DNA of 43,281 nucleotides, from the IMG/VR virus record IMGVR_UViG_3300028585_000009, positions 1 through 43,281 of that record; one strand, 5' to 3'. The notes under the pieces were generated by a model. The model worked only from the letters and a program-made list of their open reading frames with translations, ran no database searches and was not told the origin of the DNA. The position numbers and the translations under genes are program-made. Positions within the stretch are counted from its first letter, which is position 1, and each line of letters begins with the position of its first letter. Shown here one piece after another: positions 1 to 43,281 of this stretch. Source of the stretch: a virus (taxonomy: Duplodnaviria > Caudoviricetes).

Positions 1-127
1 TACGTCATCCATCAGATGCCACCTGCAAGCTGTGTCAGGGCGTTGTTCCCGCCCATGTCGGTTTCGCTGAGCAGCTTAGCGCCTTCAGCGATCTGCGCCA
101 TCTGCTGGGTCTGCTGCGCCTGGGCTG
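1..127. repeat. 127-bp terminal overlap, left copy (circular assembly)
   Basis: Identical to 43155-43281; joining the ends gives a TGATG stop/start overlap between the portal and the 42834..43166 gene. Confidence 0.95.
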
Positions 128-1706
128 CGGCGTCAGCGCGGCCCTGCCGAATCGCAGCCACTTCCTTCTCGTCACGCAGCACCCGCGGGTCAACGCCAAC
201 GGCGGTGTAGTAGGACGAGACTGCGGCGTCGACGTTGATCAGGTCGGCGACGTCGGGGAACGACTGCGCCAGGCTGCCGGTGAAGGCGAACGCGCGCTCG
301 ATGGTGCTGGCGCCGATCTGCTTGGAAGCCTGAGCGAGAATGCTGGTGTACTCGACGCGCAGATCCATACCAACGAGTTCCTGAGGCGGTGGCGGGATCA
401 ACGGGCGGCCCTGCACCAGGCCGTTCCAGATGGGCAGCGACTGTTCGAACATCATGTTGAAAGTTACGTCGATGATCAGGTCCAGCAGTTCATCGTTCTG
501 GCGCTCTAGCACAGGGCCGAGCATCAGCATCTTCTCTTCCTTGCGCGCCAGTATCTCGGTCGCGGTGCGCACGTTGTCCATGCGGCTGATCATCAGGAAC
601 AGGTCAACATAGAACGCTTCGTCAATGCGCCGCTCGGACTCCTGAATCTTGGAAGCAATGGCCGGCATGGCTCGCGTGTCGACTTGGAACAGCGGCTTTG
701 CCTCGATACCGATCTGGCTGTCGGTGATGTACGTGACGCCACCGGGCAGAAGAGAGACACCGCCCTGATTGCGCAGCGATGCGGGCACAGCGAGTGGCGG
801 ACTTACCACCTTGTCAACCAGCTGGTGAGAGCGCAGTTCAGCCAGCTGCAGCGCCTTCACGTCGCCGATGCAGGTAGACCCCGGCCCCTTGCCATACACG
901 TTGTCGCCTTTCACGTCCCAGCGCGCGGCCATGACGTTGAAGCGGTTCAGGCCTGAGCTGCGCAGCACCTTGTTGCGGTCGCTGCCACGCTCCCAGTAGA
1001 CAGACCGGTACTTCATCCGGGTGTTGTGCTGTGCGCGGCCTGGGCGGTAGTTGTCGTTCGGCTCGATCGCGTGACAGACACATACCCACGTCTCTGTACC
1101 CTTCTCCAGCAGCTGCTTGGTTGTGGGGCTCAGGTTGTCTTTGCCGAACTGCTGGGCCATCTGCCGTGGGGTCATGTGGAAATCGCGATACAGCACGTCC
1201 ACCTTCTGCCGACTGCTGGTGGCCAGCATGTAGGTGCCCACGGTGAAGTTGTAGAACCGCACTACTTCGTCGTCGTCGGCAACTGCGCAGATCACGCCTT
1301 GACCGAAAACGCCCTGCTCCCCGTAACAGGTGGGCAGGGCGTTGTAGAGGTTGGAACGAACGAAGATGCCTTCCATGACCTTCTGCACGGTGAACAGCCA
1401 GTTGCGTACCGGGCCGTACTCGTTGAGGCCTGGGTCTGGCGCTTCCAGCTTGAACCAGGGCGATGCTGGGTTGGTCATGCCCGAGTGCATGCCGGCGGCC
1501 AGGATCTGCGCCGCCATCGTCGGGCTGTTGTTGATGATGCGATCGCCGCGCCGCTTGCCGTCGTTCATCTTCTCGCCTTCGAAGCGGCCGGCGGTTGGCT
1601 CGATGTAGTCGCGCAGCTCTTTCCACGGCTCAATCCAGCTCTCGCGCTCGGCGTGCAGCTGGGTGCGGCGGGACTCGAGCTGTTCGCGAAGAGTCTGGTT
1701 TTCCAT
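12..1706 (-). CDS. Portal (head-to-tail connector), BPP-1/T7 gp8-like
   Basis: 564 aa; LAAGMHSGMTNPASPWF, YGKGPG and RTATEILARKEEKMLMLGPVL motifs; position after terminase. Confidence 0.92.
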   Translation of the reverse strand: MENQTLREQLESRRTQLHAERESWIEPWKELRDYIEPTAGRFEGEKMNDGKRRGDRIINNSPTMAAQILAAGMHSGMTNPASPWFKLEAPDPGLNEYGPVRNWLFTVQKVMEGIFVRSNLYNALPTCYGEQGVFGQGVICAVADDDEVVRFYNFTVGTYMLATSSRQKVDVLYRDFHMTPRQMAQQFGKDNLSPTTKQLLEKGTETWVCVCHAIEPNDNYRPGRAQHNTRMKYRSVYWERGSDRNKVLRSSGLNRFNVMAARWDVKGDNVYGKGPGSTCIGDVKALQLAELRSHQLVDKVVSPPLAVPASLRNQGGVSLLPGGVTYITDSQIGIEAKPLFQVDTRAMPAIASKIQESERRIDEAFYVDLFLMISRMDNVRTATEILARKEEKMLMLGPVLERQNDELLDLIIDVTFNMMFEQSLPIWNGLVQGRPLIPPPPQELVGMDLRVEYTSILAQASKQIGASTIERAFAFTGSLAQSFPDVADLINVDAAVSSYYTAVGVDPRVLRDEKEVAAIRQGRADAAAQAQQTQQMAQIAEGAKLLSETDMGGNNALTQLAGGI

Positions 1707-1709
1707 GGG

Positions 1710-2006
1710 TTACTGCCCCAGTAATTGCTTGCCGCTGTTGTTGTTCCCGCCCAGGCCAGCGGCACCGGTGAGGATGGTGGAGCTCTGACCAGCGGCACCA
1801 GCACGACGGCGGCGCTCTGCCTCGCGCGCTGCACTGACTGCCTCGCTGTCCATCGTCGGGGCAGACCCTGCTCGCGCGTCGGACATCGCCTCACGGTCTA
1901 GCGCCGCCTGCTTTTCCTGCTGCTTTTGCGCCGCCTCGGCCTGCGTTCCCCACACGTCCATCGGGTCGAGTACCTTCGTGCCCAGAATTTTCTTGACGCT
2001 GCTCAT
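1710..2006 (-). CDS. Small virion/tail assembly protein (T7 gp7.3-like position)
   Basis: 98 aa ending STILTG...KQLLGQ, directly upstream of portal. Confidence 0.6.
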   Translation of the reverse strand: MSSVKKILGTKVLDPMDVWGTQAEAAQKQQEKQAALDREAMSDARAGSAPTMDSEAVSAAREAERRRRAGAAGQSSTILTGAAGLGGNNNSGKQLLGQ

Positions 2007-2449
2007 GCTGTTCTTCTCCTGATGATTTTGAATTGGTGCAGGTCAGTCCCATCGGGCGCGCCGGCCTCAATCACGCTTTCGAATCGGTACCCAAGAGCCC
2101 GGAGGAACGCACAGGCTGTGCGGTCATCTGCTCGGGCGCTCGCCTCTATCCTATGCGCCCCGCTCTCTGCAATCCATTTCTCTGATTGAGCGCGCATTGT
2201 ACGCACAAGCTCCACGCCGCACCCCTTCGCAGCCAGCCGGTCGACCAGTGCAAAGGCACCAGCCACGCCCGGCATGCTGGAAACATAGCCCATGCAGCAG
2301 ATCAGCACGTCGCCCTGCCAGATAGATCGCAGCCCGTGCACACAAAGCTCGGCATCTTCGCCCAGCAGCAGGAAAGGATCGAACGCACCATTGCGGACAG
2401 CAGCAAGATCGCCAGGGCGATAGGCGCGTAACTCAAGCGAAAGGGTCAT
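2003..2449 (-). CDS. GNAT-fold acetyltransferase-like protein
   Basis: 148 aa with RIEASARADDRTACAFLRALGYRFE motif; between terL and portal. Confidence 0.65.
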   Translation of the reverse strand: MTLSLELRAYRPGDLAAVRNGAFDPFLLLGEDAELCVHGLRSIWQGDVLICCMGYVSSMPGVAGAFALVDRLAAKGCGVELVRTMRAQSEKWIAESGAHRIEASARADDRTACAFLRALGYRFESVIEAGAPDGTDLHQFKIIRRRTA

Positions 2450-3935
2450 AGTCCACCTGGGCGCCGAACTGGTTGGTATGGGCGTTGCGCCATTCCTTGG
2501 CCTGGCTGGCCAGCTTCATCACCGGCATGGTGAAAGTCAGCGCCAGCGCGTCGCAGTCGTCTGGGGAAATGCCCAGCCGCTTCTTGATCTCGTCCTTCTT
2601 CTCGAGCGCCAGCTGGTCGGTGTTGTTGTGGCCGTACTCCGGCGCCGTCATCTCGGCTTCCAGTTCAGGCGAGCTCTCGATCGCCAGGCCCGAACGAAGC
2701 GACTCACGCAGCTGCCACCAGATGTACGAACGCATGTTCGCGTAATGCCGATCTGGCGCCTTCATGGCGAAGTTCACGTCGATGATGGTGACGCCGGGCA
2801 TCAGGCGTCGCAGCTGGTCAGCAACCGGGCCACCGACACCGGTGCTGTCTACGAATACGGCGTCCGGTTCGTGATCCTTCACCAGCGTGCACACCTTGGC
2901 GATGAACAGCGTGGTGTCGCGCGTCTCGCTGCCTGGTATGCGCACCGGCGGGATGGTTCGGGCGTCCATGCCGCGCCGGAACCGGATCACGTTGTTGTCG
3001 TTGCCGCCGCGGGCAATGTCGATGCCGCAGATCAATGGGTCTTCCAGGCTGTACACGGCTTCGCGCCGCATTGCTTCGGCCACCCAGTCGTTCGGGATCA
3101 GCTGCAGGCTGGACGCCCGCGGGAACATGCCGCGGACACGGACGCGGAAGATGTCACTGTCTTCGCCGAAGTCCTGGCGCCACTTTTCGATTTCGGCCTT
3201 GTTCGTGCCGTCCACGGTGCGGCTGTCGATCTGTTTGCCGTTCCAGCGGTGTTTATACCGAGTGAAGCATTCACGGAAGCGCCCTGTGTTCCGCGTTGGG
3301 TTGCCGAAGGCGATCCAGATGATCTCTGTGTTCTCGTCCGTCAGCGCGCCCTGCGCCACCTCCCATACCTTGTCGCTGATGTTCGATGCTTCGTCGAAGA
3401 TCAGAACGATGCGCTTGCCCTTGTTGTGCAGGCCGGCGAATGCCTCGGTGTTGCTGTCGCTCCACGGCACCGCGTCTGCCCGCCAGGAACGGGCGTGGTC
3501 AGGGTCAACCGACGAGATCGACGTGGCCGTCACGTTGAACCAATGGGAGTTGATCGCCAAGCGGAACCACTTGCTCACCTCGGGCCAGGTCTTGGTCAGC
3601 AGCTGCTTTTCAGTGTTGGCCGTTACGATGACTTTGCAGTCTTCGCAGGTGGACATTGCCCAATTGATGATCTTGCTGATGGCTGCCGACTTGCCGATAC
3701 CGTGACCAGATGCCCGGGCAACCAGCAGGGGCTGGAAGCGTGTGACCGGGTTCTGCAGGTGCTGGTCAATCTCACGATAAAGATCGTCCTGCCACTCGCG
3801 CGGGCCTTCTGCGTCCTGTAGCTCGCCCTCTTCCTGCCAGGGGAATGCGTAGCGGGCGAAGCCCTGCAGGTTGTGTGTGAAACCGGCGATGTCGCTGATC
3901 AGCTGGTCTTCGGGGTCGATATCAAGTTCGTTCAT
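2433..3935 (-). CDS. terL: Terminase large subunit
   Basis: Walker A SGHGIGKS, Walker B LIFDEA, coupling motif FGNPT, nuclease GIDIARGGND and SPDDCDALAL. Confidence 0.95.
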   Translation of the reverse strand: MNELDIDPEDQLISDIAGFTHNLQGFARYAFPWQEEGELQDAEGPREWQDDLYREIDQHLQNPVTRFQPLLVARASGHGIGKSAAISKIINWAMSTCEDCKVIVTANTEKQLLTKTWPEVSKWFRLAINSHWFNVTATSISSVDPDHARSWRADAVPWSDSNTEAFAGLHNKGKRIVLIFDEASNISDKVWEVAQGALTDENTEIIWIAFGNPTRNTGRFRECFTRYKHRWNGKQIDSRTVDGTNKAEIEKWRQDFGEDSDIFRVRVRGMFPRASSLQLIPNDWVAEAMRREAVYSLEDPLICGIDIARGGNDNNVIRFRRGMDARTIPPVRIPGSETRDTTLFIAKVCTLVKDHEPDAVFVDSTGVGGPVADQLRRLMPGVTIIDVNFAMKAPDRHYANMRSYIWWQLRESLRSGLAIESSPELEAEMTAPEYGHNNTDQLALEKKDEIKKRLGISPDDCDALALTFTMPVMKLASQAKEWRNAHTNQFGAQVDYDPFA

Positions 3936-4669
3936 TCGTCCTGCGCCTCGTCATCCGCCGGCCGCGTGCCGGGTTTCTCGCCAGTGACACGCTTGCGGGC
4001 CTTGGCCACACGATCGGCCAGGCCGTACTTCACGTTGATATCCACCTTGTCGACGAACATGCCCAGGTGCCTGGCTGCGTTGTCCAGCGCCCGGCTGGGC
4101 TCACGGAACTTGATCTCGACGCCGCCTCCGCGCAGCTGCTTGATCGAAGAGATCATGCGGCGCTGTGCCTTCGTCAGGTCGCGGCTGTCAGCCATGAACA
4201 CCTTTTCGATGCCCTCGCCGTGGCATTCCGGGCACTTGTGGTTAGGCCTGGCTGTCTCGTTGAATCCGATACCGCCGCGGGGCGATGGCTTCTGTCCTGA
4301 GCCGCTTCCCTCGGCGTTGGCCAGCAGCTCGTCCCACTCCGATTGCCTGTACTGGTAGCGGAACCCTTTGCCGTGGCAGTAGCGGCAGCAGACGCGCCTG
4401 ATCTGGGATATCTCGACGGGATCGAAGTTGGCCTCAGCCCACCACATTTCCAGGATCTTGTCGGCGCTGATGTCGACGCGCTCGCTGCGCTCTTCCTGTA
4501 ACCGGCGGATCTCGGCGATCACCTCCGGGTCTTTCATCAGCCTGTTGGCTGACCGCCACGCCCCCGACTTCGCATAGCCCGCATTAAGCGCTGCCTGGGT
4601 TGCGTTGGCGTTGGGCTCCGCCACGAATGCCGCGGCGAAATCCATTTTCATGGAACGACCGCTGACCAT
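3932..4669 (-). CDS. terS: Terminase small subunit with Cys-rich insert
   Basis: NATQAALNAGY HTH, C-terminal ALDNAARHLGMF; CCRYC and CPEC insert; start may be 4651. Confidence 0.85.
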   Translation of the reverse strand: MVSGRSMKMDFAAAFVAEPNANATQAALNAGYAKSGAWRSANRLMKDPEVIAEIRRLQEERSERVDISADKILEMWWAEANFDPVEISQIRRVCCRYCHGKGFRYQYRQSEWDELLANAEGSGSGQKPSPRGGIGFNETARPNHKCPECHGEGIEKVFMADSRDLTKAQRRMISSIKQLRGGGVEIKFREPSRALDNAARHLGMFVDKVDINVKYGLADRVAKARKRVTGEKPGTRPADDEAQDE

Positions 4670-5047
4670 TTACGTGTTCGCCCAGTGACGTACCAGCTCG
4701 CGGAAGATCGGCGCCAGCCCGATGAAGGTGACCATCACACCGCCCACCCACATGATGCCCTTGGCGAAGGCCATAAACTTCTCTTGCTGACCCTTCAGCT
4801 CGCTGACCTGGACCATCTGTCGCGTGGACAGCTCTTTGAACTCGGCCGCCATGGTGACGCCCAGCCCGCGGGTGATCTCGGTTATCTGCTCCACCTGGCT
4901 CTTCATCTGCTCGAGCGTGTGCTCGGCCGAAGCCATGCGGTGCGGAAGGCGCTCGTTCTCCAGCTGGGTGAGCCGGTGCTCAAGCAGGATCAGCTGCTGC
5001 TGCCCCAATTGCCTGCGCTCTGCGTCCATTGGTTCGTCCTCAGTCAT
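4670..5047 (-). CDS. Coiled-coil protein with C-terminal transmembrane helix
   Basis: 125 aa; heptad-rich, then GIMWVGGVMVTFIGLAPIF; GGGAG RBS. Confidence 0.7.
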   Translation of the reverse strand: MTEDEPMDAERRQLGQQQLILLEHRLTQLENERLPHRMASAEHTLEQMKSQVEQITEITRGLGVTMAAEFKELSTRQMVQVSELKGQQEKFMAFAKGIMWVGGVMVTFIGLAPIFRELVRHWANT

Positions 5048-5075
5048 ACAGCTCCCCGTGCCGCTCGAAATCGAT

Positions 5076-5106
5076 CAATAAAAAACCCGACGCTCGGCCG
5101 GGTTGT
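5076..5106 (-). terminator. Intrinsic terminator upstream of late genes (tR'-like)
   Basis: AACCCGGC-cgagc-GTCGGGTT followed by a T-tract on the minus strand. Confidence 0.75.
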
Positions 5107-5144
5107 TGTGTTCTGTTGCGCGCTACAGCCGACAGATGTTGCTG

Positions 5145-5173
5145 ATCGTACTGTCATCGGGCCACAGCGGCAA
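5145..5173 (-). promoter_or_regulatory. Sigma70-type promoter, candidate late promoter (pR'-like)
   Basis: TTGCCG (5173-5168), 17-bp spacer, TACGAT (5150-5145). Confidence 0.6.
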
Positions 5174-5176
5174 CGA

Positions 5177-5269
5177 TCACGCTTGATCGTCGGCCAGGTC
5201 GTCAAGTTGCTCGAGCTCAGCGGCTGCGAGCTCAAGGTCTTGGATCGCCTCCGCGAGCTCTTCGTTCAT
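5177..5269 (-). CDS. 30-aa acidic peptide (not in ORF track)
   Basis: MNEELAEAIQDLELAAAELEQLDDLADDQA; ATGA overlap with upstream gene stop. Confidence 0.5.
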   Translation of the reverse strand: MNEELAEAIQDLELAAAELEQLDDLADDQA

Positions 5270-5484
5270 TGCGGTGCGACTGCCGGTGCGGTCATGGCTT
5301 CGAAGTCAGCCACGGACATGACGCCAACGGTGAGAACGATCAGCTCGCCCTCTTCCAGGCTCTGAATCTTCGATTGCTTGAGCAGGTCAGCGGCTTCCTG
5401 CACGGCGTACTGCAGCGCGTTGCCGTTGCCTGCGACTTCGCAGACCTGGCGGTCGACGGAGTAAACGAGAGCGGGTTTCTTCAT
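5266..5484 (-). CDS. Hypothetical protein
   Basis: 72 aa, GAAGG RBS, operon context. Confidence 0.7.
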   Translation of the reverse strand: MKKPALVYSVDRQVCEVAGNGNALQYAVQEAADLLKQSKIQSLEEGELIVLTVGVMSVADFEAMTAPAVAPQ

Positions 5485-5516
5485 GGGTGGTCGCCTTCAG
5501 TTCTTGGGTTGGCCGG

Positions 5517-5906
5517 TTACTGCTGGTCAGCAGCAAGCTGGCATTTCAGATGGTAACCCATCAGCGGCCAGATCTTTTGCACCGCATTCTGCCTGGCGAT
5601 ATTGCGACCGATCTCAGCGTCAAAGTTCTCAGGGCTTGCACAGGCGCTCTCGCCGGTCACGGTGAAACCGTTGCGCAGCACCAAAACGCAGAAGGTCAGC
5701 AGGTGGAGCGCATCGGGCGTAGCGCGGGAAGCAGCTGCGTTCAGCGCACCACCGGAAAAGGCTGCATCTTCCACCGCTTTGGAATCGCCCTGGCCTGCAG
5801 TGAAATAGTGCTCACTAGAGATGTTCGCCTCGACGTCATCCGGAGTGATGCGCGGAGCGGTCAGCCCCTTGCTCTGGATTTCCTGCTCAATCGCTTTGTC
5901 GTTCAT
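5517..5906 (-). CDS. Phage N4 gp49/Sf6 gp66 family protein (candidate Acb4-like nucleotide sponge)
   Basis: APRIT...LTFCVLVLRNGFTVTGESACASPENFDAEIGRNIA...IWPLMGY; start at 5906 after GAAGGTGA RBS. Confidence 0.8.
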   Translation of the reverse strand: MNDKAIEQEIQSKGLTAPRITPDDVEANISSEHYFTAGQGDSKAVEDAAFSGGALNAAASRATPDALHLLTFCVLVLRNGFTVTGESACASPENFDAEIGRNIARQNAVQKIWPLMGYHLKCQLAADQQ

Positions 5907-5960
5907 GGAATCACCTTCTCGGTTGGTGGGAACTGCGAAGGTCGTGAGCATAGTCCGCGG

Positions 5961-5992
5961 GCAAGAAAAAGCCCAGCGCGGTGGCTGGGCTC
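5961..5992 (-). terminator. Intrinsic terminator closing the structured RNA region
   Basis: GAGCCCAGC-caccgc-GCTGGGCTT followed by TTTCTT. Confidence 0.85.
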
Positions 5993-5997
5993 GTTCT

Positions 5998-6167
5998 GAT
6001 GCTGATGGCCGGTGCTGATCTCCGGCTTGCTGACCTTGTACATATCCGCCAAATACGCCCGCTACCGTTGCCGCCTAAGCGGTGTGGCTTTACATAAACT
6101 TAGTCGATTACGCTCGCCAGCTTGCGGCGACCCAACTAGCCCATCAGCCTGGGCATTCATCTGCATC
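5998..6167 (-). ncRNA. Putative structured RNA domain with kissing-loop pseudoknot
   Basis: Closing stem GAUGCAGAUG/CAUCAGCAUC; hairpins GCCC-AGGCUGAU-GGGC and GCCGG-AGAUCAGCA-CCGGC whose loops are complementary (GCUGAU/AUCAGC); terminator immediately 3'. Confidence 0.6.
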
Positions 6168-6171
6168 GGTC

Positions 6172-6316
6172 ATCACCCGGTGGCGTCTGCTGATCCCCTG
6201 CACCGTCGCGCAGTTCGGGATTTTGTCAGCGGAGGTGCGCACCCTGCTATCGCACACTGGGTGATGACCGATACAGCCTGGCATCCACCAGGTGCATCGG
6301 CCTCGTCTTTCCGAGG
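6172..6316 (-). ncRNA. Tandem hairpins upstream of the kissing-loop domain
   Basis: CCUCG-GAAAGA-CGAGG (6301-6316); hairpin 6266-6302; branched hairpin 6172-6265; alternative 22-bp stem 6161-6182/6255-6276. Confidence 0.5.
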
Positions 6317-6324
6317 TGTAACGC

Positions 6325-6366
6325 GGCGAGCAAAGACAACGAGAAGGCGACCAAGCCGGAGCAACC
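6325..6366 (-). ncRNA. Candidate multi-target anti-RBS antisense segment
   Basis: Minus strand GGUUGCUCCGGCUUGGUCGCCUUCUCGUUGUCUUUGCUCGCC is complementary to 8-17 nt just upstream of about eleven start codons in this genome. Confidence 0.45.
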
Positions 6367-6392
6367 GCGTGCCGCAGAGGTTAGGCGGGCGC

Positions 6393-6851
6393 TCAGGCAA
6401 GGTCAAGCGCTGGCTGATGCACTTCGCTGGCCTTGGCGCTCAGATCAGTCACGTTCGCCAACACACAGCCCTCTTCGGCGTAGCGCTTCGAGACGATCAG
6501 CTCGACCACCTGCACGTCGTCAACCCACACGACGCCGTTGAACGCATCACAGATCGCCTTTACGACGTTATCGATGTCCGGCTTCTTAGTCGGCCAGATT
6601 TCACCGCTAAGGCACTTCGCACGCTTACCCTTGGGGTAGCTAGCGGGTACTCCGAGATATAACTCCAGGCGCAGCTCCACGGGTCCAGAAAGCGGCTCCA
6701 TTCCACGCATCGAAGCCAGGGCCTCGTCTTTGACGTGGTTTTCGTACGATTTCGTCTTAGCAGGCGTGAACATCCGCGCATGCCCACCGATGGTGCTGAC
6801 GCGCGGCCGGCCCTTCCCGACCGGCTCGCCTGGCATGCAGATCGTGATCAT
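6393..6851 (-). CDS. rusA: RusA-family Holliday junction resolvase
   Basis: PVGKGRPR and KKPDIDNVVKAICDAFNGVVWVDDVQV; start 6851 with GGAG RBS. Confidence 0.9.
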   Translation of the reverse strand: MITICMPGEPVGKGRPRVSTIGGHARMFTPAKTKSYENHVKDEALASMRGMEPLSGPVELRLELYLGVPASYPKGKRAKCLSGEIWPTKKPDIDNVVKAICDAFNGVVWVDDVQVVELIVSKRYAEEGCVLANVTDLSAKASEVHQPALDLA

Positions 6852-7036
6852 TGCAGAGTCTCCGTCTTCTCGGCCGGATTGGTGGATGCAAATACTGACT
6901 CGAAGTCGTAATCGCCGTCTGGATTGCAATCGCAGCTCTTGCCAGGCGAGCAGCAGGTCTCCCCGCTTTCCAGCTCCCAGCGAGTTCCGCACACCTCGCA
7001 AACCCAGCCAGTTCCCGAGCATCGCGAGCACGTCAT
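6848..7036 (-). CDS. Small Cys-rich (zinc-binding) protein
   Basis: CSRC, CEVC, CC, CDC in 62 aa; ATGA overlaps on both sides. Confidence 0.65.
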   Translation of the reverse strand: MTCSRCSGTGWVCEVCGTRWELESGETCCSPGKSCDCNPDGDYDFESVFASTNPAEKTETLQ

Positions 7037-7170
7037 CCCTCGATCCTCGCGTCTGGCCAGATCAAGCGCGCTGCCTTCTGCGCCTGCGCCTTGCTCATGG
7101 GCTCACCCACGATCTGGAATCGGTGGCCAGCAGCGCACACCGTCCAGCTGTTGCGCAGGTTCAGGGCCAT
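7033..7170 (-). CDS. 45-aa hypothetical protein (not in ORF track)
   Basis: MALNLRNSWTVCAAGHRFQIVGEPMSKAQAQKAARLIWPDARIEG; fills the gap and overlaps both neighbours. Confidence 0.55.
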   Translation of the reverse strand: MALNLRNSWTVCAAGHRFQIVGEPMSKAQAQKAARLIWPDARIEG

Positions 7171-7454
7171 AGGGCCGCCCCAATCTCCACCGCTGCAGCC
7201 GCCGCGGCACACAGGCCGAGTACGCCAGAAGCCCAGCGCAACCTGCGCAGCTCTTCGCCGGCGATCTGGTTCGCCTGGGCCAACACAAGGCCCTGCTCTG
7301 CCATCTTGGACACCAGGGTTTCAGACACTTCCAGCTGGTCACGAAGCCTTGTCCACCAGATGGCAGCCCCAAGCTCAGGGGTGTAGACCACCAATCTCAG
7401 CCCCTTCAGTGCCTCATTCCTTTTCTTCATGGTTTCCTGCTTTGCCATGACCAT
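7161..7454 (-). CDS. Hypothetical protein with C-terminal hydrophobic helix
   Basis: 97 aa, operon context. Confidence 0.55.
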   Translation of the reverse strand: MVMAKQETMKKRNEALKGLRLVVYTPELGAAIWWTRLRDQLEVSETLVSKMAEQGLVLAQANQIAGEELRRLRWASGVLGLCAAAAAAVEIGAALWP

Positions 7455-7457
7455 CGC

Positions 7458-7589
7458 TCATACCCCCTGAAACAGACCCGCAATAAGCACCAATACAATG
7501 CAAATCACGGTGGTGATCAATCCGCTGGTAAATACCACCGCGGCCCAAGTACCGGCCATAACGGCCAGGAACAGCGCAAAAAGTTTCAT
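7458..7589 (-). CDS. 43-aa membrane peptide (not in ORF track)
   Basis: MKLFALFLAVMAGTWAAVVFTSGLITTVICIVLVLIAGLFQGV; ATGA overlap with 7586..7780. Confidence 0.55.
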   Translation of the reverse strand: MKLFALFLAVMAGTWAAVVFTSGLITTVICIVLVLIAGLFQGV

Positions 7590-7780
7590 ACGATGCCGCC
7601 TTCCATCCGTTCGAAAGCCAGGTGTTCACGCCAACGCTCGAACGCAGCCCGAGGGGTAACGGCAATCCCCTGTATACGGCGGTTCTGCCCGACGGGGCCC
7701 CTTATGCGCCGGTGATCGCTTGAGCAAATCCAGAAGCCCAGCACGGTATTCAGGCGAATGTGTGGCTTGATAATCTTCAC
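7586..7780 (-). CDS. Hypothetical protein
   Basis: 64 aa, GTGA overlap with dnaB stop. Confidence 0.6.
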   Translation of the reverse strand: MKIIKPHIRLNTVLGFWICSSDHRRIRGPVGQNRRIQGIAVTPRAAFERWREHLAFERMEGGIV

Positions 7781-9138
7781 AGCGTCATACCTCGGTCTTG
7801 GTAGCGTGGTGGTGCTGGTCGCTCTTCAGGGTCTTCCCAGTCAGCGGCCAGGTCGGAGAACTTCGAGTACTTGCCCTGGTACCGCATACGCACAGTGCCT
7901 GGCTCGATATCGCGAGCAACGGCGATGATGATCTCTGCAACGCCGCGGTACTCGGTGTTCTGGTTATAGATTTCGTCGCGGTAGACGAAAATGATTAGGT
8001 CAGCGTCCTGCTCGATCGATCCGCTGTCGCGCAGATCGCTGGGTATCGGCCGTTTGTTCGGGCGCTGCTCGAGCGCGCGGTTTAGCTGCGAGACCAGAAT
8101 CACCGGGATGTCCAGTTCCATCGCCAGCAGCTTGGCCTGGCGGGTGATCTCGCTGATGCGCTGCACGTCGTTCTGGCGGCGGTCTTCCGCGTCAACGAGG
8201 CCGATGTGGTCGATCAGCAGGATATCCAGCCCGTGCTCGAGCTTGTGCCGCCTGGCCATGGAGCGGATTCCGCTGATCGTGATGCTGCGCCGGGCGCTCA
8301 TGTGGAACTTGGCGTCGGTGATCTTGTTCGTGACGCCGGTAAGCGCCGGCCAATGTTCGTCCAGAAGCTTGCCAGACTGCAGCACGTTCAGCGGAATGCT
8401 TCCCTCGCTGGCGATCACTCGATCCATGAGCTGCGTGTTGGACATCTCCAGGCTCACGGCGAGAGCGGATTTCTTCTGGTGCAGCGCAACGTGCGTCACG
8501 ACGTTCATCGCCAGCGTGGTCTTGCCCATCTTCGGGCGACCGGCGATCACGACGACCTGCCCGCCCTTGAGCCCCATCAGCTTTGCATCCAGCGCTTCAC
8601 TGCCAGTGCTGAGCCCGTCGAGCTCGCCATCACGCTGGAACCGGCGATCGATCTCGTCGATATGCGTTCGCAGCACGTCCTGGGCGCTGATCGTTTCCGC
8701 TGTCGCAGCCTGGCCGTTGATGCCCATGGCCAGCGCCTGCACCTGGGCGATCTTCGTTTCCGTCTGCTCGTCGCTGTCGGCGATGTCTTGGATCTCTGAG
8801 GCCATGACCTGAATCGATCGGTCGACAGAGCGCTGCAGCACGATCTGCGCGTAGGTCTTGGCGTTCGCGGCGCTGGGTGTATTGCGAAACAGCTTGTCGA
8901 GATATGGCATCGGGCTTTCACCGTCAGCCATCACGCCGATGGTCTCAGCCACCGTGATGATATCGATCGGCTTGCTCTGCGCCATCAGCTTGAGGATCGC
9001 CGCGTACACGTCGCGGTTGTCGCTGAAAAAGAAATCGCCCTTCGCCAGGTCCTTGGTCAGGGTATCGGCGAGCTCTGGGCGAATCAGGATTGCACCCAAA
9101 ACGCCCTGCTCCGCTTCGAGGCTGTAGGAATCACGCAT
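7777..9138 (-). CDS. dnaB: Replicative DNA helicase, DnaB family
   Basis: SLEAEQGVLGAIL, AGRPKMGKTT, SLEMS, LIDHIGL, SQLNR, DLRDSGSIEQDAD. Confidence 0.96.
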   Translation of the reverse strand: MRDSYSLEAEQGVLGAILIRPELADTLTKDLAKGDFFFSDNRDVYAAILKLMAQSKPIDIITVAETIGVMADGESPMPYLDKLFRNTPSAANAKTYAQIVLQRSVDRSIQVMASEIQDIADSDEQTETKIAQVQALAMGINGQAATAETISAQDVLRTHIDEIDRRFQRDGELDGLSTGSEALDAKLMGLKGGQVVVIAGRPKMGKTTLAMNVVTHVALHQKKSALAVSLEMSNTQLMDRVIASEGSIPLNVLQSGKLLDEHWPALTGVTNKITDAKFHMSARRSITISGIRSMARRHKLEHGLDILLIDHIGLVDAEDRRQNDVQRISEITRQAKLLAMELDIPVILVSQLNRALEQRPNKRPIPSDLRDSGSIEQDADLIIFVYRDEIYNQNTEYRGVAEIIIAVARDIEPGTVRMRYQGKYSKFSDLAADWEDPEERPAPPRYQDRGMTL

Positions 9139-9934
9139 TGGCTTGGTCCTTGTGGTAATTCCCTTCGAGGATCTTTTGGAAGTTGGCCGGGTTGATCAGC
9201 CAGTCCAGACAGCAACCGTTCCATGGCTTCGCTGTTCTCCCCATGAGGAAATCCGATTTGGCCACGTACTCGAAATACTTCACGAAGAAATCAGGCTCCG
9301 CGTATTTGCCCCCCCGCTTCGCGATCGAGCGTATTTTCTTCCTGCGCGCCTCGGTGATCTCCCGTGGCTGTGGAAGTGCTGGCAGCTTCTCCCGAAACGC
9401 TTCCTGGATCTTGTCGTAATCGATTCGAGGCTCTGGCTTAACGTCGCGTGGTTTGCTCGGCAAATCACATGAGCTTTTGATCTTTTCTTTATCTGTATCT
9501 GTATCTGTATCTGTTTGGTTGCCCTTTCGTTGGTACGTTCGTTCAACGTTCGTTGGAACATCCGTTGCATCGTCCGTTGAATCGTTTTCTTCAAGTGACT
9601 GTTTTGCAAGGATTCTTGCACGCGCCGAAGCCTTGCCTGCATCGCTGTTTTTCTTCTGCTTTTTGGCCACAATTTCGAGGTCAGATTCAACCCTGAAGTG
9701 AATCCATTCGGTTTTTGTGATGTGGAAAAAAGTTTTCAACACCGGCTCTATTACCTCCCACCGGTCACCCGGGAGACGAGAAATTGAGGCCAAGCGATCA
9801 GCCCGCAGTGGCTTGCCCGTCTGCCAGTAATTGAACAGCAAAAGCAGGTATGCACCGTGCTCTTCGGTCGTCAGGTGCCCGGTGTCAGCCAGATAGTCGG
9901 CAACGTACAGTTGCATGTACGGGAGCGCCGCCAT
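9131..9934 (-). CDS. Replication initiator, DUF1376/YdaU-type N-terminus
   Basis: LPYMQLYVADYLADTGHLTTEEHGAYLLLL; C-terminal DWLINPANFQKILEGNY; upstream of dnaB. Confidence 0.85.
   Translation of the reverse strand: MAALPYMQLYVADYLADTGHLTTEEHGAYLLLLFNYWQTGKPLRADRLASISRLPGDRWEVIEPVLKTFFHITKTEWIHFRVESDLEIVAKKQKKNSDAGKASARARILAKQSLEENDSTDDATDVPTNVERTYQRKGNQTDTDTDTDKEKIKSSCDLPSKPRDVKPEPRIDYDKIQEAFREKLPALPQPREITEARRKKIRSIAKRGGKYAEPDFFVKYFEYVAKSDFLMGRTAKPWNGCCLDWLINPANFQKILEGNYHKDQANA
9474..9584. other. Putative replication origin (iterons plus AT-rich tract) inside the initiator gene
   Basis: Five tandem 11-12-mers starting TYCGTT at 9526-9584, beside an AT-rich tract with ATCTGT repeats at 9474-9516. 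Confidence 0.65.
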
Positions 9935-9936
9935 GA

Positions 9937-10137
9937 TCAGTCCTCCCCCAGCGCCAAGAACTCGCTGACCTTCATGCCGAACAACTCAGCCAACTTGCTA
10001 ACCGTGCCGATCCCGCTCTGCTCCTGGTTCATCAGCTGGCCTATGTACTGCCTACTGGCCCCCATCAACTTGCACAGGTCAGCGGGCTTCATATCCCGCT
10101 TGGCCATCGCAACCCTCACACTTTTACCGACGTTCAT
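9937..10137 (-). CDS. Cro-like XRE HTH regulator
   Basis: 66 aa, DLCKLMGASRQYIGQL...VSKLAELFGMKVSEFL; first gene after leftward promoter. Confidence 0.8.
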   Translation of the reverse strand: MNVGKSVRVAMAKRDMKPADLCKLMGASRQYIGQLMNQEQSGIGTVSKLAELFGMKVSEFLALGED

Positions 10138-10173
10138 GCTGTCCGCCTCCCTGGGCGTTTTACTGATGGCCGG

Positions 10174-10203
10174 ATTCTAGTCAGTTGCTTTACCTATTAG
10201 CAA
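10174..10203 (-). promoter_or_regulatory. Leftward early promoter
   Basis: TTGCTA, 18-bp spacer, TAGAAT. Confidence 0.6.
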
Positions 10204-10225
10204 GCAAATAACTTTAATTATTCTG

Positions 10226-10254
10226 TTGACAGGGTAAGCCGCGAAATCTAAAGT
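10226..10254 (+). promoter_or_regulatory. Rightward early promoter
   Basis: TTGACA, 17-bp spacer, TAAAGT, with AT-rich upstream element. Confidence 0.8.
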
Positions 10255-10287
10255 TCGGCTCAGCCTCACCGACCAAGCGAGCAGACA

Positions 10288-10530
10288 ATGGCAACCACGC
10301 AGACGATCGAAATCGGTCGCCGCTCACTCGACATCGAGATACAGAGCGTCGACCTGGCGAAGCGCAGCATTACCTGGCGCATCGACTACGAACGCGAATA
10401 CAACGAGCACGGCAGGCTGATCTGCTGCGGCTTCCACGAACCACGGCTGGAGAAGATCACCCGCGACGATGGCGTGCTGATCGAGGCGGCACTGTGGGAC
10501 ATCATCGACCGAGAAGGAATGAGCGAATGA
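10288..10530 (+). CDS. Hypothetical early protein
   Basis: 80 aa, first gene after rightward promoter. Confidence 0.7.
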   Translation: MATTQTIEIGRRSLDIEIQSVDLAKRSITWRIDYEREYNEHGRLICCGFHEPRLEKITRDDGVLIEAALWDIIDREGMSE

Positions 10531-11039
10531 ACCAGCAACAGAAAATTGACAAGTTGGCCGAAGCGTTGCGCGATCTCGTGGCGGTGCTCAGCCGCGATCT
10601 GGACGGTTTGAAGCTGATCCAGCCAGAGCTGCGCCAAGCTGAACAGGCGCTGGGCTGCTTGGATATCGTCGACGCCGAGGTCGTAACCTGGAACGGCGAA
10701 GGCCTGCCGCCGGTTGGGACGGTGTGTGAATACCGCTGCGGCTATGTTGAGCAGCCTTACGAATTCTCTCAATGCACTGTCATCGCCCATTTCGACGGCG
10801 AGTCCGGTAAGCGGCTGGCCGCATTCACCTACGTTGGGCACGACGGAGTTGTCCAGCTTGGCAGAGGGGCACCTAGCCTATTCCGCCCAATCCGCACGCC
10901 CGAGCAGATCGCGGCGGATGAGCGAGAGAAGGTGATAAGCCAAATTGCCATTGATGCCCTGCGCGGGAGTGGTGAACTTATCAATAAAGAATGGTGCGCA
11001 AACCTCCACGATTCCGGCTGGCGTAAGGTGCAACCATGA
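10527..11039 (+). CDS. Hypothetical early protein (WNGEGLPPVGTVCE family)
   Basis: Start MNQQQ by ATGA overlap; motif I associate with Pseudomonas phage proteins. Confidence 0.7.
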   Translation: MNQQQKIDKLAEALRDLVAVLSRDLDGLKLIQPELRQAEQALGCLDIVDAEVVTWNGEGLPPVGTVCEYRCGYVEQPYEFSQCTVIAHFDGESGKRLAAFTYVGHDGVVQLGRGAPSLFRPIRTPEQIAADEREKVISQIAIDALRGSGELINKEWCANLHDSGWRKVQP

Positions 11040-11275
11040 CCCGCGCCGAAATCCGCAAGCAGTACCAGGAAGAGCTGGGCGTCGACATCGAGCGCTTCAT
11101 CGATGCAGAGCTCGCCGCCATCACCCGAAGCTACAACGGTTGCCACAACCGCGCCGTGGGGATGATCGATATGGCCATGGGGCTGCGCCTGCTTTCCGGC
11201 GAGCGCTGTGACGTTCTCAAGCAGCAGGCCCTGGCCATCAGCCGCGCCCGCGTTCAGCAAATCGAGGTGTCGTGA
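11036..11275 (+). CDS. Hypothetical early protein
   Basis: 79 aa, ATGA overlap, AAGGTG RBS. Confidence 0.7.
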   Translation: MTRAEIRKQYQEELGVDIERFIDAELAAITRSYNGCHNRAVGMIDMAMGLRLLSGERCDVLKQQALAISRARVQQIEVS

Positions 11276-11457
11276 TGATTCTTCTGATGATCACCGTCTG
11301 CGCCACCGCGGCGATGGACGATTGCTGGGTCAGCCGCCTGGGCGAGTTCGAAACGCCGATTGCCTGCACCATGGCCAAGCAGCGCGCCGAGATCGTGCTG
11401 GGCCGCGGGCCTGATCAGAACTACCGTCTGGACTGTGAAGAAGGGGAGGAGGTCTGA
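11272..11457 (+). CDS. Small exported Cys-containing protein
   Basis: Hydrophobic N-terminus, four Cys, GAGGTG RBS. Confidence 0.6.
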   Translation: MMILLMITVCATAAMDDCWVSRLGEFETPIACTMAKQRAEIVLGRGPDQNYRLDCEEGEEV

Positions 11458-11738
11458 TGGAAATCGGCGACCACACCAGCACAGCGCTCCGCGCCCTTGA
11501 GCAGAAGGTCTTCGACGAGCTCGCTGGATGCGTGTCGAGCCAGCTTGAGAATGATGTCTCACGCGCCGAAATCGCAGAACTCTGCTGCAGTGGTCGCCTT
11601 GTTGCTCACCACTTCCAGGCGGATGGCGCGACGGTCTACATCCTGGGCGAGAAACAAATTCTCTACGTCGGAAAGGTTACGTTTTCGATGGACGGGGACA
11701 CCATCACCGCAAGCCAACAAATTCAGAGGCTGATATGA
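11457..11738 (+). CDS. Hypothetical early protein
   Basis: 93 aa, TGATG overlap, GGAGG RBS. Confidence 0.7.
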   Translation: MEIGDHTSTALRALEQKVFDELAGCVSSQLENDVSRAEIAELCCSGRLVAHHFQADGATVYILGEKQILYVGKVTFSMDGDTITASQQIQRLI

Positions 11739-12043
11739 GTACTTCGCCAGTAGCAAGCACGACTGATGACGAGCTGGAGTCTTTGGTCCAGGACAACAAA
11801 GGATATCTGCCGCAAGGTCGCGCATTCATCACGCATGGGCAGCTGCAGGGCCTGTTCGCCCGCCTCCGCGCCGCCGAGAAGGACGCGGCGCGGTATCGGT
11901 GGCTGCGTGACGAGGCTCTGCATGTTTCGACTGAATCCCCGGCTGTAGTGGTTGCTGACGAATTCGGCAATCAGTGTGAAGGAATTCTTTATGAGCAATT
12001 CCTAGACAGAGCAATAGACGGGGCCATGGAGCAGCAGCCATGA
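11735..12043 (+). CDS. Ead/Ea22-like early protein
   Basis: ARLRAAEKDAARYRWLRD motif. Confidence 0.6.
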   Translation: MSTSPVASTTDDELESLVQDNKGYLPQGRAFITHGQLQGLFARLRAAEKDAARYRWLRDEALHVSTESPAVVVADEFGNQCEGILYEQFLDRAIDGAMEQQP

Positions 12044-12357
12044 GCAAGCACACACCAGGGCCGTGGTCTTTTTGGTCTGGATACAACCACGTTGACAAAA
12101 TCGAGGCGCAGGTAACGGCCGAAGATGGCGACATCGTTATAGCCTCATACAACCACATGATTGCAGAGGGCGAGAACAACGCCAGATTGATCGCCGCCGC
12201 GCCTGATCTGCTGGGGTCTCTTGAGGATTGCGTTTCAGAGCTTGAGTTGTACGCGAATACTCATCACCCGAAGGGTGCAGATGGAGCCAGGGATCATATG
12301 GTGAAAATCATGCTAGCCCGATCAGCCATCGCTAAAGCCCGAGGCGAGCAACCATGA
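12040..12357 (+). CDS. Conserved phage early protein (HTPGPW...NARLIAAAPDLL)
   Basis: Characteristic motifs; ATGA overlap. Confidence 0.75.
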   Translation: MSKHTPGPWSFWSGYNHVDKIEAQVTAEDGDIVIASYNHMIAEGENNARLIAAAPDLLGSLEDCVSELELYANTHHPKGADGARDHMVKIMLARSAIAKARGEQP

Positions 12358-12536
12358 CCCTGAACCAGCAGTACTCCGAAGCCATGCACGACGGCGATCA
12401 CGCCCGCTGCATTCGCATCGAAGAACAAAACGGCCTGTACGGCTACCCGCCTGAGCTGGTGTCCACCGGCCTGGCTGAAGTCGACGCCGGCCGCGATCCG
12501 ATGCCGGCGATCAACGCAATCATCGAGGGCAAGTGA
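12354..12536 (+). CDS. Hypothetical protein
   Basis: 60 aa, overlaps both neighbours. Confidence 0.65.
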   Translation: MTLNQQYSEAMHDGDHARCIRIEEQNGLYGYPPELVSTGLAEVDAGRDPMPAINAIIEGK

Positions 12537-13438
12537 TGGGCACCATGCAGCCAGTCGGCGAGCTCGATCGCCAGCGCTACCTGGGCGGCAGCGACATTGC
12601 CGCCATCCTGGGCGCCAGCCCGTGGCGCACCCCGCTGGACGTGTACCTGGACAAGACCGAAGGGTCGCAGCCGGTCACCGCGGACAAGGCCAAGATATTC
12701 AAGCGCGGCGCCCGGATGGAGCCATATATTTTGGATCTGCTGGCAGAAGAGCACGGCGTCGAGATCGTGGCGCGCAATAACCGCTACGTCGACCCGGTGC
12801 ACAACTTCCTGGCCGCGGAGATCGATGCCGAGGCCGCGACCGGTGAGAACATCGAGGCGAAGTCCGCGAACCAGTTCGCCGCGAAGAATTGGGGCGAGCA
12901 GGGCACCGACGCGATCCCGGTGTACTACAGCGCCCAGGGCATGCACGGAATGATGATCACCGGCGCGCCTGCCACGATCTTCCCGGTGCTGATCGGGAGC
13001 GACGATTTCCGTGTCTACCGCCTGGAGCGCGACGAGGAACTGATCGGCATTATCCGCGAGAAAGAGGTCGCATTCTGGGATCGCATTCAGCGCCGCGAAC
13101 CGCCGGAGCCGACCAACGTGGCCGACCTACTGCGCCTGCACCCGAAGTCGGACGGCGCAATCATCCAGGCAAGTGATGCGATTCTCGATCGCTTCAACGA
13201 GATGAAGGCGATGATGAAGCGCCGCGATATGCTCGACAGCGACATCGAGGACGCCAAGCTGGAACTGCAGATGTTCATGCGCCAGGCCGGCATGCTCAAG
13301 TTCGGCGCCACCCCGCTGTGCACCTGGCGCGAGCAGGACACCACCCGCTTCAGCCTCGAACCGTTCCGTAACAAGTACCCGAAACTCGCGAAGAAATTCA
13401 GCGAAACCACCACCAGCCGCGTTTTCCGCGTCCGATAG
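12533..13438 (+). CDS. YqaJ-like (lambda exo family) exonuclease
   Basis: RYLGGSDIAAILGASPWRTPLDVYLDK, AEIDA, IEAK, IPVYYSAQ. Confidence 0.92.
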   Translation: MMGTMQPVGELDRQRYLGGSDIAAILGASPWRTPLDVYLDKTEGSQPVTADKAKIFKRGARMEPYILDLLAEEHGVEIVARNNRYVDPVHNFLAAEIDAEAATGENIEAKSANQFAAKNWGEQGTDAIPVYYSAQGMHGMMITGAPATIFPVLIGSDDFRVYRLERDEELIGIIREKEVAFWDRIQRREPPEPTNVADLLRLHPKSDGAIIQASDAILDRFNEMKAMMKRRDMLDSDIEDAKLELQMFMRQAGMLKFGATPLCTWREQDTTRFSLEPFRNKYPKLAKKFSETTTSRVFRVR

Positions 13439-13450
13439 GAGATTCACCAA

Positions 13451-14344
13451 ATGTCAGGTCAACAGCTACGAGAAGCGGCCGGCACAACGCCGGTCACCAG
13501 CAACAAAGCCAAGGACATCGCCAGCCTGATGTCGTCGCCGGCAGTTGCCGCCCAGATGCGCCTGGCCATGCCCAAGCACATGACGGCCGATCGCATGATG
13601 CGCATCGCGCTGACCGAGATCCGCAAGGTCCCGGCGCTGGGCAAGTGCAATATCGAGTCCTTCATGGGCGCGATCATGCAGTGCGCGCAGCTCGGCCTCG
13701 AGCCCGGCAGCGCCCTGGGCCACGCCTACCTTCTGCCCTTCGGCAACGGCAAGGCTGCCGACAACAAAGCCAACTGCCAGCTGATCATTGGTTACCGCGG
13801 CATGATTGACCTGGCTCGCCGCTCCGACCAGATCGTCAGCCTCAGCGCGCGATCTGTGCACGCCAACGATGATTTCCGTTACAGCTACGGCCTGCACGAA
13901 GACCTGCACCACGTCCCCGCCGCTGGCGACCGCGGCGACCTGACCCACGTTTATGCCGTGGCTCGCCTCAAGGGTGGCGGCGTGCAGTTCGAGGTCATGA
14001 GCCGCGAAGACGTGCAGAAGGTGCAGAAACAGAGCAAGGCCGGCAGCAATGGCCCCTGGGTCAGCCACTTCGACGAGATGGCGAAGAAGACAGTGATCCG
14101 CCGCCTGTTCAAATATCTGCCGGTCAGCATCGAGATTCAGTCCGCTGTCACACTGGACGAGCGCGCCGAGGCTGGTATCGATCAGGACAACGCTGCAGCC
14201 CTTACCGGCGAATACCAGGTTGTCGGTGACGACGTGGTGAACACCGGCACCGGCGAGATCCAGCAGGATCAGCAGGAAGAAGAACAGCAGCAGGAAGCAC
14301 CGGCTCAGCGCCAAAAGCGCGCTGACACGCCGAGCATGGATTAA
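13451..14344 (+). CDS. recT: RecT single-strand annealing protein
   Basis: CAQLGLEPGSALGHAYLLPF, LIIGYRGMIDLARRS, EMAKKTVIRRLFKYLPVS. Confidence 0.95.
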   Translation: MSGQQLREAAGTTPVTSNKAKDIASLMSSPAVAAQMRLAMPKHMTADRMMRIALTEIRKVPALGKCNIESFMGAIMQCAQLGLEPGSALGHAYLLPFGNGKAADNKANCQLIIGYRGMIDLARRSDQIVSLSARSVHANDDFRYSYGLHEDLHHVPAAGDRGDLTHVYAVARLKGGGVQFEVMSREDVQKVQKQSKAGSNGPWVSHFDEMAKKTVIRRLFKYLPVSIEIQSAVTLDERAEAGIDQDNAAALTGEYQVVGDDVVNTGTGEIQQDQQEEEQQQEAPAQRQKRADTPSMD

Positions 14345-14416
14345 GCAACGCCCGCCCGGTTCGCCGGGCAACCCAATACCCTCCGCCCAAATGGGCATCG
14401 ACCAAGGAAGCAACCC

Positions 14417-15424
14417 ATGAAGTACGAACATAAAGCGATCATTGACGCCGCCAACCGTGAAGGGAAATCCCCGTCCGAGATCGCCCACGAACTGCTCGGC
14501 CATGACCTGCTGAAGGCCATGGTCACCAGCATCAGCAAACCCGCCGTCGCGTTCAGCAAAATGAGCGAGCAGCAACAAGAGGCCCTGATCGAAGACCTGC
14601 GCCGCGAGCTGCTGCCAGCCATCAGCACCGCCATCGGCGTGATCGCTTCCAACAACACCCACACCGTCCGCATGAAACTGAAGAAAATGGCGGTCGGCAC
14701 CAACTACCAGATCACCGGCCAGGTGGACAAGACGCAAGACTTCATCCATGAGCTGATGGACAAGACACACGACCAGAGCGACGTACTGATCGTGCTGCAC
14801 GAACGCGACTACGTGCAGGCTCTGGACGCCATCAAAGGCGAGAAGGACCAGAAAGAACTGCCGATCGAAACCACCAGCGATCAGCCAGCCAAGGGAAGCA
14901 AGGCCAAGAAGTCCGACCCGAAAACAGCAGCTCAGCCAAAGGCCAAAGAGATCGATCTCACCCCTGGTCTGATCGGCCAGGCCCAGGAGTTCGCGCAGAA
15001 GTTCCAGAACGCCACGCACGCCGGCCTGCAGAACCAGCTGAAAATCGGTTTCGATAAAGCCGAGGCTCTGCTGGCCAAGCTGGAAGAAACCGGGCACGTC
15101 ACTGCGGCCGACAAAGACGGCAACCGCAAGGTGATCCGCAAGGAAGAACTGCAGGTTCTCGAAGCTGCAGCGACTCCAAAGCAAGAAGACAAGCCCGCCA
15201 TTGCTACCGATGACGACGGTTTTGTCGTCATGAGCGACGAGCTGTTCGAGGCCGCACGCAGCAAGGTGGTCAAGGAACAGAAGTTCAGCAAAGGCGCCCT
15301 GGCGGTGGCCTTCGACCTGGATGATCCTGTCGTACAGGAGCTGATTACCCGCCTCGAGTCCGAGGGCGTGATCAGCGAAGCCGACGAGATGGGCGCCCGC
15401 GAGGTGTACGAACTGCCGGACTGA
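14417..15424 (+). CDS. Protein with two FtsK gamma-like winged-helix domains, no motor domain
   Basis: LQNQLKIGFDKAEALLAKLEETGHV and DELFEAA...LITRLESEGVIS...REV. Confidence 0.7.
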   Translation: MKYEHKAIIDAANREGKSPSEIAHELLGHDLLKAMVTSISKPAVAFSKMSEQQQEALIEDLRRELLPAISTAIGVIASNNTHTVRMKLKKMAVGTNYQITGQVDKTQDFIHELMDKTHDQSDVLIVLHERDYVQALDAIKGEKDQKELPIETTSDQPAKGSKAKKSDPKTAAQPKAKEIDLTPGLIGQAQEFAQKFQNATHAGLQNQLKIGFDKAEALLAKLEETGHVTAADKDGNRKVIRKEELQVLEAAATPKQEDKPAIATDDDGFVVMSDELFEAARSKVVKEQKFSKGALAVAFDLDDPVVQELITRLESEGVISEADEMGAREVYELPD

Positions 15425-15437
15425 TCGAAGAAAATTG

Positions 15438-15466
15438 AGAAAGGGGCCTTATGGCCCTTTTCTTTT
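15438..15466 (+). terminator. Intrinsic terminator
   Basis: AGAAAGGGGCC-ttat-GGCCCTTTTCTTTT. Confidence 0.75.
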
Positions 15467-15516
15467 GCCCAAAATACGGCAATACTCCGCAGCACAGCAC
15501 AAAAGGAGAGTGGGAA

Positions 15517-15726
15517 ATGGAAGTCGCCAAGCCAGTCGAGAGCGCCGTAAAACCAGCCTGCTGGGTTGCGACCCGCATCCGGGACGGCGCCATGATCGGG
15601 CAGTACTTCCACCCGCGAACCTTTGCTCAGCTGAGCACCGCTGTTTACCGAATCGAGACGGCCGAGCAGTACCTGTGCCGGATCGGTGCCAGATCGCAAA
15701 GCCCAACGAGAAACCGAAATGGCTGA
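15517..15726 (+). CDS. Hypothetical protein
   Basis: 69 aa from MEVAKP, AGGAGAG upstream. Confidence 0.55.
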   Translation: MEVAKPVESAVKPACWVATRIRDGAMIGQYFHPRTFAQLSTAVYRIETAEQYLCRIGARSQSPTRNRNG

Positions 15727-15907
15727 AAACCTGCTGACCAAAAAAGAACTGGCCGAACGCCTGGGCGTCTCGACTGAACAGATCAGACTTTTGATCAAGG
15801 CAAAAAAAATCACCGGCGGCTACAAGGTCGGTGCGTTCACTAAATACATGCTGAGCGAAGTGCTTGCCCAGCTCGCTACCAAAACCAAAGAAGGCGACCA
15901 GCAATGA
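15719..15907 (+). CDS. Excisionase/AlpA-like HTH protein
   Basis: LLTKKELAERLGVSTEQIRLLIK...YKVG. Confidence 0.75.
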   Translation: MAENLLTKKELAERLGVSTEQIRLLIKAKKITGGYKVGAFTKYMLSEVLAQLATKTKEGDQQ

Positions 15908-17625
15908 AGATCAAGAAAATCGAAATCGCGGATGTCCTGGGCCTGGCCCGCGCCGACATCGACACCAGCCGGCCGATCACCGTGATTGCCGGCAACAACG
16001 AGGCCGGCAAGTCCACCATTGCGGACGCGATCAACATGGCACTGATAGGCCAGCCGAAGCGCGTGAAGCTGAAGAAGGAACTGGCTCAGCTGCTGCACGA
16101 CGGCGCGAAGAAAGGCCGCATCACGCTGCTTGGCATGGATGACGAAGCCATTGGCGAATACAAATTGCCGGGCGGCCAGCACGTTGTTGCTGAGAACATC
16201 GCCGGCGCCGACTTCCTCGAGTTCGTTATCGACCCGAACGCCTTCGCCCGACAGTCCGCTGCTGACCGCCGCTCGCTGCTGTTCAAGCTGACGAAGTGCA
16301 AGGCCAGCCCGGACGCAACCGAAAAGATGCTGATCGAGTCCGGCGTATCTCCCGCGCTCGCCGCCGAGATCAAACCGGCTCTGCGTTCTGGCTTTCCCTC
16401 TGCCTGTGAAGAGGCGAAGTCCAAGGCCACCGAATATAAGGGCATCTGGCGCAGCATCACCGGCGAGAACTGGGGCGCCGCCAAATCTGCCGACTGGGCG
16501 CCGGAAGCGCCAGAGGTGGAGATCACCCAGCAGCAGATCGATCAGGCCGCAGACGAAGCCGCAGCGCTCGACAGCGATCTGTCTGAAGCATCAACCACGC
16601 TTGGCGAGAAACGCCAGCAGCTGAAAGCGCAGAACGAATCGTCGGCAGAGCTCGCCCGCCTGGAAGAGCAGGCCGAATTGCTCGAGCGCCGCCAGAACAA
16701 ACTGAAGGTCGACCAGGACACGTTGGCAGAGTGGGAAGCCAAACTGGTCGCCGCTGAGCAGGCCGCAACCGGAGCCCCTGCGCACAACGAGCTGACTTGC
16801 CCGCACTGCCAGAACACCGTCGCGCTGATTGAGGGCGAGCTGCAGGCGTACGAAGCGCCAGAACATGCTCCTGACCTGGAAGCCGGCAAGCGTGCAGCGG
16901 AGTACCGCGGCTATGTCGACACCACGAAACGCGCGATCGAGAACGACCGCCGCGACATCGCCCAGTCCGAGGCCGCCGCCGAACGCCTGAAAGAGCTGCG
17001 CGAGAACCAAGCCACGGTCGTGAGCGAGGAAGCCATCGCCAACGCAGCCGAGACGATCAACACCCTGCGCATCGAGCGCGACAAGGCCCGCGCCAAGCAC
17101 ACCGCCCTGACGGACGCCTTCGCCGAGATCAGCGAGCGCGACAACAAGATCAAGGCCGCTGCGACCAGCCACGAAAACGTTATGGCCTGGCTGGCTGTTG
17201 CTGATCAGCTGTCTCCCGATGGTATCCCGTCGCGGATCCTGGCCAGCGCCATCGCGCCGGTGAATGAATCGCTGGCAGTTCTCGCCGGACGCGCGTTCTG
17301 GAAGAAGACCCAGATCACCAGCGACATGGAAATCACCTGTGATGGCCGTCTGTATGGGCTCATGAGCGAGTCCGCCAAGTGGCGCGCCGACACACTGATC
17401 GCCCTGGCCATCGCCCAGATCAGCGGCCTGCGCTTGGTGGTCCTCGATCGCTTTGACGTGCTGGACAGCGACAGCCGCATCGAGTTGCTGGGGCTGCTCA
17501 AAGACCTGGCCGAAGCCGATGCCATGGACACCATGATCATGTGCGGCACGATGAAATCGCTGCCCGACTTCAAAGACCCGAACGTCGGCGCCGTCTGGGT
17601 AAAGAACGGCATTGCCGAATCCTGA
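15904..17625 (+). CDS. Rad50/SbcC-like coiled-coil ABC ATPase
   Basis: Walker A GNNEAGKST, long coiled coils, central CPHC hook, LMSES signature region, LVVLDRFD. Confidence 0.85.
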   Translation: MKIKKIEIADVLGLARADIDTSRPITVIAGNNEAGKSTIADAINMALIGQPKRVKLKKELAQLLHDGAKKGRITLLGMDDEAIGEYKLPGGQHVVAENIAGADFLEFVIDPNAFARQSAADRRSLLFKLTKCKASPDATEKMLIESGVSPALAAEIKPALRSGFPSACEEAKSKATEYKGIWRSITGENWGAAKSADWAPEAPEVEITQQQIDQAADEAAALDSDLSEASTTLGEKRQQLKAQNESSAELARLEEQAELLERRQNKLKVDQDTLAEWEAKLVAAEQAATGAPAHNELTCPHCQNTVALIEGELQAYEAPEHAPDLEAGKRAAEYRGYVDTTKRAIENDRRDIAQSEAAAERLKELRENQATVVSEEAIANAAETINTLRIERDKARAKHTALTDAFAEISERDNKIKAAATSHENVMAWLAVADQLSPDGIPSRILASAIAPVNESLAVLAGRAFWKKTQITSDMEITCDGRLYGLMSESAKWRADTLIALAIAQISGLRLVVLDRFDVLDSDSRIELLGLLKDLAEADAMDTMIMCGTMKSLPDFKDPNVGAVWVKNGIAES

Positions 17626-17646
17626 TCATCACGCAAGGACACACTG

Positions 17647-18372
17647 ATGAAACCGTATATCTTCGACACCGAAACAACGGGCACCGACCACGAAAACGAC
17701 CAGATCATCGAGGCCGCGTGGTTGGAGCTGCCAGAAAAGCCGCACCTGTTCGCACAGACTCGCAGCCCTGAAGACTTCCCGCATTACCTTGAGCGCTTCC
17801 GCCCGAGCGTGCCGATTCAGCTGGGCGCGCAGGCTACGCATCACATCATCTGCAGCGATCTGGTCGGTTGCCGTGAATCCAAGGCGTTCAAACTTCCGAA
17901 GGACATCGGCTGGATGATCGGCCACAACATTGATTTCGACGCCAAGTTCTCGAAGGGCATGAAGCTGAAGCGCATCTGTACCCTTGCCATCAGCCGCTTC
18001 CTGTTCCCGGACAAGGACAGCCACACGCAGAGCGCCATGATCTACATGATCGGCCGGCGATACAGCAAAGAGGAATGGGCTCGCGGCCTGCTGAAGAACG
18101 CCCACGCCGCGCTCGATGATGTCCGCAATAACGCCATATTGCTGCGCTTCCTGCTCAGCGAAGCGATGGATAAGGGCCACGCCTGCGACACTTGGGACGA
18201 GGTGCTGGAGCTGAGCGATACCGCACGAATTCCAACAGTGATGGGCTTCGGCAAGCACAAGGGCACGCCAATCGTCCGCGGCCAGCTCGACCCCGGCTAT
18301 GTGCGCTGGTACCGGCAGCAAGCCGAGACCGACGAGTATTTGCTGGAAGCGTTCAAACGCGCCGGCTTCTGA
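17647..18372 (+). CDS. DEDDh 3'-5' exonuclease (ExoX-like)
   Basis: FDTETTG, GHNIDFD, AHAALDD, C-terminal MGFGKHKG. Confidence 0.9.
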   Translation: MKPYIFDTETTGTDHENDQIIEAAWLELPEKPHLFAQTRSPEDFPHYLERFRPSVPIQLGAQATHHIICSDLVGCRESKAFKLPKDIGWMIGHNIDFDAKFSKGMKLKRICTLAISRFLFPDKDSHTQSAMIYMIGRRYSKEEWARGLLKNAHAALDDVRNNAILLRFLLSEAMDKGHACDTWDEVLELSDTARIPTVMGFGKHKGTPIVRGQLDPGYVRWYRQQAETDEYLLEAFKRAGF

Positions 18373-18428
18373 TTCAAACCGCCGCCCGGTCGGTCACCGG
18401 GCACCCACCAAGCAACGGAGCAACACCC

Positions 18429-19325
18429 ATGAAAGCAATCCGAATCGCAACAATCCTGGCGCTTGCCTTGGCGAGCACCTACGCAGCCGCCGACCTGGAC
18501 AAGATCATTCCGGCCAGCAAGTACGACGTGAAGACGGAGCGCGACCAGCGCATCGCCGGTGACGCGCACCTGCAGGGCCAGATCAATGACCAGGGCAACC
18601 AGATCAACGCCGTGCAGAACGCTGCGCAAATCGCCAACGAGAAGGCCGACGCCGGCGCGGTGAGGATGGATGGCATCGAAGGCAGCCTGGCCAATACAGA
18701 TGATCGCTCGATCAACAACGCCGTTCGCCTGGATGGCGTGGAGTCGGTGAACACTGCCCAGGACAAGCGCCTGGACAAGACGAACCAGCGTGTTGATGCG
18801 GTGGCTTGGACTACGAACAGCAACACCACGCGCATCGGCAAGGTCGAAGGCCGCACCACTACACTCGAGGCCCGCGCGGACGATACGGATCTGGCACTGA
18901 TCGACCACGGCAACCAGCTGCAAAACCACCACGGCCAGCTACAGCAGCACGGCAGCCGACTGGATGGGCACGACCAGCAGTTCGCCAATCAGGACATGAT
19001 CAACGCCGCGGTGGGCAGCAGCCTGGCCGGCCTGTATCAGGACACGTCCGCACTTCGCAGCGAAGTACGCCAGTCGCGCCGTGACGCCAAGGAAGCACAG
19101 GAACACGCAGCCATTGCGCTGGCGGTTGCTGGTCACCAGTTCAACACGGACCGCTCGGCAGGCTTCCAGATGGCGCTTTCGGCTTCCACTGTCGGCGGCA
19201 ACCAGGGCTATGCAGTCGGTGCCGGTGGCGCGATCAACGACCAGCTGTTCGTCAACGTCGGCATCGCAACCAGCGGCAGCCAGACCGGCGGCGTGGTGAG
19301 CGGGACGTATACCTTCGGACGTTAA
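18429..19325 (+). CDS. YadA-like trimeric autotransporter
   Basis: Signal peptide MKAIRIATILALALASTYAAA, N/H-rich heptad stalk, C-terminal helix plus four amphipathic beta strands ending SGTYTFGR. Confidence 0.75.
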   Translation: MKAIRIATILALALASTYAAADLDKIIPASKYDVKTERDQRIAGDAHLQGQINDQGNQINAVQNAAQIANEKADAGAVRMDGIEGSLANTDDRSINNAVRLDGVESVNTAQDKRLDKTNQRVDAVAWTTNSNTTRIGKVEGRTTTLEARADDTDLALIDHGNQLQNHHGQLQQHGSRLDGHDQQFANQDMINAAVGSSLAGLYQDTSALRSEVRQSRRDAKEAQEHAAIALAVAGHQFNTDRSAGFQMALSASTVGGNQGYAVGAGGAINDQLFVNVGIATSGSQTGGVVSGTYTFGR

Positions 19326-19384
19326 TTTGTAGATACAAAACCTTGACGCCTCCCTGTTGTGCATATACGATTTGCACATACAAA
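19326..19384 (+). promoter_or_regulatory. Sigma70 promoter with flanking palindromic operators
   Basis: TTGACG (19343-19348), 17 bp, TACGAT (19366-19371); TTTGTAgaTACAAA 19326-19339, TGTGCAtaTACGAT 19358-19371, TTTGCAcaTACAAA 19371-19384. Confidence 0.75.
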
Positions 19385-19401
19385 CAGAGAGGCGTTTCTT
19401 C

Positions 19402-19800
19402 ATGAGCAACCAGCAAAAAGTCAGGCCCATCCGCATCAGCGATGACCTGTATGCCAAGTTCAAGCGAATCGGCGGGCCGTCCTGGCTTCGCCAGCAAATC
19501 GCGCAAGCAGCAGAGCCGAACGCAACCCGCGTCTATCTGAGCGGGCCGATGACCGGTCTTCCTGATTTCAATTACCCCGCCTTCAACCAGACCGCCGGCG
19601 ATCTGCGCGCCGCGGGTTACCACGTCGAGAACCCGGCAGAGAACGAAGTGCGAAGCACCTGGGCCGAGTACATGAAATCAGCAGTCGCCCAGCTCACCGC
19701 TTGCGACAAGATCAAGATGCTGCCCGGCTGGGAAGCGTCCCGCGGCGCGCGCATCGAGTACCAACTGGCTCAAGACCTTGGCATCGAGGTGATGGAATGA
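19402..19800 (+). CDS. RHH-like DNA-binding domain fused to DUF4406 (nucleoside deoxyribosyltransferase-like) domain
   Basis: VRPIRISDDLYAKFKRIGGPSWLRQQI followed by VYLSGPMTGLPDFNYPAF...LPGWEASRGARIE. Confidence 0.75.
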   Translation: MSNQQKVRPIRISDDLYAKFKRIGGPSWLRQQIAQAAEPNATRVYLSGPMTGLPDFNYPAFNQTAGDLRAAGYHVENPAENEVRSTWAEYMKSAVAQLTACDKIKMLPGWEASRGARIEYQLAQDLGIEVME

Positions 19801-20030
19801 AGACCTGCGCAACCCGCTACACGCAAAAGCAGCTGGCCTACATCGCCTATTGGGAAGGCCGCGGCTACACGTTCAAGCCCGGCGAGGTGGTATCGGAAGA
19901 CACCCGCATCGCGCCAGGCGGCGATAGCCCGAAAGCGATCGAGCTGCTGGTCACCGGTTTCCTTCTGGTTGGCGCCTTTCTGCTTTTGGCTTGGGGCTAC
20001 GCCGATGACGGCCTATTACAACGAGTTTGA
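19797..20030 (+). CDS. Small membrane protein
   Basis: 77 aa from MKTCAT by ATGA overlap; one TM helix. Confidence 0.6.
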   Translation: MKTCATRYTQKQLAYIAYWEGRGYTFKPGEVVSEDTRIAPGGDSPKAIELLVTGFLLVGAFLLLAWGYADDGLLQRV

Positions 20031-21006
20031 CCCGTATGCCGCACAGTGGCTGCGGAACCTGATAGAGGCCGGGCACATAGCGCCAGGCATCGTAGACGAA
20101 AGGAGCATCGAGGATGTCATCCCATCCGACCTTGAAGGATTCACCCAATGCCACTTCTTCGCTGGTGTTGGCGTTTGGTCCCTCGCTCTTCGCCGCGCGG
20201 GATGGCCGGATTCTCGACCAGTTTGGACAGGAAGTTGCCCATGCCAACCTTTCTCCGCGGCAGGCGAAGGAGCTGGGTTTGCAGACGAGCGCCACCTCTG
20301 GCCAGCTTTTGCCTGGCTCATCGCAGAGCGCCAGCCTGCAGTCGTGTTTGGAGAGCAGGTTGCAAGCAAGGCTGCAGGGCCTTGGCTCGACCTTGTACAC
20401 ACTGACCTGGAAGCCATGGGTTACGCCCTCGGGGCTGTACCGTTTCCGTCTGCGGGCGTCGGTGCGCCGCACATCCGGGACCGACTCTACTGGGTGGCCG
20501 ACGCCAACATGCAACGCGAATGCACAACCCGAGACCGCGCGCGGCCTGGGGACGCTCGCGGGAAGCGCCAAGCTTGCAGGGTGGAACACCCCAGACAGTA
20601 CGATGACTCAGGCAAAGTCACGGCCACCCGTGCTTGGGAGCCGAAAGCCGACCGATCCACAGATATCGCTGGCGGATCAAGCGTTCCACCTTGCCGGCTG
20701 GCAGACGCCGACGGCGATCGACAGCCGGCGCGGCGATTACCAATACGACCAGGGCGACAAGAGCAAGCCCAGGCCATCGAATCAGGGCATGGCCAAAATG
20801 TGCGGCCCGGCCCGGTTAACGGCCTCTGGGCAGATGCTGACTGGCTCTTCTGCCGGGATGGAAAGTGGCGGCCAGTTGAACCCGGCACATTCCCGCTGGC
20901 TCATGGGGCTCCCTCGAGAGTGGGACGACTGCGCGCCTACGGAAACGCCATCAATGCTGAAGCGGCGGCGCAGTTCATAGGCGCCTTCATGGATACCGAA
21001 CAATGA
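20005..21006 (+). CDS. C5-cytosine DNA methyltransferase, alpha chain
   Basis: Motif [45 protein letters not shown]; no clear motif IX in this frame. Confidence 0.9.
20114..20980 (+). CDS. Nested +1-frame methyltransferase beta chain (TRD-like repeats and motif IX)
   Basis: 288-codon open frame inside the MTase gene with GWPTP, GWNTP, GWQTP and [16 protein letters not shown]; true start uncertain. Confidence 0.7.
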
Positions 21007-21197
21007 TCTGCCCCATCAAACACCCGCGCCGGTTCGCCGCGCATGTGGAGCGCCAGCAGGCAACACGGGCGAAGGCCCTGTCCATTGCACTGAGCGCGCC
21101 ACAGGCCGCAAGCCGGATGGGTATCAGCACACTGCGAGCCGAGCAACTGGCGGCGCGCTACGGATTCACCTACCAACCAACGAGAAAAAGACCATGA
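21003..21197 (+). CDS. Small basic protein, possible HTH
   Basis: SAPQAASRMGISTLRAEQLAARYGF; ATGA overlaps. Confidence 0.6.
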   Translation: MICPIKHPRRFAAHVERQQATRAKALSIALSAPQAASRMGISTLRAEQLAARYGFTYQPTRKRP

Positions 21198-22039
21198 GCA
21201 TTCACGACCTGAAGATTGACCCTCAGCCGTTCGCCGACCTGGTGTCTGGCGCCAAGACTTGCGAAGTCCGCAACGATGATCGCGGTTTTGAGGTCGGCGA
21301 TACCGTGCGCTTCCCGGGCGGCCACTGCTGCACGATCAGCCACATCCAGCGCGGCTATGGATTGCCGGACGGGCTCTGCGTTCTGAGCTATGCCCAGGAC
21401 AGCGCCGCGCCTGAGCAGCAGCCGGTAGGGTACGCCGATCCTAAGTCGTTCGATAATTTCAAGAACCTGTCCCACCTGGGTGGCCTGTACCTGCATGAGT
21501 GGATGTGGGCTAAGCCTGCGCCAGGGCTGGTCGCGCTCTACACCCATGCAGACGATGGCGAGGTGGGGCGGCTGCGGGCTGAGCTGAAGGCGTGGATGAA
21601 CGCCGAAGCCGATAAGGGAATCGAGCTTGTTCAGCTTCGCCGGCAACTGGCTGAGTTCAAATCTCTGCACAGCGGCGAGCATGGTCTGCCAAACGATGGC
21701 TGGCCTGAATACCACAAGCGCAAGATGCGAACGCTTCGAGACCTGATAACTGGGCGCTATGAACACAAGATGGTTGCGGTTGATCAGAAACTGGCCCAGG
21801 CGCAGGCGCTGCTGGCGAAGGTTATCAACTCCGGCGCACTTTCTGACGATCAGCACGAAGATCTTGAGGCTGACATCTGCGCAGCGGTCGATGTGGTGTC
21901 CACGCTGAAGAAACAGGGCTTCGCGGATCACCTTGAATCCGAGGCGGAAAAGGCTACCGCAATGCCGGATTACAAGCGCGAGTGCGTGAAGTCTCCCGCC
22001 ACCGCCCAGCCTGCCGATGGGGTGAAGAGCGATGAGTAA
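21194..22039 (+). CDS. ASCH/DUF3850-domain mosaic protein
   Basis: HDLKIDPQPFADLVSGAKTCEVRNDDRGFEVGD at the N-terminus. Confidence 0.75.
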   Translation: MSIHDLKIDPQPFADLVSGAKTCEVRNDDRGFEVGDTVRFPGGHCCTISHIQRGYGLPDGLCVLSYAQDSAAPEQQPVGYADPKSFDNFKNLSHLGGLYLHEWMWAKPAPGLVALYTHADDGEVGRLRAELKAWMNAEADKGIELVQLRRQLAEFKSLHSGEHGLPNDGWPEYHKRKMRTLRDLITGRYEHKMVAVDQKLAQAQALLAKVINSGALSDDQHEDLEADICAAVDVVSTLKKQGFADHLESEAEKATAMPDYKRECVKSPATAQPADGVKSDE

Positions 22040-22286
22040 CGAACTGCTTTCGATCGACAAGATCAATTCGTTGCCGCACCCGCTGATGATCCGCGAGTTC
22101 AGTAGCGACCCGTGGTACGAGTTGATTGAGATCGATGTTCAGACCGGGGTCCACAGCATTGATGTTTGCGGTATGCGGCAAGTCAACTTCCATCTTTCCA
22201 GCTGCGGCCAGATAAAAGATGACCATGGCGAGGTCCACGACATTGAAATCTTCTTCACGGATTGCGAGGCCCAGCCAAATGACTAA
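22032..22286 (+). CDS. Hypothetical protein
   Basis: 84 aa, operon context. Confidence 0.65.
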   Translation: MSNELLSIDKINSLPHPLMIREFSSDPWYELIEIDVQTGVHSIDVCGMRQVNFHLSSCGQIKDDHGEVHDIEIFFTDCEAQPND

Positions 22287-22518
22287 CTCAACCGATCAAG
22301 AGCTGTTGCCTTGCCCGTTCTGCGGCAAATCCGAATTTCTCGTTGAGCGACTGGATAATTCAGCCTCGGTAGTCATTTGCCAGAGCTTGGTTGACGAGCA
22401 CAGCGCATGCCTTGCCCGTGGGCCGGTTGGCGTGCAGGACGATGACGGGGAGGACCAGCCGGGTTATGCGGCTGCGGTACGTGAGTGGAACAAGCGCGCC
22501 CAGCAGGCCAAGCCATGA
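22279..22518 (+). CDS. Lar-family restriction alleviation-like protein
   Basis: ELLPCPFCG...C...C...AVREWNKRA. Confidence 0.7.
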   Translation: MTNSTDQELLPCPFCGKSEFLVERLDNSASVVICQSLVDEHSACLARGPVGVQDDDGEDQPGYAAAVREWNKRAQQAKP

Positions 22519-22925
22519 ACGGCATCACCCTGCCCCGATGGCTGCAGTCGACCGCCACCATGCAGCTACGCCACGTCGATATCGTGGTTGCTCTCGCCCT
22601 GGTGCTGCGCATCCACGGAACCGCTGCCGCTGTGCGCAAGGCGGCGATGTACATGCGAACCCGCATCGCGATGGAGCATCGGCCGAAGATGGCGTATCTG
22701 GCCCGCATGCCGAGCGACGACCGCGTGCTGCAGGTGGCGCACAACATCGTGCAGGACGGAACAGATGCGTGGGGAATCCTGCCGGGCGTGCCGTTCATGC
22801 CCAACATCCAGACAGCCCCGCGCTGCCACTACAAGCACATGCAGCTCGCCGGCGATCCAGGGGCACGTCACTGGGCCTGCCAGAGCTGCAGCCATATCAA
22901 GCCGATTAATTGGAGGTCGTCATGA
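22515..22925 (+). CDS. Hypothetical protein with C-terminal zinc ribbon
   Basis: Start MNGITL by ATGA overlap; CH...CQSC. Confidence 0.65.
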   Translation: MNGITLPRWLQSTATMQLRHVDIVVALALVLRIHGTAAAVRKAAMYMRTRIAMEHRPKMAYLARMPSDDRVLQVAHNIVQDGTDAWGILPGVPFMPNIQTAPRCHYKHMQLAGDPGARHWACQSCSHIKPINWRSS

Positions 22926-23107
22926 AATACAAGGCACGCTGCAGTAACTGCGGTAAACAGATCGAGGGAGACGGTGACTTCAAGCTTGGTGATTGCCCTA
23001 CCTGCGGACAAAGATCGTGGTCGGTTGTTGTTGGAGGTTCATCCCTTCCGAAGGGCTGGCTTCCGAAGGGCTGGGTTACTAATGGGAAAAAAGGAGGCGG
23101 ATCATGA
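22922..23107 (+). CDS. Zinc-ribbon protein
   Basis: CSNC and CPTC; GGAGGT RBS. Confidence 0.65.
   Translation: MKYKARCSNCGKQIEGDGDFKLGDCPTCGQRSWSVVVGGSSLPKGWLPKGWVTNGKKGGGS
23045..23074 (+). repeat. Perfect 15-bp tandem duplication
   Basis: CTTCCGAAGGGCTGG twice, encoding LPKGW-LPKGW. Confidence 0.9.
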
Positions 23108-23382
23108 CCCTGCAATGCACCAACTGCCCCGGCGCCACCGACCACAGCACGGCCAACTGTCCAATCCGTCCCGAGTTGTACGCCGACAGCGCCCAGGCAC
23201 GTACCGGTACCGAGCTGCGCACCGGCGGTTACCAAGAAAAAACGTTCGACTGGCACGCCGCCCAGCAGCGCCGGGAAATTGAGGCCACCAATATGCGCGT
23301 GCGTGTGCTGGCAGCCGTTGGCATGATCGAAATGAAGCTCGGCATGGCCGGGAAGGGATGCCCACCATGTCGGCCAAACTGA
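23104..23382 (+). CDS. Hypothetical protein with N-terminal CCHC knuckle
   Basis: CTNCPGATDHSTANC; AGGAGG RBS. Confidence 0.65.
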   Translation: MTLQCTNCPGATDHSTANCPIRPELYADSAQARTGTELRTGGYQEKTFDWHAAQQRREIEATNMRVRVLAAVGMIEMKLGMAGKGCPPCRPN

Positions 23383-23483
23383 TCGTTGCGACGGTGGTGC
23401 TGCTCACCTTGTTCTTCTGCGCAATGGCAGCGCTCTATCTCAACATGCAGGAAAGCGTGATTGACGACCCCGACGATGAATGA
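23367..23483 (+). CDS. 38-aa membrane peptide (not in ORF track)
   Basis: MSAKLIVATVVLLTLFFCAMAALYLNMQESVIDDPDDE; ends just before the terminator. Confidence 0.5.
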   Translation: MSAKLIVATVVLLTLFFCAMAALYLNMQESVIDDPDDE

Positions 23484-23493
23484 GTGACCAAAG

Positions 23494-23524
23494 AAAAGGC
23501 CCGCATTGAGCGGGCCTTTTATTT
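23494..23524. terminator. Bidirectional terminator where the two transcription arms converge
   Basis: AAAAGGCCCGC-attga-GCGGGCCTTTT. Confidence 0.9.
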
Positions 23525-24013
23525 GCCGGATTGCCCGCCAACCAGGCGACACGACTTATGCAGGTTCCTCAGTTGCTTTTGCAGCCCGATTATCTGGGCT
23601 CGCTGGTCTTTGAGTCCTTGCTGTAGGGTTGAATAATCCTGTTCAGCACTGGCTGTAAGTCGCGGGGTTCCCGCATCAGTGCCGGGTCCAGCGGCGGAGG
23701 GCTGCCCATCTCGCACGCAGGTGGCGCTGATGCGCAGCCCGCAAGTGCCGTCAGCAAGGCAGCGGCGAAGACGTTCGGCCTCAGCGTTTCCATTGGCGAT
23801 TTCCTGTTGGTACCCCGCGGCGGCCTGCATGTTCTCGTCGGCCAGTTCGCGGGTGAGGTTCAATGTGTTGCGCAGCGAGTCCGCGCGCGCCGTCTGTTGC
23901 GTTGCTTCTGCTTGGGCCAGGTCTCTGTCGGTCGACACACTATCAATGCGCCAGAGCGCCAGGACGAGGCCAAAGCCGAGCGCTACGATCAGGCCGATCA
24001 TTACCCGGCTCAT
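23519..24013 (-). CDS. Rz: Rz-like inner-membrane spanin
   Basis: N-terminal TM, coiled coil, LRISATC, PRLTASAEQDY; ATGA overlap with endolysin. Confidence 0.85.
   Translation of the reverse strand: MSRVMIGLIVALGFGLVLALWRIDSVSTDRDLAQAEATQQTARADSLRNTLNLTRELADENMQAAAGYQQEIANGNAEAERLRRCLADGTCGLRISATCVRDGQPSAAGPGTDAGTPRLTASAEQDYSTLQQGLKDQRAQIIGLQKQLRNLHKSCRLVGGQSGK
23590..23793 (-). CDS. Rz1: Rz1-like outer-membrane lipoprotein spanin, nested in Rz
   Basis: Lipobox LAGC, Pro-rich mature part. Confidence 0.8.
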   Translation of the reverse strand: METLRPNVFAAALLTALAGCASAPPACEMGSPPPLDPALMREPRDLQPVLNRIIQPYSKDSKTSEPR

Positions 24014-24543
24014 AGCGCGCACAACTCCGCTTCAGCCTGGCGGCGTTCCCACAGTCCGCTGCACCATGGCTGCGTTGTCGAGCAGTCGATCTTCTTACCG
24101 TCGCGCGTGATGAACCGCCAGCTCAGCATGGCCTGGCAGCCCTCCGCTTGCTTGCCCTGGTTGATAAGCCGAACAGCCGTGGATCGAGCACAGCCGGTGT
24201 TGCCAACGTTGAAACAGAACGAGCCAGCGCCAGCCCAAGCCGGTTCGCTCATGTGCGCCTTGATCACACTGCGCGCGAAGGCCAGGCGCTGGGCAATCTC
24301 ACCCTTGCGCCACTTCTCGCACTGCTCGGCAGTCATCACGGACAGCCGAGTTACCCCGGCCGTCTTGCCGTCACAGATCGTCCAGACCCTGGCGCCGTCC
24401 ATGTAGGCCTTCAGCTCAAGCCGCCCGCTGCTTTCCTTCTCGCGAATAAACTGGTCCATGATCACCGGAGCAGAAGCGCCGCCGGCGATCAAAGCCAGCA
24501 CGGCGGCGCTGAGTAACGACTTGCGCTTATTCGTCTTTTTCAT
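24010..24543 (-). CDS. SAR endolysin, GH24 lysozyme
   Basis: Basic then Ala/Gly-rich N-terminal anchor; E...AYMD...WTICDGKT; FNVG; GLWERRQAE. Confidence 0.9.
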   Translation of the reverse strand: MKKTNKRKSLLSAAVLALIAGGASAPVIMDQFIREKESSGRLELKAYMDGARVWTICDGKTAGVTRLSVMTAEQCEKWRKGEIAQRLAFARSVIKAHMSEPAWAGAGSFCFNVGNTGCARSTAVRLINQGKQAEGCQAMLSWRFITRDGKKIDCSTTQPWCSGLWERRQAEAELCAL

Positions 24544-24736
24544 CGCGCACCTTCGGCTGGTGGATAAGTCGGGCAACTGTAGCGACGACCAGTGCCACGC
24601 GGTAGATCGTCAGATCCATGGTGCTTGGTGCGTAGTCCATGAACGCCCGCAACGCATCGGGCAGGAACTGCAAGACGAACAGCACCTGGACGCTTGTGAA
24701 GCGCCAGGCCTTACGCCACTCGGGTATTATTTTCAT
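24527..24736 (-). CDS. Holin
   Basis: MKIIPEWRKAWRFTSVQ...ARLIHQPK with two hydrophobic segments, upstream of endolysin. Confidence 0.75.
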   Translation of the reverse strand: MKIIPEWRKAWRFTSVQVLFVLQFLPDALRAFMDYAPSTMDLTIYRVALVVATVARLIHQPKVRDEKDE

Positions 24737-24762
24737 ACGACACCTGATCAAAATTTTTCCTT

Positions 24763-24797
24763 CAAAAGATAACCCCCGCCTATGCGGGGTCTCTTTC
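24763..24797 (-). terminator. Probable terminator between tailspike and lysis genes
   Basis: ACCCCGC-atag-GCGGGGG followed by TTATCTTTT. Confidence 0.55.
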
Positions 24798-26970
24798 AGA
24801 ATGCAGAGAGCGTTGTGCGCCGGCTGGATGTAACGCCACTAACAGCAGCAGACTCAGGACCGGTACTGGTGACTATCCCCTGCACAAGAGATGCCCAGGT
24901 CGCTCCTGACTGGTTGGATATCCGGTATGGGCCCGCAGATCCTGGAGCGTCTATGTGTACATCCGATATTGCAAGACGACGATTAACCGCCTCGGAACCG
25001 TAATTCCTGATATTCAAAGGGAAAGCGCCAGGCAAGTCGGCTCCTTTTATTTTCATTCCTCGGATATTCATCAAACCGCCGAGGGTAGTGTTCGGCCCCC
25101 AAGTGATCGCATCAAAAACACCGCGCCCGGCAGGAACCGCAACTCGGCAATCAATTTCGTTATCAAGGAACTCAAAGTCACAACCCTTCGGTTCAGAACC
25201 GAAGAACCCATAACCAGCGGTTCCAGTTATCATTTTGTTCCCGCGGTAACGGTTTTTGTTACCACCAAACGTCGCGCCCCCAACGAGGGTACACCCCTCG
25301 TACGAGCTATTTTCCACGTTACCGTGGAAGTCAGCCGCGCCGTCTCCACCGCCTGTCTGCCTAGAAACTATGTAGGCCCCTTTAACATGACAATCTCTGG
25401 TAACAATAGAACCGACACCGGTTGCGCCGCCCATGGTTATACCGTGACGCTCACTTATAAAGGTGCCGCCATGCACTCTTACTCGCTGAGCGTTCGCAAT
25501 GCTCAACCCGTACTGCGTGCCAGCAAGAGTATTTTGCAGGGTAAGAGCCTCGCACCCGTACATGTCTACGTCGAGGCTTTGCCATACCCCGATTTGTGCA
25601 TAGTTCGCGCTTCGCGCGATCAGACCAGAAATAATGCTTCGGTTGAGGTTTTGCAGGCGAATACCACTGCCGCCCGTTATAGAGATATTCGGGCCGATGA
25701 TTTCAGTTCCTCCGAAATCGAACTCGCCTCGCAACGGGGCCATCTTGTAGACGGCAACAGAAGAAGCGGCATAGCTGTCATGTAGAGGACTCGCCAAGTA
25801 CACAGTAGCTCCGTCGACCCGAAGAACCGTCGCGTATTCCCCGGCATAGTAATCAGCCCGGAACGCAGACCAAGAGCTAGCCGCTGGGTTGAATATACAA
25901 ATTACATCGCCCGGAGAAAGTCCGGCTGGCGCGCTAGCCAGCGTGAATTGTGTTGCGTACTGGGGCACGTCGACAGATAGGTTCGGGAGAGTGCTGAACC
26001 CGCCACCCGTGACCAAAAGTCCACATGCCAAGGTGTCCGCAAAGCCCGAGGCTGGCGCCCCGGAAAAGTCAATAATCCCACCCTCGAACGTGACCGGCAC
26101 CTCAATCTTTACGCCGCCATTGAGCTGGTAGGTATCTTTAGGAACGAACAGCCTTTTCCCCCCAGCCTTGGCAGCCGCAGCGGCATTACGCAGGCCTGTC
26201 AACTGCTCGTCAGGACTGCGACCAGACCGAAGACCATACCAGCTAGCATCTATGTGGTTACGGATAAGAAGCTGAAGTACAGCATCAGAAACCTTTACCG
26301 GCTGCCCCGATCCATCTTCAAGAACTGCGTCAGCGCTAATCGTTTCGATGTCTTGATTGATTTCATCAAGCGCATCGCGAACGGTACCCCCGTTGTACCC
26401 AACCTGCCCGGCCCCCTTCGATGGGTCCGTTTGATTAGCCAAGTCCAATGCCAACGATGTCGAGCTTCCGTCAGCTGGCGCTACAACAACTGGGTTCCCA
26501 TCCGAATCGAAAGATAACAGGCGATTGGCGCGCTCTTCTGCTCTGGGCATTGGATTCATAACCTCCGGGAATGGCGCGCGCAATGAGCTATCAAGCGTCC
26601 TGAGCTCCGTACTCAACTGCTGTACGAGCATTGTCAAATAATCAAAAGCACTCTCATGAACTTCCGGGAAGAACTTGCCCTGATTGATAAAACTAACGTC
26701 CTGTACTGGCCGAAGAATGCGGGCGGCGTAAAGTGTGAAGCCCACAGGTAGTGGCCCAGCAATAAGCGTCACCGATCCTCCGCTCGCATTCCCTGCTCCC
26801 GATACGGAATAATCGGCCCCAAGTGTAAGACCAGTAGAAACGCCAGTGCTGGTATTGGTAATTATAAGATTTAAGTCGCTGTCTTCAAAAAAACGAAACG
26901 TTAGAGGGAAGTTTGTGGAGACTCCATTTCCTATAAAGGTCTGGTCGCTGGCTTCGGTATTTACCGTCAT
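24796..26970 (-). CDS. Tailspike with T7 gp17-like anchor and beta-helix domain
   Basis: GNGVSTNFPLTF...FFPEVHESAFDYLTMLVQQ anchor; G/N/S-rich parallel beta-helix repeats; visibly lower GC. Confidence 0.85.
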   Translation of the reverse strand: MTVNTEASDQTFIGNGVSTNFPLTFRFFEDSDLNLIITNTSTGVSTGLTLGADYSVSGAGNASGGSVTLIAGPLPVGFTLYAARILRPVQDVSFINQGKFFPEVHESAFDYLTMLVQQLSTELRTLDSSLRAPFPEVMNPMPRAEERANRLLSFDSDGNPVVVAPADGSSTSLALDLANQTDPSKGAGQVGYNGGTVRDALDEINQDIETISADAVLEDGSGQPVKVSDAVLQLLIRNHIDASWYGLRSGRSPDEQLTGLRNAAAAAKAGGKRLFVPKDTYQLNGGVKIEVPVTFEGGIIDFSGAPASGFADTLACGLLVTGGGFSTLPNLSVDVPQYATQFTLASAPAGLSPGDVICIFNPAASSWSAFRADYYAGEYATVLRVDGATVYLASPLHDSYAASSVAVYKMAPLRGEFDFGGTEIIGPNISITGGSGIRLQNLNRSIISGLIARSANYAQIGVWQSLDVDMYGCEALTLQNTLAGTQYGLSIANAQRVRVHGGTFISERHGITMGGATGVGSIVTRDCHVKGAYIVSRQTGGGDGAADFHGNVENSSYEGCTLVGGATFGGNKNRYRGNKMITGTAGYGFFGSEPKGCDFEFLDNEIDCRVAVPAGRGVFDAITWGPNTTLGGLMNIRGMKIKGADLPGAFPLNIRNYGSEAVNRRLAISDVHIDAPGSAGPYRISNQSGATWASLVQGIVTSTGPESAAVSGVTSSRRTTLSAF

Positions 26971-26992
26971 GTCATCTGCTCACTGTGGTTGA

Positions 26993-29900
26993 TCAGTCTT
27001 TTGGCGGGCCAAACATGATGCCCCGCATGAATTCTAGCGCGTTGTCATCATCCCTCTCGCCGGCCGCTACGTCGAACAGATAACGAAGTGTTCGCTTCGG
27101 CTGCGCAGATGGGATGCCGAACCCGTAACCGGCGGCGTCGAGCAGTGTCATCGTGATGCGCTCGGCGTCGGGCTCTTCTGCTTTCACGTTGTCCGACAGC
27201 CTCACGATCGTTTCGCCCAGGGCGCCAATCGGGGTGGCGCCGCGGTAGCCCCAGCCGCTTTCGATTGCCCCGGCAACGTCACGCGCAAGCGGTATGCCCA
27301 TCAGCGGATAGGTCACGATCTTGAGCATGGCCCATTCGCTCCACTCGTCATCCTCGCCAGGGCCTTGACCAACCAGCAGCGGGGCGACAACAGCCGGCAA
27401 GGCGATCAGGAAGATCGTGCGCTCGAAGGCCTGCAGGTAATCGCTCACCGACTGCGCAGATTGCAGACTGCGCTTGATGTCCGTCTGCCGGTTGTACAGC
27501 AGGTTGAAGTAGCTGTAGACGATCGTGAGCGCTTTCATCAGCCCGTCCTTACGCTGTACAGCGGCCAGGTCTTTTGGGCCTGCCGCCATCTGCGAAAGGC
27601 GAACAGCCCGGTCGCCTGCCTGGATGGCCAGATCGGCGTCAACGCCCTGAGCCATGGCCTGATGGTAGCCAGCCATCCACGTCGGATAGTCGACCATCGC
27701 CTGGATGATGCTGATGTGCTTGAACGCCAGGCGCTGGACAGCCGGCAGAACGCCGACCTTCCCGCTGATCCGGCGCATCACGTCGCGCATGTTGTTATCC
27801 AGGTTGGTGTCACGGTTGCGCATCTCGCCAGAAAGTTCACGCACGAACTGGATTGTGCGCAGCGGATGGGTCACAAACTCACGCATGCCCTGCAGCATGT
27901 AGCGCCGGCCGCCCTTCTGGCTCATGAACTCGAACGACTGCGACATGCCCATGATCTGCTGGATACCGGTGCTCGCGCTGAAACCCATCCAGGCCACTGA
28001 CAGGTTGGCACGCAGCTGACCCATCAGCTTGGTCCAGGCGTCGATACCCTTCTGGCTATCCATCACCATGTCGTTCGCGATGCCCTGCAGCCACGGGTTG
28101 AACTGGTTCGCCAGCGGCTCGCCCAGAACATCGTTCAGCGTCTGCTTGACCTCTCGGTTGCTGATGATCTTGGCCGCGTCACGGATGGCGCGACGATGGG
28201 TCAGGTCGTGGATCACCTGCCCCAAGTGACTGGTCACGATGCCAGTGTCGAGGATGATCGGTGCGGCGAACGAATCCACGCGCGCCTTCGTGTGCCCCTT
28301 TGGCGTCGTCGCCTTGGCGTAGCCCTGTTCGAACAGCCCGGTATTATCGGTCAGCTGGTTGGCCACGCCGGCATAGGCCGCGGCACTGGTGTCGTACACA
28401 AGCGGCCAGTAACCGCCGCTGAACTCCCCGTGTTGGGTCAGCACCGGCGTTGCCTCTACCTTCGCCGGCGGGATGCCGTGCATGTCCTTTTCCAGCTGCT
28501 CGATCTGTGGCCATAGGCGTTCAACCAAGTCCCACAGCGATTGCGCGAACTCCCAGTCGGAGCGGTTCATGTTGGACAGGATCGCAGCCAGCTGGCCCTC
28601 GTCCCAGCCGTATCCCTTGAGCAGCTTGTCGCGGTTGCTGGCGTTACCGGTGTTCAGCGCCGCGCTTATGATCGCGTTGCGCGTCAGCGACTGTCCGATC
28701 TCTGGGATAAATATCTGCTCATGCATGGCTTTCTGCCCGCGCTGGCGGGTGTACTCGTCGACCATCCGTGTCATCTCGATCGTGAAATCACGGTTGAGAT
28801 CGTCCTTCGCGACCTGGGCCTCAACGAACGGCTGCCAGATCGTTTGCCGCCAAGGCCCGTCAATCTCTCCGCCGTCCAGCCATTCAACTACCTGCTCCAT
28901 CTTCAGCAGGCTGGCCGACATCTCGTCAGCCCAGTTGTTGGTGCGCGCCAGCAGACCCATCGTGGTTTTGTCGATCGGCAACGGCTTGCGCTTGTCCAGG
29001 TTGGCGCGAGCGGTTGCGACCAGAATGTTCTTCGCTTCTTCGAAGTCACGCAGGCGCTGGTTGGCCAGCAGTTTGTTCTTGAGCCCGGCCAGGTGGTTGA
29101 CGTTCTCGACGAACTCGTAAAGCTCAGTCATCTGCTCGAGCGACAGATCCTTGTAGTTCACACGGCGCGATGTGTTGAGAATGAATTCAGGGACCATCGG
29201 CTCGTTCCCGAGCTCAAGCTGTTTCTGGTACCACTCAGCGAACGACACCCGCTTATCCAGTTCGCGCAGGCTTACCGTGCGGAACTCGTACTGCTCCATT
29301 ACGGCATCGATCTGGTCCAGGTAGTCATGCCCGGCCTTGCCCAGTTTCTCGCGTTTCGTGGTGCGGTTGTAGCTGTACAGGCGTTCGCTCATTTTCTCGA
29401 CCTGCTCCCGCGCCTTGCGGGCCTCGCGCCACAGGTAGAAGTTGAGCAGCTGAGCCTGTTTCTGCTGGAACGCTGTATCCAGATCGCCGCGACTGGCTGC
29501 CTCGAACGCCAGGCGCCCGGCTGTGGCTTCGGCACGCTGATACTCGAAGGGCTGGATCTCGCGCAGTTTCCGCTGCTGCATGATCCTTTCGGCGGCCTGG
29601 CGCATGACCTGCTGGCTGGTCATGTTGTTGCGGTTGCCACGCTTACCCAAGGCGCTCAGCTCTTTGATCAGCACCGCGGCACGCTTCTCGTTGTGCACGG
29701 CAGCCATTGCCGCTTCTGCCGACTCGCCACTGGCACGCGGCCCATGACGATCAAGCATCCGCTGATCTGTCTCGATGCGCAGCGCTTCAGCCCGGCTTGG
29801 CGTAGCCAGGATGGCTTTGATCATCTCGTCGCCGGAGTTGTAGCCCAGCACCTCGGCGGCGATGTCCATCTGCGTGCCGCCCTTCTTGGCGTGCATGAAT

Positions 29901-32900
29901 GGCAGGCGGCGCAGCACCGTGAAGCCGTAGCGCTCACGTATCTCGCTGCTGTCGAGCTTGATATCCATCCGGGTGCCGTCCGGCATATCACCGGAGCGCA
30001 GCGCCTTGATCGCGGCGTACTCGCGCACCGTGTCCAGTTCCTCGGCTACCTCCTGACGAACCTTGGCCATTTCCTCGCGCCACCACTTCCCGCGGCGGCG
30101 CTCCTCTTCGCGGATAATCTGCTGCTCGACACTGGTTGCCGCCTCGGCGTGCGCCAGTTCGACGCTTTCCTGGTACCGGCGAAACTCAGCATCGGTCATG
30201 CCGGCAGCGGCAGCGCTTTCGAACAGGGGCATCGCCTGGGTCACGCGCTCCGCATCGCGGATCTGTTCGTCAGTGGCGACGATGCGGTCCATTACGCTGC
30301 GGATCTCGTCGGTCAGTTCCACGTTGAGGCGTGTCAGGTCTTTGTAGATGGCGATCATCCAGCGCTTGAACCGCGAGAAAGCGCCCTGCAGTTCTGCGTT
30401 GGGCGCCTTGCCTTCGGCCAGGTAGCGCTCGAAGCCGCGGGCAAAAGTTTCGTGCTGCTCGATCTCGAATGGGCCGGTTTCTTTCGCGCCGGTCCACTTG
30501 CGGATTGCCACCACGTCAGCAGCCAGTTGCGGGCTTGCATCGGCATCAGCAGCCAGGTCGGTGATCACTTCCAGATAGTAGTGCCCGAACTCATGCAGCA
30601 GCGTCGACAGGTCACGCCGGCCGCCGAGGGTTATCTGGAAGTCACGCTGCCCGCTGGTGCTGAAATTGATCGAGCCGCGAACGCCGCTGTCGTCGCCCTG
30701 ATTAAGCGCCGGCAGCCGGTACATCGATTCGCTGATCTCGTAATCTTTCGTCCGTCCCTTGTTTTCAACGAACCCGAATCTTTTATAGAAACCGCCAAGC
30801 CTTGCTTTCGACCCGCCGAAATCAGCAGAGGGCGTGAGGGCAAGCGTCTTCCGGCTCTGATCTGCCCATTCTAGAAGGTCAGCCATTACGGCACTTCCCA
30901 CGCCAGACTCGCGTGCATCCTCTGGGACAACTATTCGAGACAGCGTTACAACGTCGCCACGCCCCGCCAGGTCAAGTTTCAACCCTGGGTGCTTGTTCCT
31001 CAGTCGTTCAGAAATATCCTGAGCGCTTACCGGGGATTGATTTAGAGAACGACTAGCAGGGTAATAGACAAACTCCGTCGAATCATTCCCCATAAGCAGA
31101 TCACGAACGGGGACCCGCTGCTCGATGATTCGGGCACTGTCACCGTCTCGGTCGATAACGTTCTCAAGCTCCATTTCCGCTACAGCTCGATCGACGCCAA
31201 CAAAGTCATCAGGGCGGATGCTGTCGCCAATTGTTGCGCGGTAGATCGTGACCACGTCGTCGGCAGTTTTCACCCGCCGCAACGCAGGGTTGTTCTGCCT
31301 CAGACGCTCCCAAGATGGGCCAGACATTGACAGGTTGCTAAGCCGATTGTCCTCGCTGAATCGAGAGGACTGGTTGAGCGATCGATCAGCCGCCTGTTCT
31401 GGCGCAGCACTGCGCAGCATCGCCAGCACTTCGTCGTCGGTGAGCGTGGTCAGATCAACGTCCATCTGGTCCAGATAGCCCTGCAGCTCTTCCAGGGCGA
31501 CGGCCTGATCGCGGAGCGTGGCGTTCTCCTGCTCCACGCTGAATCGAGGAATGTCGTTCAGGTCGTCGCGGATAGCATCAATGATCAGCTGCGGGCCGAC
31601 ATCCTCACGCGCCACACCCGGGAAATAGCCGCGCTCCCATGCCGCCATCGCCGCTTCGTCGAGTGATCGTCCATCAGAACGCGCCAGCCGGTTGCGGCCG
31701 ACCTTGCCCACGTCAGCATCAAGCGCCGCCAGTTCGCCGCCGTCATCCAACAGGCCACCGCTGTCGCGCAGGTACTGAGCCAGGGACACGCCGAACATGT
31801 CGCGACTCTGTGGCACGTCACCGGCGCGCAGCCGCTGGATAGCCAGGCGCATGTCGTCAACCGGGATCTGTCGCACCGAATCCGGCGGGGTGTTGCGCAC
31901 GGACAGCGGGAACCGCTCGAGCAGTTCGCCCAGCGGCTTGCCGGTGCGCTGCGCCAGCGTGGACATTGCCGATAGGTGGGTGGCCACGTATTGCTCGGCG
32001 TCCTGCCGGCGGAACCCGGACTGCTGCAGCTCACCCATCATCTGGATATAGGCCGCATCCCGCTCGTTCGGCTCACGCACCATCGATTCCACTAGCGCTT
32101 CCATCTCGCTGGCCTGCTCAGCCTGCCAGGTGGAAACATCATCGAGGCTCATGCTTTCGCTGCCCACGCGCACGGCGCCAGCGAGCTGTTCGTGGTACTG
32201 CGCGAAGTGGGCCAGGTAATCGGCGGTCGGCATCATCACGTCACCGCCGCGGGCCTCAGCCTCAGCCAGCTGTTCGGTCATGCCAGGGATGGCGTCGAGT
32301 ATCTGCTGTAGCGGCGCAGCAGCGGACTGGTTGAGCCCCAGCAACGCCTTGGCAGGGATGCTGATCATCTCGAGCGCGGAATCTTTCAGCTGCTGCGAGG
32401 TGAGCTGCTGGTATGAATCAACATCGCGCCCACGCAGTTTGCTGTTGAGCGCAGAGTCGACCATCTCGCCCAAGGCATTTGCACCGGCACGGGCTCGACG
32501 GGAATCAGCCAGCCCCTGCTGAACATTCGACATCAGGCGGTCACCGCTGAACACGGCCACATCCAGCGACGACATGGCAGAGCCGGATATCGCCTCGAGC
32601 AGCACCTCGCCCCAGTCCACTTCGCCATCAGCCAGCGCCTGGCCGGCGGCTTCACCGGCGCCTTCAGTGATGCCCTGTACGGGGAATTGAACAGCCAGGT
32701 TGGCCAGCTCGCGCTGCGTACCGGTCAGCGCACGGCCGCCAATAGCGGTCGGCACCAGCAAGCGCCCAGCCAGGCCCATGCTGAGCACGTCGACGGCGGT
32801 AGTACCCAAGGCCTTCAGGTTGGCGCGCTTCTCGGCCTCGAGCATCAGGTCGTCGTTCTGCAGAGCCTCAAGGATCGATGTCGGATTCGTCAGATCGACG

Positions 32901-33847
32901 CCAGCCTCGCGCAGCACGTCGATGCGCTTATAGCCCTTCTCCGCATTGAACCCGACCGCGGCAGCGCCAGGCAGGCCGGCCACCAGTGCGCCGCCCAGCA
33001 TCTCGACAGTGTTCGGCGCTGACTCCGCGGTGACACGCCAGATATAGGCCGGGTCTTCGCTGATAGCCTCAGCCGTCGCTGCCAGGCCTCCACCGAGTTC
33101 TTCGGTTCGCAGGGCGCCGGAGTCAACCGGCAGCTGCTGAATGTTCTGCTCGCGCTGCGCCACGTTCTCGATCGATACGTCTTTTCCGCCGATCAACTGC
33201 TGCCGCATCAGCGCACGTTCTTCTGGCGTGCCACGCAGGTATTGCAGGCCATAGGCGCCCAGGCCTTCGCGCTCCTGTCGTGTCGGGAATGGCACCTCGC
33301 CGGCCGCTTCCGCCGCGTCCACTGCGTCAAAGTTGGCGATCTGCTGGTCGTTGAGCATCACCTGGCCGAACGAGCTGCGCTGGCTGCGCGACTCCCACCA
33401 GCGGGCCGCCGGCGTGAACAGGTTGCGCTCTGCCCAGCCCTGTTCCTCGAACCGGGTCTGCTGCGCCGCACGCTCGACGCGGGACAGGTTGTCGATATCG
33501 TCCTGGGCCAGTGCCGCCATGCGCCCGTCAGACAGCGCGCGCGCCGTCTTGGCATAGCTGTCGTAGAGGGCGCCGTACTTGTTCCCCTCGAGCAGTCGGT
33601 CCATGTCCTCGCGGTGCTTGTAGAGCACGTCAGCCGACACGCCGCTGTAGCGCTCAACCTGCACGGCCTTGGCGAACTGGTCAGGGTTTACCGGGCGAAC
33701 AGTCTGCAGCGTGGCCGTGAAGTCCTGGCGCTGGCGGTCCTGGGTCTGCCGGATGGCATCGGTCAGCACGCTGGTGTTCCCAGGCGCGGTGCTTTCCGGG
33801 CTTGGCGCGTCCTGCAGCGGCAGGAGCATGTCAGGGATATCGGCCAT
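26993..33847 (-). CDS. Large internal virion (DNA ejection) protein with polyvalent domains
   Basis: 2284 aa in the T7 gp16 position; ART-like, GNAT and HEFGH zincin modules. Confidence 0.85.
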   Translation of the reverse strand: MADIPDMLLPLQDAPSPESTAPGNTSVLTDAIRQTQDRQRQDFTATLQTVRPVNPDQFAKAVQVERYSGVSADVLYKHREDMDRLLEGNKYGALYDSYAKTARALSDGRMAALAQDDIDNLSRVERAAQQTRFEEQGWAERNLFTPAARWWESRSQRSSFGQVMLNDQQIANFDAVDAAEAAGEVPFPTRQEREGLGAYGLQYLRGTPEERALMRQQLIGGKDVSIENVAQREQNIQQLPVDSGALRTEELGGGLAATAEAISEDPAYIWRVTAESAPNTVEMLGGALVAGLPGAAAVGFNAEKGYKRIDVLREAGVDLTNPTSILEALQNDDLMLEAEKRANLKALGTTAVDVLSMGLAGRLLVPTAIGGRALTGTQRELANLAVQFPVQGITEGAGEAAGQALADGEVDWGEVLLEAISGSAMSSLDVAVFSGDRLMSNVQQGLADSRRARAGANALGEMVDSALNSKLRGRDVDSYQQLTSQQLKDSALEMISIPAKALLGLNQSAAAPLQQILDAIPGMTEQLAEAEARGGDVMMPTADYLAHFAQYHEQLAGAVRVGSESMSLDDVSTWQAEQASEMEALVESMVREPNERDAAYIQMMGELQQSGFRRQDAEQYVATHLSAMSTLAQRTGKPLGELLERFPLSVRNTPPDSVRQIPVDDMRLAIQRLRAGDVPQSRDMFGVSLAQYLRDSGGLLDDGGELAALDADVGKVGRNRLARSDGRSLDEAAMAAWERGYFPGVAREDVGPQLIIDAIRDDLNDIPRFSVEQENATLRDQAVALEELQGYLDQMDVDLTTLTDDEVLAMLRSAAPEQAADRSLNQSSRFSEDNRLSNLSMSGPSWERLRQNNPALRRVKTADDVVTIYRATIGDSIRPDDFVGVDRAVAEMELENVIDRDGDSARIIEQRVPVRDLLMGNDSTEFVYYPASRSLNQSPVSAQDISERLRNKHPGLKLDLAGRGDVVTLSRIVVPEDARESGVGSAVMADLLEWADQSRKTLALTPSADFGGSKARLGGFYKRFGFVENKGRTKDYEISESMYRLPALNQGDDSGVRGSINFSTSGQRDFQITLGGRRDLSTLLHEFGHYYLEVITDLAADADASPQLAADVVAIRKWTGAKETGPFEIEQHETFARGFERYLAEGKAPNAELQGAFSRFKRWMIAIYKDLTRLNVELTDEIRSVMDRIVATDEQIRDAERVTQAMPLFESAAAAGMTDAEFRRYQESVELAHAEAATSVEQQIIREEERRRGKWWREEMAKVRQEVAEELDTVREYAAIKALRSGDMPDGTRMDIKLDSSEIRERYGFTVLRRLPFMHAKKGGTQMDIAAEVLGYNSGDEMIKAILATPSRAEALRIETDQRMLDRHGPRASGESAEAAMAAVHNEKRAAVLIKELSALGKRGNRNNMTSQQVMRQAAERIMQQRKLREIQPFEYQRAEATAGRLAFEAASRGDLDTAFQQKQAQLLNFYLWREARKAREQVEKMSERLYSYNRTTKREKLGKAGHDYLDQIDAVMEQYEFRTVSLRELDKRVSFAEWYQKQLELGNEPMVPEFILNTSRRVNYKDLSLEQMTELYEFVENVNHLAGLKNKLLANQRLRDFEEAKNILVATARANLDKRKPLPIDKTTMGLLARTNNWADEMSASLLKMEQVVEWLDGGEIDGPWRQTIWQPFVEAQVAKDDLNRDFTIEMTRMVDEYTRQRGQKAMHEQIFIPEIGQSLTRNAIISAALNTGNASNRDKLLKGYGWDEGQLAAILSNMNRSDWEFAQSLWDLVERLWPQIEQLEKDMHGIPPAKVEATPVLTQHGEFSGGYWPLVYDTSAAAYAGVANQLTDNTGLFEQGYAKATTPKGHTKARVDSFAAPIILDTGIVTSHLGQVIHDLTHRRAIRDAAKIISNREVKQTLNDVLGEPLANQFNPWLQGIANDMVMDSQKGIDAWTKLMGQLRANLSVAWMGFSASTGIQQIMGMSQSFEFMSQKGGRRYMLQGMREFVTHPLRTIQFVRELSGEMRNRDTNLDNNMRDVMRRISGKVGVLPAVQRLAFKHISIIQAMVDYPTWMAGYHQAMAQGVDADLAIQAGDRAVRLSQMAAGPKDLAAVQRKDGLMKALTIVYSYFNLLYNRQTDIKRSLQSAQSVSDYLQAFERTIFLIALPAVVAPLLVGQGPGEDDEWSEWAMLKIVTYPLMGIPLARDVAGAIESGWGYRGATPIGALGETIVRLSDNVKAEEPDAERITMTLLDAAGYGFGIPSAQPKRTLRYLFDVAAGERDDDNALEFMRGIMFGPPKD

Positions 33848-35958
33848 TATTTGATTTTCACCCCGAGGGTTGAGAGACGATTGACGTATTCAGTGATGAT
33901 ATTCGCCTCACTGGCCTGGCGTCCCGTGGCACGCAAAGCATTGACGATCTGGCGGCGATCACCCGGCGGGATCTTGTCGATCTTCACGTCGCCTTTGTCG
34001 AGGTAGGATTTTGCCAGGTCTTCCGGCATTACCTTCCACAAGGCTGTTGCTCTGCTGTCGCCGTAGAATGTCCCGCCACCGGCGAGCTTCACGTCAAGCA
34101 ACAGTTGCTGCGCGAGATCCTCAGTTTCGGCAATGGTCGGCTCTTTGCCGCCGTTCGCCATCATGAACGAGTCTTTGCGCGAGTCGAGCGCGGCCCGGAA
34201 CTGCTGCTGGGCCTGCAGGTTCTTCGGCTCCATTGCGTCTTTCGAGTTGCCCGTTACGATGCCGGCCATGGCCATCGCGTTCTTGATGGCGTCCTCGCGA
34301 CCCTTGGCGACCTTCTGCGGCGTCTGATCGCCTTGCGTTGCAGCGGTCCAGGCTGTGCGCACCACGTTGAAATCAGCTTTCGACAGGTACGGCTGGATAT
34401 CCTTCGCCAGCCCCAGCTCGGCCAGCTGCTCGGTCGGCATAGCCAGAAACTCTTCGAGCTTCGTGTAATCGGTTTCTGGTTCCAGGCCTTTGCGGCGATA
34501 GTCATCCATCCGGCGAAGCTTGATCACTTCGTCCGGCGGCAGGCGGGTCAGCAGCTCAGTCGGCACCGCGGAATACCCGCCCTGCTGCAGCGCCTCGGCG
34601 GCCTGCTCGAAGTCAGCAGCGACCTGGGCACCGGCCGCCTTCTTCCGATCGTCCAGATTGTCCATCACCATCTTCTTGAGCTCAGGGTCAGCGATGCCGT
34701 TGGCGACGCGCAGGCCGTCAGCGTAGCGCTGCGAAGCGGGCAGGCCGGCAGGCACAGCCTTCTCCATGATCTTGGCCGTGTACTCGCGTGTTTCTTTGAA
34801 GGGGATGCGCTTCACGAATTCGGCCATCGATATCTCGCCGGTGCGCGGATCTCCGATGTCCTTCACCCACTTGTCCACGGATCCAGGACCTGCGTTGTAA
34901 GCGGCCACCGCCAGCACCTGGCTGCCGTCGTACTTGCCCAGCATCTTGTTCAGGTAAGCGGTGCCCAAGGCAGCGTTGTATTGGGGATCGCTCAACAGAC
35001 GCTGCTCGTCGTAGGGCACACCGATATCGCGGGCGACTTCCTTCGCCGTGTCGGGCATCAGCTGCATCAGCCCAAGAGCACCTTTCGGAGATACCGCCGC
35101 GGGATTTCCGCCGCTCTCTGCCTGGATGATCAGGGCAGGAAGGCCGGAACTGCCCACGTCGCCATTGTCCCAAACGCTGGTGGCGATGTTGTTCGCCATC
35201 TGCTTGCGCACAGCTACGCCCAAGGTCTTGTCGACTGCGGCCTGGTCGCCAGCGCTCATGGTCTGATAGTTCTGTGCGTAATACTGCTGGGCCTTGAGCG
35301 GGTCGAGCGTGGCCATCCGCTGGATCACACCAGCTGATACCGTACTGCCGTATTCGCGTTGCTGCCGTAGGATTTCTTCGGGCGGCAGGCCTTTGCGCAT
35401 TCCCTCTTCACCGATCACGAACTCGCCCTTGCTGCGGTAGAAGGCGACCTGCTCAGGATCGTTCGCGTACTTTATCGCGCCCTCGGCAGATACCTGCAGG
35501 TTCGTCTTCGCCACCTGGTCATAGAATTCGTTTCGCTGGCCGAACTCGTAGCGGTTCAACTGACCGTTAAGCTGGTTGCGCTTGTTTGCGACAATGCGCG
35601 CGTACTGCTCGCGCTGGCGAGGATTCTGCAGATTCCGCCCCAGCTCTTCGGCAGCCTGGTCGAACGCCGGCAATGTCTGGTTGGTGATGTCCAGCGCATC
35701 ACGGCCGCGCCGGGTGTACACGCCGCCTTCCGGGTTGAACATCAGGTCGAGCTCTCGCTGGCTCAGCTTGGCCTCTACGTCCATGATCGCGGCAGTATCA
35801 GCGCGCTCCATCTCACGTTCGAACTGGTTGGCGACCATCTTGCCAGCGGCCTGGGTGAGATCTGCCGATGCATCCAGGCGCTGAACCTGGCTTACCTGCG
35901 GAGCGCCAGCGGCACGGCTCTGTACTTGAGGCCCGTCAAGGCCTGGAATAGTTGGCAT
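33847..35958 (-). CDS. Internal virion protein with SLT lytic transglycosylase domain
   Basis: AESGGNPAAVSPKGALGLMQLMP, AAYNAGPG, PFKETREY. Confidence 0.9.
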   Translation of the reverse strand: MPTIPGLDGPQVQSRAAGAPQVSQVQRLDASADLTQAAGKMVANQFEREMERADTAAIMDVEAKLSQRELDLMFNPEGGVYTRRGRDALDITNQTLPAFDQAAEELGRNLQNPRQREQYARIVANKRNQLNGQLNRYEFGQRNEFYDQVAKTNLQVSAEGAIKYANDPEQVAFYRSKGEFVIGEEGMRKGLPPEEILRQQREYGSTVSAGVIQRMATLDPLKAQQYYAQNYQTMSAGDQAAVDKTLGVAVRKQMANNIATSVWDNGDVGSSGLPALIIQAESGGNPAAVSPKGALGLMQLMPDTAKEVARDIGVPYDEQRLLSDPQYNAALGTAYLNKMLGKYDGSQVLAVAAYNAGPGSVDKWVKDIGDPRTGEISMAEFVKRIPFKETREYTAKIMEKAVPAGLPASQRYADGLRVANGIADPELKKMVMDNLDDRKKAAGAQVAADFEQAAEALQQGGYSAVPTELLTRLPPDEVIKLRRMDDYRRKGLEPETDYTKLEEFLAMPTEQLAELGLAKDIQPYLSKADFNVVRTAWTAATQGDQTPQKVAKGREDAIKNAMAMAGIVTGNSKDAMEPKNLQAQQQFRAALDSRKDSFMMANGGKEPTIAETEDLAQQLLLDVKLAGGGTFYGDSRATALWKVMPEDLAKSYLDKGDVKIDKIPPGDRRQIVNALRATGRQASEANIITEYVNRLSTLGVKIK

Positions 35959-35968
35959 CGTTAAACCC

Positions 35969-36538
35969 TCACGCGTAGCCCTGATTATTGTTCAAGCGGC
36001 TGCTCCCGCTCATGGCTGACATTGTGCCGGCGCCGAACGTGCCGATGGCGCTGCCGCCGCCACCCATGCCCCCGCCGCCCATCATCCCGCCAACGCCGTT
36101 CATGACGCCGCCCAAGAACGAAGATCGAGATGCGGCCTGCCCGTTGGCAACTGTCTGGCGGGCGTTCGAGAACCCTTGAATGGCCTGGACCTTGTAGCCG
36201 TACGCTTCGCGCGCCGCGTTGTTCTGGATGGTCAGTGCATCCAGCTCGCCGAGGGCTGCGGTGTCCTCCTGCAGCAGGGCATTTGAACCATCGTTCACAT
36301 CACCGCCATTGGCTGCCGCTACCGCGCGCTGTGTGCCGATCATCTGCTGTGTTCGCAATCGCTGCAGGCCGGCATCCTTTCGGCCTCGCTCCATCGCATC
36401 ACCTGCCGCCTCGTTGGCGAACATGGCATTGGTTCGCAGCTGTGACGCCTGCGAGTTAGCGGCCGCCTCCTGCTGTCGCCCCTGGGACATGCCGCCCACC
36501 ACGCTGATTGCCAGCGGTATCAAAGCCATCCAGCACAT
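35969..36538 (-). CDS. Internal virion protein (T7 gp14-like)
   Basis: MC start, Ala/Gln/Gly-rich, position after the gp13-like gene. Confidence 0.75.
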   Translation of the reverse strand: MCWMALIPLAISVVGGMSQGRQQEAAANSQASQLRTNAMFANEAAGDAMERGRKDAGLQRLRTQQMIGTQRAVAAANGGDVNDGSNALLQEDTAALGELDALTIQNNAAREAYGYKVQAIQGFSNARQTVANGQAASRSSFLGGVMNGVGGMMGGGGMGGGGSAIGTFGAGTMSAMSGSSRLNNNQGYA

Positions 36539-36543
36539 GGGTG

Positions 36544-37005
36544 TTACCTCTCTAATTTGAATGGGATGAAGGGTTTCCCCTGATGGCCGTATGGTACAGC
36601 CGTACCGAGCTCGAAACCCAGCCAGCGCAACCAGCGGATGGCCGCGGTATTGCTGGCGTCGACGTAGTTCTGCAGGCGCTGGTGCCGACCGAGCATTTCA
36701 TCCACCAGCGGCTTCGTCGCGCGCAGGAACTCCCGCGGGTATCGCTCGACGTGGATGGTGCTGATCAGCCAGGGCACGCCAAGCCCGTCAAGGTGCTGAG
36801 CGTCACCAACAGCAGCTAGCAGCAGGCCGTTGTGCACGATCTTCTGACTCTTGCAGCTGTGCGGTATCAGCAGCCCAACGGCCGTCTCCAGCGAGAAGCC
36901 GGCCACAGACTCGATCTCTTCACGGTCTGCCGGCCTGGCCAGTCGACATAGGCCCCAAAGGTCTTCCGCCACCAGCGGATATACGCTTGCTTTAGGCTTT
37001 TCCAC
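36544..37005 (-). CDS. T7 gp13-like GNAT-fold protein
   Basis: RPADREE...PWLI...NYVDASNTAAIRWLRWLGF. Confidence 0.75.
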   Translation of the reverse strand: MEKPKASVYPLVAEDLWGLCRLARPADREEIESVAGFSLETAVGLLIPHSCKSQKIVHNGLLLAAVGDAQHLDGLGVPWLISTIHVERYPREFLRATKPLVDEMLGRHQRLQNYVDASNTAAIRWLRWLGFELGTAVPYGHQGKPFIPFKLER

Positions 37006-39334
37006 CGGTCACCAGATCAGGAATAACAGCGAGGATGGACAGGGGAAGCGGATCGGTCTGACGGATGCAAAGCCGGCCTGCTCCCTCCCAGTTCGTGGGA
37101 ATGTTGATCTTTTCGGTGCCGGTCAGGAGCCTGATCGACTCATAGCCGTCACCGTCATCGCGTTGCTTCATCTGCTCGAGCTGATCAAAGCGTGGCCCAA
37201 TCGACAGCCCGCGGCTCTCTTCCAGCAGCACCGTGACGCTCGGAATGGTCTTGGTCTTATCGAACAGCGTTTCCTGGCCGGTGATGTTGATTGCCAGGGT
37301 TTCAAGATCACAGACATAGGGCAGGCCGACGTGCACCACCGCCGATGGCGTCTGCAGCTCGATCTTGCCATCGGCAACCACATGCCCCAGCTCAACGTTG
37401 CCATCAGCCAGAACCGATACCGCTTTGCCTTCGAGGTGGGAGAGGCCAGACAGTACGTCAACAGCTCGCGCCCAGTTCGCCGTTGGGGTGTCTCGCAACT
37501 GCTCAGGGACAACGCCCAGCGGCTCGACGTCTACCTGGGTAGGGCTGATGTAGCCGCTCACCCTTACGCGCAGCGTGCGTAGCTTGCCGCCCTCGTCCAG
37601 GTAGCTGAACACCACGTTGTCGCCGACATCCCCCGCGGTGAAGCCGGCGCCAGTGAGCGTCAAGACCTCGGGGTATTTCCATTCATCACCATCGGAGAGC
37701 GTGCGCATTGCGCCGGTCTTGTTCCACCCCTGGTAGCTCAGCCCGCTATCGACGAAGAAGCACTGTGCCGTGTTGAACTCACCGTCGACCGTCTTCGGTA
37801 TTTGACGGCTGGCGAATCGCTCCACATATCGCACCTGCTGGCCGTTTATTTGCCGGCGAACCACCGCATATATCGCGTCTTCTCTACCCTCCGGTACCGA
37901 GCAACAGGACTCGAAGAAACCGTCCGTGTCGTGCTGGTGCCAGGCGGCCACCTCCTGCTCGCGCAGATAGGTCAGGCCAAGCATTTTGCCGTCGCTTCGA
38001 ACAGACCAGATCGTCGTATCGGGAACCTTCGCGTAGCACCAGTCGACAATCGAGAAGTCGCGGAACAGGTGGTTACTCAGCACGGTAAGGTCGGAACCGG
38101 CGAACCCGTCGTCCGACAGCTGATAGCTCAACGAGCTGACCAGGCTGCCGCGGGCCTGTACGTAGATGGCCGTGTTATCGATCACCAGCGGAGGAACAAG
38201 CCCGATACCGTTATACGACTGCGCGTTGGCCGTGATGCTCTTCGCCGTGAGCCCAGTATTTCCGCCCTCCATAACCCACTCTGAACCAGAGGTCAGCACC
38301 AACAACTGCCGTAGCGGCAGGTAGTGCATGACTCGGTTAATCTCCAGACTCGCCTGCGTGAATATGATCGCGTCATCGTCTTTGTTCGGCGTGGAGTACC
38401 CGAAGTTGTTGAATACGCCTGTCTTGCTGAACCAACTGGTCTGTGGCTTGAAGTCGGTACCACCGAATACCAGACGCTGCTGAAAGTACCCAACCGCACC
38501 AGGGTAATTACCGGCGCTAGTGAATGGGTCCATTCCGGTCGGCGGCGTGTCTGTCCTGGTGGCCGAGATGTTGTTATCGGTGAATGCTGGCGTTGTCGAG
38601 CGCCCTGCGAATCCATAAACCCCGGAACCAGAATTGTCCTTGTAAACGTTGTAATAGGTGGCCCCGGCCACTGCATCCCACGTCAGCTCTGCCTTCAGAA
38701 CGCTGCTAGACACCGTGACCGTGTTGCTGGTGACCGGCAGCGACTCGTCAATCGTATTGCCGTCATCAACAACCGCCGTGACCTGGTAGCGCCAGACCTG
38801 CGTATTACCCGTGCCGGCCGTAGTTGTCGCGGTGGCAGTCGCCGGTGCAGCCACGCTTGGAACCAGCGATATCGGCGCGATTGTCCAGTTGTCATGGGCA
38901 AACCGACGCAGCTGGTGCGGCTTGTGCGCCGGGTGCACGAAGGTCATCACGTCAGCGGACTGCGTGAAATTCACCTCGAACAGCTCGGCCTCGAGAAACG
39001 GCGTCACCAGCTCGAACGGCTGCCCGATGTTCGGCCCAGCGCTGTTCAGCACCAGAGCGCCGTCGCGGTAGAAACGCATGAGCTTGTCAGTCATCTCGAT
39101 TGCGTAAGCATCGCTGGCGTTGAACTTGAACCGGATCAGCCGGCACACCTTGTCGCCTTTGACGCGATCGATGTACTGCAGCCCTGGCCGGTTCCGTGCG
39201 CCGCCATAGGGCATGATCGCGAAGTTGCGGCACAGCTTCAGACCGGTCTGGTAGCGCGCCAGATCAACACGACCGGCGAGCGAAGGCGCCAGCTCGCCAG
39301 AGGCAAACGAGGATTGGATCAGGCTTATGCCCAT
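36992..39334 (-). CDS. Tail tubular protein B (nozzle)
   Basis: QSSFASGELAP, NYPGAVGYFQQRL, EQEVAAWHQH, SGLSHLEGK; 780 aa. Confidence 0.9.
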   Translation of the reverse strand: MGISLIQSSFASGELAPSLAGRVDLARYQTGLKLCRNFAIMPYGGARNRPGLQYIDRVKGDKVCRLIRFKFNASDAYAIEMTDKLMRFYRDGALVLNSAGPNIGQPFELVTPFLEAELFEVNFTQSADVMTFVHPAHKPHQLRRFAHDNWTIAPISLVPSVAAPATATATTTAGTGNTQVWRYQVTAVVDDGNTIDESLPVTSNTVTVSSSVLKAELTWDAVAGATYYNVYKDNSGSGVYGFAGRSTTPAFTDNNISATRTDTPPTGMDPFTSAGNYPGAVGYFQQRLVFGGTDFKPQTSWFSKTGVFNNFGYSTPNKDDDAIIFTQASLEINRVMHYLPLRQLLVLTSGSEWVMEGGNTGLTAKSITANAQSYNGIGLVPPLVIDNTAIYVQARGSLVSSLSYQLSDDGFAGSDLTVLSNHLFRDFSIVDWCYAKVPDTTIWSVRSDGKMLGLTYLREQEVAAWHQHDTDGFFESCCSVPEGREDAIYAVVRRQINGQQVRYVERFASRQIPKTVDGEFNTAQCFFVDSGLSYQGWNKTGAMRTLSDGDEWKYPEVLTLTGAGFTAGDVGDNVVFSYLDEGGKLRTLRVRVSGYISPTQVDVEPLGVVPEQLRDTPTANWARAVDVLSGLSHLEGKAVSVLADGNVELGHVVADGKIELQTPSAVVHVGLPYVCDLETLAINITGQETLFDKTKTIPSVTVLLEESRGLSIGPRFDQLEQMKQRDDGDGYESIRLLTGTEKINIPTNWEGAGRLCIRQTDPLPLSILAVIPDLVTGGKA

Positions 39335-39336
39335 GG

Positions 39337-39942
39337 TCAGCCCCTCGCCCGGATCAGGTCAGGCGTATAAGCGCCGCTTTCCTGGCTCTCGCTGAATGCC
39401 TGGACCTGGGCGCGCTGCACGCTCTCAGCGTAGCGCTGGCTGACCAGATTGAACATCTGGGGATTCACGGCCATCGGCATGGCAATCTTCGTTGCCAGCA
39501 GAAGCGCCAGGGCGTCCACATACAGCGCGTTGTATTGCTCGGTATCAGCTACGGCCACGGTGTAGCGCAGAACAGCGCCAGCAGCATCGGTATTGATCAC
39601 GCGCCCGTTGTCGCCATACCCAACCTGAAAGCGGATGCGGTGCTCTGCTGGCAGCGGGTCATGCCAGGGCCAGCCCTCGGGCACGATCTCGCGCGCCTTC
39701 AGGCAGTCCACAGGGTAGCGATAGCGGAACTCCCAGCCAGGCTGTGGGTTGCCGATGTCGGCTAGCGCCACGGTCTTCGTTGCGAACGGCCAGTTGAAGT
39801 CAGACAGGAACTGGTCGCGGCTTGTTTCGTAGAAGGTCCGGCACACCCGGGCAGCCTTGCTATTCTCGTCGACGCTGGCAACCGTCTCGCTCTGGCCTAT
39901 GGCGGCTAGCGCCATGTTGTAGATCCCGACCACGCTGGTCAT
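39337..39942 (-). CDS. Tail tubular protein A (adaptor)
   Basis: IYNMALAAIG...FNWPFATK...YRYPVDCLK; start 39942 is 8 nt after GGAGG. Confidence 0.88.
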   Translation of the reverse strand: MTSVVGIYNMALAAIGQSETVASVDENSKAARVCRTFYETSRDQFLSDFNWPFATKTVALADIGNPQPGWEFRYRYPVDCLKAREIVPEGWPWHDPLPAEHRIRFQVGYGDNGRVINTDAAGAVLRYTVAVADTEQYNALYVDALALLLATKIAMPMAVNPQMFNLVSQRYAESVQRAQVQAFSESQESGAYTPDLIRARG

Positions 39943-39958
39943 GGGCATTTCCTCCGGC

Positions 39959-39990
39959 AATAAAAAAGGGGCGCCGCGCGGGCACCCCTT
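39959..39990 (-). terminator. Intrinsic terminator after the head genes
   Basis: AAGGGGTGCC-cgcgc-GGCGCCCCTT then TTTTATT. Confidence 0.85.
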
Positions 39991-40012
39991 TAGATTACAC
40001 CTCAGCCAAGAA

Positions 40013-40531
40013 TCAGGCGTCGGGCAGTTTGCTCTGGTCGAAGTTGGCCGAACCGTCTGCAGGCTTGATAGCCGCGTTGAGCTCTTCAACCTTCGCCTGG
40101 GCGTCAGCTTTGGCCTTGCCTGAATCGTTCTCGTCCTTTTTGAAGGCGTCCCCGACCTGCTGATCGTTCTCGTCCACAACGATGTAGTTGCCGCCACCGT
40201 TGTGCTTGGCCTTGTAGCTCTTGGCTGGGGCTGGTGGTGACGCGAAGTTGGCAGGCGGGCCGTTACGCACCGCGTCGCCGCTTTCGCCATCACCCTCGGG
40301 GCCAGACTGCTCCGCGGCCTTCTTGGTGGTGGTCTTGGCGGCCGCTGGCTTGGTGGATTCTTCCATGTTTTCCTGGCCATCCTTGACCTTGCCGTTCTTG
40401 TCGACTTCCACCATCCAGGTGCCGAGGTCTTCGTCCGCATCGATCTCGAAGATCTCCGACGGGGTACCGGGTTCGCGAAGGATGCCGTGATAACCGACAG
40501 CAACCGCCTTTACACGCTTCTTGTTGCTCAT
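40013..40531 (-). CDS. Hypothetical protein downstream of cement gene
   Basis: 172 aa, GAGG RBS, two small domains with a low-complexity linker. Confidence 0.75.
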   Translation of the reverse strand: MSNKKRVKAVAVGYHGILREPGTPSEIFEIDADEDLGTWMVEVDKNGKVKDGQENMEESTKPAAAKTTTKKAAEQSGPEGDGESGDAVRNGPPANFASPPAPAKSYKAKHNGGGNYIVVDENDQQVGDAFKKDENDSGKAKADAQAKVEELNAAIKPADGSANFDQSKLPDA

Positions 40532-40574
40532 GACGCAATCCTCTTCTCAGGGATCAGTTCGACAACAACGCCAG

Positions 40575-41003
40575 TTACGGCGTTGCTGGGTACTGACGAG
40601 CGAAGTCGATGCCATCGACGATATGCAGGGACACGGTGCCGCCAGTGAACGGGCCGGTGCCTACGGTGTAGTTGCCGCGGATATAGCGGCGCATGCCCGG
40701 CGGGATGGGCAGGAACTGCTTTTTGCCGGCCGTCAGATCAGCGATCGCCAGGTCTGCGGTGGACACACGGTCGACGAACGTCACGTTGTCGTCCGAGTCC
40801 TGCAGGGTCAGGCGCAGCGTGGCAGCGCCAGCCGCGGCCAGGGTGGTGTTGATGGTGAGCGCGGCGAACAGCGCAGTACCGGCGCCGATGTCGCGGCCGA
40901 TGTTGGCAGCACGGGTGCCGCCTGCATCGATTACGTTGGTCGAAACTGCCGTGGCGGTGATCGCCTGCTTATCGGACAGCTCCAGCATTTTGTCCAAGAT
41001 CAT
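40575..41003 (-). CDS. Capsid cement protein (Bbp16-like)
   Basis: MILDKMLELSDKQAITATAVSTNVID...LQDSDDN...RYIRGNYTV. Confidence 0.85.
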   Translation of the reverse strand: MILDKMLELSDKQAITATAVSTNVIDAGGTRAANIGRDIGAGTALFAALTINTTLAAAGAATLRLTLQDSDDNVTFVDRVSTADLAIADLTAGKKQFLPIPPGMRRYIRGNYTVGTGPFTGGTVSLHIVDGIDFARQYPATP

Positions 41004-41048
41004 GATGAATCCTCTCTGATCAGGTCGCAGAAGGGTGAAGCGCGTGGG

Positions 41049-42056
41049 TTAGACCACGCGCGCTTCGGTGTTGAGCAGAACGTCCAGGCGTTTGAACGGA
41101 ATCTCGTCGAACATCAGTACGCGCTTGCCCGCGACTTCGCCCTGGCTAAGCCACACGTTCGTCTTGTTCGTGATCTGACGACGCAGGAACGAGCGAATAG
41201 TGCGGTTACCGTAGAACACAGGCTTGCCCATGTCCTGGTGCGGCAGCAGCTCAACCGCCTGAACCAGCAGGTCGATCAGATCGGCGCCTGCCGATGCATT
41301 CTTGGTCAGCGCCGCAACATCGACGTTGGCGATGCGGACCACGTAGCGCCAGTCACGAACAACCAGCCCGATGTTCCACTCGTAGTGGGTACGGTAGCCC
41401 TCGAAGCGGCCACCCTGAGCATCGAACAGCGTTTCCTGCTTGGCTTCGCCAGGGATCAAGCCGGCCTTGGTGCCCTCGGGATAAATCCCGTGGACGGTGT
41501 TCTCGCCCCAGCAGATCAGCCAGATCGAGGTGTTATTGCTGCCAGTACCACCGGCGTCGATCACGTTAGCAGCGCTCTGCGCGCCAGTGGCACCAGTGGT
41601 CTGCTTGGTGTTGAAGCGCGGGGCCAGCCCGGTGAAACGCTCGGGGTTGGCGGCGCCGTCACCGTAGATCACGGTTTCGGCCATGTTCTGGTTCATGCCT
41701 TCCAAGAACGCTTTGGACTCGCTGAGCAGGAACCCGGCCTTATCGGACGAGATGTCCACGAGTTTCTTGTCGACTTCGCTGTACGACTCGAGCATGCCGG
41801 TGACGTCGCGGATCTGAGCAGTGGTGCTCTTTTCCGGGTAGACACCGTAGTTCAGTTTGCGCCAGGTACCGCGCGGCAGGCCGGTGCGGACGGTCGACTT
41901 GTGGCCGGTTTTGTCGTTGGCTTCCATCATCGGCATATCTTCGACGATGGGGTTGGTCTGAGCCAGGATCTCGGCAATCTTGTCGATCTTGCCGTCCGGG
42001 TCCAGTCGCTTCGCCAGGTCGGCAAGCGTAGGCAGGGAGGTGCTGAGTGTTGCCAT
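41049..42056 (-). CDS. Major capsid protein (BPP-1/epsilon15-like)
   Basis: VRTGLP, FTGLAPRF, SIWLICWG, DWRYVVRIANVD, LLNTEARV. Confidence 0.93.
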   Translation of the reverse strand: MATLSTSLPTLADLAKRLDPDGKIDKIAEILAQTNPIVEDMPMMEANDKTGHKSTVRTGLPRGTWRKLNYGVYPEKSTTAQIRDVTGMLESYSEVDKKLVDISSDKAGFLLSESKAFLEGMNQNMAETVIYGDGAANPERFTGLAPRFNTKQTTGATGAQSAANVIDAGGTGSNNTSIWLICWGENTVHGIYPEGTKAGLIPGEAKQETLFDAQGGRFEGYRTHYEWNIGLVVRDWRYVVRIANVDVAALTKNASAGADLIDLLVQAVELLPHQDMGKPVFYGNRTIRSFLRRQITNKTNVWLSQGEVAGKRVLMFDEIPFKRLDVLLNTEARVV

Positions 42057-42075
42057 GTCGTCAATCCTCGATCAG

Positions 42076-42837
42076 TTACTTAAGGTTCGGGAACAGCACG
42101 TCGGCCGCCCTTGTTGGCTCGCCACTGCGGGAGTCAACGCCAGGCATAACCAAGCGATCTTCCTGCAGCCCCTTGCCGATGTTATGGAACAGTTTGACCA
42201 CCGCCGGGTTGTTCCCAATCCCCGACTCGTTGAACAGGATTCGCAGATCGTCGTCAGCGAATGCCTGCATTGCCTTGGCGCAAGTAGCGCGGGTTTTCTC
42301 GAAGTTGGCGCCGCCCAGCTCTGGATCGTTCTTGATCTCGTCAGCCCAGCGGTTGCGCTGTTCGGTCAGTGCGCTTTCCAGCATCTCGCTGCGCGCGGCC
42401 TCGACCTTCTGCATCAGTTGGTTCTGCAGGTTGACCAGGCCCTGGGCTTGCGCCTGGCTCAGGTTCAGCTCTTTGGCCACGGACTGGAACTCGCCCATCA
42501 CCTCGGCATCAAGCTCGAAGCCTTCGGGAACTTCGAAGTCGCCATAGGCTTCCGGTGCGCCTTCGGGCTCCTGCTGCTTATCGCCATCCTGCTGCTCGCC
42601 GTCCTTCTTGGCGGCATCGCCATCACCTTCGACCTTGCCGGTCAGCAGCGTGTCTTGCTGGGTGATCGGCACCTTGCCGTCTGCTTGTGACTCAACGGCC
42701 GTGGCTTCGGTAGTGGCAGCGGCAGCGCCATCAGCAGAAGCGGCCGGGGCAGCAGCGCCAGCACCAGCGTCACCGCCTTCATCAGCTTCGGCCATGAAGC
42801 CGGAGCGAGCCAGCAGCATCATCAGTTTCGCGTTCAT
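42076..42837 (-). CDS. Scaffolding protein
   Basis: Acidic N-terminus, AKELNLSQAQAQ, GIGNNPAVVKLF; directly upstream of capsid. Confidence 0.8.
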   Translation of the reverse strand: MNAKLMMLLARSGFMAEADEGGDAGAGAAAPAASADGAAAATTEATAVESQADGKVPITQQDTLLTGKVEGDGDAAKKDGEQQDGDKQQEPEGAPEAYGDFEVPEGFELDAEVMGEFQSVAKELNLSQAQAQGLVNLQNQLMQKVEAARSEMLESALTEQRNRWADEIKNDPELGGANFEKTRATCAKAMQAFADDDLRILFNESGIGNNPAVVKLFHNIGKGLQEDRLVMPGVDSRSGEPTRAADVLFPNLK

Positions 42838-43166
42838 TGGTCACCTTTCTCGTTGAGCATGTTTTCTGTCGCCATGCGGTTGTAGTAATTGGGGAATGCG
42901 GTGCTGATCTCGGACATCAGCCTCAGACCGACCTGTCGCCGGCCCTCCGCTAGGGCCATAACAGCATGATCCTTATCGAATACGGGCGCAAAGATATTGC
43001 AGTCTTCCATGTGCATCCAGAGGAACTTGCGACCTTCTTCGGTCTTCAGCACGTTGCCGAGCAGGTCGATCCGACGTTGCTGGCGTTCCTTTGCCTCCTT
43101 CTCAGCGTTCTCGCGCTGCTCTTTCTCTTCGGCTGCCTGCTCAAACGCGCGATCTACGTCATCCAT
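42834..43166 (-). CDS. Bbp19-like protein between portal and scaffold
   Basis: VLKTEEGRKFLW...ALAEGRRQVGL. Confidence 0.75.
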   Translation of the reverse strand: MDDVDRAFEQAAEEKEQRENAEKEAKERQQRRIDLLGNVLKTEEGRKFLWMHMEDCNIFAPVFDKDHAVMALAEGRRQVGLRLMSEISTAFPNYYNRMATENMLNEKGDQ

Positions 43167-43281
43167 CAGATGCCACCTGCAAGCTGTGTCAGGGCGTTGT
43201 TCCCGCCCATGTCGGTTTCGCTGAGCAGCTTAGCGCCTTCAGCGATCTGCGCCATCTGCTGGGTCTGCTGCGCCTGGGCTG
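43155..43281. repeat. 127-bp terminal overlap, right copy
   Basis: Identical to 1-127. Confidence 0.95.

Follow-up and report, generated by a model that had tools for sequence, protein, structure and literature searches.

A non-coding segment downstream of rusA in a 43,281-nt phage genome as the candidate loop of an antisense RNA directed at the phage's own translation-initiation regions

In a complete phage record of 43,281 nt with direct terminal repeats (the window, meaning the whole stretch of DNA analysed), the 42-mer at 6325..6366 is complementary to the phage's own start regions to an extent that exceeds chance. It is a non-coding stretch between rusA (ending at 6393) and a gp49/66-family gene (starting at 5906). 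We lean towards the reading, drawn from sequence comparison and predicted structure, that the segment is the exposed loop of a minus-strand phage sRNA, which would pair with multiple ribosome-binding sites (RBSs) and repress translation of the phage's own genes. A first-pass annotation of this DNA had cited 11 such matches, all of which are present where it placed them, and had counted nine genes with an exact match of at least 9 nt, a number confirmed here (9 of 59 starts).

In its large terminase the phage shares 72% identity with Pseudomonas phage AF, 67% with UFJF_PfDIW6 and 57% with HU1. There is a single Cro/C1-type HTH gene (10137), opposite a divergent promoter pair, and protein scans (62 ORFs against PHROGs, 26 against Pfam and 11 against NCBIfam) turned up neither an integrase nor a second repressor nor a Q family. 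As many small ORFs have no family, a divergent activator is possible despite the Q-negative scan. The rusA-like Holliday junction resolvase gene (6393..6851, minus strand; phrog_140, E=2.9e-43 for 6393-6833, with an ATG start at 6851) is the final gene of the replication arm. A plus-strand ORF with the segment as its RBS was considered and rejected, because it would cross rusA antisense.

Exact k-mers shared between the segment and the start regions were counted over 59 starts, comprising 58 curated starts and one false start (15451) that had no match. The segment shares a 7-mer with 17 of these genes, an 8-mer with 12 and a 9-mer with 9, and all 12 matches of at least 8 nt lie within -18..-1. 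Genome-wide it has 21 exact non-self matches of at least 9 nt, 9 of which are immediately 5' of a start codon. No other locus among the 86,478 genomic 42-mers scores as high at k=8 or k=9, and at k=7 the segment ties the maximum; the runner-up loci reach 8 genes (k=8) and 5 genes (k=9), and genomic 42-mers average 0.29 genes at k=9. When 42-mers from actual upstream regions are scored leave-one-out, none exceeds 5 genes at k=8 or 3 at k=9. The observed counts were reached by none of 20,000 dinucleotide shuffles and by none of the 20,000 draws from each Markov model (orders 1-3) fitted to the -18..-1 regions of this phage. In 60 simulated genomes the genome-wide maximum was 8 at k=9 (observed 9) and 11 at k=8 (observed 12), with 0/60 attaining the observed values. 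The excess that the first-pass annotation had claimed thus holds against composition-matched controls. The count at k=10 is unexceptional, at 2 genes, with 688 of the 86,478 windows getting as many. Moreover, the 9 hits represent about five motif classes and are consequently not independent. The duplex-energy test was weak, the mean over the 15 best targets being equalled by 9 of 100 shuffles. The scaffold duplex was equalled by 2 of 2000.

The starts of other genomes matched the segment far less often. In five other Pseudomonas phages it matched 7 of 341 annotated starts, as opposed to 9 of 59 in the phage itself, and 23 further genomes or loci gave 0-2 starts per genome. One of 341 called starts matched in a 380-kb Pseudomonadaceae chromosome sample, which may not represent the true host. 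For unannotated genomes the starts came from our own caller, whose exact recovery of known starts ranged from 50/70 to 71/79. Ribosomal RNA was considered as a target and rejected, operon matches being at most 9 nt and at chance level. Target regions are predicted to be more open (median 0.58 vs 0.46, p=0.003). Pairing with the 16S tail is weaker at matched starts (median -4.4 vs -6.0 kcal/mol, p=0.004), although this is partly built in, because a segment match at -18..-1 displaces the canonical Shine-Dalgarno (SD) sequence. The proposal that the RNA stands in for CI/Q control is unsupported, since the targets are not significantly early (7/34 vs 2/24, p=0.28); CI-less relatives such as AF are also without a comparable loop.

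The best predicted duplex genome-wide is with the initiation region of the scaffold/protease gene (42837; 42838..42855, minus strand), which ranks 1/59. This gene belongs to phrog_458 ('protease'), and its position before the major head gene points to a scaffold role. Among the other predicted targets, exact matches reach 12 nt at the SbcC-like ATPase gene (15904; 15889..15900, plus strand) and 11 nt at the gene starting at 5484 (5488..5498, minus strand). Matches of 9 nt are found at dnaB (9138; 9140..9148, minus strand) and, on the plus strand, at the first gene of the early arm (10288; 10270..10278), an Xis-like HTH gene (15719; 15704..15712), a YadA-anchor-like gene (18429; 18416..18424) and a DUF3850/RNA-binding-domain gene (21194; 21178..21186), whilst gene 12354 (12343..12353, plus strand) has both a 9-nt and an 8-nt match. 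Matches of 8 nt are found at the gp49/66-family gene (5906; 5910..5925, minus strand), where pairing extends to 13 bp with G-U, at an FtsK-gamma-domain gene (14417; 14399..14406, plus strand) and at the second gene of the plus-strand arm (10527; 10510..10517), which was absent from the earlier list. The YadA-like membrane-anchor assignment of the early-arm gene at 18429-19325 (plus strand) is itself weak (Pfam E=3e-4, below the cut-off). In one related contig, X4, the gp49/66 gene is missing and the joint falls where the RBSs of genes 5906 and 5484 resemble each other (5496-5919); shared RBS motifs appear to double as recombination junctions.

The segment lies within what is predicted to be a structured minus-strand leader. 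A sigma-70-type promoter is predicted at 6378..6406, with TTGACC (6406-6401), a 17-nt spacer and TAACCT (6383-6378), and its -35 box is inside the 3' end of rusA. A relaxed scan of both strands of 5851-6500 found this promoter-like site and no other; a stock promoter scan scored it below threshold. Following it, predicted folds place a P1 stem whose 5' arm (6365..6371) and 3' arm (6320..6326) form 6 bp and enclose a 38-nt pyrimidine-rich loop (6327..6364), which carries the complementarity to the phage's own translation-initiation regions. Next come a conserved P2 hairpin, CCTCG-GAAAGA-CGAGG (6301..6316), which belongs to a TGACA-N4-GGAAAGAC-N4 motif, and a long hairpin cassette (6161..6299; arms 6161-6182 and 6255-6276), which separates the loop module from a tRNA-like module (6001..6164). 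The latter has a 7-bp acceptor-like stem, a D-like arm (6154-6139), a variable domain and a T-like arm (6026-6008). Its D loop could pair with its T loop through 6 complementary nt, a predicted kissing contact. An intrinsic terminator-like hairpin (5992-5969) with a T tract closes the leader (5961..5992). All of these elements are on the minus strand. The terminator is immediately followed by a -10-like hexamer (5947-5952, minus strand) that has no consensus -35. This layout recurs in AF, HU1, L289, L292, L518 and L549, and a full promoter occupies the same position in L523, L528, L547 and L552; the site is a possible activator-dependent late promoter in Q-less phages.

The minus strand of 5960-6425 folds better than 100 of 100 shuffles (z=-5.1), and the plus strand gives z=-3.9. 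When the 5' fragment with its end at 6165 is folded, the loop comes out as mostly open, with a mean unpaired probability of 0.59. When the full-length leader is folded freely the loop becomes buried (0.22 unpaired), partly against the 3' part of the tRNA-like module, and enforcing the conserved stems of the module reopens it (0.60 unpaired). The free fold is predicted at -200 kcal/mol, and enforcing the tRNA-like stems brings this to -175 kcal/mol, a penalty of 25 kcal/mol under an energy model that is unable to score the loop-loop contact. The promoter/rusA end is also complementary to the tRNA-like module at long range in two other places (6071-6088 with 6371-6388 and 6142-6154 with 6407-6419), which run in an order parallel to that of the pair formed by the loop and the T-arm. 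The sole contig from an RNA library is 153 nt long, has 0 differences and covers just 6001-6153, and contigs do not give strand or ends. One end of it falls where the acceptor-like stem of the module has its 3' end, a weak hint of a processed RNA that says nothing on the loop. RNA run X6 gave no coverage of the loop and runs X5, X7, X8 and X9 matched nowhere in 6230-6450, neither of which demonstrates absence.

The block 6268-6408 is kept in contigs from three other samples (X2, X3 and X4). X3 differs at 1 of 141 nt within this block, compared with 35 of 373 in rusA and 51 of 384 in 5786-6169, whilst in X2 and X4 the block is retained and the cassette below 6268 has been replaced. All three have a different base at 6320 that perfects P1 to 7 bp, and X4 has a 2-nt insertion at the loop edge. 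A distant homolog, L293 (rusA 54% identical), shows the same promoter spacing and compensatory changes in both P1 and P2; its loop is shorter (17 nt), with 11 nt of the core invariant, and its loop and P2 are followed by a different cassette before the terminator. More widely, leaders comprising a promoter and a loop follow the last early-arm gene in L549 (with promoter spacing equal to that of this phage), G432, L289, L292, L518, AH02 and HU1. A TGGTC(A/G)CCT-like core recurs in the leaders of G432, L289, L549 and AH02, and in G432 it is present though its complement occurs in 0 of 56 own starts. In G432, the closest relative by terminase, the leader has a tRNA-like gene ending in CCA (L517, 8840-8902) in place of the RNA cassette, and HU1 has two annotated tRNAs at the equivalent position. 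Exact loop patterns gave 20 hits in IMG/VR and 5 in GTDB, 0 of them with the context of the module, and a combined loop-plus-hairpin pattern gave 0 hits. A looser version of that pattern gave 49 loci, among which inspection found 0 rusA-linked homologs and co-occurrence was about that of chance. In 401 Pseudomonadaceae genomes there were short weak matches only (18/401 at E<=0.01) and the pattern occurred in 0/401, and nothing among GenBank phages matched across the loop module.

Co-variation between leader and targets was assessed by scoring the 50 nt after each promoter-like site against the starts of the same genome. The phage's own scaffold/protease start ranks 1/59 here, 2/69 in HU1 and 1/12 in L549. 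In HU1 the pairing comprises 11 Watson-Crick pairs whose letters differ from those of this phage, and in L549 it comprises 11 pairs, including one G-U, that span the start codon. For each of these three phages, the pairing of its leader with its own scaffold start outscores every other cell in the same row and column of a cross matrix, and 2 (this phage), 10 (HU1) and 11 (L549) of 2000 shuffles were as strong. The remaining four of the six other phages show no such scaffold match, namely G432 (rank 14/56), L289 (18/34), AH02 (25/70) and AF (64/65), for which 456, 817, 634 and 1952 of 2000 shuffles, respectively, were as strong. Over the six other phages this gives a Fisher p=0.006, which is post hoc, because the HU1 and L549 matches were spotted by eye before testing. 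Three of ten leaders have no scaffold gene within the contig. The leaders of L549 and G432 pair with the scaffold start of this phage over 11 Watson-Crick positions and less well with their own, which suggests that leader and head modules have been exchanged in mosaic fashion. Breadth was seen here alone: none of 23 other genomes or loci was a multi-target outlier (maximum 2-5 at k=9), and HU1 has 5 starts matched at 8 nt or more vs 1.6 expected. Partial co-variation of segment and RBSs in relatives was thus seen for the scaffold start, in two of six other phages, and was not seen for a wider gene set. The original proposal of a minus-strand antisense RNA on the phage's own RBSs is strengthened by the promoter, the loop structure, conservation and the partial co-variation of the scaffold start, whereas its origin solely by read-through from rusA gives way to a probable promoter of its own (6406-6378).

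We propose the following mechanism. Host RNA polymerase would start near 6372 and stop near 5965, and the resulting leader of ~410 nt would be cut at the tRNA-like module (6164), giving a 5' RNA of ~205 nt with an open loop. Overlapping seeds within the loop, aided by G-U pairs, could then recognise several non-canonical RBS types, such that the freed 5' RNA would occupy the ribosome footprint on some dozen phage mRNAs and thereby repress their translation. Accumulating RNA would damp its targets as infection proceeds. The scaffold/protease start, which looks like the ancestral target, may be the oldest, with the loop presumably lengthened in this lineage to include genes of the replication and recombination arms and accessory genes. 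The scaffolding protein of P22 is described as translationally autoregulated (10.1101/2022.12.13.520362), which gives at least one phage with control over scaffold dose. More tentatively, and with some doubt, we hypothesise that in this repressor-poor lytic phage one RNA might run a whole translational self-regulon: a scaffold derived from a tRNA cluster, carrying a loop of private RBS types that is unmasked by processing of a kissing-loop tRNA mimic, would jointly silence or dose early, replication and head-assembly genes, the loop being adjusted anew in each lineage.

Other readings of the segment deserve weight. It is unlikely, in our estimation, that a real RNA has one main target, the scaffold/protease start, the remaining matches arising from alike weak RBSs that double as recombination junctions. 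The ranks of the scaffold start in this phage, HU1 and L549 would suit a single target, as would the relatives without multi-target breadth, the X4 joint within the mutually similar RBSs of gene 5906 and gene 5484 with loss of the gp49/66 gene, and the autoregulation of P22 scaffolding described in 10.1101/2022.12.13.520362. However, the loop has 9 starts at k=9, where no real upstream 42-mer, that of the scaffold included, has more than 3 others; it deviates from the scaffold start where it fits the ATPase, 5484, 5906 and 10527 starts; and its ends beyond the scaffold-pairing part match more starts (18429 and 12354). A generic anti-SD tract shared by a family of leader RNAs, with host messages, competing phages or a protein as its target and only an incidental fit to the phage's own genes, would account for the recurrence of the core even without a complementary own start, as in G432, and for the anti-SD-like P1 loops, with modest own-genome ranks, of several members of the P2 family (five in the top 2-8%). 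It is distinctly improbable given that own starts are matched far more than those of other phages or of the host sample (which is perhaps not the host), and that the rRNA operon matches reach only 9 nt, as by chance.

The long-range fold described above raises a cis switch, in which loop positions 6344-6361 pair with the 3' part of the module (6020-6037) and control its folding or processing, the T-arm region being RBS-like. The 18-nt arms are 83% complementary, and the free full-leader fold with its long-range pairs is 25 kcal/mol more stable than the modular fold. Yet X2 and X4 retain the loop block despite a replaced downstream cassette, L293 has a different cassette, and the pairing spans only part of the loop, leaving the scaffold, Xis-like, 21194 and 12354 matches unexplained. 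We accordingly give a switch of this kind a small chance as the whole explanation, and pairing between loop and module may coexist with the anti-RBS role as a mask. Pairing across the ribosome footprint usually represses translation, and the targets are already predicted to be open, both of which argue against an activating adaptor, a phage RNA that would pair with weak RBSs and promote their translation; the weak 16S pairing of matched starts fits such an adaptor, but the difference is partly built in by match position, and we consider the idea very improbable. The first-pass annotation had offered instead a decoy on the plus strand for a protein that binds RBSs; such a decoy could be an RNA or a DNA array. 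For the plus strand of 6268-6408 the predicted fold is stronger than in shuffles (z=-3.2), and five consecutive triplets of the segment start with A. Against this, the plus strand has no promoter-like site, whereas the promoter, the orientation of the P2 family, the tRNA-like module and the terminator are all on the minus strand, so that a decoy has only the slimmest likelihood. The multi-target anti-RBS RNA remains the reading that we favour.

The locus also reveals two widespread, covarying phage RNA motifs missing from Rfam 15. The tRNA-like module occurs in an estimated ~830 IMG/VR stretches, with a variable domain of 6-166 nt, and its carriers include L062-L182 and PAJU2, AH02, P1 and ZC03 (L057-L060). 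Over 99 modules, 468 of 495 outer stem pairs are maintained, compared with 279 with shuffled partners. It is found in late leaders and tRNA clusters, and in PAJU2 it sits between Q and the lysis genes. The P2 motif occurs in an estimated ~260 IMG/VR stretches (L318-L437, L597-L645), with 10 of 10 distinct stem variants fully paired, often just 5' of tRNA genes and 3' of a variable stem-loop. At the Rfam gathering score there were 0 hits in this phage, and nothing except true tRNAs in 15 module loci and 10 P2 loci. Searching 5850-6500 up to E=10 gave seven chance-level hits, none of them C4. ARAGORN and Rfam found 0 canonical cloverleaf genes in this phage, and the module was overlooked too in 15 carrier loci. 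T4 rnaC/rnaD were considered as a source of the modules and rejected, inspection showing no tRNA-like or P2 motif. A rusA-bearing metagenome locus (L300, 7897-8194, minus strand) has an array of seven matches to the T-like-arm motif, set close together at multiples of 27 nt. A family-wide anti-RBS role for the P2 motif is unsupported: in 24 P2-bearing genomes (26 copies), chosen from 80 of 120 loci partly for pyrimidine-rich loops, the P1 region was never the top match, although several P1 loops have anti-SD-like tracts. Two AT-rich genomes among those scored have chance maxima above 9 (27 and 48), and the statistic is thus comparable only at similar GC. The best 'non-coding' window of G432 was discarded because it is actually inside the replication gene.

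Described phage antisense RNAs (c4, sar, OOP and StxS) act on one or two messages each. In c4 of P1 and P7 (Rfam C4) and sar of P22, as presented in the available part of PMC12197685, loops of structured phage RNAs pair around the RBS of a phage mRNA and block translation. The RNA predicted here would likewise be phage-encoded and structured, with a loop aimed at RBS regions, but c4 and sar act on one antirepressor message within an immunity region, whereas this RNA follows a resolvase gene and matches 9-12 unrelated starts. Moreover, there is no Rfam match to C4, the neighbours are rusA and the gp49/66-family gene, and no antirepressor family was found among 62 ORFs. In lambdoid phages the pR' leader (the lambda 6S unit) consists of a promoter ending the last early-arm gene and a short terminated leader before the late genes. 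The promoter-like site at 6406-6378 and the terminator-like hairpin at 5992-5969 resemble this unit, by sequence only, but unlike it they are accompanied by no Q homolog among the proteins scanned (PHROGs, Pfam, NCBIfam). StxS of Stx phages base-pairs with a phage-encoded transcript (PMC12197685, in the part available) and has one phage and one host target, compared with the many own starts here.

The late intergenic RNAs of virulent phages, PAK_P3 sRNA1/2, LUZ7 sRNA1-3 and T4 RNA C/D, are abundant, and some lie in tRNA regions and are processed (available portions of PMC4933390, PMC9163698 and PMC10914365). Those of PAK_P3 are described there with single 11-nt phage matches only, unlike the multi-start matches here, and no function has been assigned to the late RNAs of virulent Pseudomonas phages. 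Start-associated tags are known from cluster K mycobacteriophages, whose phage-specific SAS sequences at RBS position were proposed as sites for RNA or protein (PMC3203893, in the part available). SAS is there one 13-bp consensus with no partner RNA named, whereas the present phage has ~five motifs and a candidate partner that tiles them all; none of its real upstream regions has a 9-mer in common with more than 3 other starts, as opposed to a single consensus. If the preferred reading is true, this RNA would be a candidate for the type of partner that tags such as SAS may have. In the literature covered, which lay outside most subscription journals and the supplements of RNA-discovery studies, we found no description of a phage RNA directed at many of the phage's own genes, nor any of the P2 and tRNA-like motifs. 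One loop reading a dozen of its own starts would, if true, be a compact translational timer in a phage group in which no CI, Q or integrase was found. Moreover, the analogous leader of cultured HU1 matches that phage's own scaffold start over 11 nt, making the core claim testable in a real infection. GcvB and RybB are multi-target bacterial sRNAs with seed regions. VpdS of phage VP882 affects both phage and host mRNA levels (PMC12197685, in the part available). Unlike these RNAs, the regulon predicted here is the phage's own, and it would be read by overlapping seeds within one loop.
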